A stretch of 63,874 bases of DNA, the filler included, from Basidiobolus ranarum (Eukaryota): assembly GCA_040143965.1 (NCBI GenBank). It is 3 parts of 3 records of this genome, joined end to end, with 100 filler letters (N's around TTAATTAATTAA, not from the genome) between each part and the next. Parts side by side here need not be neighbours in the genome. Positions count along the whole stretch, not along the records: positions 1 to 21,299 come from JASJQH010007085.1; 2 more parts are not named here. One strand, written 5' to 3'. A program made the position numbers and the translations under genes. Shown piece after piece: positions 1 to 63,874 of the stretch. Each line of letters begins with the position of its first letter. Position 1 is the first letter of the stretch. The notes below the pieces were generated by a model, which was given only the letters and a program-made list of their open reading frames with translations, had not been told where the DNA came from and ran no database searches.

Positions 1-2718
1 GGAGTTACCACAGTTATATGACCAGAATGATATAGGTCAAAATGCAACTTTGGTCAAACCAGTAAGTCCAGACAACTTTGAGGACTTGCTGCTAGATGTT
101 GACCTTGGTTATTCCAGTACCAATGGTAGTATTTCAGAAGTTGAAGAGGAAGATGATGGTTTTGTTACAGACTCTTTGTTATTGGCAACATTAGTCCACT
201 CATAACACTTACTGTAAAGGATGCAGCTATAATTATTGAGGAGTGGAGAGTTCAATTCAATCTTAGCAACCAGGTGTTTATTGGTTTTCTTATGCTTTTA
301 CCATAGTTGATTGGCAACTGTTGCTTGCCACAGACCTGGTACAAGTGGGAAACACTTGTCAATCGTATGACTTCAAATCCTTCAGTAATTAATCTACCTT
401 CATGTCCAAATGGATGTTTGGCTTTCACCAGTGATCTGAAATACCTGAAATCATGTACTGTTTCCACACAGTTGGCAATCACTGAATTGGGTAAATATCA
501 ATCATATTTGGCTTACATACCATTGATTACCCATCTTAAAGTTTTGATGAAATCACCCAAATATAGATCATTGATCCAATACCAAAGGACTCACTGTAAA
601 GCTGATGGTATAACTGATATACTAGATGGACATCACTACCAGAATCTGAAAAGTTCTGGTTTCTTTCAGAACACATATGATCATGCATTTCCATTGGCTC
701 TGGATGGTTTCTAACTAAACAAATATACAGTTGGAAAGGCTTGCTGGCCAAAAATTTTAATCAGCTTAAATCTTCCTCCTTCTGAACAGTATAAGAGTCA
801 TAATATTTTGATACTATTCATCATATCTGGACCTAAATCACCGGTGATTATAGATAGCTTCTTGGAGCCTTTAATAGTGGAATTTAACGGTTATCTAATG
901 GGGTTCACATGGGTTAGTATTTTATTAAAGTTAACATCATCATATGTATTGGTGACACTCCTGCCATCAGTAAACTTGGAGGTTTTTGTGGGCACAATGC
1001 ACTCTCTTGCTGTAGATTTTGTCAAATCAATGGAGTTTACTCTAACAGGCATATGCATTACTACTATCCAAATCCAACACTAAACTTCATCATTTTACCA
1101 TCAAGAGCCCAGTCAGATTTCAATATGAGCACTGATATCAATTCACCAAATAGTCAGTCTAACATTAAACTTGACATTAGCTGTAAGCCTAAGATTATAT
1201 TGCTAAAGGGGATTAACTATAGCCGGAGCTTCCCATCAGGCACTATGCACTTACTATTCAATAACATTCCAATACTACTGACTCAGCTATATGGTGGAAA
1301 GTTCAATACAAATGAGCCATTTCAGATAGGATCAAAGTTTGAATCAATTGGGAAAATGCATGAAAATGTCAAGAGACCATCTAATTTTACCAGGACTCCC
1401 ATATATATACACTCAACTAGGCATTTATTTGAATGCAAAGACTGGAAGTATTGGATTTGTATATACTCAAGTGGAATTTTGAAAAGATTTCTGCCTGATA
1501 AGTATTGGCAACATTGGGAGTTGTTTGTCAATATTGTTAATATATTCTTATGGCATCAAGTCACATTGGCAGATCTCTGGTAGATATAGCAATTGTCTGA
1601 AGATTTTGTAATTGGATATGAAAGACTATATAACAGGTTTAAAGAAGATAGACTGAATCCATGCCAGTATTCGATACATTCCCTGTGCATGTTTCACAAT
1701 GCTTAGAGATTATAGGCCCTTGCTATACATTCTGCAAGTTCCCAATGGAGCGCACCTGGGGTGAAATGATGCTCTGTGTGAAATTGTTAGTATTACCATA
1801 TGCTAACCTGATTAACAATGTATCAGCAAAATCAGTGATGGATATAATGTGATGAGTTAAGGAGACTCCAGAGTATCTTAACCTGCCAACAAAGGGCTCT
1901 TTGCAATGTGCCCATGGGTTTTGGCATTGTTAGAGCACAATAACAATAACAAAGCCCAATCCATGGACACAGGGTAAGTACCTCTATAATTGGACTAATT
2001 TGCTTGTGTGATAATCTATTGGTATTTTTAGGAAAGCTGCAAGACAGACTTCTTGGTGAGATAGATCAAGATATGCAGTATTATTGTTTAAGCCATTGGG
2101 TAATCTTTTCTAGCAGTGACACATCTACTTGTGGAAGGATATTTATTGACTGCAAGTCAGGGATATATTGGCTGAATTCTTTATGGAAATTTGCCAAAAT
2201 ACAGGAGCTTATTCTCTTTGTGAACAATAAAAAGAGTCAGCTATTTGCCAAGTGTTAGTGCTATTCAAAATTTCAGATGTTTAGCAATTTATCCACCATT
2301 AGTTTGCTGGTAAAACATATTGATGTTGTTGAAGTGCATCTTATCAGTTCAGTATGTGCTTATGTAGAGACTATACACAACAAGATACTTGTATTTTTTG
2401 ATTCTCATTATGGCTGGAATACAAAGCCTAAGACATCTAAATAAAGGCATGCATATTAAATCAAATTCCTACAGCAGTAAACACAGTAATTTGCCATCCA
2501 AAAATATATTTTTTCAAAAATTGCCAGACATCAAATAAAGCATGCCAAATTTGAGGATCAATATTGTAATATGTATGAATACCATCAAGAAACCACTGTC
2601 ACACTATCAAAATCCCTGGCAGAATGCAAGCCACCAATATTGTGATGGTTCTCTGATGGTTTTGCTACTTCAGAGGGTGGATCCAATCTGGATCAAATTG
2701 ATTTTATTTTTGTTAGGG
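1..2718 (+). mobile_element. CMC/EnSpm (CACTA-type, Tnp2) DNA transposon, copy 1; decayed transposase and 3' end, 5' part outside the window
   Basis: Broken ORFs carry Tnp2-type motifs (DILDGHHYQNL, LALDGF, CWP..LNLPP, ISGPKSP..DSFLEPL, MHLLFNN, DWKYWICIYS, GPC..F..FPMER). Ends in TGTTAGGG at 2711-2718, the same 8-mer that terminates copies 2 and 4. Confidence 0.85.
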
Positions 2719-5700
2719 AATATAGGATTGTAGTTGAATAGTAAGTGCATATTCAATTAGAAAATCTTTGCACAGTTGCTGTTTCTGCCAGAGATGTGCC
2801 AATGTGAGTTGATACTATAAAAATATATTAGCAATATCCACAAACAACTCCCAATATTACCAATACTGGTCAGGAAGAAATTGTTTCAAGAGTCTATTTG
2901 AATATATACAAATCCAATACTTCCAGTCTTTGCATTTAAATAAATGCCTAGATGAGTGGATATTGATGGGAGTCCTGATGCAATATGATGGTATCTTGAT
3001 GTTTTCATGCATTTTCCCAATTGATTCACACTTTGATCCTATCTCAAATGGCTTATTGATATTGAATTTTCCACTCAATAGCTGAGTAAGCAGTATCTGA
3101 ATGTTGTAAGTTTATCATATTCAATACAACAGCTTCACACAGTTGCTGTATCTGCCTGAGATTGGCCAATAGGAGTTGATGCCATAAAAATATATTAACA
3201 AAATTGACAAACAAATACCAATGTTGCCAATACTTATCAAGCAGAAATCTTTCTTCAGATTCCACTTGAATATATACAAGTCCAATACTTTCAGCCTTTG
3301 CATTCAAATAAATGCCTAGAAGAGTTGATATTGATGGGAGTCCTGGTAAAATATGATGGTATCTTGATGTTTTCAAGCATTTTCCCAATTGATTCAAACT
3401 TTGATCCTATCTCTGATGGCTCATTCATATTGAATTTTCCACTATATAGCTGAGTAAGTAGTATTGGAATGTTGTTGAATAGTAAGTGCATAATGCCTAA
3501 TGGGAAGCTCTTGCTCCAGCTGATCCCCTGTAGCAATATAATCTTAGGCTTATGGCTAATTGCAAGTTTGATGTTAGACAGACTATTTGGTGAATTGATA
3601 TCAGTGAGCATGTTGAAATCTGACCAGGCTCCTGATGGTAAAATCATGGAGATTAGTGCTGTATTTGGATAGTAGCAATGTCTAAGCCTGATAGATTAAA
3701 CTGCATTATTTTTCAAAATCTATAGCAAGATAATATATTATGCCTGCAAAAACCTCCAAGTGTACTGATGGCACAAGTGGCACCAATGCATACATTGATA
3801 TTAGCTTTAATGAAATAATCACCCATCAGAATCCCATAAGATAACCATTCAAATTCCACAATCAATGGCTCCAAGTAGCTACTGATAAGCACTGGTGATT
3901 TTGGTCCAGATATAATGGATAGTATCAAAGTATTATAACTCTTATACCATTCAGAAGGAGGAAGATTCAAGTTAATTCAAGTTATTGGCCAGCAAGCCTT
4001 TTCAACTGTATATTTGCTTAATGAGAAACCAACCAGAGCCATTGCAATTGCTTTATCATACATGTTCTCAAAGAAACCTTGATTTTTCAGATTCTGGTAG
4101 TGATATCCATCAAGTATACTGGTAATACCATGAGCTTTATGGTCAGTACTTTGGTATTGGATCAATGATCTATATTTGGGTGATTTCATTAAAACTTTAA
4201 GACAGGGAATTAACTGTAAGTTAGCCAAATATGAAAAATATCAATCTGATTCAGTGATTACCATTTGTGTGCAAACTGTACATGACTTCAGGCTTTTCAG
4301 ATCACTGGTTCAAGCCAAACAACCATTTGGACATGAAGATAGCTTAATTACTGAAGGATTTTAGGTCATACAATTGACAAGTTTTCCACTTGTACCAGGT
4401 CTGTGGTAAGCAACAGTTGGCAATCAACTGTAATAAAAGTGTAAGAAACCCAATAAGCACCTGGTTGCCAAGATTGGGTTGAACTCTCCACTCCTCAATA
4501 ATCAAAGCTGCTTCCTTTACTGTAAGTGTTATGGGTGGACTATTGCTTGCCAATAACAAAGAATCCATATCAGAACCCTCATCTTCTTCATCAACTTCAG
4601 ATATACTGCCATCAGTATTGGAATAACCAGGGTCAACATCTGGCAGCATGTCCTCAAAGTTGCTTGGACCTACTGGTTCAACCAAAGTTGCATTTCTACC
4701 TATAGCATTCTGGTCATATGACTGTGATAGCTCCATGGAATTTTAACTGTTGGCAATATTACCAAAACTTTGAGGCAAAGCACAGGAGAGGACTCAGTGG
4801 GCAAAAGTAAAGTTGATTTTGTGCACTTATTACTGTTGATATTCACCAGGCTTTGTACAGCTGGTGGCTTTGTACAGTGACTGTGCTTGTGCATGTTTTT
4901 TCTATGAAGCCTTCAGCTCTCATAGCACAAGAATTTGTGACAATAATAGCAGGGCTTCTTTAAATGTTTTTGTTGTGGCATGAGAAGAATATTGTAGAAA
5001 AAAGAACACCTCCTATGTAAGGGCAGTATCTTAGGCATAGTCCATCAATATCATCAGCTGATTCTGAGATAGTTTCACAGATGACTCATTAGGAGATTTA
5101 CAAGATATTTCTGGTAATGGCTGGCAATTTTTGCTTATTACAAGCTAGTTCTTAGCAATTTCCTTAAACCATGCGCACCATCTAACAATTTCAATGCCAC
5201 TAAAAATGCATTCAACATCTGAATCAAAATGGGCTTCCAAGCAAAAGCCTGCTGGAACAAAAGGAAAAAAAACAGCAAGAACAGGGGACTTAATTGCTGG
5301 GCAGTCTAGCAATACACTATCCACTTTGAAAGGCACTAACATGCTGAAAACTAATTCAAGTAATGATAAAGCACTAATCACTTTACCAGATGTGATCCTT
5401 GCCAGTAATAATTGCAAGTGAAAAGATTATAATCTCACAATTATATAGTAAATCAAAAGTTGAGCAAAGTTCAACAGAAACACCTTCAAGACCATCAACT
5501 TCCAAAATATCTACTTTGCCTAATATTGAACAACAATCTGCAGAAAATTAGGATTGAATTATTGCAACAAAGGATTTACAGGTAGAACACCATAATAGTT
5601 TGTATGCAATCATAAGTAAAAACTACAAAGTTATTATACAGGCCTTGACAAGCAATAATGCCGCAATATTGCAATTAATGTAGCATTTGGAAGCAACTAG

Positions 5701-6943
5701 TCAACAGTTAGAGAGTCACTCAACAATGATACAAGACCTTCAGAATGCTGTACTTGAGATACAGCAACAAGCTGCTCCCTCCATCCATTCTCACATGGGA
5801 TTTACCAAAAAACCAGGTGTTATTCTGAAGGTTCTTCACTGATTTCATGTGGCTTATCATGGGTTTTTGCTAGCAAATGGCAATTGGGCTAGTATAGGCT
5901 GGTTCATGAAACATCTCAAAAATGTACACAATTATTGACTTGGAAAAGAAAGAAAAGCACCTAAAGAATTACTGAAGGAGCAGAAAGCTAGTAAACTCAA
6001 GGGAAAAGCAAAGGAGCCAGTGAATTTAGGCTCTACTGTCCCACTTACCAAATTCTTCACACCATAAGAAGTTTTGCATTTCCAGAGTCAGATATACTGG
6101 CAAACAGCTTAATTTACCATGGAACCAGGTACACCAGCTGGAAGATTGCTAGATTTGGAAGCTTATCCACCACCTGGCACCTCTCAACAAGCCAAAACAC
6201 CAGCAAATAAAACTCATGGCTCTCCAACCTCAACTGGTACTTTTCAAAGCATTGAAATTAGCCCCAAAGGTAAAGGCAAGCAAAAAGCCACACAAACACT
6301 GCAAAGCACCCTCAGTAGTTTCATGCCACAAGGACATACAAAAATAGTCAAAGTGCTTGAGGAGTTTTTTCAAAAGTATGAAGGGAAAAATGTGGTGCAA
6401 ATATGCAGAAAGTGGCTTCAGAAGAAGAACATTCAACTTGACATTCAGTCTGGTGTTGACCATGCCAATATCTGGGAAGAACTAAATACAGAGTGGCACA
6501 ATATTGCAGGGTATCCACCAGATAGCTGGAAGAATGTTGATTCAGCAACATTAATACACTGGTGTGCTTTGATGGAGATATTGATACAAACTTGTGTTGG
6601 GTATGAGCTAAACCTTGGGTATGAAGAACTCTATAAAAATATTCAGGAGAATATATCAAAGAGACTAGGGATTTCAAAGGTGACAAATTAGTGTTCAAGT
6701 GGTAATTTTGTAAACTTTGAGTTTTATTTTTTGCACATGTGTTGAACTATAGTTCTCTGAGATTGTAGCCAATCATGTGCAACTATTTTGCAACATCTTG
6801 AAATATCACTCCTGAAACTGAAAAAATTGATTAAAATCAAATCTAACTTGATGATTTTATGATGGTAAGCAAATGATCAATCCCAAATGGATAAAAATTG
6901 TGATGGTGTTCCTACAATAACAATCCTCAAATTTCTGTTAGGG
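2719..6943 (-). mobile_element. CMC/EnSpm transposon, copy 2 (inverted), including the element 5' terminus and the divergent second gene
   Basis: Minus-strand Tnp2 fragments homologous to copy 1 at about 2750-5150, with an internal partial duplication of the GSK.ESIGKM segment. Terminus TGTTAGGG at 6936-6943 reads CCCTAACA on the minus strand. Confidence 0.8.
5194..6691 (+). pseudogene. Accessory (non-transposase) gene of the CMC element, divergent from the transposase; function unknown
   Basis: ORF pieces 5194-5421 and 6119-6691 lie between the transposase start region and the terminus. A homologous copy occurs at 21400-21970 with the same downstream terminus. Confidence 0.6.
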
Positions 6944-7047
6944 GCATATCTTGATCTATTTCACCAAGAAGTCTGTCTTGCAGCTTTCCTAGAAATACTG
7001 TCAGATTATTACACAAATAAATTAGTCCAAATTATAGAGGTACTTAC

Positions 7048-7328
7048 TGTTAAAATTATTTGGGAGAAATATTGATCTGGCCTGGATTTGAATCTGGGAC
7101 CTCCTTTACTCTAGCAAGGTGCTCTAACTACTGAGCTACCAGTCCTTGTATGCTACTCCTATATTGCTAGGGACCCTTAACCTAGTCTGTTATTGTATGG
7201 TACTTTGGCATTTCTGCTTTACAAGCAATTGATTGGCCTTAGACTTTGCATTCAGATGCAGTCACCATACTCCATATTTTCCTCTTTGGGAATGCCTGCT
7301 TGTATCACAAGTCACCAGACTTTCAACA
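7048..7328. mobile_element. 281-bp solo LTR containing a tRNA-derived sequence
   Basis: TGTTAAAA...TTTCAACA ends and exact 5-bp TSD CTTAC (7043-7047 and 7329-7333). The empty site is visible in CMC copy 1 (about 1960-2000), which has a single GTAAG/CTTAC. Confidence 0.85.
7073..7145 (-). pseudogene. tRNA-like sequence (73 nt, anticodon position reads AGA) inside the LTR
   Basis: GGACTGG TA GCTC AGTAGTTA GAGC A CCTTG CTAGAGT AAAGG AGGTC CCAGA TTCAAAT CCAGG CCAGATC A. Canonical arm spacing, perfect D stem, A box and decayed B box; a few mismatches in the acceptor, anticodon and T stems. Confidence 0.8.
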
Positions 7329-9689
7329 CTTACTCTATGTCCATGGTTTGAGCTTTGTTGCTTTTATTGTGCTCAAACAATGCAAAAACCCAAGAGCACA
7401 TTGAAAAGAGCCCCCTTTTGGAAGGTTACTATACTCAGCAGTCTCCATAACCCAATGATTTACATCCTTCACTGATTTTGCTGTTACATTATTAATCAGA
7501 TTAGCATATGGCAATACTGACAATTTCACACAGAGCATCATTTCACCACAAGTGTGCTCCATTAGAACTCCCAGAATGTATAACAAGGGCCTAGAATCTC
7601 TAAGCATTGTGATAGATGTGGCAGGGAATGTATTGAATACTGGCAGAGATTCAGTCTATCTTCTTTAAACCTGTAATAAAGTTTTTCATCTCCAATTACA
7701 AAATCTTTGCACAGTTGCTGTATCAGCCTGGGATCTGCCAATGTGAGTTGATACCATAAGAATATGTTAACAAAGTTGACAAACAACTCCCAATGTTGCC
7801 AATACTTATCAGGAGGAAATCTTTACAAGATTCCACTTGATTATATACAAATCCAATACTTCCAGTCTTTACATTTGAATAAATGCCTAGAGGAGTGGAT
7901 ATTGATGGGAGTCCTGCTAAGATATGATAGTATCTTGATGATTTTAAGCATTTTCCCAATCAATTCAAGCTTTGCTTGTATTTTGAATGGCTCATTCATA
8001 TTGAATTTTCAGCTATATAGCTGAGTAAGTAGTATTGGAATGTTGCTGAAAGGTAAGTGCATAGTGCCTTATGGGAAGCTCTGGCTCTAACTGATCCCCT
8101 TTAGCAATATAATCTTAGGCTTATGGCTAATACCAAGTTTAATGTTGGACTGACTATTTGGTGAATTGATATTATTGATCATGCTGAAATATTCACTCAT
8201 CTGAACCCCATTAGATAAGCATTCAAATTCCACAATCAAAGGCTCCAAGAAGCAATCTATAAGTTCTAGTGACTTAGGTCCAGATATGAAGAATAGTATC
8301 AAAATAGTATGACTCCTATACCAATTCAAAGGAGGCTGATTTAAGTTAATTAAAGTTATTGGCCACAAGTCTTTGCACAGTATATCAGTTTAGCAAGAAA
8401 CCATCAGGAGCCAATGCAAATGCATGATAATATATGTTATCAAAGAAACCTTGACTTTTCAGACTCTGGTAGTGATATCCATTAAGTATGTCAGTAATAC
8501 CATCAGCTTTGTGGTGGGTACTAGGTATTGAATCAATAATCTACATTGGGGTGATTGTATCAAAACTTTAAGATGGGGAATCAATGTTATGTAAGCCAAA
8601 TATGAATGATATTTACCTGATTCAATGATTGCCAATTGTGTGCAAACAGTACATGACATCAGGTTTTTCAGATCACCAGTGAAAGCCAAATAACCATTTG
8701 GACATGAAGGAAGTTTAATTACTGAAGAATTATTAGTCATACAATTGACAAGTATTTTCCATTTGTTCCAGGTCTTTGGCAAAAGTGTAAGAAAATCAAT
8801 AAACATCTGGTTGCTAAGATTGGATTGAAATCTCAGCTCTTGAATAATCAAAGCTGCTTCCTTTAAAACAAGTGTTATGAGTGGACTCATGCTTGCCAAC
8901 AACAAAGAGTCTGTAACTAAACCATTGTCTTCTTCTTCAACTACTGATATACTACCATCAGTCCTGGAATAACTGAGTTCAACATCTAGCAGCATGTTCT
9001 CAAAGCTGTCTGAGCTTAGTGGTTTGACCAAAGTTGCATTTCTATATCCATCATTCTGGTCATATTACTGTGGTAACTCTTTAGTATCTCAACTTTTGGC
9101 AGTGTTACCAAAACTTTGAGGCAAAGTATAGTCAGTGGACTCAGTGGGCAAAATTAAAGTCAATTTTGTGCACTTATTACTGTTGATATTCACTAGGCTC
9201 TGTGCAGCTGGTGGCTTTGTAAAGTGGCCATGTTTGTGATTATTTTTCTATGAAGCCTTCAGCTTTTATAGCACAAGAGTTTGTGACTATAATAGCAGGG
9301 CTTCTTGAAATATTTGTGTTGCAGCATCAGAAGGATATTGTGGAAAAAAGAACACCTACTATGTGAGGGTGGTATTTTAGGTATAGCACATCAATATCAT
9401 CAGTTGCTTCTGAGATGGTGTTACAGATGAGTCATCACAGGATTTACAAGATACTTTTGGTAATGGATGGCAATTTTGGCTTATTATAAGCTGTTTCTCA
9501 TCAAATTCATCATCAATAATGAATTATGTTGGGGATATGCTTTTTAGTGAGAAATAAAGAAGGTGTAATTTCCAGCAAAATAAAGCAGATCAGGCATCCT
9601 TAGAAGCCATAAGATGACCAACAGGCATCAATAATGGAGCCTCCAATACAAAATCAATCATCTTCAAATATGGCAAATATCACGCTATT

Positions 9690-11987
9690 TATTTACAGAT
9701 TGCAGAAAAAGGATTTTTGCAGTTGCTACAATTGAAGCAAGAAAATTAAAAAAGCTCTGACAGGGATTATCTATTTGTGCCTGCCTTGATAGGAACCATT
9801 AAGGAAGACTCAAACATGATATATTGACTCCTGAGCTTCCTAACACATATCAAACCAGAAAAATTTCTTCTCTGTCTTTGAACTAATAAAAACAATGAAA
9901 GTCTAATCAAGAGATGGTTGTGGACTAGATGCAGTGTGTGATTGCACAGCTGTATCTATACTATGCAGCATGCAGTAACCAGTCACAGACTTAAGATCAA
10001 GCTCCAGAGTGTCATTTATCAAAATTGTAAGAAAATGAAATATCTGATCAGTTTTCCTCACTTCAGGACAATGAATATGGTAATGAAGTCCTCTACCATC
10101 AGGAAGAAAGCCAATTGGTTGCAAATGGATCTATGAAGTCAAAAACCAAGCTGATTGAACCATGGAAAGGCACAAAGCAAGAGTTGTTTCAAAAGTTATT
10201 CCCAGACTCCAGAATTTGACTTTAATGATATGTTTGCTCCAGTGGCCAAATTTAGAGCAATTATATACATCCTGGCATTCTCAGCCAACCACAACCTTGG
10301 TTTTCACTAAATGGCTATAAGAACAGCCATGCTTAATGGAAATCTAGAAAAAGAGATTGATATGGAGCAACCAGATAGATTTATTGACCCAAAACATCCT
10401 GATGTAGTTGGTAAGCTGCAAAAATCACTATATAGACTCAAACAAGCGCCTGGGCATGGTACCACAAGATAGATACCTATTTGGAGTTGCTGGAATTCAA
10501 AAATGCACAGCAGATCACAGTATTCTCAGCAAAGTAATCACAAATAGAATCCTTATCTTGGTAGTATATGTGGATGACTTGATCATTGCTACAAATCATC
10601 CAGAAGCACTAAATTAGACAATAAGTAACTTATCAATCCAATTTTAGATGAAAAATATGGGTAAATTAAGTCATTTAATGAAATCCACCTCATGAGAGAC
10701 AAATCTAATCTGAAAAGCATGCTGAAGCAGTCTACATATATCCTAGACTTCTTCCAACACTTCAGCATGGAGAATAGCCAGCCTGTATCAATACCAATGG
10801 ATCCTTATATGAAATTGATGAAAAAAATATCTGGTATGCCCCAAAATTACTCAAATCAAACCCAGAGGTTCCCTTACCAATCCATGGCAGATAGTTTAAT
10901 GTACACAATGGTTGGAACACTTCCAGATATTACTGTGGCATTGGGAGCTGTCAGCCACTATCTCAAAAATCCAAGATCTGAGCACAAAACTGCAGTAAAA
11001 CAGATATTTTGGTAGTTGAGGGGTACCAAAGTTCTAGTTCCGGAACGCTCTGGCACTCCTGATGCACAAAACTTTCAAGGCAACTTTACTGCAAACTGGG
11101 GAAAGAACATAAATGATACAAGAACAACAACTGGGTACACTTTCTCCACAGTAATGGAGCCATAACTTGGAATAGTAAGGAGTAATTAACCATACCAATT
11201 TCAAATATATAAGCAGAGTATATGGCCTCTGCAAATACACATGAAGCCATGTGGTTAAGTAGGTATATTACAGACTCAGGATACATGCAAAAATGTGCTA
11301 TCACTCTATTTGAAGATAAGCTGTAATTCAACAGCTAAAACCCTACATTTCATGCCAGAACAAGACATATAGACATTGGGCATTATTTTGTTAGAAAAGC
11401 AATAGAGCATGATATATTTAAACTTGTCTATTGCCCTACCAAGGAAATGATAGTTGACATCTTAACCTAACCTTTAGCTAAAGCACAATTTGAATCATTA
11501 AGATATAAGTTAGGTTTAAGAGAAATACAGGAATGACTGCTGACATCTTAACCAAACCTTTAGCTAAAGCACTATATGAGCTATTAAGATGTAAGTTAGA
11601 TATAAGAGAAATGCAAGATGATTAGTTGAATGGGAATGTTACAATTAGGTGAATAGCACCTCATTATTTTGTACCTTGTTTATTCATATGCTGATTATTT
11701 AGCACTCAAATCTTCCATTTAAAAACATGTGTTTATTGCTCTAACTTATAGAAATATTAATTAGATCACTTTAACCAATTTGTACCATTTTATCAAATCT
11801 TTTCCAAATCACCTCAAATTTTAACCTATGTTTAACAGGCATGTTTGCTATGATCTAAGCATGTCCAATAGTGATATTTCATGGTACTTGATAAATAGGA
11901 CACATTCAATTCTATATGATTCAAGTGTCTAATTTACAAATCTAAATCTTGTCCTAAATACTTGCAAATCCCCAGAACACTTTATTG
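9690..11987 (+). mobile_element. Degenerate, internally deleted Ty1/copia element (family A): gag/PR remnant, RT-RNase H, 3' LTR
   Basis: LVVYVDDLIIA (RT), MYTMVGTLPDI and RNase H remnants; colinear with 16920-20483. Confidence 0.85.
11637..11987 (+). repeat. Copia family A LTR (3' LTR)
   Basis: Starts TGTTACAATTAGGTGAATAGC after a purine tract (TGAATGGGAA); aligns with the LTRs at 15833 and 20132. Right end approximate. Confidence 0.85.
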
Positions 11988-11989
11988 TG

Positions 11990-12137
11990 AACTTAATTAC
12001 CTTCTCATTTTGGGTCTCAAACAGCCTATAGGCCTTAGATCCATTACAGTAGCCAGGAAATATACATTTACTACGTTGGGCTTTAATTTAGAACATTTTG
12101 AAGCTGGAATAAGGCAACATGCCCTGCAACCAATACA
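11990..12137 (-). mobile_element. Copia family A integrase fragment (downstream half of a split copy)
   Basis: Minus strand encodes SKCIFPGYCNGSKAYRLF, matching RKCIFLGYCNGSRAYRLF at about 18208-18262. Confidence 0.8.
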
Positions 12138-14165
12138 GGTTGCCCACTAAACAAACTCTTAGGACCAGATGGCATCCTAACATGGGTACACCATTTAAAT
12201 ACTTCTTCTCATCCATCGTTTCCCCCGTAACAATTATCTCCGACTCATCACCTAAAAGTTCACATACATTAACATGCTTAGTAAAAGACCTAAATAATCC
12301 CCTGTCAACAGCAGATTTAGAAATAATAATGCCATCCTCCTGATTATATCCCATGTATGACTTTATCATCACAACCAAATTAACCCTGTTGGGTTGCTCC
12401 TCCATCCCCAATAATTTATACACCAACGTATCAACCAATGGCACCTGGGCATATTCCAAAAAATTTATATCCCCAGAAGTTACTATAGAAGGAACATAAA
12501 TTTGCATACTTTGTTTTATTGTTGCAGAAGCAAAAACATTACAAGCTGACTGGTTGTGATTAGCATAAAGAACCATAGATGGAGGAATACCCAACATGAC
12601 TAATGGATGAATCTCCATAGGAGTATACATCTTATGTCTCCTGTGATACCCTATGTCACCCAACATAATCTGAGATTGCTCATCTGGATCCACAAACTCT
12701 ATCTTGCCACTTTCCAAAAGTTTATCCCACAGAAGTTTATCCAACTCTTTCCAATCTATTGCCACCCCCAAAAGCCTAAACAAAGGTCTCACAAATCTTC
12801 CAGAAGATATTTTAACGTAAATAATTCTTGGGATTGGTTTGCAATATGACACAGAAATCATAAGATGAATACATTTGAGTTTGTTTCTAAGAAATCTGAA
12901 ATTGCCACCATAAAATCCTACAATGTATCCATCAAAAAGTACAGAATGTTTTAAGTCACAATTATCATAAGATAAATTATTTTTTAACCAATTCTGTGCC
13001 TCAAAAACTTTTTCTTCAGGAATGTTCAAAAGCAAACATGTCATGGCAAGATGTTTGATAATACCAATGCTTTTTCCTTCGGGGGTTTCACACAAACAAA
13101 CATATCCCAACTGGCTGGGATGAATAGCTTGCATATGAATATTTGAAGTGTTTTTGTCACAAGGTACAATAATTTTGTGGACCATAGAGACTTCATCTAT
13201 AACAGATTTATGTGAAACAAAGTTGACCATTTTGGAATATTTTTTTCCATGAATAATTTGTTGACCTTCTTTAAGCATAATAAAGAGTTCATCATACACA
13301 AAGGTTTGCAGACGATTTTCTATATCAGATACCTTAATGGTGCGATTTAAAATCTGATCCAAAAGAATATTCAAAGCCTTCCCAATTTTGTTTCCATAAT
13401 CATCTTGGTCCATAGGCAGGAAGATATCCATGGCAGTCATAAGAGCTGTATATGATAAGAGGGCAAGTGTGTATACAACATTCTCCTTATTCTGTGATGT
13501 GAAATGCTTGGATTCTAATATTTTTCATTCTTTGGGGGTAATATTATTTTCTGATTCTGTCATAGAGGCTAAGAATACAGTTGAGAAAGTATTCACATGA
13601 GATTTGTTGGCAATCAGAAAAGCAAAAACTTTGTATATTTTACCAAAGTCATAACCTAAGTTATTCATGACTCAATAAACAGACATATGTTTGATTCCAT
13701 TAAGATCTTTGTGAGTTGATGAAACATCTCGATAAAGATCAACAGAATTTTTGATGCAGACCCTTAATGGTAGCAAGGATCCCATGAACCTAGTTTTGCA
13801 ATAAACAACATTTTCATCCTTGGAAATATAGGGGATAAAAATATTTTGTAATTCTTGAATCAGAGGGACTTGTTCTATGCCATTGATGATTTAACAACCC
13901 TTGTTGTTGACAAGAGAGAGTTTACAAATCATTTTGCCATTACTGTGTTTGTAATGTCCTTCATAAGTTTTACATTTAATTAATGCATCAACGTAATCTA
14001 TTTTTGATGGTATTTCATATGATTTATTATTAAGAGGAAAGGGTTATTTGGATTTGGTTACTATAACCCTAATACTTTTAATTGGTATAATTGTTGGAAT
14101 TACTATAAGATTACAGCATATTTCTATATGCAAAAAGGTGGTTGTAATTCAGCAAAATGTTGCAT
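12138..14165 (-). pseudogene. Intronless, compact RNA polymerase second-largest subunit (RPB2/beta-like), N-terminal part only; probable viral or virus-like origin
   Basis: Ordered RPB2 motifs: KG(*)IINGIEQVPLIQE, DQDDYGNK, IHPSQLGYVCLCETPEG..GIIKHLA, SGRFVRPLF, IEFVDPDE, EIHP..MLG..NHNQSA.N, YAQVPLV, VNLVVMIKSYMGYNQEDGIIISKSAVDRGLFRS. A 450-codon open frame plus an upstream part with a few stops; candidate ATG at 14165. Confidence 0.88.
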
Positions 14166-14352
14166 ATTTACAAAATATAACTACGGGATATATAGATGAG
14201 AAAGAATCACAAACGGTAACTTAAAAATATTAGTTATTTTTAATTAAACTGGATAAAGTCTAAAATTATTTAGAATTACACTTATTGGCCAAAATATTTT
14301 TAAAGGTTTTGTTTAGAATAAAATCTGTAGGTTGAAAATTTTTTTTAAAAAA

Positions 14353-15680
14353 AGCTGAGGAGCATAAGCACAGTAGTCTGTTGCTTTTTACATGTCCAGA
14401 ATAGAAACTAGCACAGTCTTAAGAGCAGTTTCTCCATCAATGTCACTGCTTAGTACCCTGATTTTTTGTGCTAATACTTTCTCTACCATTGCTTTCCAGT
14501 GCTTGAATATAGTTAAGGCTCCAGATTATCATTTCAGAAAGAATACCCAATTATATCCTGTTCTGTCATCAATAAAGGTCACAAAGTTCCTTTAGCCATC
14601 TGGTGAGGTGTTTTCCCAGGGAGCACTTAGATCAGAATGAATCAGGGTAAAATTCTGAGTGGATTGGATCTCACCATAGCTCAAAAATAGCAGTCTGTGA
14701 CATTTTCCATATATGCAACCTTCATACAGAATCAATTTGGTAATTGTTCAATTTTAGGCCTGGTACATGCTGATTTTGTAACATTTAGGTCATATTTTGT
14801 TCTTCAATGTGGCCTAAACTTATATGCCACCTTTGAAAGCCTTTCTCACAGGTTTTGGTCACATTTGCATGCTCAGAGTTTCAGTAGTTTTTTCTAACTT
14901 GTATAAGATTTAGGTTTCAATCAAAGTTGGCAATTTAGTCATTTCTGATGTGTGATAGTGCATCCAGCCTTGCTGAATGTGAAATTTAGTCTCTAAGCTG
15001 TCATTTGGCTTACTGCAAGTAGATTCTTGGCTATATCTGATAGAAAGATTAATTCATCCAACTTTGCAAGTGGTTTATCTACATTTAGATCTAAATTGAT
15101 CATGAATGTGCCCTGACCCACTGCATCTATTGCTATGTTATCTCCTAAGTAGACTCTCCAGGTTATGAGGAGTTTTAAGCTGTAAAATCAATATTTTTTT
15201 ATTTGAAGTATACTTGTAAGCTCCTGATTCAATGTACCATGTTTCTGAATCTTCTTTGGTGCTACTAATATGGCAGACACAAATATACAATCCTATCAGT
15301 GCCCATTTGATTTGCTTGGTCTGATCTTAGCATTTTGGCAAAAATCCTTTTTCTGCAATTTTTGTTTAAATGACCTATTTTGTTGCAATACTTGCAGATT
15401 ATTAATTACCTATCAGGGGCACCATTATTGAGGTGTGTTGGACATCTTCAGCTCCAAAAAATGCATGCTCTCTATTATTTTGCTGAGAATTGGATCTCCT
15501 TAATGCCTTCTTCAAATGCTAAGCACCAACATATTCCATTATTAATGGCCCTGATCTTGATTCTAGGGTAGTTTTGAGATTTCCAAACTTGTCTTGCAGG
15601 CTCCCAATTAGTGTCACAACTTTATCTTCTTCATTTGGAGGTGCTCCAATGGATGAAAACTAATATGCCAAAGTTTTGAT
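14353..15680 (-). mobile_element. Copia family A gag-PR-IN fragment (upstream half of the split copy)
   Basis: Reverse-complement homology to about 16620-17935 (zinc-knuckle region, WYIESGA protease, integrase up to the PYTPQ-equivalent motif). Confidence 0.8.
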
Positions 15681-15832
15681 CTAATTAATGTGAATAGTTG
15701 GAGACTCATCAGAATTTGTTTGAATTGAGAGAAATTCTTCCCTTGAATATTGCCTATTAGCCAGTCTGTTAATGTAAAAGTGTCTCTCATGTATTTCCAA
15801 AACATTTTAGATGTTTTTAGCTTATTGTAAAT

Positions 15833-16182
15833 TGTTGAAATTAGGTAAATAGCAACCCATTATTTAGTAATTAGCTTATTCATATACTGACAATTCAGCA
15901 CTCAATTCTCTATTCAAGAATGTGTGTTTATTGTTCTAATTGATAGAAATATCAATTAGAGCACTTTTACCATTTTCCCTATTTTCTCAAAATCTCTCCA
16001 AATCACTTCAAATTTTCACCCATATTTAACAGGTTTTTTGTTATGATCTAAGCACATCCAATAGTCCTATTTAACAGTAAACTATAAGTAGGACATATTC
16101 AATTTTAATAAAACTTAAGTGTCTAATTCACAAATCCAAATCTTGTCCAAAACACTTCCAAGTCCCCCAAACATCTTCATCA
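15833..16182 (+). repeat. Copia family A 5' LTR followed by a putative PBS (GGTTTGGAGCCC, 16183-16194)
   Basis: TG...CA ends; direct repeat of 20132-20483; the PBS resembles the GGTTATGGGCCC type used by copia elements. Confidence 0.9.
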
Positions 16183-19100
16183 GGTTTGGAGCCCAAAGCT
16201 AGCTGTTAAAGAAATGTCTATTAGTACTATGACCAATGTTTTTGCATCCACAGAGAAGTTTGATGGTGAAGACTTTTACTTTTGGAAGTTCAAGACACAA
16301 ATGGTACTAGAGGACAAGGACCTGTGGGGATTTGTTACAGGAGAAGAAATAGCACCAAAGGGACCACCAGAAGCTATCCTTGCCTTTCACAAGAAGCAGA
16401 GAAAAGCACTCTCTACACTTTGTCTACATCTCAGATATTCTCAATTGAGGAACATTCAATCAGCCAAAAATGTCCAAAATGCTTGGAAAACACTTGAGGG
16501 ACTATATGAGACTAAAAGCTGGGCTAACAGGCTATAACTTAAGCAAGAATTATTTTCAATTCAGAAGAATTCTGATGATTCTATGTTTAAGCATAAATAT
16601 TGGATAAGGGCTATGGCAGATCTGCTCTCATCCAAAGGAGCACCTCTAAATGAAGATGACCTAGTCATGTCACTACCTGGGAGCCTGCGGGATGAGCTTG
16701 GCAACCTTATATTTGCCCTAGAATCAAGATCAGAGCCATCAACAATGGAATATATTGGTGCAAGGCTTTAGAATGAAGAATTATGGAGATCTAATTCTCA
16801 GCAAAATAATGCAGAACAGGCACTTTTGAAGCTATAAAACATCCAACAGGCTTCAATAATGGTGCTCCCAAAGGGAAATCAACCATCTGCAAGTATTGCA
16901 AGAAACCAGGCTATGTTATCAAAGATTGCAGAAAAAGGATTTTTGCCAAAAAGCTACAATTAGAACAAGCAAATGAAGGAAGCATGGATAGAGATCATCT
17001 ATTTGTGTCAGTCCTATCAGTAACCCTTAAAGAAGACTCAGAAACATGGTATATTGATTCAGGAGCTTCCCAGCATATGTCAAACAGCAAAGATTTGTTT
17101 TTCAGCTTAAAACCAATCCAAACAAGGAAAGTCTACTTAGGTGATGACTATGCACTAGATGCAGTTGGTAAAGGCACCATTGTACTAAATTTAGACCAAA
17201 ATACAGCTACACCTTCTGCAAAATTGGGTGACATACTCTATGTATAAAATGTAGACAAGAATATACTCTCAGTAAGCCAAGCAACAACTCAAGGACTAAG
17301 TTTTGTGTTCAGTAAAGCTGGATGCACTATCACAGATCAGGATGATACTAAATTAGCCACTGGGATCAAAACTCAAAACTTATACTAGCTAGAAATCAAC
17401 AAATTGCATTCTGAGCATGCAAACTTGGCCAAAACCAGTGAAATTAGCTGTTAAACCTGGCATAAAAGATTAGGCCACATTGGGGAACAAAAACTCACCC
17501 AAATAATCCAAAACCAGCTTGTTTTAGGCTTAGGAATTGGAAATATCTCTACATTGGATCAGTGTCAAGGTTGCATATATATAATATCACAAACAGCCAT
17601 TCTCAAGCTCTGGAAAGGTCATATCCACTCAGAATTTTGCCCTGATTTATTCTGACCTATGCAGGCCCATGAACAATGTCTGACTTGGTGGGAAAAGGTG
17701 TTTTATGACCTGTATTGATGACAAAACAAGAAATACTTGGGTATTCTTTCTCAAATCAAAATCTGGAGTCTTAGCTACATTCAAGCACTACCAAGCAATG
17801 GTAAAGAAAGAATCAGCACAAGAATAAGGGTACTAAGGAATGATCAAGATGGAGAAGACTGCTCTAAAGACTCAGCTAGTTTTTGCTCTAAACATGGAAT
17901 TAAGCAAAAAACTACTGTACCTTATACTCCACAGTAAAATGGAGTTGCAGAACATGCTAATCAGACTATAGTGGAGATGGCAAGATCAATGGTACATGAT
18001 TAAAAGATGGATTACCAATATTGCACTGAATCTATCTCCACTGCAGTCTATCTCAAAAACAGATGCCCACCAAGATTGCTATCAATTTCTACTCCATTTG
18101 AAGCCCTATATGGATCAAACCCAAGTGTGGATCATCTCAGGATCTTTGGTTGCACAACATATGGCCTATTTCCAGCTCAAAAACACTCCAATTTGGAACC
18201 TAAAAGCAGAAAATGCATATTTCTTGGCTACTGTAATGGATCTAGGGCTTACAGACTGTTTGATATCAAAAATCAGAAGTTAATCAAGAGCAGAGAAGCA
18301 ATTTTTGATGAACAAGCAAATTTTTCACTTAAAGTCACAGTTCTTGAACCAGTAAACACAATCAGTACTATTCAGGAAGTGTCTGGCAGAATTCCAACAG
18401 TATCTGAGCCATATTCAACCAAAACTCCTGTCCCAATTACATCAATTGATGATTCAGGACCCAGAAGATCATAGTGAAGGAAAAATAGGCCTGGAAACTG
18501 GTGGAACACTTCAAATGATGAAGTATATGCTAATGTAGTATCCTGCAACAAGCCACAGACTCTAGATAATGCTCTGGAGTGTCCAGAATCAAAAATATGG
18601 AAAAAAGCAATGTCAGATGAGTTTTCTTCACTTCAGGACAATAAAACATGGGTATCAAGTACTCTTTCATCAGGCAGAAAGCAAATAGGTTCTAAGTGGG
18701 TCTACAAAGTTAAAAACCAATCTGATGGAGACATAGAAAGGTACAAAACAAGATTAGTTGCAAAAGGCTATTCCCAGACTCCAGGAGTTGATTTAATGAA
18801 GCTTTTGCTCAAGTCACTTAGTTTAGCTCTATTAGTCCAATCCTGACACTCTCGGTTGTCCATAACCTTGACATACATTATATGGATGTAAATACAGCCC
18901 TTCTGAATGGAAATCTAGAAGAAGAGATCTATATGGAGAAACCAGATGGATTTGTTGACCCAAAACATCCTGTTATGGTCAGTAAACTGCAAAAGTTGCT
19001 CTATGGACTCAAGTAAGTACCCATGGCTTGGTACAACCAGATAGATACCAAGTTGGAATTACTGGAATTCCAAAAATGCACAGCAATCACAGTATTTACA

Positions 19101-20131
19101 TCAAAACAACCGGAAATAGAATACTTATCTTAGCACTACACTTGGATGACTTGATCATAGCTACAAATGATCTAGAATCTCTTAATCAGACAAAAAGCAG
19201 CTTATCAAACCAATTTCAGATGACTAATATGGGTAAATTAAGTCATTTTCTAGGAGTCCAAATCAAGAGAGATAAACCCAATCAGAAAATCATGCTGAAT
19301 CAGGCTAGATACATCCTGGATATCCAAAAACACTTTAACATGGAGCAATGCAATCCTGTGTCAACACAATGAATCTTAATGTGAAATTAATAAATTTCAT
19401 CCAAATTTGGCCCAATATAACTTAAATCAAAGCCAGGAGTCCCCTTAACAATCCATGAGGGGTAGTTTAATGCATACAATTGTTGGAACATGTCCAGACA
19501 TTGCTGTGGCAGTGGGAACTGTCAGCCAATATTTCAAAAATCCAGGATCTGAGCACAAAGCTGCAGTATAACAAATATTCAGGTGCTTGAGAGGAACTGT
19601 AGATCTGGTTCTGGAATACTCTGCCACTCCTGATGCACAAAACTTTGAAGGCTACAGTGATGCAGACTGGTGAAGAATCCTCAATGATCAAAGATCAACA
19701 ACTAGAATTACTTTTCTCAATGGTAATGGAGTCATAACTTGAAATAGTAAGAAGCAACCAACCATAGCACTTTCCACTAGAGAAGCAGAGTATATGGCTG
19801 CCTCCACTATTTCACCAGAAGCTATGTGGTTAAGAAAGTTATTTACAGACTTAGGATACATGCAAAACTGTGCTATTACTGTATTTGAAGACAATCAAAG
19901 TTGTATTTCATTAGCTAAAAACCCAATATTTCATGCTAGAACAAAACATATAGCTATTAGGAATCATTTTGTTGGAGAAGCAATAGAGAATAATATATCT
20001 GAACTGGTCTATTGCCCTACTGAGGAAATGATAGTTGACTTCTTAACCTAACCTTTAGCTAAAGCACAATTTGAATTATTGAGATATAAGTTAGGCTTAA
20101 GAGAAATACAAAATAATTAGTTGGGTGGGAA

Positions 20132-20483
20132 TGTCAAAATTAGGTAAATAGCAACTCATTATTTAGTAGTTAGTTTATTCATATTCTGATTATTTAGCAC
20201 TCAATTCTGTTATTCAACAACGTGTGTTTGTTGCTCTAATTGATAGGAATATCAATTATATCACTTTTACCAATTTTCACTATTTTCTCAAAACTTCTCC
20301 AAATCACCTCAAACTTTCACCCATGCTTAACAGGCATGTTTGTTATGATCTAAGCATGTCCAATAGTCCTATTTCATAGTAAACTATAAATAGGACATAT
20401 TGAATTCAATAAAACTTAAGTGTCCAATTCACAAATCCAAATCTTGTCCAAAACACTTCCAAATCCCCTAAACACTTTTATCA
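20132..20483 (+). repeat. Copia family A 3' LTR preceded by a polypurine tract (GGGTGGGAA)
   Basis: TGTCAAAATTAGG...TTTTATCA; direct repeat of the 5' LTR. Confidence 0.9.
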
Positions 20484-20627
20484 GAATAATGCTTGCATCA
20501 TCTTCGGAATTTGCCTTAATGTCTAAAAGCACTTTTCCTGGGTAAATCACATAAGTAAAACTACTGATTCTGAAATGGTAAATAACATCATGCTAGATAG
20601 TGTGCTATTATGCCAATTTGTGCTGCA
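20484..20627 (+). mobile_element. Diverged fragment of the right arm of the PHIS/Pangu-like element
   Basis: Aligns by eye to about 37775-37918 (CACATAAGTAAAA, AAATGGTAA, ATGCCAATTTGTGCTG shared). Confidence 0.6.
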
Positions 20628-21175
20628 TGCTCAGAATGCAATTTGTTGATCTCTAGCTTGTATAAGTTTTGAGTTTTGATCCCAGTAGCTAATTTGGTAT
20701 TATTTGGATCTGTGAGGGTGCATCCAGCCTTACTAAACATGAAATTTTATCCTTGAGTTGTTGCTTGGCTTACTGAGAGTAGATTCTTGGCTATATTTGG
20801 TACATAGAGTACATCATCTAATTTTGCAGATGTTGTAGCTGAATTTTGGTCTAAATTGAGTACAACTGTGCCCTTACCAACTGCATCTAGTGCAAAGTCA
20901 TCACCTAAGTAGACTTTTCTTGTTTGGATTGGTTTTAAGCTGGAAAACCAATCTTGCCTGTCTGACATATGCTGGGAAGCTCCTGAATCAATGTACCACA
21001 TTTCTGAGTCTTCTTTAGTAGTTACAGATAGGGCAGACACAAATAGATGATCTCTATCAGAGCTTACTTGATTTGCTTGTTCCAATTTTAGCTTTTTGGC
21101 AAAAATCCTTTTTCTGCAATCTTTGATTAAATGGCCTGGTTTCTTGCAATACTTGCAGATGATTAATTTCCTAAT
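20628..21175 (-). mobile_element. Copia family A fragment (zinc knuckle plus protease), locally open frame
   Basis: ORF 20747-21202: CKYCKKPGHLIKDC, WYIDSGASQHM, VLYVPNIAKNLLSVSQ. Confidence 0.9.
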
Positions 21176-21299
21176 AGAGTACATTTTGTAGACAAAAATC
21201 ACTAGTGGAGTAAATGGATGAATTGATCACTAGTCGACTGACCAAAAAAGGATGGATGGATGAAATCGAAAATCTAAAGTCCAAAGTTACTAGTGCGTT

Positions 21300-21399
21300 N
21301 NNNNNNNNNNNNNNNNNNNNNNNNNNNNNNNNNNNNNNNNNNNTTAATTAATTAANNNNNNNNNNNNNNNNNNNNNNNNNNNNNNNNNNNNNNNNNNNN
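21300..21399. other. Assembly gap/spacer (N44-TTAATTAATTAA-N44)
   Basis: Symmetric N runs around a 12-mer that gives stop codons in all frames. Confidence 0.97.
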
Positions 21400-22220
21400 A
21401 ACCAGGTACACCAGTTGGAAGAGTGCTAAATTTGGATGTTTATCCAACACCTGGCACCTCTCAACAAGCCAAAACACCAGCAAATAAAACTCATGGCTCT
21501 CCAACCTCAATTGGTACTTAACAAAGTGTTGAAATTAGCCCCAAACTTAAAGGCAAGCAAAAAGCTTCACACACACTGCAAAGCATCCTCAGTAGTGTTA
21601 CACTACAAGGACATACAAAAATAGTCAAAGTGCTTGAGAAGTATTTTCAAAAGTATGAAGGAAAAAATGCAGTGCAAGTATGCAGAAAGTGGCTTCAGAA
21701 GAAGAACATTCAACTTGACATTCAGTCTGGTGTTGACCATGCAGATATCTGGGAAGAACTTAATACAGAGTAGCACAATATTGCAGGGTATCTGCCAGAT
21801 AGCTGGAAGAATGTTGATTCAGCAATGTTAATACAATGGTGGGCTTTGATGGAGATATAGATACAAACTTGTGTTGGGTATGAGCCAAACCTTGGGTATG
21901 CAGAACTCTATAAAGATATTCAGGAGAATATATCAAAGAGACTAGGGATTTTGAAGGCAACAAATTAGCATTCAAGTGGTAATTGTGTAAAATTTGAGTT
22001 ATGTTTTTTGCACATATGTTGATCCATAGTTCTCTGAGATTGTAGCCCATCATATGCAACTATTTTGCAAGATCTTGAAATTTCACTCATGAAACTGAAA
22101 AAATTGATTAAAATCAAATCTAAGTTGACAATTTTATGATGGTAAGTAAATGGTCAATCCCAAATGGATTAAAATTGCGACAGTTTTCCCACAATAACAA
22201 TCCTCAAATTTCTGTTAGGG
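21400..22220 (-). mobile_element. CMC/EnSpm transposon, copy 4: terminal segment with accessory gene remnant, abutting a truncated copia 5' LTR
   Basis: Closely similar to 6124-6943 and ends at the same TGTTAGGG (22213-22220). Confidence 0.85.
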
Positions 22221-25200
22221 TATCATGGGTTGCTTCTAATACTCAAAGTCTACCCCCATTATGTCAAGATTCCCAAAAGGTGATTACTAATATTCTAACA
22301 TTCAATGGGGAAGATTTCCGTAAATGGAAATTTAAGATGCAACTTGTGGTAGAAGGGAAACATGTCTGGGAAGTAGTTCAACCAGATGAAGAAGAAGAAG
22401 CTTCTGAAGAAGAGAGTGCAGATTCTGACACTGAAACAAAGAAGCCAACATGTAAAGAACCCAGGGCAGTTTTCAAAGAAAAAGATAGATTGGCATTTAG
22501 GGAAATATGTCTAAGACTGGGATCACAACAACTTATTCTAGTCAAAGATGCTGACTCTGCCAAGAATGAATGGGCAATCCTAGTGGAACATCATGAGCAA
22601 AAAGGGCTTGCTCACTTGATGATGCTACAAAGAAAATCCTTAAACTCTTGTATGTCCGAGGTTTCAGATATTATGACATATATAAATGGTGTCAAGAAGC
22701 TTGCCCACCAGCTGGAGTCAGTGAATTGAGAAGTACCTGAAATAGATATAACTCTGACCATAATCAATGATCTCCCTGAATCATATTCAGCCCTTGTACT
22801 CACTTTGGAAGCAATAGGGGATAAGCTTACTCATAATGCATCACTAGAGGAAATAGAACCTCTGGACATCATGGTAGCTGGAAGCAACAAACTGGTTGAA
22901 TATGGAATGGAAAAGGCCACACTTGACTTACAAATAAGTAAAACCAAAAGTGTAATGGTAACCTTGGAAGATGTCTTATATATTCCATCACTTACAACAA
23001 ATCTGTTTTCAATTGGAGCAATTGAAAGGAAACATTATGATGTCAAATTCAGCCAAGGAAAAGCAACCATATACAAAGCAAAGTACTTGATAGTAGCAAC
23101 TGGAACAAGAATTGGGAATCTATATTGCCTGGATATTGCACCAATAACTGAGACTGTGTCTAACTTTGCAACATTTACTTCCAGAAACTTGTTGAGTTGG
23201 CATCAGTGCTTAAGTCATCTGAACTATAATAGTGTGAAACTATTATATTAAAATAGCCTATGTTCTGGAATGAATCTTAAGCACTCAGATATCACTAAAT
23301 GAGAAAGCTGTAATCAAGGGATAAACACCAGAAAACCATTTCCAAAGGAAAGAGCTAGCAAAGCCAAAGATTTATTGGATCTTATCCATACAGACTTATG
23401 TGGCCCAATGCAAACTCCAACACCATGTAAGCAACAATATTTACTCATCTTTATTGATGATAAATCTCACTTCACAGTTTCATATCTTCTGTCAAGCAAA
23501 GGAGAAGTGTTTCAATATTTCAAGATATATGAAGCAATGGTGACAACCATAACAGGAAGAAAAAACAAATACCTATGCAGTGATTGTGGAACTGAATTTA
23601 GCAATGAAGCCATGACTAGCTTTTGCCAAGAAAAGGGAATTCAGCAGCAATTTACTATTTCACATAGTGCAGAACAAAATGGAGTTGCAGAAAGAATAAA
23701 TAGGACTTTAGTAGAGAAAGCACATACAATGCTGATTAATTCAGATCTGCCAAGATCTATTGGGGTGTAAGCTATTTTAACAGCTACATATCTCCAAAAT
23801 AGAAGTCAAACATGTAGCAACCATAACTCTCAAACTCCTATTGAAATCTGGACTGGAAACTAGCCTAATCTGAATCACCTCAGAACATTTGGATCAATAG
23901 TATTTGCTCATATTCCTAAGCCTCAGCATAGGAAATTGGACAAAAAGGCAATTGAATGTATCCTCTTAGGAAATCAGAACAAAGGCTACCATCTCCAAAT
24001 TGCTGGCACAAATCAAATCATCAACTCCAGAGATACTATATTCATTGTAGAAAATCTCAAATTTTATTATCAAGGGGATTTTACTTTGGCTGAAAATCAA
24101 TATCTCAATAACTCAAATTTGGAGTTAATGAGTTCTGAAACCAATCTTGAGCTAACAAGCACTGAAACCAACTTATAAAATGAAACATTGGAAATAGATA
24201 CTGGAATTAGGCCAAATTTGGAATCTCAAGCTATCTTTCAACAATATCCAAATTTAGAAATTTATCACATCTGGGACAAGTTCTAAACATCAGCCACCAA
24301 TGAATATATGACAAAGCTCAAATCATTACCAATCCCTGTGGTGAATATTCCTAGCAGAAAACCAACAAGCAATAATCCTGTCTCAAACTTCACTACAAGC
24401 ACTGAAATCAAGGAGAACAAACTATTATATGTTATTCTACAATCAAGCAGCTATACAAGTAGTGAAACATTAGGCAGCACTGGAAATGCACCAATTCATA
24501 CCAGAAAACCTGATAATTACTCTGAGGATAGTGATAATTTGGTACCAGCTTCTGGAAATCAGCATATCATCTCTGTCAAAGAAAAATATGGTAATCAGAA
24601 AAAGAAATTTTTCCAGCCAATCAGAAATCAGGAAGTTGGGCTCAGAAACAAGGCATTAATTTTCTGACCAATCAAATGCCTGAGAAATATCCCACTTTCA
24701 ATTTGGCTGATATTCAATGCAATCAATTCTTGGAAGTATCAAATCAATCACAACAAGTATTCAATCAATCGCAAAATTCAGGCAATCAGGTCTCAGAAAA
24801 CCTATCAAATGGAAAGCAGAAACATCCTGTAAGTGAAACATCTGACCATTCTACTGAGGACTTTGGATGTCTCAAATCAGAGCATGAAATCAACAGTTTC
24901 AATTCAGAAAAAGGGTGGAGTCTATCTACACATATAGCATTTTCTGAGCCACAAAATTGGACACAAGCTCTGAAATCTGATGAAGCAACAGAATGGAGAA
25001 AAGCCACTGACAATGAAATTCCCTCCCTAATCAAGAACAACCCATGGTTCCTTGTGGACTTATCTATAGGAAGAAAAACTGTTGTTAATAGATGGGTGCT
25101 GAAACTTAAACTTAACTCAGATGGATCTATCAACTGGTACAAAGCAAGATTAGTAGTAAAAGGCTATGCTCAGAAGTATGTCATTGACTATGATGAAACA

Positions 25201-26849
25201 TTTTCTCCCATTGCTAAGTTTATCTCAATCAGAGTAACCCTAGCCATTGCTACCTACCAAGGAATGATGATTGAACAAATGGATGTCAAAACAGCATTTC
25301 TTAATGGAGAAATTGATGAAGATATATACATGGATCAACCAGAGGGATATATTGCAAAATGAAAAGAGCATCAAGTATGCAAACTACAGAGAAGTCTATA
25401 TGGTCTGAAATAGGCTCCTCATGCATGGAATACCAAAATCAATCAGATTTTCATGAAACATCTTTTCCATTATATCAAAGTTGATCACTGCATATATTTC
25501 AAGACCATCAAAGCCACCAAAGTTATAGTTGCTCTCTCTGTTGATGATATCATAATAGTTAGTTATTGCCCAACTCTGATGAAACAAACTAAGACCTGTA
25601 GTTTGAAGTGCAAGATCTTGGATCACTAGCATATTGTACTTGAATGCAGATACATCAAAATTCCACTATTGGAACACTCTGTATTACACATGAAAATTAT
25701 ATTGGAGATGTTTTAAACCTATTCACCAAGTCACAATGTGAAACAGCTTCAAATCTACTATGTATGCTGAAACTCACTAAGGATATGCAACCAAAGACCT
25801 CTGAAGATATTGAAACCTTGAAACATATTCTTTACCATAGTACAGTTGGAAGTCTCATATATGCAACAACTGGTACTAGGCCTGATATTGCTAAAGCAGT
25901 AAGCATAGTAAGCAAATATATGGAAATTCCTGCAATGCAACATTGGATAGCTGTGAAACAGATAATATGCTATCTAAAAGGAACAATACATCATTGAATT
26001 CAATTTGGTAAGCAGTACAACATGTCACTTATTTTGGAAGAATATGCTGCTGCAGACTGGGCTAACAATACAGAAGACCATAAATCCAGGACTGGATATG
26101 TGTTTAAGCTTGCAGGTGGCCTAATAAGCAGGATTAGCAAGAAACTACAAACTGTTGCATTATCAACTACAGAAGCAGAATATATGGTATGCACTATGGC
26201 TGTTCAAGGAGCTATATGGCTAAGGAGTCTTTGCAAGGAACTAGGATATATTCAAGTTAATCCTACCCCAATATATATCAAGATAATATTAGTTGAATTC
26301 AAATGACCAAAAATCCTGAGCATCACTCAAGGATGAAACACATTGACATAAGACATCACCTTATACAAGAGAAAGTTCAACACAAAGAAGTAAACTTTAT
26401 TTATTGTAATACTGAAAACATGCTTGCAGATGTACTAACAAAACCACTCAAAACTTCAAGCTTTGAGAAGTTAAGAGCAGGAGGAGGCATTAGTGAATAT
26501 AAGCGCAATGCTGAATAAGAATTAAGGGAAGGTGTTGGATAATTGATCTTTATTCAACATCATAGTTAACTTTAGTTATGATACATATATCAGAAACAGA
26601 AAGCAAAGTTTCTATAGCCCATATTTTCTAAATAGAAATATCTCTATAACTATATGACAAATATGTATTATTACCCTCACTTATCTATTATATCTTATTA
26701 CACAAACTCCCAAATATCTCAAACAATTGATTTACTCTTCTTCTATATAAGTCACCTTATACTCCTAAGATTAAAGTAACTAAAGCACACTATCATAAGT
26801 TGCTTCTAATACCCAGAGTCTGCCCCCATTATGTCAAGATCCTCCAACA
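22221..26849 (+). mobile_element. Second Ty1/copia family (C), degenerate, with truncated 5' LTR and a gag/PR deletion
   Basis: FNGEDFRKWKFKM gag, DLIHTDLCGPM and EQNGVAERINRTL integrase, WYKARLVVKGYAQ and QMDVKTAFLNG RT, ALSTTEAEY and KHIDIRHH RNase H. Bases 22221-22278 match the end of the 3' LTR. Confidence 0.92.
26533..26849 (+). repeat. Copia family C 3' LTR
   Basis: TGTTGGA...TCCAACA inverted ends; preceded by the purine tract AAGGGAAGG. Confidence 0.88.
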
Positions 26850-26878
26850 GATTATATGACTATTTAGCTGCAGGAGAG

Positions 26879-27223
26879 TGTCAAAATTAGCATTGCCTAA
26901 GCATCTACATAGCCATATATAGCCTAGTACTTAGTTATCTTAGATATCACTAAGATATTATTCATTATTCTCTATCAAAATTTTCTTAAAATATTTTTAC
27001 CTACCCAGAAGTTCTCAGATCAGCAGGTTTTCAAACTTGTGCCAGAAGCCCAAACTTTGCGCTCTTGTTCCTTGGACCTTCCTTCGCACTTTCTACACAT
27101 TAGCTTGTTTACATCTTGACAAAACTATAAGTGTCAACTTTCTACTCAATAAATCTATAAGTGAAAACAACCAATTCCACTAATTCTTGAAACCACTTCT
27201 GCAAGGCTGCAAGTACTTTAACA
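26879..27223 (+). repeat. LTR of family B, probably a 3' LTR remnant
   Basis: TGTCAAAATTAGCATTGCC...TACTTTAACA; homologous to the solo LTRs at 47856, 48573 and 61284; purine-rich AGGAGAG just upstream. Confidence 0.85.
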
Positions 27224-30066
27224 TAGTTTACCCAATATTTTCACCCAACACAGTCATAGACTTATCTGTATTGTTCTTGATTGCCTCACTTGCCAAAAAA
27301 ATGAGAAACAGAGTGAAATTTTAAGTTAATGCAAAATTGCAGCTATTGTGTTATCAACACAAACTTCATCAAACCATGTTTCCTTTTGCATTTATGATGT
27401 GTATCCCAATCTCAAAACATGCATTGCATCCATGTTATATTTTGTGGAATAAACAAGCTGTATCAGTATTAGTTGGAGATTGCTATAGTTATAAATTGCT
27501 ATGATATCATACCTAGTTACAGTGGTTTAGCCATGATGTCCACAGCTACAGTGTCATCAATATAGAAGCCATCAAATCAGAATTTTGCAGCATTTAAACA
27601 TTGAGGGTAACAACATGATCAGGTGAATATCTATGAGAGAGTGACAGCAAAAACCAAAGTCTATTATTAACAATGCAACAATCCCTATTCATTACCTTCA
27701 CAATTCAACTGGTCTTGGCTATGTACAGACATTTGCAAATGGGTTGAAGTGTTAAATGTGCCAAATTAACAGTACAATTTGGTGATTTTGTGCTCTGCCT
27801 AAAGTAATTTGACACATGATTGGTTATTCATTTGATTAGATAAAGACTGTAACTTTGAATGGTGTTTCTAGTCAGGTCAAAATGCAAAGGTAACTTATCC
27901 TTTGACTGTGCTTAAGTAAGAATATATCTCTACCAGTATTGATGTCATTGGGTTAGTTATTCATCCAAAACATCTATTGAATGTTCACCTTACAAAACCC
28001 AACTTATCTGATGTAGCTTAGCTCAAAGTTTGTGACTTAGAACATACATATTGTTGTCCCACTCTATCTCAATGTTTAGCAAACAAAAATTCTTTGTGGA
28101 CTCCAGAAATCTGAACCTTTGAAAGAAGGTCTTACCCATATAGTTATACTGAGAACAAGGGTTAGAATCATCAGCATGAAAACACTTGACTCATTCATAC
28201 AAAGTCATTAGTTTAAGTAGTATTCATTTGTTATATTAATAACCATTTGGATAAATGCTTGCTATATTACAACATTGGTAATAATGCGTAACTCTTGAAT
28301 GTAATAATGTTGGTCTTGTAAATCAACCTAGACAAGTGATTTTCTCAATCCCATTGAGGATGCAAAAAAAAGTTCAACTAGTCCATGATTTTCCAGTTGG
28401 TTTCAAGGATATAATGGATGTGTTGCAGCTTAATAAACAAGGTTTTATTGATTGTGATAATGATGGATTTGGCCTAGGGTTGAAAAATAATGCAACCTGC
28501 TATTATTAAACGGTATTTAAAACTGCTTATGCTATATTAAAGCTCTATAATGCATGTGTTTCACTCTGTTTATTAAATGTGATAAAAATGTCAATATAAA
28601 TCCAAAAAATCATGATATTTCAGACTAACATGAATAAATACCCCCAATGTGTCTTAGCCTAACAACACTGAAGATCTTTATCGCCCATCAAGCTGTAAAT
28701 CAATGTAACTTACTCTCAGTGGTGATCACTGAGTACTGGAGTCATCCCATCAAAGAATTATTGAGTAGTACAATACTATACATCTGTTTTTGGTGCTTTA
28801 ATCTAGAGATATAACTATAATGTTATTGGTTCTGGTTCAATATTTTCTAAATTAATTGTTTGATACTTGAGCAGATGTGACATTAAGATTGAATTAGGTA
28901 CTAGCTTAATTTAATTTTAACTCAAATACTCCATAGAATTAATACTCCTTGTACAAGTATCTCACCCCTACAATGAAAGAAGGGGAGAAACAAAAGGAAC
29001 TAATCAAGAATATTGAGTTAGTATCATGAAAGTAACAATTAACCATTAACAATGGCTCCATGAAAGAGCTGCATGATCTTGCTGCAACAGGATTGTAGGA
29101 GTGGAGAATATGATTGATGTCATTCCAGTCATTATTGAACCTGGACACCTTGTTCATTGGTCTATGTTAAGCTAACATTTTGAATAAACTTAAACAATGA
29201 AGCAACTTAGATTTCCAGTTTTCTATGTGATAATATTTTAATAAATATATGCATTTGATGATTTCAAATGTTGTTTAAAGAGTTGCTAGAGCAAAGGTGA
29301 AACAGTACAATCAGTAGTTATTGATTTAATGGCAGTAATCATATGGTCAATTCAAAATGGATCAAATTGTGACAGGTTTCTTGCAATAACAATTTACAAA
29401 TTTCAGTTAGGGAAGTATTTCTGTATCAAGATAAAATAAATATATGTGAGCAATACAACATATGGGCAATTGATATAAACTTATTCCCAATTAGGATACA
29501 GGGGCCATATATACTTTACTTTCTGCTTCTGATAGCTTTATCTTAACTCAAGTTAATTGAGATGTAGAATGTAAATTATTTAGCCAACAAATATGGGCTT
29601 TAACATGCCTAGTGTTGTGACCAGCTTCTAATGATAACTTATAACTTAAACTGAACAAGCCATCTTACTCATCCTTTCAACAGTCACAGAGAGTTTGCTA
29701 TATATGATAAAGTGGCAACAGTCCTTTATTCAAAAAGAATTTGCCAGGCAATATATCCAAAGTTAAAATACAATAACTTGTATGGATAAATTGTACAATC
29801 CGTGATAGTTTGGGTACAAAAGCAGAAAGTTTTATTCAACTTGACCAAACCAGGGCTTCCAATTTGATATGTTATTGATTCCCATCTTGACACTTTTGGC
29901 CTGACAATAGTGTTGATAGCATCTAAAGCACTCAAGCTTATGTTAAAGCATAAGCTTTAGGAACTTGACATTTAGTAGCATTAACAAGCACAATGCAAGT
30001 TCAAATCATCTGATGACAATGATAGATCTATATTGAATATGTCAAAAAGATACAAGTCAACTCATA

Positions 30067-32250
30067 TTGGTCATTAGATTGTGGCAGAAAGGTTTCAAAG
30101 ATCAACTATTAATATGTACTCAATCTGCAGAGCTGCTGGAATTCTTTGATGAAGCTGGATGGCAACCATTCTTTCTCACATCATATATAGATACAACATT
30201 TTACTTCAGAATTATAACAAGTGAAAATATTTGTATTTCCTCAGTTAATCACCTACATTTGTTGTTAACTCATATCTCTAAAGGTTCCAACTGAGTTCAT
30301 TCAATATAGTACAAGAGAATAACTGCTCAGAGCACCAGATCAATCCTATAAATACAGAGTAAGGTAACACAAAACTGTTAGTTAGAATCACTTAACTTCA
30401 AGAATACCATTACTCATGTATATTTTAATGTTTTCACAAATATATTCCTAAATAACATATGGTACCACTCCCAGCTCTTATATAACCAATTCATTATTGA
30501 AACTATAGCAAGTAATACTTTTAGCAAATTGAATCAGAGACTTATCTGCCTCCTCAACATTAAGAGTTGTCAGAATGTAGTGCCCAACATAAATATAAAA
30601 TTACCATCTTGGGTAATGATTGTATTAATAAATGAAAGAAAAACTATTTGGTGCCGTGTGGCCACTTCTCTCTATATATCTGTTATATTCAAAGTGTATA
30701 TCTATTTGCAGAAAATCAGCTCATTGATCCAGCCCTGCAGATATTCCAGAAATATTCACCTATGCATAGAAAAAGTGGGCATGCCAGACTAGCAATTTTG
30801 TACTAAGGTTTACTCATAAATACCAACTTACTGGGCTTAGACTTAATCAGAATTGAGCTATGAATCATCATCTGAAATCTTATCAAATCTAACATTTTAT
30901 AGCAGATTAACTCAGAGAGTGGCTGAAGGCTAGTTTACATTGTGTCACTATTTGATTGGTAACTGTGAGCAATACTTTAAAATCAGATAACCTACTTATT
31001 GATCATGACTAAGGCACATGGGCCTAGAAGAATCAACCACAATACTTTGATATAACTTGATAGTCACCAAATGGCTCAGAGTCAAGCTATACTGCTACAA
31101 TAGAAGAAAATGCTTTCAATGGATGCAAATTTGTATTATTCAATAGTATTTATAAAATAGGAGACCAAGCCAAAGGCAACAGAGTCAAAGAATCAACTAG
31201 GGCCTCACTGTAGAAACCTAGGTGATTAATTATAGCATCAGGCTAAGAATGCAAGGTACAAAACTTGAATATGTTATTTAAAGGATTTCTGGCAAAAAAG
31301 TGGTAGATTCATGCTTTCCCAATGTTTACAAGCCTGATTCTAGGTGAGGAAATCTAATGGCCTGTAGCTTAGTATAATGGTGTTGCTCACATACTTTATG
31401 TGATTTAGATTTGTTAAGAAATTTAAGTTATTTGATTAATGAGTGGAAAGAAAGTTGTAATCCAAAAGTCAAGAACAAAGAATTTAAGTCAAGTAAGCAG
31501 TGAATAGGAAAATAAGTGTGTAACAGCACCATTGGTAGCCACCAACAAATGCCCAAAATTGTAGTACCTTGATTCAAGTAGTTTACAGCATGTACAATTC
31601 CAGAAACCATCATTTTGTAACTAAACACCAATAAAAACTATATTTAGCTGATTGAATAATACCCAGAATCAATCTGAAACACTAAAAAAGAAGCAAAATC
31701 AGACAATTCAGTCTATTTTTGATAATTGGAATGGATGAAGTAGGTTCATACTCATAAAGCTACTTGGGCAGGTTATATCAGCCAATTTTCACACTGCTTT
31801 GATCCAAGGAGAGCCTCAACTTCCAAAACAACTTATCACAGAAACCTGTTGACTTCACCACTAACTAATTTCAACTCAATATACATCAAACTAACATTCA
31901 TCAAGTTTTGTAATTCATTTTCTAACTCTCAGCATGCTTTATATCAGCAAGTTACAAGAAACAAGAGTTCTGTCAAAATACAATTGAAAATTCCATTCAA
32001 ATTATAAACTTGATGGTTTATGGCAATTATTGTAAACTAACATTGCTGGAGCAAGGAATTGAAGCAGCATTGACAACCAAAGCACCTCCTGTCTTAAATG
32101 TCAAAGTCAGAAAGGATTTTCTTGCAGCATGTTTAATAGGAAGCAAACCCAAATTTGCTTAGAAGTTCTATAAGCAATGCCAGACAGTTGGTCATAATTC
32201 AACAGATATTGTTGTGCAAATATAAAGTGCCCATACAATTTTTAATGCCA
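30067..32250 (+). mobile_element. Possible highly decayed MULE-type transposase remnant
   Basis: Only weak cues: LLICTQS..LLE...YIDTTF resembles the start of a MULE DDE core, and KQCQTVGHNS near 32170-32200 resembles the C-terminal knuckle. Confidence 0.25.
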
Positions 32251-34455
32251 TGCATGTATAAAGTGTAAGCAACAGTACTCCATATATTGGAAGCTCCTTG
32301 TTACTATTGCCACAATACCCTTGTAAAGTTAAATTTTAAGATTTCTGATTAGTCTTTTTACTATCAATATGTCTATACAATCATTTTATAGTGAGAAAGC
32401 TCCTTGTATCTCTGCAAATATGGAGGTAAATATTCAGCTAAAGTAATATAGAGTGAAATAAGTCTCCATCACTAAACTTTGTGAGACTAAACTTAGTTTA
32501 TGCATGCAAACCCTCACTACCAATTTTAAGATAACCTGTGCTTTTCAATAATGAGCTGCATATATAGAATATCTCATCTAATAAAATATATATAGCAAAA
32601 TCTGGCACTATGGCAAGAGAAAGGTTTCTAATTAGTGATATGGGAAAATTCACAGTAAAAGCTTCAAGAAGTAAACATGTGCAAGTTAGAGGACTAACTG
32701 ATTGTTTTGAAGTACAAGAGTAAGTACGTTCATAATGAAAAGTTTGGAGTTAAAGTGCTATGGGTCATCAGTGAATATTGCAAACAATATATCCTATAAT
32801 TGGATAATGGCCTCAGTAATTATCTTTTGGGTTCTAAACAATAACAAAAATCCTTACAGCATTGGTGAATTTATATACTTAACACTATTTCAGGCTACCA
32901 TGCTGACTGAGATTGTAACTAGCATAGGTAGAATGTTTGACCAACCTTGTCTGTGTATACAACACTATACCTGTGCATTACCATCACCAGTGTTTTTTTA
33001 GATGATGTTACAGCTAAACCTGGCATGGGCTTAGATGTTGATTCAGGCAGGAAAAGCAAATATATGAATATACAAAAGTCCAGTAGTAGTATGGTTCATA
33101 CTTTGATAGAGGCAATAAAGAGGGGGCACTAACAACATGCAGCTACTGACTATCCATCACTGCTTGTGCCATCCTGCATATTTTTGTTGAAATGTTTGCT
33201 GTACTAGTTGTGTCTTGACATCAAATATATGCTCTATTTTCCTCAGTCTTTAGGTTGCTCAAGTGTTAATGGTAAGTTATTCCCTATCTATGCAATTCTT
33301 AGTAATTGTAGTTGTTGATTAGTCTTTTTCATTTGTTGACTTTGCTTTATGAATCTCCCATATTGATTGCTCCTTGGTATTGTACCCCTCATTTTTGACC
33401 AGTGGTCTCTTACACTTCAAAGACTTTGCATTATATGATTGCTACACTAGCGGCTTCTTTGCATCACCTTCTTTGGCTTTGGCTGGTAGTTTACAGGTCT
33501 TACTTAACTCTGTTCTTAAGTACTTTAGAAGTGCTCCTGCAATTATCATCCATCTTATATTAGACCTGTTCCATTGGACCAGGTCAGATTGTGCTGCTCA
33601 ATCCAGCCTGCTAGTACACCATCTGGCACAATCTGTCAATTATCATGGCTGGGTCCTATAACACTTGATTGGACACTGTAAGGAACAATATGGCACTATC
33701 CCACCACAATCAGACACGATGATTTTTTTGGAGATATCATGCCAGCCCATACCAAGTTACCCAATTTAGTATTGCCGAATTACAATTTGGGTAACTGACA
33801 AAGTAAGTTCATCCCCTAGTTTGTAACTTACAAATTACTGAATGTGTAACAACAAACAGTTTATACTGTAACTTACCCAATCAAATGTATAACCGAGACA
33901 TTCACATGCTTTTAGGCCAATCAATTGTCCCTCACTAACACAGTATCCTGATTTTCAATTGGGCACAGCAGCTCCTGCATTACAAAACACCAGTAGTTTT
34001 GGCACACCAGTGACAAATCACAGCACTTGATGGATCAATCTGCAGTATGATAGTAGTGATCAGGATTGCTTGATTCATCATTTTTAGATTGGCAAATTAT
34101 TTATTCAATCATGTAAGCTTCTAATTGGGTGAAAATGTGCACAGATTGAGCCATATCAAGCCAATATGGCTGCGCAAGCTTTTTATTGACAGACATTTTT
34201 CATTTGATTGTAGTGAAATTGCTGGTATTAATAGGCTATCATTGAGTTTTTTGATATATGACAATTTCATGCTATCAGTGTTTCATAAACACATAGGCAA
34301 TCATGATCTAACTAAAGCAGTTTATGCTATATTTAACTGCAATCCAGATTGATTTTGCATGATGTGCTAAACAGTAAAGATAGGATAATGTAAGTATTAA
34401 CAAGAGTATTCAGCAGTTGCCTAGGTTTGAAGCAATACATGGTGATTTGCCACTG

Positions 34456-36512
34456 CTACTTTTGTTGTCTACTTGATATTTCCATGGCAGGAACTTTGCT
34501 TGAATCTCTGCGCTGAGTTGGTTGGTTTGATCCTGCTGAAGTTCCTCTATCTTGGCCAGCACAAACTGTGGCTTGAGGTTGATGCACTGTGGTATATGTT
34601 GGCTTGTCTGGTCTAGTTTGAGGTTCATTTGTATCTACAGTCTCTTCTTCAGATGTGGAGCCTTCACTTAATGGGTCAACCAGCCATTGCTTCTGGCACG
34701 CAGCTCTACACGTCAACCTGGAATGTCTCACTTGAGGTTCATGCTTGACAATTATTGCTTCTTCAACCACGGTAGAAGCTTCATCTCTTTTGAATGGCCA
34801 ACATGACCTCTGTTGTAAGACAGAACGTGTTGGAGCAAGTTTTCTACCTTGAGGTTTGTGCGTGACAGTTATTGCTTCTTCAGCCATGGTGGAATCTTCA
34901 TCTCCTTTGACTGGCCATGACTGTGGTTACATGGCAGTACGTGTTGGAGCAAGTTGTCTACCTTGGGGTTTGTGTTTGACAGTTCTTGCCTCTTCCACCA
35001 TGGTAGAAGCTTCATCTCTTTTGACTGGCCATAACCACAGTTGCATGGCAGTACATGTTGGAGTGAGTCTTCTACCTTGTGGTTTATGTTCTGTGGTTAT
35101 TGCTTCTTCAATCACAGTGGAAGCTTCATCTCTTTTGACTGGCCATTGCTGTGGTCACATCCCAGTATGTGTTGGAGCAAGTCATATACCTTGAGGTTTG
35201 CATTTGGCAGCTCTTGCCTCTTCAACCATGGTAGAAGCCTGATATCTTTCAATTGGCCACCGTGACCTCTGTTGCATGGCAGAATGCATTGGAGCATATC
35301 ATCTACCTTGAGGTTTGTGTTTGACTGTTGTGACTTCTTCAGGCTCAGTAAGAGCTTCACTATCTCTCTCAAACACCTGTTGTCTTGGTCTCATGGGGGT
35401 ATGCATAGTAGTGGATTGCTGTCTTAGTAGATCGCTCTCAGGTGTCAGATCTTCATCCAACAAAGTGGAAGAAACTGTTCTTGCGGTGGGCCTTTGTTGT
35501 TGTCATGGGGTTGTACACATTAAACCGGTATTTCTTTCTGGTGGCATGAGCCTTGGAGCTGACTCTTCTCCAGATGTAAAAGCCCATTGGTTGGTTTGGT
35601 TGAATCAGGTAAATGGCACACTACAATGCATGAAAATGCAGGCCATCCTCTTTCTGGTTCTTCATTGACTGCTTGCTCTTCATTAAATATGGGAGCAACA
35701 TCACAGACTGTTCCAAGCTGGCATTGCTGTCAACATGTACTACTAGCTGATGAACCAACTTGTTGGGCTCTTGCCCTTGTTGGAGGTGTTACCTCAGTTC
35801 CAGTGGTGAGTTGTGTAGATTCTTCTTGTGAAATAGATACCTTGGCAGGAGTCTCTTCAATTTGAAGTGATCTAGTATGTCTCTGCAATAGTCTACACTG
35901 CTCCAATTTGCCTTTGGGAATATCTTCTGATTCAATAAATTGTCTTGCTCTTCTCTTTACACCTCTGTTGATTACTCTTGCCGTAGTGTCCTGAAATGTT
36001 GTTTTGAACTCTGCAACCTCCATCAACAGTTGCTGCAAAGTCTCATTGAGCAGTGGTAGATATACATTTAGAGCATCTTTTGTCTCTAAAATTGAGGCTG
36101 CAACAGTTGCTTCTGGTCCATAAAAGCAAAAATGCAATTGGAATTGTGTCTTTATGGACTCAAAATCAAAATTCCTATTTCTCAATTCATGCTTTCTATC
36201 CTCATGAGTCTTATTGTATATTTTCTTGCAGACATCTGAAGGCATGAAGATATAGTATGCTCTCCAAAGCAGAGTTGAAAGTTGCTTCCACTCTTGTCTA
36301 ATGCCCCCTTCCCCAGCTTCTGTCAAGTTTATCAATAACTCCCATATATCCAAGCAAGAATTCATAGTGGATACCTGGGCATCTGTAACATCATTAGGCG
36401 CATGCTGCTTTGTGCTGCCCACACTTTCATCTGACTGCACATGTGAAATTTTTGAAGTGGTGGTTTCCTGTACCAAAGTAGGTTGTGAATCAGGAAGAAT
36501 CTGCTTTGACAT
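34456..36512 (-). pseudogene. Accessory gene of the Pangu-like element; unknown protein with C-terminal 38/39-aa repeats
   Basis: 260-aa ORF 35730-36512 continues through stops and a frameshift into repeat-coding frames 34927-35115 and 34456-34887. Confidence 0.7.
34617..35340 (-). repeat. Six or more tandem 114/117-bp coding repeats
   Basis: Unit spacing 114, 117, 114, 114, 114, 117 bp; approximate consensus EEAITVKHKPQGRRLAPTRTAMQxxxWPVKRDEASTMV. Confidence 0.9.
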
Positions 36513-36845
36513 GATACGTAACTACCATATATGTCTATGATGTCAGACTTTATTGGTTTCAATCAGAATTAGGGATCTTTTTATATCATTGGTTAAAATG
36601 TCAAAGTTAATTTCCTATAGTGTGATCAAGCATAATGCATTCTGCTTGGAGCCGTTTTGATATATACACTAAATGAATTGATTTGGATTGAACTATGATT
36701 AACTTTGCTGATGCAGTTTATTATATAATTTTCATGCAATTAAACATAATTGAAATAATTAGGATAATAAATGCAAACAGAAATTTTACTATACAGAATG
36801 TAGGGAATTTTACCATGATAATTGAAATTCTTAGATAAATAACTC

Positions 36846-37780
36846 ATGCGCGCCAGATCAATCAGTATTGTGCCAGCTCAATACAAGATTAATATCATGC
36901 TCTCCATCCACTCTAACTGGTCATTCCTCATTAATCCAAAAGCAACTACTGGCTTTCCTATCACCACCCTAGAGGCTATATTTGAGAAATACTGTGGCTC
37001 ATGTACTCCAATACCTACCAGAAAGCAGCTAGTCAATTTGTTTTGTTACTATAAAAACTATTGTCTAGACAGATTTCAGTGCACTATTAATGGTTGCAGA
37101 AGTGGGAGAAGCTTCCATACCAGGCTTCAAGTAAGTGAGAATTATCTAGCTTCAGTGATGAATGATGTTCAAGATGCCTGGGACAAAAGATTTAGAGACT
37201 CTATTTTCTTCCATTTCCTGGAGTATTTCCCAATAGAGTTCATATCAGAAATATTCTTGACACATTTCCAGTCAGAATTAACAGGCCCAAAAGCAACCAA
37301 AGGCTATTCTATTCTGGCAAGTACAAAGCCCACTGTGTAAAGTTCCAGGCTTTGACAGATCTGGAAGGAAACCTTATTTGGTTTAGTTGGCCACATGCAG
37401 GGAGACACCATGACAAAAAGCTTTGGGTTGAGAGGCATGCACCATTTGTAAGATATGAGAAGACTATGGCCGATTTGGCATATGTTGGGGAAGAATGCAG
37501 ATGGCTAGGATGTGTCACTGCAAACAAGAGGCCCAGAGGAGGGATACTCACAGAAAGGCAAAAGCTTTATAATGACATTTTTTCCCATTTTTGAGCAGGA
37601 GTAGAACATAGCTTTGGTTTCCTAAAGAGATATAGCATTGTAGCAGGAAAGTATAGAGGAAAATCATTTTGTGGGCCTCAATCAAAGTTAGGCAAAGTAG
37701 TCAAAATCTTGATTAATTCTCAATACATCCATACTCAAAGATATCCATTGAGAGCTCTAAACTTAAGACACTATGAATAA
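36846..37780 (+). pseudogene. DDE_Tnp_4-like (IS5/ISL2/Harbinger-type) transposase with one frameshift and one premature stop
   Basis: Joined frames give ILDTFPVRINRP..Q..FYSGKYKAHCVKFQALTD.EG, PHAGRHHD, MADLAYVG, YNDIFSHF(*)AGVEHSFGFLK. Frameshift near 37200; TGA at 37592 falls at the conserved Arg position. Confidence 0.88.
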
Positions 37781-39529
37781 AACTTTCATCATCTTTTGAA
37801 TGTGCAATAATGTTTAAAAGTACTTTTCTTAAATATGCCACATAAGTAAAATAAACTGTTTCCAAAATGGTAAGTAACATTGTGCTGGATAGTGCCCAAT
37901 CATGCCAATTTGTGCTGGCACAATTTTTAGCTGGCCTGATCTGGCTCAATAAAATGGAACAGGTCTATTCTAACTTCAGGTCTATTATCTATCAAAAAGT
38001 TTGGCCATTTCACATGTCTGCATCTAAATCTTCATTCCAGTATATAGGTTTTGACTGCAAGTCCATTACTCTCAAGGTAAAGATATAACTGTTTTGAACT
38101 TGTGAATACTTGGGCATGAGTTAGAATCTTGAATCACAGACTTTAAATCCATTGCATTGAACATCACTTACCAATAGTTTAATAGGCAATAAGATTAATG
38201 GTTGATTTGGATAATAACAATCATGCCTCTAATAATGGATTAGGGTAGGTGAATCGTGGTATTGGAATAATAGTGCAGTAATGGAATTTTAATGTGGAAA
38301 GAAATGTTTCCTTTAAAAGGTGTGAGAAACTCTATATATACTAAAATTCACACTTCAGATGAGCAGATGGGCTGATGAGCAGATGACTCATCATCTGATC
38401 ACCAGTTCATAAAGCGCAAAACAACTGTGGCTGAGACTTGAAATAATTACTCATCACTGCTTAAGACATATGTTGTAATCATACCTAAGTATAGGACCAG
38501 TTAAGATCTTGGTGATTGGCTGATCCTTTTAATATGCTGCAAAGAGCTTTAATACTGACAAAAATAGCAGTCTCATTAACTACCTAAGTATATTCCAATA
38601 TATAAAGCATGAACCCTCAAGACTATTTAAGGAGGATGTATTCCTGTGGTGAAAAGTTAGTTGAGCTGATCTCATCACCATAACTATTAATTAGCACAGT
38701 TAATACTCATGCAGAATGCACAAACTCAGTACATTCTAATCAGCATACAAATTGACTAACTACAACACCTAAGAATTTTGAAACTTGATATTGATTTCAA
38801 GCATCTTATATACCAATTGTTTTTGTCAGCATACAATGAATAACTCTCAAGCAACTCTCCTCCAAGTGTAACCATAACATAACTAAAAATAGCATCTGCT
38901 GCTATGGTTTTGGTTTAATCAGCCAAGTACATGTTTGATAAAAAGTATGCATTTGAGAAAAGTAATACAATACCTAAACTTTACCACCAATTTGGTGAAT
39001 GCATTGACAAGTTATTTGTTAATATTGTCAACAAAGCAAAATCGTTCAAGTTCTGGTTTACTACTAATAATTGGAGTTTCACCCCTTGCCCATAGTAATG
39101 TAAAAGCTATACATAGAGGACTTATTAAGAACTAATTAGCAACTGCTGCTTTCTTTATGTTGCTTATACAACTATTGATAATATATTTGTATTAACTTCC
39201 CTAATGGCTGATGAACCAAATTTTTTATTGAGATGAATAACCATATTAGATTCACAAACTGCTTATTGAAAGGAAAGCCCTATTATACTTTCACATATCT
39301 CAAGACATTTGAGTCTCTGCTTTTAAAAATTGCCATAATCATTGTTTCTTGGCTTCATACCCATGGCTCATCCTGCTCTATTTTTAGCTAGTCAGATACC
39401 TATATTTACTTAGCATCATATCAATCTTGCTTCACAGTAGTACTTTTCATACTCAAAAGATTCTCTAGCAAATATTTCTTAAATCATTCTTTGTTATCAT
39501 TGTACCTCTTAACACTTATCAGTGATATT

Positions 39530-41470
39530 GAGAAAATTTTAAATGCTCCTTTGGGTATCTCCTGCATACTTGTTTTCCTAACACCATACCTTCTGTTATT
39601 TTCCAGCAGTCTTTTAGCTGCTTAAACTCTCTCTTTGGTGCCTCCCATACCATTCAATACCTAGTATACTATCTTCTGTTCAATGCCAGCCAGTGTTATC
39701 ACTGCCTAGAATATACTTTTGGTGGCCCCAAACCCATATACTTTTTACATCATATATATTATAGTTTGCAAGCAGTTCTTACGACTGCATTATCTCTGCT
39801 TTGAGTTCTCGCCAAACAGCTCCTTATTTTTTTACATTCCTTAAATCATTTGATGATCTTCTTTAGCACTGCATAGCAACTCATTTATATTCATGTTTTA
39901 GCACTGGAACTTTAGTCATTTCTATGACATTGTTGGCACTACATAGCCTCTCCTTTTTGTTCTTACCATGCCACCAGTGTCTCAGCACCATATTTTTGGT
40001 TGTTTAACAGTGCTATTAAGCACTATGTAGCCTCTGTTTGTAGTATTCATCATACCACTTGTTTGTGGGCACCATGCCTGGAGTTGTGTGTCTGCATTCT
40101 TTAGTATTGTGTAGCCTCCACTATTAGGCCTTCCCATATTACAAGATTCTTTACTTCATACCTTTTGTTGCTTGTCAGCAGTCTTAGCACTGCATAGCCT
40201 CTTCTATTAGTACCTTGCATATCACCCATAGTGTTTCTAAGCATTTTTACTTGGGTCATTTATAAGGGCTCTTTGGCAATATTCCTGGCTTTTGGTGTTT
40301 CCAATACTGCTTGTTTTTTGTTACCATACCTTTTGCTATTTGATGGTATTCTTGGGCAAATGTATCACCTCTGCTTTGGTAATTCACACAATAATCACAA
40401 TTTTGCACTTTATCTTTGATATTTAATAGTTTACTTTAGCATTGCATAATCTCTCCTTTTAGTATATTCCATAATGCACATTACTTGGCAACATACCTCA
40501 GGTACTTGATGGTGTTATGTAGCAATGTATAAACTCTCCTTTTAGTATTTTCCTTACCACTTACGTCTTTTAACCATGCCTTCTGCAATTAATCAGATTT
40601 GTTAACACTATATAGACTCCCCTTAAAGCACTTAGCATGTTCATTGTTGTTTGGCACCATTCACTTTGCTGCTTCTCCATGGCCATTAGCAGTGTTTAAC
40701 TTCTGATTTCAGTGCTTTCTATATCAGTTGTTGCTGTTAACAGCTACCTTTTGTTATTAGTTGACTCTCTTAATCACTGCTTAGACAATGTTTTAAGTGG
40801 ATTTGTATCAATTTTCCCATGTCCCCATGCCATTTGTCATTGGACTGCAGTCTTTAGCACTTCAAGGACTCTTGTTTGCATCTTTTACCCACCTGATCTC
40901 TGTTTTTGCCAAACCCTTCATTATTTTCCAGTATATACCTAAACAGCACAGACTATGTTTAAGTTTTCTCATACTGCCAATTTCCTAGCACTGTACTATT
41001 CAAGGCTGGTTATTCATCTTTTGCACTGCATTGACTTTGCTTTAAGATCTTCCCATACTCATTGTTACTTGGCCCCATTTGTATTCTCACTGCCGGGTAG
41101 CTTTTTACACTACTTGAATTCCCATTTAGTATTGCTAATATCTATTATTACCTAGCAACATAATTTTAATCATTTGTTGGCTATCTATTTGGCTTTAGAG
41201 ACTCTACTTCAAGTGGTTCCATCCACATTTTGTCTCAACACAATATGATTAGTCTTTTGCCAGCAGCAAGGTCTCTGTTTAGTATGTCTTATTCTACTCC
41301 TTTCTTGGTACTTAATCCTTATGATCAGTCTTTGGTACATCTTGAGCTCTACTTTAAGTGTAGAGCATACCAGATACTTGGTATCACACCTGGTTTTTAT
41401 GACTGCAGTCTTCAGCACTGCAAAGATCGCCCTTGGGTGTTTTCCTTACCCATGGTTTCTCAACACCATG
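39530..41470 (-). repeat. Decayed array of about 84-bp units (about 20 copies), possibly former 28-aa coding repeats; related units at about 33250-33550
   Basis: Variants of TTAGCACTGCATAGCCTCT recur near 39934, 40017, 40101, 40185, 40436, 40517, 40601, 40686, 40854, 41020 and 41411. Confidence 0.7.
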
Positions 41471-41848
41471 CACAAAGTTGCTTGTAAATGAACATATCAG
41501 CCATAAGTAGTCAACAATGTAAGAGTCAGCATGATTGCCATATCCTTATTGCAGTCTTTGAAGCCATCCACAATGGTTGTTGATCTGTTTGTGACAAAGA
41601 TTATTGGCTGCAAAATTCATAAACAAAATGCACACTCACTCTTAACCATTGGCTAAGGTAGCAACAATCCTAGACTTGATGAAATGGAATGGGCATTTTG
41701 AGCAACATATTTAATTAATTTCAACTTGTTGAGTCTTCTTTAAAATTTTTGATTTAAGCAATCTGCTACTAACATCAGCATGATTTGGTATTTCTGTATG
41801 CTATCACATATATATAAATTATGCTTAAATATCTGAACTTTCATCATT

Positions 41849-42588
41849 AGACTTGTTCCATTGGACCAGGTCAGATTGTGCTGCTCAATCCAGCCTGCTA
41901 GTACACCATCTGGCGCGATCTGTCAATTACCATGGCTGGGTCCTATAACACTTGATCAGACACTATAAGGAACAATATGGCACTATCCCACCACAATCAA
42001 ACACGATGATTTTTTTGGAGATATCGTGCCAGCCCATACCAAGTTACCCAATTTAGTATTGCCAAATTACAATTTGGGTAACTGACAAAGTAAGTTCATC
42101 CCCTAGTTTGTAACTTACAAATTACTGAATGTGTAACAATAAACAATTTATACTGTAACTTACCCAATCAAATGTATAACCGAGACATTCACATGTTTTT
42201 AGGCCAATCATTTGTCCCTCACTAACACAGTATCCTGATTTTCAATTGGGCACAACAGCTCCTGCATTACGAAACACCAGTAGATTTGGCACACTGGTGA
42301 CAAATCCCAGCACTCAATGATGGATAAATCTGCAGTATGATAGTAGTGATCAGGATCGCTTGATTCATCATTTTTAGATCAGCAAATTATTTATTCAATC
42401 ATGTAAGCTTCTAATTGGGTGAAAATGTGAACGGATTGAGCCATATTGAGCCAATACGGCTGCTCAAGCTTTTTATTGACAGACATTTTTCATTTGATTG
42501 TAGTGAAATCGCTTGTATTAATAGGCTATCATTGATTTTTTTGATATATGACGATTTCACGCTATCAGTGTTTCATAAACACATAGGC
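41849..42588 (+). mobile_element. Second copy of the Pangu-like element, left arm, cut by the gap
   Basis: Closely similar to 33562-34298; again preceded by ATT (41846-41848); retains more CpGs. Confidence 0.93.
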
Positions 42589-42688
42589 NNNNNNNNNNNN
42601 NNNNNNNNNNNNNNNNNNNNNNNNNNNNNNNNTTAATTAATTAANNNNNNNNNNNNNNNNNNNNNNNNNNNNNNNNNNNNNNNNNNNN
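42589..42688. other. Assembly gap/spacer (N44-TTAATTAATTAA-N44)
   Basis: Same construct as at 21300. Confidence 0.97.
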
Positions 42689-44340
42689 ATGGTTTCCAAA
42701 TTTTCACCAAGATATAATTCGTATCCATGATGTTCCAATATAAGACTTAACATTATTAAACCTGAACCCTGAACCTCGTCTACAAAAACAAACGCCGGGA
42801 TGTACTGATCAGCTAGTGCCAAATGGAGATTCCAACCTAGCCTTTCAACGATGAAATCTTATGACACTGAATCGTTTTAGTTACGCTGACGCTGTGCTGG
42901 CAATCACTGGATCCAATGTAATCCTTCTTTTCAGGTATTTGCGCTAATATATTTATACAGGGCCACTGCAAGATCAACGAAGATCACCTCAAAGTTGCGC
43001 TTGCTGATTCGATCTTTCTGGAGGGATTATTAATGAATGATTGCTGTGAAACCTCTCTCGACTCGGAATATTCTGCGGAGTATTGGAAATCTTTGTAGGT
43101 TGGGTTTCATTCCTACTTGGAGAGGGCCAACAAGCTCTGACGTCATGGCTCGATCTCTGTGTGTAGTAAACGTATTTATTTGGGGAAGGTTAGTGTTGAC
43201 ATGGCCTCACTAGTTGGCGCAGTACCGTAAGTTTCTTGGCTCAAGTTCAACGGAGCTTGCGGCACAATCATATTGATGGGTTCGAGTACTCAGGCCCACA
43301 CTTGGCCCTTTTACGCAGCTAGAATATCCAAGAATGGCAACATGCTTTGCTTTGATCGGTGTTTATTAATCGCTGATTGTGGGTCAAGTAGTCAACCAAT
43401 ACGTCCCTGCCCAATCACCATGAATGTTGTTAATGGATTAGCCATTTATGTCAGGTACTTCCCGTCACTAATTTAGGGCCAATTTAGAAATAGGCATTAA
43501 ATAGAATCCTAGAGCTTGGGCGATGCAATCACGTAAACAGTAGTATAGTAAAGGATACGAATCTGGAAAATCGCATGAATTTCTAGAAACGAACGGTGTA
43601 GGCGAAGACAGTCAATCAGCGAATCAGTAGCTAAAAGGTTATAGTTACTGTGCCTGTATAGCTATTGTTCTGCTACCTCTCATCCTTACGCTTGCATATC
43701 GATTGTAATTGACATGAATGGCGTGGCTGACCATGCCAATCAAGTAAGATGGGCTTGTGTATTGGTTACTATTGGAGTTATATTTAATTTCGTGTCACTT
43801 TAATAGGTTGCCGTTGTGGGTAAGTGTACTGGATCCGGCTCTGACCACAGTGGGCTTGTTTAGAACTACAACCAGATCTTAATTTAGAATCACATTCTAA
43901 CTTTAAGCTGGTTTGCCGTTCACTCGCCTCACCTCCCCTCCCCTTCTCAAGCTCGAAGTTCTCTCTTTCTCCAGTGGGAATTTCGAATCAACCTTCTTTA
44001 TCTTTGTGTATCCTGCTCTCCTACTTTTATTTTTGCGCCTTTTAATTTCCTTGATACCTTTAACTAAACCTTTCACATTTTCCCAAAGATACAGTTGACG
44101 TCACTTAATTTTGAACCTCACCTGTTGCTCAGTCGACGTTTTTAAACCTTCGTTTTTGATATTTCTATTAACCGAGCTTTGTGTGCCTCACGTCTCTCTT
44201 TCTCTAAAACACTAACCCCTAATTGTTCACTTTCTTATTTACTACTAAAAATACTTTTCGAGTCTTTCATTTCACAAAAACCAGCATATCAACTTCAATT
44301 CACAATATCGTTCTCTCCTCAGTTGCTTCTCTTCAACCCT

Positions 44341-46342
<2,002 letters not shown>

Positions 46343-47855
46343 AGGGTGGATCTCTCTTGATAATCACCTTCAATCGGCATTTTACCCTCACTGTACTTGT
46401 TGGTCTGTATTATTTTAATCTACTCTCTCCCTTCCCTCCCATCAAATCCATGGGTTGGAAATCTCCGAAAACTTGCACTCTCGCTTCCCCTACACCTTAG
46501 TATTATGGTCTCTCTGGTCGTATTTCCATACACTCTCTTAATATTTGCCAGTGAGAAAGAAACCACTAGTTTAACCTCTATAATTTTGTCCTATCTACGA
46601 CTTTCCCATCCATCTTAACCACATTTTCTACATTAAACCTAACGAAAAATATTCCATCTGAAATGAATGCATGAATAGTGAAAGATACAATGGAGATATA
46701 GTCACACCAGATTCACACAGCATTGGAACACATCTCAACTCTTGATCACGGTACATCTCAAGGAGGTGCTGTATCCAAATCCCGCATCTAACCATCTGGT
46801 TTCACTCTAGAACCTTGATAGTACTCCAGATCTCTCGATGGTTGTAGAGGGTACAACAGAAGGGATTCGATGGAACGCTCACCTCTACCGTCACTCATTA
46901 ATATTTACTTTAATCGCATTAAAGCTACACCATATTGGGGGGGGAAGATGTAAATAGAAATGAAGTTGGTGACGTTTTTCACTATCCATTGGTTTAGCCA
47001 CTTGGTCTATGTTGATAATTTGTTCCCATAATGATCCATGAATATTGATAAATATTCACCCACACCAAAAATGGTATCCCCTTGATTTGAACCGTTCACT
47101 GGTGTACGGTCTTAAAGGATACTTTAAATTGGACCACTCGTGGTAGGATATGAAATGTTTGGGACTCAATCACAACTCGGGCTAGTTTCAAGTGTCGGTA
47201 TCTGGAGAGGTATCCCAATGTCTTCACCCCAATTCTAACTTTAGATCTAGTACCCTGACAATAGCTGTTTCAACTGGTCATACTCGGGTTGTGTCAGTGT
47301 GAAGGATGTAAAACTAACTAAAATTTAGAGTCACATTAGTATTTATACTTAAGCTTACTTCACGTCATCCATCCTATATCTACTCTTTAGAAATCAAATC
47401 GTACTAAATTTTAAACATGGGGAATATGTGTCTCTCTCACACAGTACAATCCTATCAATAGGTGTAACAGTGATACTCTTTCAATGGGCCCAACTGATTC
47501 TTATCGAGATGGATTATTTTAGTGGGTCAGGAATAGGAGAGTAATTCAACCAATTATGGACGCCTCATCCATTCTGTAGTACGGATACACAAAGCTACCC
47601 AAATAAAAGTAAAAACCCAAATGTTACAACTAATTCGGTTTGGCTCATATGGAATGTAAATTATCCACAACGATGAGGAATACTAATTATTGAACTTCCT
47701 CAGCTCTGTATATTACATGGACACTGATTAGTAGGTGAATATCCTATTTCCAAACTACAATATAGTAATACAACTATATGGATGAAATAAAAGGAGCCAA
47801 GGCCAAATAGACTATTGTACAGCACTTCGATTCAACACAAACAGGCGAAACTATC

Positions 47856-48150
47856 TGTTGGAAGTGGTGTGGAGAACTAGAAGAATTGGCTGTTTTCACT
47901 TATTGATTAATTGAGTAGGAAGTAGACACTTGTAGTTTTATCAAGAGACAAGCAAGCAGACATGTAGAATTTGTTAGGGATAGTACCAGGAACATGTGTA
48001 CAAAGTTTGGGGCCTCTGGGATAAGTTTAAAAAAATCTATATATCTTGATAACTCTTGAGAATAGTGGGTATATCTTAGTGAAATATGGAGTAACTAAAT
48101 ACTAAGCTATATATGCCTATTTAGATGCTTAGGCTATGCTAGTTGCAACA
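47856..48150 (-). mobile_element. Solo LTR, family B, short variant
   Basis: TGTTG...CAACA ends; near-TSD CTATC/CTAGC; reverse-complement homology to 48573-48900. Confidence 0.8.
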
Positions 48151-48572
48151 CTAGCTGTATGTATTAGAATATCAATTTGGTAGTTATCTTGCCTTGTTGA
48201 GGCAGTTAGTAATATTCCTATTACCTGCAGAACACTAACGCAGCTAGCTATTCTATGACATCACTAAGCTTTCTGTAGGAAATTGGCTAAATGAAAAAAT
48301 GATTTTATTGATTATTGATGCATATATTGAGGTGGTTGAGTGTAGTAATCCTGGTAAATTGAATTCACACAAGAAGTCATACCATAGGTGAATAGATTGA
48401 GGTGAATAAGAAGAGCTTGACATATATTGATGGTAGGTTGCTATGGGTTGATTTTGAATGCTATCTTAAGCATTAGCATCAGAGTATAACCAAAAATCCA
48501 TCTCTTCTGACCTGTCCAAGATAAATCTAGTATTTTAATCATCAGTATGCTTGTAGAATTCCATGTAATAGT

Positions 48573-48921
48573 TGTCGAAATTAGCATTCCCTAAGCACCA
48601 ATATAGTCCTATATAGCTTAGTATTTCGTTATCTTATATTTCACCAAGATATTACCCATTATTCTTATGAGGAATTTACTTAGAATATTGACACCTACTT
48701 AAAGTTCTCAGGTGTATAGATTTTTTAAACTTGTGCTAGAAGCCCCAAACTTTGCACACATATTTCTGAGACCTTCCTTAACGCATTCTACATGTTAGTT
48801 TGTTTACATCTTGACAAAACTATAAATATCAACTTTCTACTTAATAAGTTAATATGTGAAAACCACCAACTTCTCTATTTTCCCCAAACCACTTCCAACA
48901 GGCTCGCAAAATACTTTAACA
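48573..48921 (+). mobile_element. Solo LTR, family B
   Basis: TGTCGAAA...TTTAACA with exact TSD ATAGT (48568-48572 and 48922-48926). Confidence 0.92.
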
Positions 48922-49531
48922 ATAGTAAGTTCATATTCTACTATGATTCCGTAGTTAAAGCACATGTTAAGCATCAATACTGAAATGTCAAACAAATAAT
49001 CCAGACAGGTTGTATTTAATAGCACTCGTTCCGTCTAGCCTGAGTTATCGGTGCAGATAGAGCAAAATCACTTATATTATGATATTACACACCCAATAAA
49101 ACGGAACAACCAGTTGCACAAAATGAATGAGTTGAATTTTGGATTAACTAATGTCAACATCATCATTGAATGATATTCGCATGTGCAAGAACCGCACCTC
49201 ACCATCTCTCTATGGCACTTACTCACTATTACAATAATACTCGAATGAATTCTTAAAACATCATAGTCGGGAATGTTGAGCCAGTATAGTGAGCCAGTTC
49301 TTCTATTAGGAAGATATAGTTCACGATGGTTTAGGCTCTTCACAAGGTCTAAAATGGGAAAGTGCAAGGTCATCCAAAAGAGAGCATACTTTTATTCAAA
49401 TAAAATCGAATTAACCAAAGTAATAAGATGAATTTGAATGGACCTTGTCAATATCTAGGAAAGTGATTCAAATGGAAAAGATTTAACCCGATATTTCTTC
49501 ATCCCCTTCTTCATATTACGTTAGGTAATAC

Positions 49532-49948
49532 TTAATGGGCACGACGAGATTCAGCGATGACGTTGGACATCTCCTCAACCTTGGCCTTAGCACGGATGAA
49601 TGTACCGAGTCTCTTCTTGGCGAGCTTACGAGCACGCTTATCTTTAGAGTTCTTCAACAATTCAAGAATACGACGTTCATAAGGAGCGAAACCAGCTACT
49701 TCGCGGACAATCTCACGAACGAACTTGACACGGTTGGAGGCAACCTAAATTGAAACAAAACCATTCCCTCGATTATTACCAAAATTCATAGTGACCATCC
49801 GATGGAATCCAATAAATTTCTTGGATCCATCCATTAGATTTCTACTTACACCTTTCTTGTGGGAAGGCTTGACCTTCAATTCACGACGAGTGGTGATATG
49901 TCCCTTGTTGGCACCTGCAATAATACCCGATCTAGGAGCGACGGCCAT
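49532..49948 (-). CDS. RPL36: 60S ribosomal protein L36 (eL36), two exons (49948-49850 and 49744-49532)
   Basis: [17 protein letters not shown]...KKG | [62 protein letters not shown]...TAG intron. Confidence 0.97.
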
Positions 49949-50759
49949 CTTTGAAAATGAACAAAAATGAAAGAAACGAGAGAAAGAGATATTTTCAATC
50001 GCACTCGACTCATAATACCGTGACCTACATGGTCCCGGGACCTGTCACGTGAATCGAAAGGGAATTCTAAATTCACCATCTCAGTTGATTACATTCGTGA
50101 TTAAGCTGGGGATATTTTCAGAACGATACCCTATTAATAGCTAACCTTGACCAATGGCACTTCCCGAAGCCCCACACCCGAAAATAGAATATTTTAAGGA
50201 ATATGAATTGATGGCTCATCTTGTTGCTCAACTCATATGGCAAGAAATGGCGGGAATCAAGGCAAGTCCTATGCTGCATCCAATCAACACCACTGAATAT
50301 CGATCCCTGTAGATGGATGGGTGTGGAATTGGCTCAATAGAGTGGGGATTCATTTAACACTTTAATCAGCATGTACTAATCTAGAAAGAGGACTCGGTCA
50401 CGGAATCTACGAAGAGGATGATTAGTTCACATGTATGAAATATACAGGTCTTTTATTCGATTCAGGTCAGCATTATTGGTGTGAATGGATAGAGTACATT
50501 TGATGTTATAGATTAGCATAACCATAATTTCGGAATGGTGGACTGGAATCAGGTTAATAATGATTGGGAAGTTGCTCAAGGTCTACGAGAGATGTGGGTG
50601 ATTGGGCAGTTGATTATTACAGTGAAAATACCCTTGGATTATGTGGAAAAATTGAGAAGTGGGCAAATAAATTATGTGGATAAGGACTTTACACTTACAA
50701 AGTGTAGAACAAAATCAAAATGGGTGTGCAGGTGTGAGGGTGGGACTGAAGATGGGGCT

Positions 50760-52218
50760 TTAGATCGGAATTGGTCCGACAATTTGAGTTAGTCCCGAGC
50801 TCTGTTTAACTTTGGTATCGAAGGTCTCTGCTTTGATAATATTCATGGATACAAGATCCAAGTAGGAGACCAGGTTATGGGCAGTCACCTCGTCGCCATT
50901 GTCGGGAAGAGGGATAGGACTAGCTTTGTCCTGCACCTCTACACTCCACTGAATATATTCTTGCCATTGTCCGCTTTCGAACTTCTCCCGTGGCATTTCT
51001 AAGCACCTTCCATGCTTCTTCATCATCTTCAACAATCCAGGCTCTTCAATGAATTGCGGTCTACTGACGTAAAGGAAAGGCTTCTTATGTGCGATGCATT
51101 CAGAACAAGTACCATAGCCCTAAATCATTTCGATAGAAAACACCGTTAGTACTAATAGATCGAAGGTATACAGGAACAGAATCACTTACCAATTTACCCA
51201 ACACTGCATCTGCTGCATCAGTAAGGTCAGGGACAAAAGAATTTGTACCGGCATCGTAGAAATTAGCTGGTAATGAGTTTGGAGGTAACCTCAGACCACA
51301 GACAATGCCAATCCAGCCATCAGGTAAAGAGTCCTTCAGCGCTTCTTTCTCCATGTTCTGACCACCAAATGACACTAACAGTACTTTTTTGGTGCGAATC
51401 AAACTATCGGGTATCCCTAAACCAGACAGCACTTCATGACGTGGAGTGACTGCCTTTCGAACTACCAATGGTACATCCACTATTACGTTGGGTCGGCTCA
51501 ACCCATTGTCGATGAATCGCCAATTTCCGTCGAACGATGGGATGGGAATATGTCCGGGCAGACGGAATAGTACATCAGCTTTCTTGTAATCCTCTACTGC
51601 TATCCGAACCAGCTCTCCAATGGTTTGATCCAACTCATCCCCTTCGCGCAACCACTCATATACCATATCGAAAGTGAAGTTACTAATGATACATGTGGGG
51701 ATATTTAAGGTAGATGCAGCGGCACTAGAATTCATACATATTAGCTTTATCCTCATTTCAATACGAGTGAGAATAGGCTTACCATGGAATAAATGGAGCG
51801 TCCACTAGGACACATTGAGCACCTACCGATTTCAACCAAATGGCTTCTGATTCGATGATACTCTCTCTCGAGTCGATTAGAGATTTGAGATCCTCAATGG
51901 TTTTTTGACGGTCAACAACGTAAGGCAATGGCTGGGCAACAGTAGAATCTATAAGTGCGTTACGATAAACACACCGTGTGGGGGCTAACTGTATAGTCGA
52001 CTCAAAGATGAATCTCGGTGCATGTGAAATAATGTAGACTTTGTGATTACGAGGGGACGAAAGTAATCGAGATATTATTTGGCAAACTCGAGTTGCATGA
52101 CCATAACCTGAAGAAAGTCGGTTAGGGAAAAGTGGAGAAAGGTGACAGCTAGACTTGACTTACCATGACCGGAGACGTAGTAGCAGAATGTGTATGAGTA
52201 AGGTTTAGTGTTAGTCAT
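50760..52218 (-). CDS. Glycosyltransferase-fold protein homologous to the N-terminal domain of plant L-arabinokinase, multi-exon
   Basis: FCYYVSGHGYGHATRV, DAPFIP, ISNFTFD.VY, RLPG..PIPSF, VLLVSFGGQ, VPDL..AADAVLGK.GYGTCSEC, YVSRPQFIEEPGL; no GHMP kinase domain follows. Confidence 0.85.
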
Positions 52219-53916
52219 GTCTCTATGAACTTTGTTGAGCACTCCAAGTATGTTGTGGAGAAGCTAAATTCGATTAGACTTGAAAAGATGAAGGCAAAAT
52301 ATTCTGGGAATATAGTCCTGTCCAAAGATATTCAAAACAGCGTAAGGAGAAGAGGAATGCAGTATGGTGAAAGTTTTATGTCAACAGAGCTCAAGCAATA
52401 TGGGGCTCTGAACCAACCAGATATTGTTAGAAATGCAGGAATCACAGGTTGAATTATACTGGGCACAATCTTTCCATTTATTTTCTGAAACAAATCGGAT
52501 TTGATCTACTTATGAATAGATTTTCCTTAATAGTCTACATTACCTAATTATCTCTTACGCCTATTCATTAACTAGCAGTGATGGTGATTGGCATGTCGAG
52601 ACAAATCTATAACAATGTCATAGGACTAAGAATATTTATAGCTCAACTCAATCGATTAATGAACGACCATGGAGGCTACAAACGATGCATTTAGGGTGCC
52701 TCGTCACTGTCCCAGTCTGTGACTTTCATCCGCACCACCTGTAGCTACTCCTTTCTATGGAAGAATGCTCTGACAGCTTGTGACTGAGTGTAGCAGGCTT
52801 CAGATGTAGCCAATGATTTTGTACTCAATTGGCGGATTTGCGAATTAATTAAACGGACGCCAACTCCGAACAAACATGCTTCTGGTGATTAAACGTGCCA
52901 ATTCTGCCCAGCTTCATAGATACTGGCTGAGGGTAGGCTCTCGGATCGGATGCTGGAGTGGTTCGTAGTGAGCGTACTTACCATGCAGTCCCAGAAAGGA
53001 TGGCCTGACTTCGATGCTTGACTTTTTAATCATCCGAGTTTCATCTAGTACTTGAGATATGCCCCAATATTAGCACGTATCCTGTGTAGTTTTCCCCAAT
53101 GGGTTGCTCATTCATGTCTCACGCGTTTCATCCCTCAACATATTCGATACGAAACCACACTACTCAATACGCCAGAATGAGAGGGTACCTCTGTTGTTAT
53201 CTCACATTGCACTTTTACGGGAATATTTCACAAGAACAACGAGGCTTTGTGTGATATAATGGAAGGATGCCCACTTCATGATCGAGAAGCACCAAGGTCC
53301 AAGTTGGGCTAGACTATTGCCGAGATAAATGTTATAGTGGCTGAGTAATATACAAACATACAGCCGTTAGAGAGGTCCAGGTTGAGTAATAGCTTCTTGG
53401 GACCAAATCTGGCTGATTCTTGGAATTGTCCTTTGTCAGCCTATTTCGCCATCGGTAGGTGCAATGAAAACCTGCCCAATAGATCTTTCCACCATGATTA
53501 CAACTAGTTCATTTGAGTGGAAGTTTAAATGTATCAGTCTGGCCTTGAAATTCATAGAAAATCGTCGGTAAGCAATTCTCTGAGTGAGAGTCAAGGTAGA
53601 AGAAAATGAGGGCTGATCGTGTTGGGTGACCATTGGCCAGACTTGATTGAGAATTGATACAGATGGTATCGCTATTTGCATGATGCTCAACAGTATACAC
53701 TCCTTGCTGGTTTATTCGCGTATCAGCACCAGAAATATTTCCGAATCCCATCGGCAATCCCTTCAAATTACATTCCCAATTTTATCAGGAATATTTGATC
53801 TAGTTTTGGTGTCCCGTTGACGTTTATCATGCATGATACACTTTCATTATCCTATTTTCTCTGACCACACCTATTTGCTTAGATATTGTTAGACACTTCA
53901 AAGAATATAACCGTTT

Positions 53917-56315
53917 ATGCCAGACAATTTCAATGAACCTTCCACTTGGGAGGAAGTTAAAATTCAAAGCGGAAGCCAGGTGCATTCTCCTCAAAAGTCC
54001 GTAACGGTGGACATGTTTTATGTAGAAAAACCCAAAACAAAGTTGAGTAGTGATGCGGGAAACATTACACTTTTGATTGTACTTTGTAAGTAGAGAACAG
54101 AGTTATTCTCTTGCCCCCTTATTTTATGCTGTTCCTCTAAATAGTTTTCCATGGAATATATTAGATTTATTGCAAGGTATACCAGTTGGCCTGACCCTTG
54201 GAAGTATCCCCTTTTTACTGAAATCAAAAATGAGTTATTCGCAAATGGGAATCTTTTCGTTGGCTGGTTACCCCTATAGTTTGAAATTACTTTGGTCACC
54301 TTTGGTGGATTCCATTTACTCCAAGACTATTGGAAGAAGAAAGACGTGGATTGTCCCCATCCAACTTATAACCAGCGCTTTATTTTTCTGGTTAGGTGCT
54401 AATGTTGATGGATTAATGAGCGAAGTGGTAATTAGGGATACTTCAAGCTTTTCAAATGTCCTCGTGTATCTAATTTCCATTCCTCCTTTAGGATGAAGTC
54501 AAAGTATACAGTTTGACTTTTATATTCTTTTTCTTAATCCTCCTGTGTGCCACTCAAGGTGTGTAAGCGCTCAATTGACCGTGATCTTTGTTGATTACAA
54601 AACTAAATTATACCTTTATGAATATGTAGATATTGCTGTTGACGGTTTGTACATCTACTTTGTTGCAATATGGGTTAGATCAGGATTGTAACTTCCATTC
54701 TATGATAGGTTGGGCTTTGACCTTATTATCCAAAGAAAATCTATCGTACGCTTCTACATGTCAAACTATTGGTTTAAACACTGGATATTTTATGTCGTTT
54801 ACCGTTTTTCTTGCTTTAAATTCCCCGGAATTCTGGTAAGTACTGGATACTGTAGTCAAACTCGTTAGTCACCTCTAACCTCTTTTATTTAGTAACAAAT
54901 ATCTTCGCACTGTTCCTGCGGGAAGTGGGGCTATCTCACTCGGTGGTTATTTCACGCTTTGGGCGGTGATGTATCTCTTGGTTACTTTGTGGCTAATATT
55001 TATGAAGCGTGAGGTAAAGAGAATGTTACTCTTACAACAATCTGATTCTAGCCATATTAATGGTCTTAATTTGCAGAAATCCTCCCACGAAGATAACGAA
55101 GAGTTTGGTGACGTTAAATCGATCTACTATACCATGATCAATATTTGCTCATTACCTCGTATCCTTTTGTTGGAAATCTCGTGGGATTCGCATTCCGCAT
55201 TCTGCAAACCTAATTTCCCTCTTAACTCAGTCTATAGATATGAAACGATTTCTTATGGTCATGTTGATGGCTAAAATCGGATTCATCGCTAATGATGCAG
55301 TAACAGGGCTAAAACTTCTGGAAAAAGGATTCAACAAGGAAGATCTAGCTCTCGCCGTTCTGATCGACTTTCCTTTTCAGATAGTATTCGGCTATTACGC
55401 AGCAAAGTGGAGTACTGGACCACGACCTCTGAAACCAGTACGTTTATTATAGAAACAACTGATCGAAATAACCCTCATTCTAACTGCCATGTGAACTTAG
55501 TGGCTATATGCATTCTATTTACGTCTGGTGTTTGCCTGCGTTGGGATGTGGATCGTCTACATATTCCCCTCCGGCGGTGTCACCAACACTTACCTAGTGA
55601 TTGTTATCGCTTCCACTGTTTTAAGCTCATTCGCAAGGTAAGTCGCTTTCTCAATCTACCATCAAAATAGAGAGGTTGGATGGCATGCTAATCTGTTGAT
55701 TCTCAGCACCGTTCAATTCGTGAGTATTTCAGCGTTTATCACGTCCATTGCCGATCCAGCCATTGGTGGGACATACATGACGGTAAGTATTACGAATATG
55801 GAATCCATTATAACCATTTAACATACGCATATGAATACTGATTCGAGTAAATGGAAATGAATAGCTGTTGAATACGATGAGCAATCTTGGCGGTACTTGG
55901 CCTAAATTCTTCGTCTTAAGGGCGGTGGACTATTTCACTGAAGCTACCTGTACATTGCCTGATAACAGTGGTATGGGTTTGTTTGTATATACTTGATATC
56001 ATCGCTGAGTCTTGACTCATATCTTCCTTTGGTAGCGTTTTCATGTGTTACCGAAGCAGCTAAAAGCACATGTTCCGAGATGTCTGGAAAGTGCACCACA
56101 TCAATTGATGGATATTACCCAGTGAGTGCACTTTGCGTTACTATAGGCACCGCACTTCTATTTGGATATATTATCCGACAAATTCGCACCATAGAAGGTA
56201 ATCATTCTTCTAATTACCCTATTGAACTACTCGCCATATTGGCCAAATCTAACCGATTACTATGATAGCCCTTCCATCTAGTATGTGGAGACTCAAAGAT
56301 AACAAAAATATGTAG
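53917..56315 (+). CDS. SLC33A1: Acetyl-CoA transporter (ACATN/SLC33A1 family, MFS), multi-exon
   Basis: YLLQGIPVGL, YPYSLKLLWSPLVDS..GRRKTWIVPIQ, ATQDIAVDGWALTLL, YASTCQTIGLNTGYF, KLLEKGF.KEDLAL, DPAIGGTYMTLLNT.SNLGGTWP, IDGYY. Confidence 0.95.
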
Positions 56316-57103
56316 ATTGAAGAGAAAGTAGATCTGAAATTCCTCTATAATATATACTTGTATATATATATTATTATTTGCAACACCAACCCCATTTCTC
56401 GTTCCTATCTATTTTATATCACTGATTTAGGAGCATCAATAAATGTGCTGAGCTACTTAATGATATCATATCATACTTGATCGAGATTCGCGCAACGATT
56501 AGTGTAAATGAGGTGTTGGATCACATTTACAAGTTCTCCATTCGACCTTGCTTGATTCCAAAGTGATCTAATATGATCCTCTTTTCCAGAAGGTCCATTG
56601 GGTAGAGCGAGTTCGGATCTTTGACTACCAAAGTAGGAGTGCATTCAATTGCGGGAATATGAGATCTGAGAATCAAAAAACCACATCAATATAAATGAAT
56701 CGAGAAGTATTCTGGGGAGAATTCTATGGAAGAAGTTTAAGCTTAAAATTCACTCTCGCCAGATTCACTTTAAGCATTTGATCTTTTGCTTCTTTCGGTA
56801 AGGTGCAAATACATGTCTAATTTTAGGAGAAAAAGCATATAAAGCATTCCCGTTCACCATCGTTATGAGATAAAACGCGTTGGAGAATTTCTTGGAACAT
56901 TCGAAAGAGGGCTCCAAAATCAGCCACATCCAAGATGAACATTGCCTAAAATACTTACCAACAAAGGAAAACAGTGATTTAATTGATTTAGTTCATGAAA
57001 GGGTTCGATCAATAATGGTTTGATACTGTCGAATTGTATACAGTTGTAATCTTGTTATCGGAATGAGGCTTCTTTGAAAGCGACCCTTATGTTCATCAAC
57101 CAG

Positions 57104-60100
57104 GAATGCTTTGGATGCAAAAGCAACCTCTGTTACTGTTCGACTTGTCGATGGAGGTCTCACTTCAATTTCGGTACTTTCTATTAAATATTTGAACTCA
57201 CGTCAAGTCAATTACCATCTAACTTGTTAATGGATTTCTTACAGGTAAAGGATAATGGTATGGGAATACCGATCTCGGATCGCCCGAGTATGGCCAAGCG
57301 TTACTACACCTCCAAAATTGAGAAATTTGAAGATTTGGATTCAGTCTCATCATATGGGTTTCGAGGTTGGGAAAGTTTTCAGTATAATAGAATTTTTCAA
57401 GTTTTTGGTTCAAATAGCGTTTATTATGTTCACAGGTGAGGCCTTAAATTCCATATGTTCTGCTTGCCAACTTGTACAGATCACGACCAAAACAATAGAG
57501 GACCCTACGTCTATCATTTACGATGTCGATAAAACCGGCACAATTATCAGGTTGAACCCTTTATGAATGCTAACTTTCTACCCAAAATCCTGGTATATAA
57601 CCATGTTTACTACTTCTAGCTCTAAATCTGTAGGCGGTGAGCAGGGAACCACCGTCAATGCTCTCAAACTTTTTCAATATTTCCCCGTACGAAGACAAGT
57701 AGGAATCCCATTTATTCTCAGAATTTTGATCAAGGCTACGTTGTTCATAATTGTTCTACTACTGTTAGGTAGCTCAAAAAACCGTGAACAACGCCATCAA
57801 ACGTATCATGGATTGTCTTATGTCATATGCTTTAATTCATCCGAATATTCGACTATCATTCAAAAATATGGAGATGAATTCCAAAAAGAGAGGAGCAAAC
57901 AAAAAGGAATGGATTAAAATTAGTACTAAAAGTATAATGGATTCAATCACTGCAGTATTTGGAAAAGAACTTACCACACAACTTCAATACAAAACTGACG
58001 AAAATATCGACACAAATGATGATTCGACGAAGATCGTTCTAGAGGCTGTTTTACCCAAGCGCGATTCAGGTGGGTAATTCTTCGCACTCTTCGAGTGAAT
58101 CTCTTGACTGATATTTCCAATTAGATTCTGCCATTGTATGCAAAGGAGATAGAACTTACTTTTACATTAACGAGAGGCCTGTATCGTCCAATAAAGGAGA
58201 AATAAAGCAGATTTTCGGGAAGATTCGTGACAAATACAACAGCGTAACTGCAGCCCAAGGAGATGCTTCTTCAGGTAAGCTTACTAAGGACAGGTATGCT
58301 ATCTAATTATCAATCGAATAACATGCTCAATATTCTTAAATGCTAGGGTCAAGGAAGTCTCCCTTTGTTCTATTTCACTTAAAGCTACCATTGGGAAGTT
58401 TTGATGGTATTGTTTGCCTCATCTTGCATTTATTTCTACGTAGTCTAATATTCATAATCTTGTGAAGTAAATGTGGAACCAAGTAAAAATGTCGTGCTTT
58501 TACATCGTCCCGAAGTCATACTTCAGATGGTCGATGATTTCCTCGAAGAGTTTTACTCTGAGCCCCTTCCTACATCACCACAGCCTCTTGAGAACCAAGA
58601 CATCACTAGCTCAACCTCAGTGTCAACCTCACCCAAACCTTCCTTGAGGTAGGTAGCGTGTTAGATCAATATGAACTAATTCGTTCTTACTAAAGCATCT
58701 GATTTAGGACACCAACACAACCAGCAGACCAAGAAAATACTGAGCAATCATTGGTACGTGAGAAGGAGTTAAACCTTACTAGTGACAGGAAATCGAATGA
58801 AATAGATCCAAAATCATGTCCGAATTCTGTCGAGACAAATCGTGTAACTGAAGATCCTACATCTTTGATTGGTTCAAGTGAGGAATCACCAAATAATAGA
58901 TCTGTTAATGAACGGAATACCGCAGACGATAAACTTGGCTTTCTGCCCAACAAATTAATAGCCCGTGAAGATTGGAGTAAAGGGCATGTTGATGGTCTCA
59001 GAAATCCTGTACTTGTCTGTAACACAAACACGAATCTAGAGGGTGATGAAAGTGGGTCACCCGAGATTTCGCGCAATCACGGAGAATCTTCAAACCCTCA
59101 AGTGAGAACTTCTCTCCGTCTCGGGGAGTATAGTGGTTCCAAAAAATCCAATGGGTTAAACTACTCAGCGTCATCTAATACCGACCAAAGTGGTCATCCT
59201 TCATCAAGCCGTAATAACCTTGATGACTTATCGAAGCCCTTAAGCAACACCTCATTCTCTAAACCAGATTTCGCCACGAATCCCTTCGTCTCGCATTATT
59301 CAACTGCTAATCCAGCATCACCATTTACTCAGAAATTGAATTCCAGCATAAGTGAAGAAGTTGATTTGGATGAGGAATTATCACCAGAAAAACTGAAAAA
59401 CTCATCTGTTACGTTTAACGAAGACCTCAATCGCACCGGTACAAACGGACCCACATTCAACCCCAAGTTTACACCATCATCGCGGCATTATCCTATTTTT
59501 GATCCAGAGCATAGGAAGCAACTGCTAGATACAGAAGTGACCCTCTATAGTGACGAGGAGGGTAGCGAGCCTTCCTCTGCAAAGCGTAAAAGCATCGTAA
59601 CAACCACATTGACTCCCACGAAACGCTTCAAACCGAGGTTCAATCCCTTTGAGCGATTGGTAGACTCTAATCAACTCACACTCCATGAGATGCTCAAATC
59701 GCCTAGTTCTTGTAGAAAATTAGGTCGAAGCCGTGTACTCGGAATGGTTGACACTCTCAGCGAAGAGCTATCCCAAAACTTTGATTCGTCTGCTACCATA
59801 CGAAAGTACCGTACAATACGAAACAAATGGGAAAAGAAAAGCACTCAAGATAGCGATGAACTGTTGCCACAGCCTCTATACCGATTCATAGGGAATGCCG
59901 ATCAATTCTGGATCGTAAAGAATGAAAACAATTTGGTTGCAGTTGATCCAATCAGGTAATTAATTAACGGCTCATAGCATCGATTACCCTTTAGACTAAC
60001 AACACATTAGGGCCCAGTACCCTCATATTTACTCGAAATTAATGGAAAGTTATGAATTTTCACTCACGCCCCTTGAGAACCCTATCCTTGTCTCACCAAA

Positions 60101-60642
60101 GTAAGCTTCAAAGCACACGTATTTTCCTATCCCAACATGTATACACTAACTTTCTGTTCAGTTCGATTGGAGGACTTGTGAACCTTGACTTTCTCAGTAA
60201 GCTAGATTCCACAGAAGAAGGCTTTCGCTACGAGATACAGGATCGCCGTCTGTTAGCCAACGGATTCGAAGTTTGCTTAGTCAAAGGTGAGATTTAACTC
60301 GTGAGTAAAGTGATTGTATTTTCATTCATTCACCCTTGTATTGTCATCTTAGATCCTACCAACAAAACGCCACTCATAGAAGTGACAGGGATGACCACCC
60401 TCTTGCCATCGTTAGGGATTTCGGATTTGTCCGAGTTGATCGCTCGCTTAGTGGATCATAAACCCGGGCAGGATTTGACTAAAACTCGGATAACAAAAGC
60501 GATCACATTCTTTGAAGAGGAGAGCAAAAGATTGGCTAAACTCAGCCTTCAGAATGAGCATATCCAAGAAATAGTTAATGAGATCTTTCCTATCAACGAG
60601 GGATCCAAAGAAATCACCAAAATTATCTGGACATTGAAATGA
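57104..60642 (+). CDS. PMS1: MutL homologue of the human PMS1 (MutL-beta) type, multi-exon; first coding exon not located
   Basis: (E)NALDAKAT, VKDNGMGI, MAKRYYTSKI, YGFRGEALNSIC, GTTV...LF...PVRRQ, YINERPV, DVNVEPSK; long S/N-rich linker; C-terminal DRRLLANGF; no DQHA endonuclease motif seen. Confidence 0.88.
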
Positions 60643-61283
60643 ATCAAGACTGGGCTGAACCGGACAGGACGGAAGGAAACCATATTAATGTGCATATCTT
60701 AGAATAATACTTGATATTCCTGGTTTTAGGTATTAAGTCAATCGTTGAAATAAACTACCGAATTCACTATTATATTGCAAGGTGTAAATGAATGAAGACT
60801 TGTGCCTTTTAAAGGCTGATAGTATTGTGTCACGTGGATTTGATTTTTCAGTGGAGATAGTTGACAAAGTAATATTTAGAAAAGTTCCTAGCCTGAGATT
60901 TTGGTGAACTCGGAAGATTTTGACCAGTCAATTTGAAATCACATCAGAATATCTTTCAAAATTGAAGTGTACCATTGCAAGATATTCTTACCCCCCTATC
61001 ATGCATGCCAATTATATGAGCATATATTTTCTTCACAAATATTTTTGAAACTGTTGCAATCAGAATAATCATCACCCACTATTCCGAATCCTGTGAACAA
61101 CCCAGAGAGTCAGAGATTCAAACAGTAGACATCTCACTCTTCCTGGTTTGAAATACCGAGAATCACTCTCATCAAAATACGTTACTTGTGTGGCTTCAAT
61201 TACCCGTTGTTGTTTATTCCTTTAGAGGTTTCAAACCATGTCAAAGCGACCAATAATTACGAAAATACAATCATGTTGAAGTT

Positions 61284-61612
61284 TGTTAAAGTATTTGGGA
61301 GCCTGTTGGAAGTGGTTTGGAGAATTAGAGAATTTGGTGGTTTTCACTTATTGATTTATTGAGTATTCAGTTGACATTTATAGTTTTGTCAAGATGTAAA
61401 CAAACTAATGTGTAGAATGTGTTAAGGAAGGTCCCAGGAACATGTGTGCAGAGTTTGGGGCTTCTAGCACAAGTTATCAAAATCCATATATCTTCAAACT
61501 TCTAAGTAAACTCCGATATCGAATAATGGGTAATATCTTGGTTCAATAGAAGATAACTAAATACTAAGCTATATATGACTATATAGGTGTTTAGGCAATG
61601 CTAATTTCAACC
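61284..61612 (-). mobile_element. Solo LTR, family B
   Basis: Reverse-complement homology to 48573-48921; exact TSD AAGTT (61279-61283 and 61613-61617); one terminal base mutated. Confidence 0.9.
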
Positions 61613-62198
61613 AAGTTTAGTCTCTTTACTGCCACTCATTAAGGACAGACTTGCTCTTAGGCTATTTTGATGTTTTTGAAATAAATCGAGGCTATAGTTT
61701 GTTAGAATGGGATTGGATTGTGAACACTCCAATATCACACCGCTAGAAATTACTGAACAACGTGTGTTCCGTCTATAAAGATAGGCACGAGAAGTAGCCA
61801 TACAATATATGGAGTGACTAAAGATACAATCTCAATCTAATTGATTCTGGATCATACTCTGATGTGAATCTTGGGTACAACATTGGATGGTTCTGAAAAT
61901 CTACTGTAGAAATTCCCCTTGCCACAATTCATGTCATAGAGAATCACTTTCTTAGATCCAACTTGTCTGATGTACTCTAATTTCGTCATAGCAGGTTACA
62001 TCATCCATTTAGACCTTTGGATATGATGTCAAGTAAAGTCCCATGGCTACTAGAGGAGCTATTCTTATGTATTTCCGATTTTTTCCATCCACTCCATTCG
62101 CTCCGACACTCTGTAAACTGAACTGAATCGAACCGAAGAAAACGAAATGAAGATGACTCGAATGAAGTTTTCTTTTAATTAAGATTTAAAAAATGGAT

Positions 62199-63765
<1,567 letters not shown>

Positions 63766-63874
63766 GTTTTTGAAGGGAGTTTTTTATTTTTGGCCCCACC
63801 GATTCAAACGAACGAAGAAAGTTGGAATAATAGTCTCGTTTGACCTGTACCCACTACGCAACCACTACCAACAA

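Follow-up and report, generated by a model that had tools for sequence, protein, structure and literature searches.

A solo LTR with a tRNA-derived module in Basidiobolus ranarum: a probable Helenus-type element with LTR ends resembling those of a resident Copia family

What is a sequence with the arm spacing of a tRNA doing inside an apparent LTR? The question is raised by a 281-bp unit at positions 7048-7328 of a 63,874-nt stretch of DNA from Basidiobolus ranarum (assembly GCA_040143965.1; hereinafter the window, that is, the whole stretch analysed), which a sequence-only reading had interpreted as a solo LTR of a family that co-opted a full-length tRNA-like gene as an internal Pol III promoter, a chromatin boundary or a self-supplied primer. 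The window consists of three joined pieces, with identical linkers of the form N44-TTAATTAATTAA-N44 at positions 21300-21399 and 42589-42688, so that no feature should be interpreted as running through a joint.

Insertion of the 281-bp unit

The unit starts with TG (7048-7049) and ends with CA (7327-7328), i.e., it has LTR-type termini, which extend into a short terminal inverted repeat, TGTT/AACA. On the minus strand, which we take as the sense strand, it reads from TGTTGAAA at the 5' end to TTTTAACA at the 3' end. Two copies of CTTAC, at 7043-7047 on the left and at 7329-7333 on the right, flank the unit and are recognizable both in the sequence itself and in the pairwise alignment with a paralogous copy of the host transposon. 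The two host copies each contain a Pfam Transposase_21 domain (tnp2, CACTA/CMC type), at 715-1080 on the plus strand and at 8090-8389 on the minus strand, respectively. When the flanks of the unit were compared with the window using BLAST, the left flank (6944-7047) matched positions 2076-1974 at 90.4%, and the right flank (7328-8190) matched positions 1979-1117 at 85.3%. The target site in the paralog, at 1974-1979, is empty: pairwise alignment places an unbroken GGTACTTAC opposite the CTTAC, 281 bp and CTTAC of the filled copy. Because the paralog retains a single intact site, the 281 bp must have arrived in one event that was accompanied by a 5-bp duplication, and this duplication together with the TG...CA termini shows that the entry was an integrase-type insertion. 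The earlier description of the unit, as a TG...CA element with a perfect 5-bp target duplication and an empty site in a sister CMC copy, is thus borne out in each of these respects.

There is no second copy of the unit in the window: apart from the self match, BLAST returned 17 matches, all of at most 21 nt and with E-values of at least 0.13. The choice of the minus strand as the sense strand is based on the strand of the tRNA-like sequence, the layout of the published Helenus LTRs and the Copia-like ends, all of which are considered below. In this orientation, the unit opens with a U3-like upstream part of 183 nt (7146-7328, minus strand), for which no similarity was found in the window, in 41 metagenome loci or in the 345-bp Copia LTR discussed below.

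The tRNA-derived module and its published counterparts

The 73 nt at 7145-7073 on the minus strand match the Rfam tRNA model RF00005 along its entire length (model positions 1-71 of 71), scoring 39.8 bits (gathering score, 29; E-value for the whole window, 6.4e-5); no other tRNA match appears in the window when the cutoff is relaxed to E<=10. The module begins at nt 184 of the 281, so that 183 nt precede it and 25 nt come after. In the Rfam alignment, box A is TAGCTCAGTAG (7138-7127, minus strand) and box B is GATTCAAATCC (7094-7084, minus strand), the latter one change away from GGTTC, with G53 changed to A. The anticodon loop CUAGAGU puts AGA in the anticodon position, and the variable region is 5 nt long, as in class I tRNAs. 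The D stem is intact; 4 of the 21 stem pairs are non-standard (3-70, 31-39, 51-63 and 53-61), including two of the five pairs of the T stem. The tail that follows the module (7048-7072, minus strand) comprises 25 nt: ATATTTCTCCCAAATAATTTTAACA lies directly 3' of the module, where a T3 run is found, the only T4 run is located at 7055-7052, 18-21 nt past the module end and 4 nt short of the 3' terminus, and the terminal tetranucleotide is AACA. All these local features, namely, an A box with a decayed B box, an AGA anticodon combined with a short variable loop, and a T4 run about 18 nt downstream, had been correctly picked out by the sequence-only reading.

The designation of the module as a full-length tRNA-like gene fares less well. 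ARAGORN finds no tRNA in the window, and the module RNA folds no better than shuffled sequences (z = +0.42; equal or better folding in 124 of 200 shuffles), with the T arm unformed. Given the ARAGORN miss, the 4 broken pairs out of 21 and the shuffle-level fold, "full-length tRNA-like" holds for the spacing, as reflected in the alignment to RF00005 positions 1-71, but "gene" is too strong. The module is clearly derived from a tRNA and retains the correct spacing but is not a working tRNA gene.

LTRs of this type have been described in Helenus (TRIMp3), a group of miniature LTR retrotransposons with a tRNA-derived part in the LTR (Kojima 2024, Biology 13:119; PMC10886601). Helenus elements, which are represented by 113 families in rust fungi (Pucciniales) and by some families in Agaricomycetes, animals (six phyla) and Selaginella, consist of two LTRs and a short internal part with a PBS and a PPT; the screen that identified them selected for a total length below about 1 kb, the longest family being 1,263 bp, and the LTRs reach 323 bp (PMC10886601). 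The target duplications are 5 bp in fungi and plants and 4 bp in animals, under an overall criterion of 4-6 bp; many families persist as solo LTRs with 5-bp duplications, and the fungal elements are probably mobilised by Copia elements (PMC10886601). The box B sequence GGTTC is described as conserved, and Pol III promoter activity has been proposed from the conservation of boxes A and B, with the explicit statement that it is experimentally unvalidated; the anticodon and the isotype mostly disagree, and the tRNA-like parts were accordingly judged non-functional (PMC10886601). In the first part of Data S1 of the same paper, all 26 complete rust Helenus LTR consensuses, examined by eye, start with TGT and carry the tRNA-like part near the 3' end, followed by at least four T.

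The 281-bp LTR resembles the Helenus LTRs in layout, length and ends. It contains a tRNA-derived module with boxes A and B (39.8 bits against the threshold of 29) that is located near the 3' end, 25 nt from it, and is followed by T runs (T3 and T4); it has TGTT...AACA-type ends and, as in the fungal and plant forms, a 5-bp duplication, with CTTAC on both sides and an empty site in the paralog; it is a solo LTR, it has a link to Copia, and its module is not a working tRNA. The layout on the minus strand is TGTTGAAA, 175 nt, the 73-nt module and the 25-nt T-rich tail ending with AACA, and the length of 281 bp falls inside the published range of Helenus LTRs (<=323 bp; PMC10886601). Unlike this general layout, the longer motifs of the element that were looked up are not found in any of the published consensuses. 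Among nine motifs of 9-19 nt that were looked up as text in the supplement of PMC10886601, "attttaaca" occurs twice and "gaggtcccag" seven times, both being generic, and the other seven are absent. By eye only, the acceptor and T-arm region resembles the group that includes Helenus-4_PGr, 4_PSt, 12_PHor, 2_MLP and 4_CroRib; in the Helenus-4_PGr group, the anticodon is followed by an additional stretch. At most, the 281-bp element would represent a family absent from the published Helenus set. As for the literature on Helenus or TRIMp3 after 2024, a search yielded, beyond Kojima 2024, only citing papers or unrelated uses of these words, and passages of one citing paper mention Helenus in passing only. 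Of the proposal that an LTR family has co-opted a tRNA, the solo-LTR insertion and the tRNA-derived module stand, and both find their match in the published Helenus, but the claim does not extend to a new kind of element: the kind has already been published, and the present LTR is another example.

Plant Cassandra TRIMs, the only experimentally validated case (PMC10886601), also harbor, within the LTR, a Pol III promoter derived from a small RNA, as is predicted here. Unlike Cassandra, the module in the 281-bp LTR is derived from a tRNA and not from 5S rRNA, and no Rfam match to 5S rRNA, the hallmark of Cassandra, was detected in the window, either at the gathering score or at E<=10.

A metagenome scan with the 21-nt box A word as the query returned 41 loci. 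In all 41, the similarity is confined to the tRNA-like part, with every BLAST match inside element positions 181-263; therefore, there is no member of the 281-bp family among these loci. Several of the metagenome modules (in L001, L010, L041, L022 and L021/L040) share a 5' half of 21-28 nt with the window module: two loci (L010 and L041) have an identical 28-nt 5' half and show about 80% identity over 81 nt, and in a third one (L022), only the 5' half is matched (97% over 34 nt). The anticodons assigned by ARAGORN in the near-identical modules of L010 and L041 differ (GTA vs GGA), so the anticodon evidently is unconstrained, which corresponds to the isotype drift reported for Helenus (PMC10886601). 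In L001 and in L021/L040, similar modules are followed by T-rich tails ending with AACA. In the first of these loci (L001, reverse strand 2348-2589), the module is enclosed in a 242-bp unit, TGTTAAG...TTAACA, with the duplication TCTTC, which likely is a Helenus-type solo LTR of another organism; the scan that detected this unit also picks up pairs that arise by chance, such as a false pair in the window. The module-plus-tail design thus recurs in LTR-like units, and these loci are not copies of the 281-bp family.

Several further loci were recovered in these scans. Those in WLWD01/WLWI01 (e.g., L005, L006, L009, L017 and L036) contain a tRNA-like repeat that is present in multiple copies, preceded by a conserved stretch and followed by a T-rich tail; some of these copies include only the tRNA-like 5' half and lie inside complex repeat arrays. 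Two pairs of metagenome loci with tRNA-like words (L015/L034 and L028/L029) were dropped as complex repeat arrays of another organism. In bacterial and archaeal genome contigs, a 19-nt junction word was found at one locus (63% GC, 19 nt matched only), which was taken as a chance match, and a scan of viral contigs with the 21-nt LTR end produced 0 matches.

LTR ends and the resident Copia elements

Self-comparison of the window reveals four members of an LTR family of about 345 bp: an LTR at 26879-27223 (plus strand), adjoining the 3' side of a degenerate Copia coding region; two solo LTRs, at 48573-48921 (plus strand; duplication ATAGT) and at 61284-61612 (minus strand; duplication AACTT on the minus, that is, sense strand); and a partial copy at 47855-48149, inverted relative to the solo LTR at 48573-48921 and about 400 bp apart from it. 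The Copia coding region (22124-25359) is on the same strand as the adjoining LTR and encompasses gag (starting at 22124), integrase (starting at 23303) and RT (24595-25359). The closest matches of the RT, at about 50-58%, are from plants and Phytophthora, with no close relative. A purine run, GCAGGAGAG, is located just before the LTR at 26879-27223, which fits a 3' LTR. Because of the joint at 21300-21399, this Copia is cut on its 5' side, and the 5' partner of the LTR would lie past that joint.

In the tRNA-sense orientation of the 281-bp LTR, both of its ends are common to the 345-bp family, the shared pattern being TGTTGAAA...CTCCCAAATA-TTTTAACA. The family has TGTTGAAA at the 5' end and CTCCCAAATA(C)TTTAACA at the 3' end; written out in the Copia sense, it begins with TGTTGAAATTAG and ends with CTCCCAAATACTTTAACA, and the 281-bp LTR, in the tRNA sense, begins with TGTTGAAAGTCT and ends with CTCCCAAATAATTTTAACA. 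The first 8 nt, TGTTGAAA, are the same, and over the last 19 nt the two agree at 17 positions; the end of the 281-bp LTR is matched most closely by the final 18 nt of the solo LTR at 61284-61612 (minus strand). When all 19-mers ending with CA on both strands of the window (n = 9,456) were scored against the 345-bp family end, three reached the score of the 281-bp element, namely, this element itself and two copies of the 345-bp family, and the next-best 19-mer scored 2 points lower. Thus, the 345-bp family resembles the 281-bp element in its 5-bp duplications and in the shared 5' and 3' ends but differs from it in that it has no tRNA-like part (Rfam, E<=10) and no alignable interior: alignment over the whole length uncovered no convincing similarity between the interior of the 281-bp LTR and the 345-bp Copia LTR.

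LTR ends are the parts of the element that are recognised by the integrase. Combined with this, the match between the ends supports the minus strand as the sense strand of the 281-bp LTR and also supports a Copia of the 345-bp LTR type as the helper; judging from these sequences, such a Copia likely is the helper of the 281-bp element. The published Helenus families differ in this respect, Copia similarity having been observed only in the internal part and the PBS (PMC10886601). The ends common to the tRNA-bearing LTR and a Copia LTR family are the one new point of this analysis. A separate 19-mer that resembles the LTR end motif, CTCCCAAATATCTCAAACA, is present at 26707-26725 (plus strand), inside the Copia and 154 nt upstream of the 3' LTR.

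Another degenerate Copia, at 15833-20483 (plus strand), was identified by self-comparison through a pair of LTRs of about 350 bp that are 88% identical. It has a PPT-like sequence, GTTGGGTGGGAA, and, directly after the 5' LTR, a PBS-like sequence, GGTTTGGAGCCC, which belongs to the half-tRNA-iMet type; the 5-mers on the two sides of the element are not the same (TAAAT vs GAATA). The PBS-like sequence resembles ggttatgagccc, which opens many of the fungal Helenus internal parts in the first part of Data S1 (PMC10886601); a PBS of the ggttatgagccc type has been assigned to priming by the anticodon region of the initiator tRNA-Met (PMC10886601). Comparison by eye of the module with the PBS of this neighbouring Copia (16184 onward) detected no long complement, and in Helenus, the tRNA-like part shows no complementarity to the PBS, self-priming having been rejected (PMC10886601). 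The proposal that the element supplies its own primer is disfavoured by the published result.

Regarding the source of the DNA, protein matches identify an exon of TGT (queuine tRNA-ribosyltransferase) at 62202-62900 (minus strand). Among the 120 matches listed, the best ones for this fragment, at 66-70%, are from zoopagomycete, entomophthoralean, mucoromycete and chytrid fungi and from animals; none of the 120 (proteins of at least 409 aa) is from Ascomycota or Basidiomycota. In a FastTree analysis of the 233-aa fragment with 58 sequences, which included no Dikarya and was used for topology only, the fragment forms its own branch inside the fungal group, and a fungal origin of the element is compatible with this tree. 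Other features of the window include an open frame of 478 aa at 12091-13524 (minus strand), among Copia fragments, in which domains 3 and 6 of RNA polymerase Rpb2 are recognized. The proteins most similar to it, at 33-39% identity, are about 850-1,000 aa long and include the "RNA polymerase subunit B''" of Linnemannia/Podila, and archaeal RpoB comes next, at about 30%; this is not the housekeeping RPB2, and a plasmid- or virus-like element could be the origin of the frame. The segment 34724-35342 contains internal tandem-like repeats (76-79% identity; offsets of roughly 115-230 bp), and a 740-bp direct repeat with 95% identity is found at 33559-34298 and 41846-42588, the second copy ending at a piece joint.

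Alternative readings and a possible life cycle

We estimate at about 0.8 the probability that the 281-bp unit, known here from one copy, is the solo LTR of an LTR element of the Helenus kind, bearing a tRNA-derived part and mobilised by Copia. The unit could instead be the LTR of an autonomous or a large non-autonomous (LARD-like) LTR retrotransposon, not a miniature one, with an incidental tRNA-derived stretch. The solo LTR is alone in the window, its ends resemble those of the LTR adjoining a Copia coding region, and "not a few" Repbase LTRs have tRNA-like pieces, of which only those in elements of TRIM size were kept in the published survey (PMC10886601); but the layout, with a full-length module near the 3' end and then a T run, is that of the TRIM LTRs in the first part of Data S1, and the window Copia LTR family, which has no tRNA-like part at E<=10, aligns with the unit at the ends only, so that we consider this origin unlikely. 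Still less probable, in our view, is an ordinary LTR that secondarily acquired a tRNA-derived SINE or a tRNA copy, in one copy or a small sub-lineage only. Such an insertion of a SINE into an LTR has been proposed as the origin of these families (PMC10886601), and CAATAT is found, by eye, at the 3' edge of the module as well as upstream of it; however, a 6-nt repeat is expected by chance in AT-rich DNA, the module is not accompanied by a SINE body or tail of its own, and its position and T-rich tail are those of Helenus LTRs in the first part of Data S1 and of the metagenome relatives.

Two other readings take the tRNA-like sequence more literally, and to both we assign a very low probability. 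As a short, non-coding retroelement with tRNA-derived A and B boxes, the unit has something in common with the tRNA-derived SINEs (SINE2), which are moved by LINEs. SINE2 elements have a tRNA head at the 5' end and a LINE-derived or A-rich 3' tail, and the length of their target duplications is variable. Unlike these, the unit carries the module internally, at nt 184 of 281; its tail ends with TTTTAACA and is neither A-rich nor a simple repeat; and it is bounded by TG...CA ends with the TGTT/AACA inverted repeat and by a duplication of exactly 5 bp. A functional tRNA gene carried by the LTR, either tRNA-Ser-AGA or a recoded tRNA, would account for the Rfam score above the threshold and the full arm spacing. 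It is contradicted by the failure of ARAGORN to find it, by the broken pairs (4 of 21) that include the conserved 53-61, by a fold no better than shuffles and by the AGA anticodon in combination with a short class I variable region; the module thus has neither an intact cloverleaf nor an isotype consistent with the anticodon, and most of the Helenus modules are likewise non-functional by isotype disagreement (PMC10886601).

On the Helenus reading, the full element would consist of two such LTRs around a short PBS-to-PPT segment. Through boxes A and B, TFIIIC and Pol III would initiate transcription at the module in the 5' LTR; the transcript would pass the weak T run of that LTR and end at the T run of the 3' LTR, yielding a terminally redundant RNA in which the stretch from the module to the T run would be the repeated R region. 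The Gag, RT and integrase of a Copia element would then copy and insert this RNA in trans, and later recombination between the LTRs would have left the solo copy. Because the T4 run is only 4 nt from the LTR end, U5 on this Pol III model would be reduced to about 4 nt, i.e., almost nil, and because the same T run is present in the 5' LTR, the terminator there would have to be leaky to allow read-through. The loss of G53 from box B and the two broken pairs of the T stem likewise count against the model. The Pol III step, taken on its own, appears less probable than the Helenus reading as a whole. The copy at 7048-7328 itself is probably dead as a promoter and unusable as a tRNA.

In rust genomes, where genes for the expanded tRNA types are predicted by the hundreds, Helenus copies make up most of these predictions (PMC10886601). 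Helenus-type LTRs inflate tRNA gene predictions and scatter possible Pol III promoters through the genome. The choice of the helper has been left open for Helenus (PMC10886601). We tentatively raise the possibility, which we regard as somewhat doubtful, that the element described here is of the Helenus type, comes from a fungal lineage other than the rusts and Agaricomycetes known to have fungal Helenus, and shares integrase-recognised LTR ends with a resident Copia. If true, this would be the first link at the level of LTR ends between a TRIM with a Pol III promoter and an autonomous helper, and the helper would be named directly. The shared LTR ends provide a concrete candidate for the Copia helper; apart from this, the locus is one dead copy that contributes one more family to a group already described.

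Follow-up and report, generated by a model that had tools for sequence, protein, structure and literature searches.

The window analysed here, 63,874 nucleotides of Basidiobolus ranarum DNA, is a concatenation of three contigs joined through artificial spacers that are recognizable from their N runs and spacer sequence. One of these (N44-TTAATTAATTAA-N44, at 21300..21399) ends the 21,299-bp contig that bears the feature of chief interest; a second, identical spacer lies at 42589-42688. That feature is an RPB2-like pseudogene on the minus strand (12170..14165), identified by translation, by the Pfam domains Rpb2_3 and Rpb2_6, and by tblastn. Apart from this relic, its contig (1-21299) holds only transposable elements. 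Because the window is made up of three contigs and artificial spacers, linkage of the relic to any host gene is unproven. The original prediction set an intronless relic against intron-dense host genes: the relic is indeed intronless, but the intron-dense genes belong to a different contig, across an artificial spacer. A TGT exon on the third piece has its nearest relatives in the Zoopagomycota: its matches, at 66-70% identity, are proteins of Conidiobolus and Kickxellomycotina, with none from Basidiobolus.

The relic occupies a single minus-strand frame extending from ~14199 to 12088. Translation meets five in-frame stops (at 14151, 14046, 13893, 13674 and 13527), and the final 450 codons are open (ORF 12088..13440). 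Relative to the main frame the ATG at 14165-14163 is shifted by one base, which makes at least one early frameshift likely. The reconstructed product covers approximately residues 1-677 of a compact RPB2 of ~963 amino acids and is truncated just past the motif GYNQED...DRGLFRS. In tblastn, residues 52-677 of P0138 (the nearest full-length relative) align on 14007-12163, and residues 1-570 of P0427 (a B. ranarum paralogue) on 13932-12223 with 90% identity. The latter alignment runs over all 570 residues without a gap and needs no intron. RPB2 homology ends at ~12163-12175 (tblastn), short of the boundary at 12138 that was first proposed; from 12133 downward the DNA is Copia.

Two RPB2 domains are present in the translated window protein, in the correct order: the fork domain (Rpb2_3, aa 329-388, E 3.9e-12) and the hybrid-binding domain (Rpb2_6, aa 545-647, E 3.8e-19), the latter matched at profile positions 7-111 of 373 only. 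The predicted succession of RPB2 motifs as far as DRGLFRS, and the truncation there, are thereby confirmed. What the window copy lacks is the catalytic C-terminal portion (domain 7, the zinc ribbon and what is left of domain 6), which the intact relatives possess in full. With its sequence breaking off at position 111 of the 373 in the Rpb2_6 profile, near residue 677 of 963, the relic is a truncated pseudogene of its family, and it is without present function. A PDB sequence search with the window protein returns 31 distinct sequences at E<=0.001, headed by Pol II RPB2 (E 1.3e-33) with archaeal Rpo2 ranking equally (3.9e-33); the ASFV RPB2 chains reach an E-value of only 3.7e-13. With an AlphaFold model of P0138, Foldseek retrieves chains of archaeal Rpo2 and of Pol II RPB2 (E 1.7e-48, TMq 0.54-0.59). 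In the ESM Atlas the same protein falls among generic RPB2 clusters, one of them all-eukaryote with Streptophyta as the commonest phylum and with the same three Pfam domains, an observation that serves as a lead only.

The surroundings of the pseudogene are Copia elements. Element A (15838..20484, plus strand) is full length, with gag, protease and integrase ORFs between LTRs at ~15838-16183 and 20137-20484 (88% identical over 349 bp by blastn), and is the reference on which elements B and C were mapped by blastn. Element B (9511..11983, plus strand) is internally deleted, and its 3' LTR ends at 11983, abutting element C. Element C, a dead copy on the minus strand, is in two pieces. Its 5' part (gag, protease and N-terminal integrase, 14355..15827) corresponds to A 16457-17934 with 74% identity over 1484 bp; its C-terminal integrase piece (11992..12133) corresponds to A 18146-18288 with 76% identity over 143 bp. 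The pseudogene lies between the two, the breakpoints of the insert being at 14354/14355 (14355 is equivalent to A 17934) and 12133/12134, with Copia flanks that are colinear and in the same orientation on both sides. Since the two pieces of element C map to A 17934 and A 18146, a 2.2-kb fragment stands in for 211 bp of Copia integrase (A-equivalent 17935-18145). Upstream of the RPB2 codons, the fragment includes 189 bp of AT-rich non-Copia DNA (14166..14354, minus strand, GC 20.6%; Copia homology stops at 14355), presumed to be viral intergenic or promoter DNA. At its other end is a junction zone (12134..12169, minus strand), assigned to neither side, between RPB2-like codons, whose tblastn alignments end at 12163-12175, and Copia, whose blastn homology begins at 12133.

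A second trace of foreign coding DNA is found on the third contig, where a piece of an SNF2 (D6/D11-like) helicase, 48 residues long (42691..42834, minus strand, by tblastn), runs off the contig's edge. It is 64%, 55% and 53% identical to the SNF2 proteins of three related contigs (contig A, L162 and L001, with tblastn E-values of 1.7e-9, 5e-10 and 4e-5, respectively), and is a second small relic of the same kind of element. When the full ORF sets of L001, L162, contig A and contig B are compared with the window by tblastn, the whole yield is the RPB2 relic, this SNF2 fragment and a weak kinase match; no further element gene is found beside the RPB2 relic, and PolB is absent from the window. 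The weak kinase match (45290-45793, 23% identity) adjoins host genes.

The closest relatives of the relic are RPB2 proteins of unusually small size, grouped in this analysis under the coined name "compact RPB2 family". The best match, P0138 (963 aa), is 42% identical to the window protein (E 1.2e-143) and colinear with it (66-678 to 53-676); P0139 (966 aa), also compact, is likewise among the best matches. Among the best 150 matches listed from a library of 1.84 billion representatives there are dozens of compact relatives (811-1003 aa, E 1e-143 to ~1e-38); in the word-indexed search, canonical RPB2s begin at E 1.4e-36. The members that carry names come from Basidiobolus ranarum, Podila verticillata and Linnemannia elongata; the nameless ones are on metagenome and IMG/VR contigs. 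B. ranarum itself has, besides P0427 (90% identical to the relic, 513/570, with neither gaps nor stops), further annotated paralogues at 80% and 57% identity. Stop-free Basidiobolus paralogues include KAK9667531.1 and KAK9759139.1. The contigs of the B. ranarum paralogues are 1.7-1.8 kb long, and other family members are on contigs of 54-95 kb (ENA/Logan); the Podila verticillata protein, KFH61778.1, is encoded on a contig of ~70 kb. A metagenome scan with the family alignment retrieves mostly canonical RPB2, L001 being the sole compact member among 80 loci; L003, considered as another, is canonical by tree. Single-protein scans of IMG/VR with P0003 and P0146 gave no match, and the sole match to P0143 was L081, a canonical RPB2 of 1646 aa.

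The small size is real, as the notion of a minimised polymerase required: intact compact relatives measure 820-1005 aa, against 1089-1224 aa for the aligned canonical rows. The drastic shortening of linkers noted in the relic, including the gap of about three residues ahead of the GxxIING-like motif, recurs across the family. In an alignment of eight compact rows (the window included) and nine canonical rows, 'IPxM' is separated from 'GxFIIxG' by ~3 residues in the compact rows and by ~25-30 in 9/9 of the canonical ones. Segment lengths in the window protein (269, 177 and 70) resemble those of P0138. Judged by these alignments, the short linkers are a trait of the family and not a product of decay; a short N-terminal region is likewise shared.

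In phylogenetic trees the compact RPB2s form a monophyletic family that includes the relic. In an LG+G4 tree (63 rows x 1020 columns) the window protein groups with P0140 (SH-aLRT 100), then with P0138 (96), then with P0139 (100), inside a compact clade of 32 rows (SH-aLRT 99) that is separate from the archaeal rows, from eukaryotic RPB2, RPA2 and RPC2, and from the main IMG/VR clade. A mixture model (LG+C20+F+G4, 28 rows x 909 columns) recovers a compact clade of 11 rows with a support of 100. Outside the compact clade, the rows closest to it in each tree are L090, L121 and L130 of IMG/VR, joined in the mixture tree by L145; support for uniting them with the compact clade is 96 (LG+G4) and 92, unstarred (LG+C20+F+G4). 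L121, L145 and L131 (a record equivalent to L130) carry the name GVMAG. Neither tree has NCLDV rows named to family, the nearest outsiders being nameless IMG/VR contigs of giant-virus MAGs; the eukaryotic rows number four, none of them the host's own; and long-branch effects are possible. These results bear directly on the alternative that the relic derives from RPB2, RPC2 or RPA2 of the host itself, either as a processed pseudogene or as an ancient paralogue. Its lack of introns and the identity of its best PDB sequence match (Pol II RPB2, E 1.3e-33) would suit such an origin, but archaeal Rpo2 scores the same (3.9e-33) and compact relatives reach 1e-143; both trees put the relic among the compact rows and at a distance from eukaryotic RPB2, RPC2 and RPA2; the relic shares the deletions that characterize the family; and it has upstream DNA of its own. 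On the strength of the trees and the family-wide deletions this origin is rejected, with almost no probability left to it, and the claim that the sequence is not a copy of a cellular gene is upheld.

The history of the relic after its arrival can be read from its substitutions. Among the 57 differences between the window and P0427, 34 are polarised as derived in the window, 2 as derived in P0427, and 21 are unpolarised. C>T or G>A changes account for 24 of the 34 window-derived substitutions, and at least 14 of these 24 are in CpG-type codons (by reading of the listed codons). The relic has a CpG observed/expected ratio of 0.18, compared with 0.00-0.05 for the flanking transposable elements and 0.75-0.82 for the piece carrying host genes; its TpG/CpA observed/expected ratio is 1.35. 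The CpG decay that had been surmised from odd residues is thus real. The same signature counts against an artefact, that is, a chimeric assembly or contaminant DNA fused to fungal transposon sequence: the assembly is fragmentary here, with paralogues on contigs of 1.7-1.8 kb, and the window is itself a concatenation, but a single Copia element continues in register on both flanks, the relic has decayed from CpG to TpG as the transposable elements have, and it has five stops where a 90% identical paralogue has none. An artefact is accordingly very improbable, although a shade less so than a cellular origin.

What must be accounted for, then, is the lodging within a Copia integrase of 2.2 kb of element DNA, comprising the 189 bp of upstream sequence and approximately the first two thirds of the gene. 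Most likely, element DNA was captured during repair of a double-strand break within the Copia copy. It then decayed alongside the neighbouring transposable elements, chiefly by C-to-T change at CpG. The main alternative is template switching during Copia reverse transcription, in which a Copia chimera would have acquired the fragment from RNA of the viral element and may then have transposed as a Copia-RPB2 chimera. The insert is oriented as are the Copia ORFs, it is internal with colinear flanks, and its RPB2 frame continues into the frame of the integrase C-terminus; moreover, retrotransposon sequences are reported near such elements (Gong et al., PMC7017919). Against these points stand the priors, 50% for a shared orientation and one in three for a shared frame, and the 189 bp upstream of the ATG, in view of the fact that in three related loci the RPB2 start lies at most ~100 bp from the preceding ORF or overlaps it. 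The truncation is also not common to other Basidiobolus copies; P0140, for example, extends ~100 residues further. Template switching is for these reasons the less favoured route, unlikely but deserving of some weight, and capture during break repair is preferred.

The nature of the donor is indicated by the contigs that carry compact RPB2 genes. L001 also encodes a D5-like primase-helicase and SNF2 (Pfam). IMG/VR contig A (35,106 bp) has D5, PolB, SNF2, the N- and C-terminal parts of RPB1, and RPB5, along with UDG, DUF5757 and a nuclease resembling XPG. Contig B, covered here for 42,486 of its 51,666 bp, has PolB, D5, a capping-enzyme methyltransferase, both parts of RPB1 and TFIIS, along with UDG, XPG, DUF5757 and a superfamily-II (SFII) helicase. 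The core common to the two is confirmed by blastp. The Nucleocytoviricota core of replication and transcription genes (PolB, D5, RNAP subunits, TFIIS, capping enzyme, SFII helicase) resides on contigs A, B and L001 and not in the window. This gene content supports the proposed origin from a virus-like DNA element. In the living element, compact RPB2 together with a split RPB1, RPB5, a TFIIS-like factor, capping enzyme and SNF2 helicase would transcribe the element's genes without recourse to host Pol II.

Whether such an element builds a virion is a separate matter. No capsid, A32-type ATPase or VLTF3 gene is detected by Pfam in the ORFs scanned (20 of 29 on contig A, 26 of 33 on contig B, the remainder all being <190 aa); on the related contigs the Walker-A pattern is confined to a D5, an SFII helicase and an L001 ORF of 157 aa; and a PDB search with six ORFs lacking assignment gives no capsid match (a 705-aa ORF without assignment also has no match in the ESM Atlas). 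The ORFs shared by contigs A and B that have a Pfam match are all of the replication/transcription kind, save for one weak esterase-like match; four further shared pairs have no Pfam match. NCLDV capsid genes are reported in 0/40 genomes of non-zoosporic fungi (Myers et al. 2026, PMC13533422). Two related contigs having yielded neither a capsid nor a packaging gene, the donor could have been a capsid-less, plasmid-like derivative of NCLDVs, tens of kilobases in size and equipped with replication and transcription genes only. That contig A is possibly incomplete, that the part of contig B covered falls ~9 kb short of its full length, that relatives are on contigs of 54-95 kb, that Pfam misses divergent capsids, and that IMG/VR files both contigs as viral all weigh on the other side, and a donor of this description is improbable on present evidence.

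Giant-virus-like elements with these genes and hosts have been reported once before. Gong, Zhang and Han (2020, Virus Evol 6:veaa008; PMC7017919) described endogenous "fundsalphaviruses" in Basidiobolus and Mortierella, with RPB2 as one of six shared genes and a PolB clade near Pithovirus. Their hosts, Basidiobolus and Mortierella verticillata and elongata (now Podila and Linnemannia), are those of the compact family, whose members in B. ranarum, P. verticillata and L. elongata fall within the early-diverging fungi of that study. D5, SNF2 helicase, SAM methyltransferase, RPB2, RPB5 and the N- and C-terminal parts of RPB1 beside PolB are common to the fundsalphaviruses and the related contigs; the window contributes only the RPB2 fragment and, on another contig, the 48-aa SNF2 fragment. 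Stops, frameshifts and nearby retrotransposons are also shared. The fundsalphaviruses form multi-gene blocks, whereas a lone 2.2-kb fragment in a Copia integrase is found here; B. ranarum is outside the 14 species of the main text of that paper, on which the equation with fundsalphaviruses rests, and its section 2 makes no mention of a compact polymerase. The gene set and the host genera nevertheless establish that the lineage is not unsampled, as the original prediction had it; so, too, do the dozens of compact relatives among the best 150 matches listed and the copies in three named fungi. Our literature search finds the name fundsalphavirus in Gong et al. 2020 only, and none of the papers in one of its listings mentions Linnemannia or Podila. 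Taken together, the donor was very probably an NCLDV-like DNA element of the fundsalphavirus lineage, of whose RNA polymerase the locus retains a dead fragment of the RPB2/beta-like gene; its host was most likely a Basidiobolus, as the RPB2 paralogues indicate.

Comparison with other systems sharpens this assignment. Like the Nucleocytoviricota RPB2s of IMG/VR giant-virus MAGs, the compact proteins are stand-alone beta-type subunits with Rpb2_3, Rpb2_6, Rpb2_7 and a C-terminal zinc ribbon. They differ in length (820-1005 aa, where three measured IMG/VR rows have 1132-1223 aa), in the distances from the N-terminus to GxFIIxG (66-95 residues against 143-209) and from there to the fork (255-283 against 337-381), in commonly having 'SRHAQKG' for 'SRHGQKG', and in having no domain 2, 4 or 5 that Pfam detects. 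The yeast cytoplasmic linear plasmids of the pGKL type, elements of ~13 kb with protein-primed replication, are the other evident comparison. Their RNAP has likewise been shortened mainly by tighter spacing of conserved regions, and a capping enzyme and a superfamily-II helicase travel along in a self-contained transcription module (Sykora et al. 2018, PMC6211774). However, K2ORF6p is described there as a beta-beta' fusion (residues 1-693 beta, 754-974 beta'), in an RNAP (K2ORF6p/K2ORF7p) that also has a small C-terminal beta' subunit, whereas the compact RPB2 ends in its own Rpb2_7 and zinc ribbon, with two further genes for the N- and C-terminal parts of RPB1; PolB, moreover, is here accompanied by a D5-type primase-helicase. 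A pGKL2-type origin, which had been raised as a parallel, fails on this architecture. Giant-virus-derived DNA is also known from other fungal genomes, as an endogenous 1.5-Mb region in Rhizophagus irregularis that resembles asfarviruses (Zhao et al. 2023, PMC10640383) and as the Mycodnaviridae of zoosporic fungi, which have capsid genes and are placed close to Imitervirales and Algavirales (Myers et al. 2026, PMC13533422). These are different lineages from that of the relic; Gong et al. placed the Rhizophagus elements with Asfarviridae as "fundsbetavirus" (PMC7017919).

The relic in itself is an ordinary decayed viral fragment, although its locus offers a clean example of viral DNA inside a retrotransposon being erased by CpG decay; what makes it valuable is that it points to a neglected lineage. 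The giant-virus-like elements of non-flagellated early fungi have been the subject of one report, in 2020, that our literature search finds scarcely followed up, and their polymerase subunit is ~200 residues below the usual length, on related contigs of tens of kilobases. It is conceivable, although improbable, that the compact-polymerase lineage is a capsid-less or radically re-capsidated, self-transcribing element of ~35-95 kb that inhabits non-zoosporic early-diverging fungi (Basidiobolus and Mortierellaceae) and sheds fragments into the transposable elements of its hosts. If so, it would be a plasmid-like derivative of NCLDVs, a functional parallel to the cytoplasmic killer plasmids of yeast at a size greater by an order of magnitude. 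Should Basidiobolus or the Mortierellaceae contain complete members, perhaps as episomes, these would be the first DNA-virus-like replicons from fungi of this kind, and would offer a natural minimal RNA polymerase of the archaeal/eukaryotic type.

A single reading frame runs on the minus strand from ~14199 to 12088 and is broken, on translation, by in-frame stops at 14151, 14046, 13893, 13674 and 13527; the final 450 codons of the frame are open (ORF 12088..13440 (-)). A frameshift inside the first few dozen codons is likely, because the ATG first taken as the start (14165-14163) lies one base off the main frame. The relic lacks introns and ends at about residue 677 of a ~963-residue protein, shortly past GYNQED/DRGLFRS. 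Its Pfam matches are Rpb2_3 (E 3.9e-12) and Rpb2_6 (E 3.8e-19, only the first 111 of 373 profile positions), with Rpb2_5 under the cut-off. A PDB sequence search with the relic protein recovers 31 distinct chains at E<=0.001, with Pol II RPB2 (1.3e-33), archaeal Rpo2 (3.9e-33), RPC2 (8.9e-27) and RPA2 (2.1e-15) on the cellular side, and African swine fever virus RPB2 (3.7e-13) and vaccinia rpo132 (2.2e-5) on the viral. These results bear out the original prediction of an intronless RPB2-like feature ending just past GYNQED..DRGLFRS.

The nearest relatives of the relic are short. In a word-indexed search (7795 candidates, of which 87 match at E<=1e-5), the relic's own ORF is followed by three proteins of 985-1005 aa (E 3e-75 to 7e-74), and canonical RPB2s begin only at E 1.4e-36. 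An exhaustive search of 1.84 billion representatives returned 3716 matches at E<=0.001, 100 of them at E<=1e-30. The top full-length match, P0138 (963 aa, 42% identity, E 1.2e-143), is colinear with the relic (66-678 to 53-676); P0139 (966 aa) is the other best full-length match, and dozens of further proteins of 811-1003 aa come next among the matches listed. In six intact compact RPB2s scanned with Pfam, the profiles pick up RPB2 domains 3, 6 and 7 only, with a sub-threshold match to domain 1 in two of the six. Eight compact rows, the relic included, were aligned with nine canonical archaeal, eukaryotic and IMG/VR rows. The spacing from 'IPxM' to 'GxFIIxG' is ~3 residues in the compact rows and ~25-30 in all nine canonical ones, so that the ~3 residues originally noticed before the GxxIING motif are a trait of the compact family and not a product of decay. 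The intact compact rows are also shorter from the N-terminus to GxFIIxG (66-95 residues in seven rows, against 143-249 canonical), from GxFIIxG to the fork (255-283 against 301-381) and from GYNQED to SRHxQKG (62-126 against 116-159); other segments are of similar size in both sets. The relic's own segments (269, 177 and 70) agree with those of P0138 (269, 185 and 75). An AlphaFold model of P0138, built on a 19-row family alignment (mean pLDDT 71.3, pTM 0.65; N-terminal half mostly >85, catalytic C-terminal third low), matches chains of archaeal Rpo2 and of Pol II RPB2 (Foldseek E 1.7e-48, TMq 0.54-0.59).

Descent from one of the host's own polymerase genes would place the relic with, and make it colinear to, cellular RPB2, RPA2 or RPC2. 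In an LG+G4 tree of 63 rows and 1020 columns, the relic is instead sister to P0140, a B. ranarum protein (SH-aLRT 100), and is then joined by P0138 (96) and P0139 (100), all nested in a 32-row compact clade (99). The closest non-compact rows are the IMG/VR loci L090, L121 and L130 (support 96), of which L121, and a record matching L130 (L131), are named as giant-virus MAGs; the archaeal rows, plant RPB2, microsporidian RPC2, mucoralean RPA2 and the main IMG/VR clade fall elsewhere, and L003 groups with the canonical rows. Under the site-heterogeneous LG+C20+F+G4 model (28 rows, 909 columns), an 11-row compact clade has support 100, and its union with L145, L090, L121 and L130 has 92, unstarred. 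Both trees are quick searches without bootstraps and contain several long branches; their rows include just four eukaryotic cellular sequences, with none from the host, and no NCLDV row named to family. Among these rows the relic neither groups with nor runs colinear to the cellular sequences, and its reading as a cellular paralogue is rejected. A pGKL2-type architecture for its polymerase is rejected as well, since the family shows no beta-beta' fusion and has RPB1 as separate genes; the architectural analogy drawn in the original prediction was wrong.

The relic lies inside a retrotransposon. Mapped by blastn onto Copia element A, which is full-length (15838-20484 (+)), the 5' part of element C occupies 14355-15827 (-), matching A 16457-17934, and a second piece occupies 11992-12133 (-), matching A 18146-18288. 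Between them an insert of 2,221 bp (12134 to 14354), in the same orientation as element C, stands in place of 211 bp of Copia integrase sequence; it includes the gene down to ~12170 and, upstream of its ATG, 189 bp of AT-rich sequence (GC 20.6%). The ends of element C are cut by the element A LTR on one side and the element B LTR (ending at 11983) on the other. Decay of the expected CpG type is evident when the 57 differences between the relic and its B. ranarum relative P0427 are polarised with P0140, P0138 and P0139: 34 are relic-derived, 2 P0427-derived and 21 unpolarised. C>T and G>A account for 12 each of the 34, and at least 14 of these 24 fall, by our own reading of the codon list, in CpG-type codons (CGN->CAN/TGN, ACG->ATG, GCG->GTG). 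The relic, with a CpG o/e of 0.18 and a TpG/CpA excess of 1.35, has lost less to CpG decay than its Copia host: the TEs around it have a CpG o/e of 0.00-0.05, and the host-gene piece one of 0.75-0.82. Across the TE-rich stretch 1-33000, CpG o/e is 0.00-0.05 and TpG/CpA excess ~1.3-1.4, as against a CpG o/e of 0.75-0.82 in the gene-bearing 43000-63874, which points strongly to methylation-driven or RIP-like decay limited to repeats.

Two identical spacers, N44-TTAATTAATTAA-N44, at 21300-21399 and 42589-42688 mark the window as three contigs joined artificially, and gene neighbourhoods across them are therefore not real. The relic's piece (1-21299), equal in length to the contig recorded for the relic's ORF, carries TEs only; two of its repeats recur in piece 2, and none in piece 3. 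The intron-rich host genes originally set against the intronless relic do exist, but on piece 3, a contig separate from it. Since the relic's contig is separate and TE-only, the evidence that it resides in a eukaryotic genome is its Copia embedding and CpG decay, not linkage to host genes. A large ORF family with the recurring motif 'CCLPQTWYKW...', present as several decayed copies to the left of the Copia elements (307-1583, 3291-4742, 8459-9064), is probably another DNA-transposon family, and a DDE_Tnp_4 (Harbinger/PIF-type) transposase fragment lies at 37196-37594 (+) (Pfam E 1.4e-14). On piece 3, a TGT exon (62199-62897) matches proteins of Conidiobolus and Kickxellomycotina at 66-70% identity. 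At the extreme edge of that piece, tblastn finds 48 residues of an SNF2 helicase (42691-42834 (-)), 64% identical to the SNF2 protein of IMG/VR contig A, 55% to that of locus L162 and 53% to that of metagenome locus L001 (E 1.7e-9, 5e-10 and 4e-5, with the window as search space). The surrounding CpG o/e is 0.82. This fragment probably represents another relic of such an element. Otherwise, the ORFs of L001, L162 and contigs A and B find in the window only a weak kinase match (45290-45793, 23% identity) adjoining host genes.

Carriers of the family occur in several fungi. Cluster look-up gives KFH61778.1 of Podila verticillata NRRL 6337 (994 aa, on a 70,265-bp contig), with near-identical proteins on contigs of 69,864 and 95,100 bp, and KAG0067766.1 of Linnemannia elongata (883 aa). 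B. ranarum itself has KAK9667531.1 (P0427; 570 aa, partial), 90% identical to the relic (513/570) without gaps and reading Y, W and L at three of the relic's stop positions; KAK9759139.1 (P0140; 336 aa), 80% identical and extending ~100 residues beyond the relic's truncation point; and KAK9763416.1 (P0142), 57% identical. Together with the TGT exon, these suggest a Basidiobolus or a near relative as host. In the clusters of P0003 and P0145, near-identical compact RPB2s turn up repeatedly on contigs of comparable length: two of the Podila type are ~70 kb, and in one ENA cluster 13 of 14 members lie on 39-92 kb contigs, which would fit complete replicons of that size.

Contigs with compact RPB2 have dense, uninterrupted ORFs. 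By Pfam, L001 (15.3 kb, GC 36%) encodes a D5-like primase-helicase, RPB2 (862 aa), an SNF2 helicase, a protein kinase with Sel1 repeats and a GDSL lipase. Contig A (35,106 bp, seen whole) has D5, PolB (798 aa), UDG, an XPG-like nuclease, RPB2 (820 aa), SNF2, RPB5, the N- and C-parts of RPB1, a B-lectin protein and a DUF5757 protein. Contig B (42,486 of 51,666 bp seen) has lysozyme, capping-enzyme methyltransferase, PolB, D5, both RPB1 parts, TFIIS, UDG, XPG, RPB2 (891 aa), a DUF5757 protein and an SFII helicase. The common core is upheld by blastp, which adds a shared protein of 277/288 aa; from its DxD and zinc-finger motifs we read it as a putative primase. The contig B lysozyme (L165:380-1369 (-)), on a contig that otherwise resembles a eukaryotic virus, is phage-type and fused to a peptidoglycan-binding domain (Pfam E 2.8e-22, 3.7e-13), and may reflect action on bacteria or horizontal acquisition. 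Both contigs encode a bulb-type mannose-binding lectin domain (L161:10105-13875 (+) in A, L083:14868-16295 (+) in B; Pfam B_lectin E 3.3e-7, best PDB lectin match E 7.6e-6).

Pfam (threshold 0.001 or 0.01, depending on the run) covered 20 of 29 contig A and 26 of 33 contig B ORFs, the remainder all being <190 aa, and reported among them no family of capsid, A32-type ATPase or VLTF3. The Walker-A pattern is limited to one D5, one SFII helicase and one small L001 ORF; none of six unknown ORFs of 277-837 aa, one with a lectin domain, matches a capsid among PDB sequences, and blastp finds no capsid-sized unknown ORF common to A and B. In Myers et al. 2026 (PMC13533422), an NCLDV capsid gene is reported in none of 40 non-zoosporic fungal genomes, and a broader protein search of 2,543 MycoCosm genomes gives one non-zoosporic capsid match. 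The sequences are suggestive of a donor lineage without particle genes, with the qualification that the contigs are possibly partial and that divergent capsids escape such searches.

The same gene set characterizes the endogenous 'fundsalphaviruses' of Gong, Zhang and Han 2020 (PMC7017919), which carry D5, SNF2 helicase, SAM methyltransferase, RPB2, RPB5 and N- and C-terminal parts of RPB1 on either side of a PolB placed near Pithovirus. The 14 species from which they are described belong to six fungal phyla and include Basidiobolus meristosporus, B. heterosporus, Mortierella verticillata and M. elongata, and retrotransposon sequences are noted nearby; on this description their RPB2 very probably belongs to the compact family. 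As originally proposed, the relic is what is left of a virus-like element whose polymerase is genuinely reduced. The lineage is not the unsampled one then supposed, given its relatives in P. verticillata, L. elongata and B. ranarum and the fundsalphavirus gene set of PMC7017919; the relic belongs to an already known class of endogenous elements. The interest of the finding lies in what the donor lineage is like: how large its genome is, whether it would persist as an episome and whether it would form particles.
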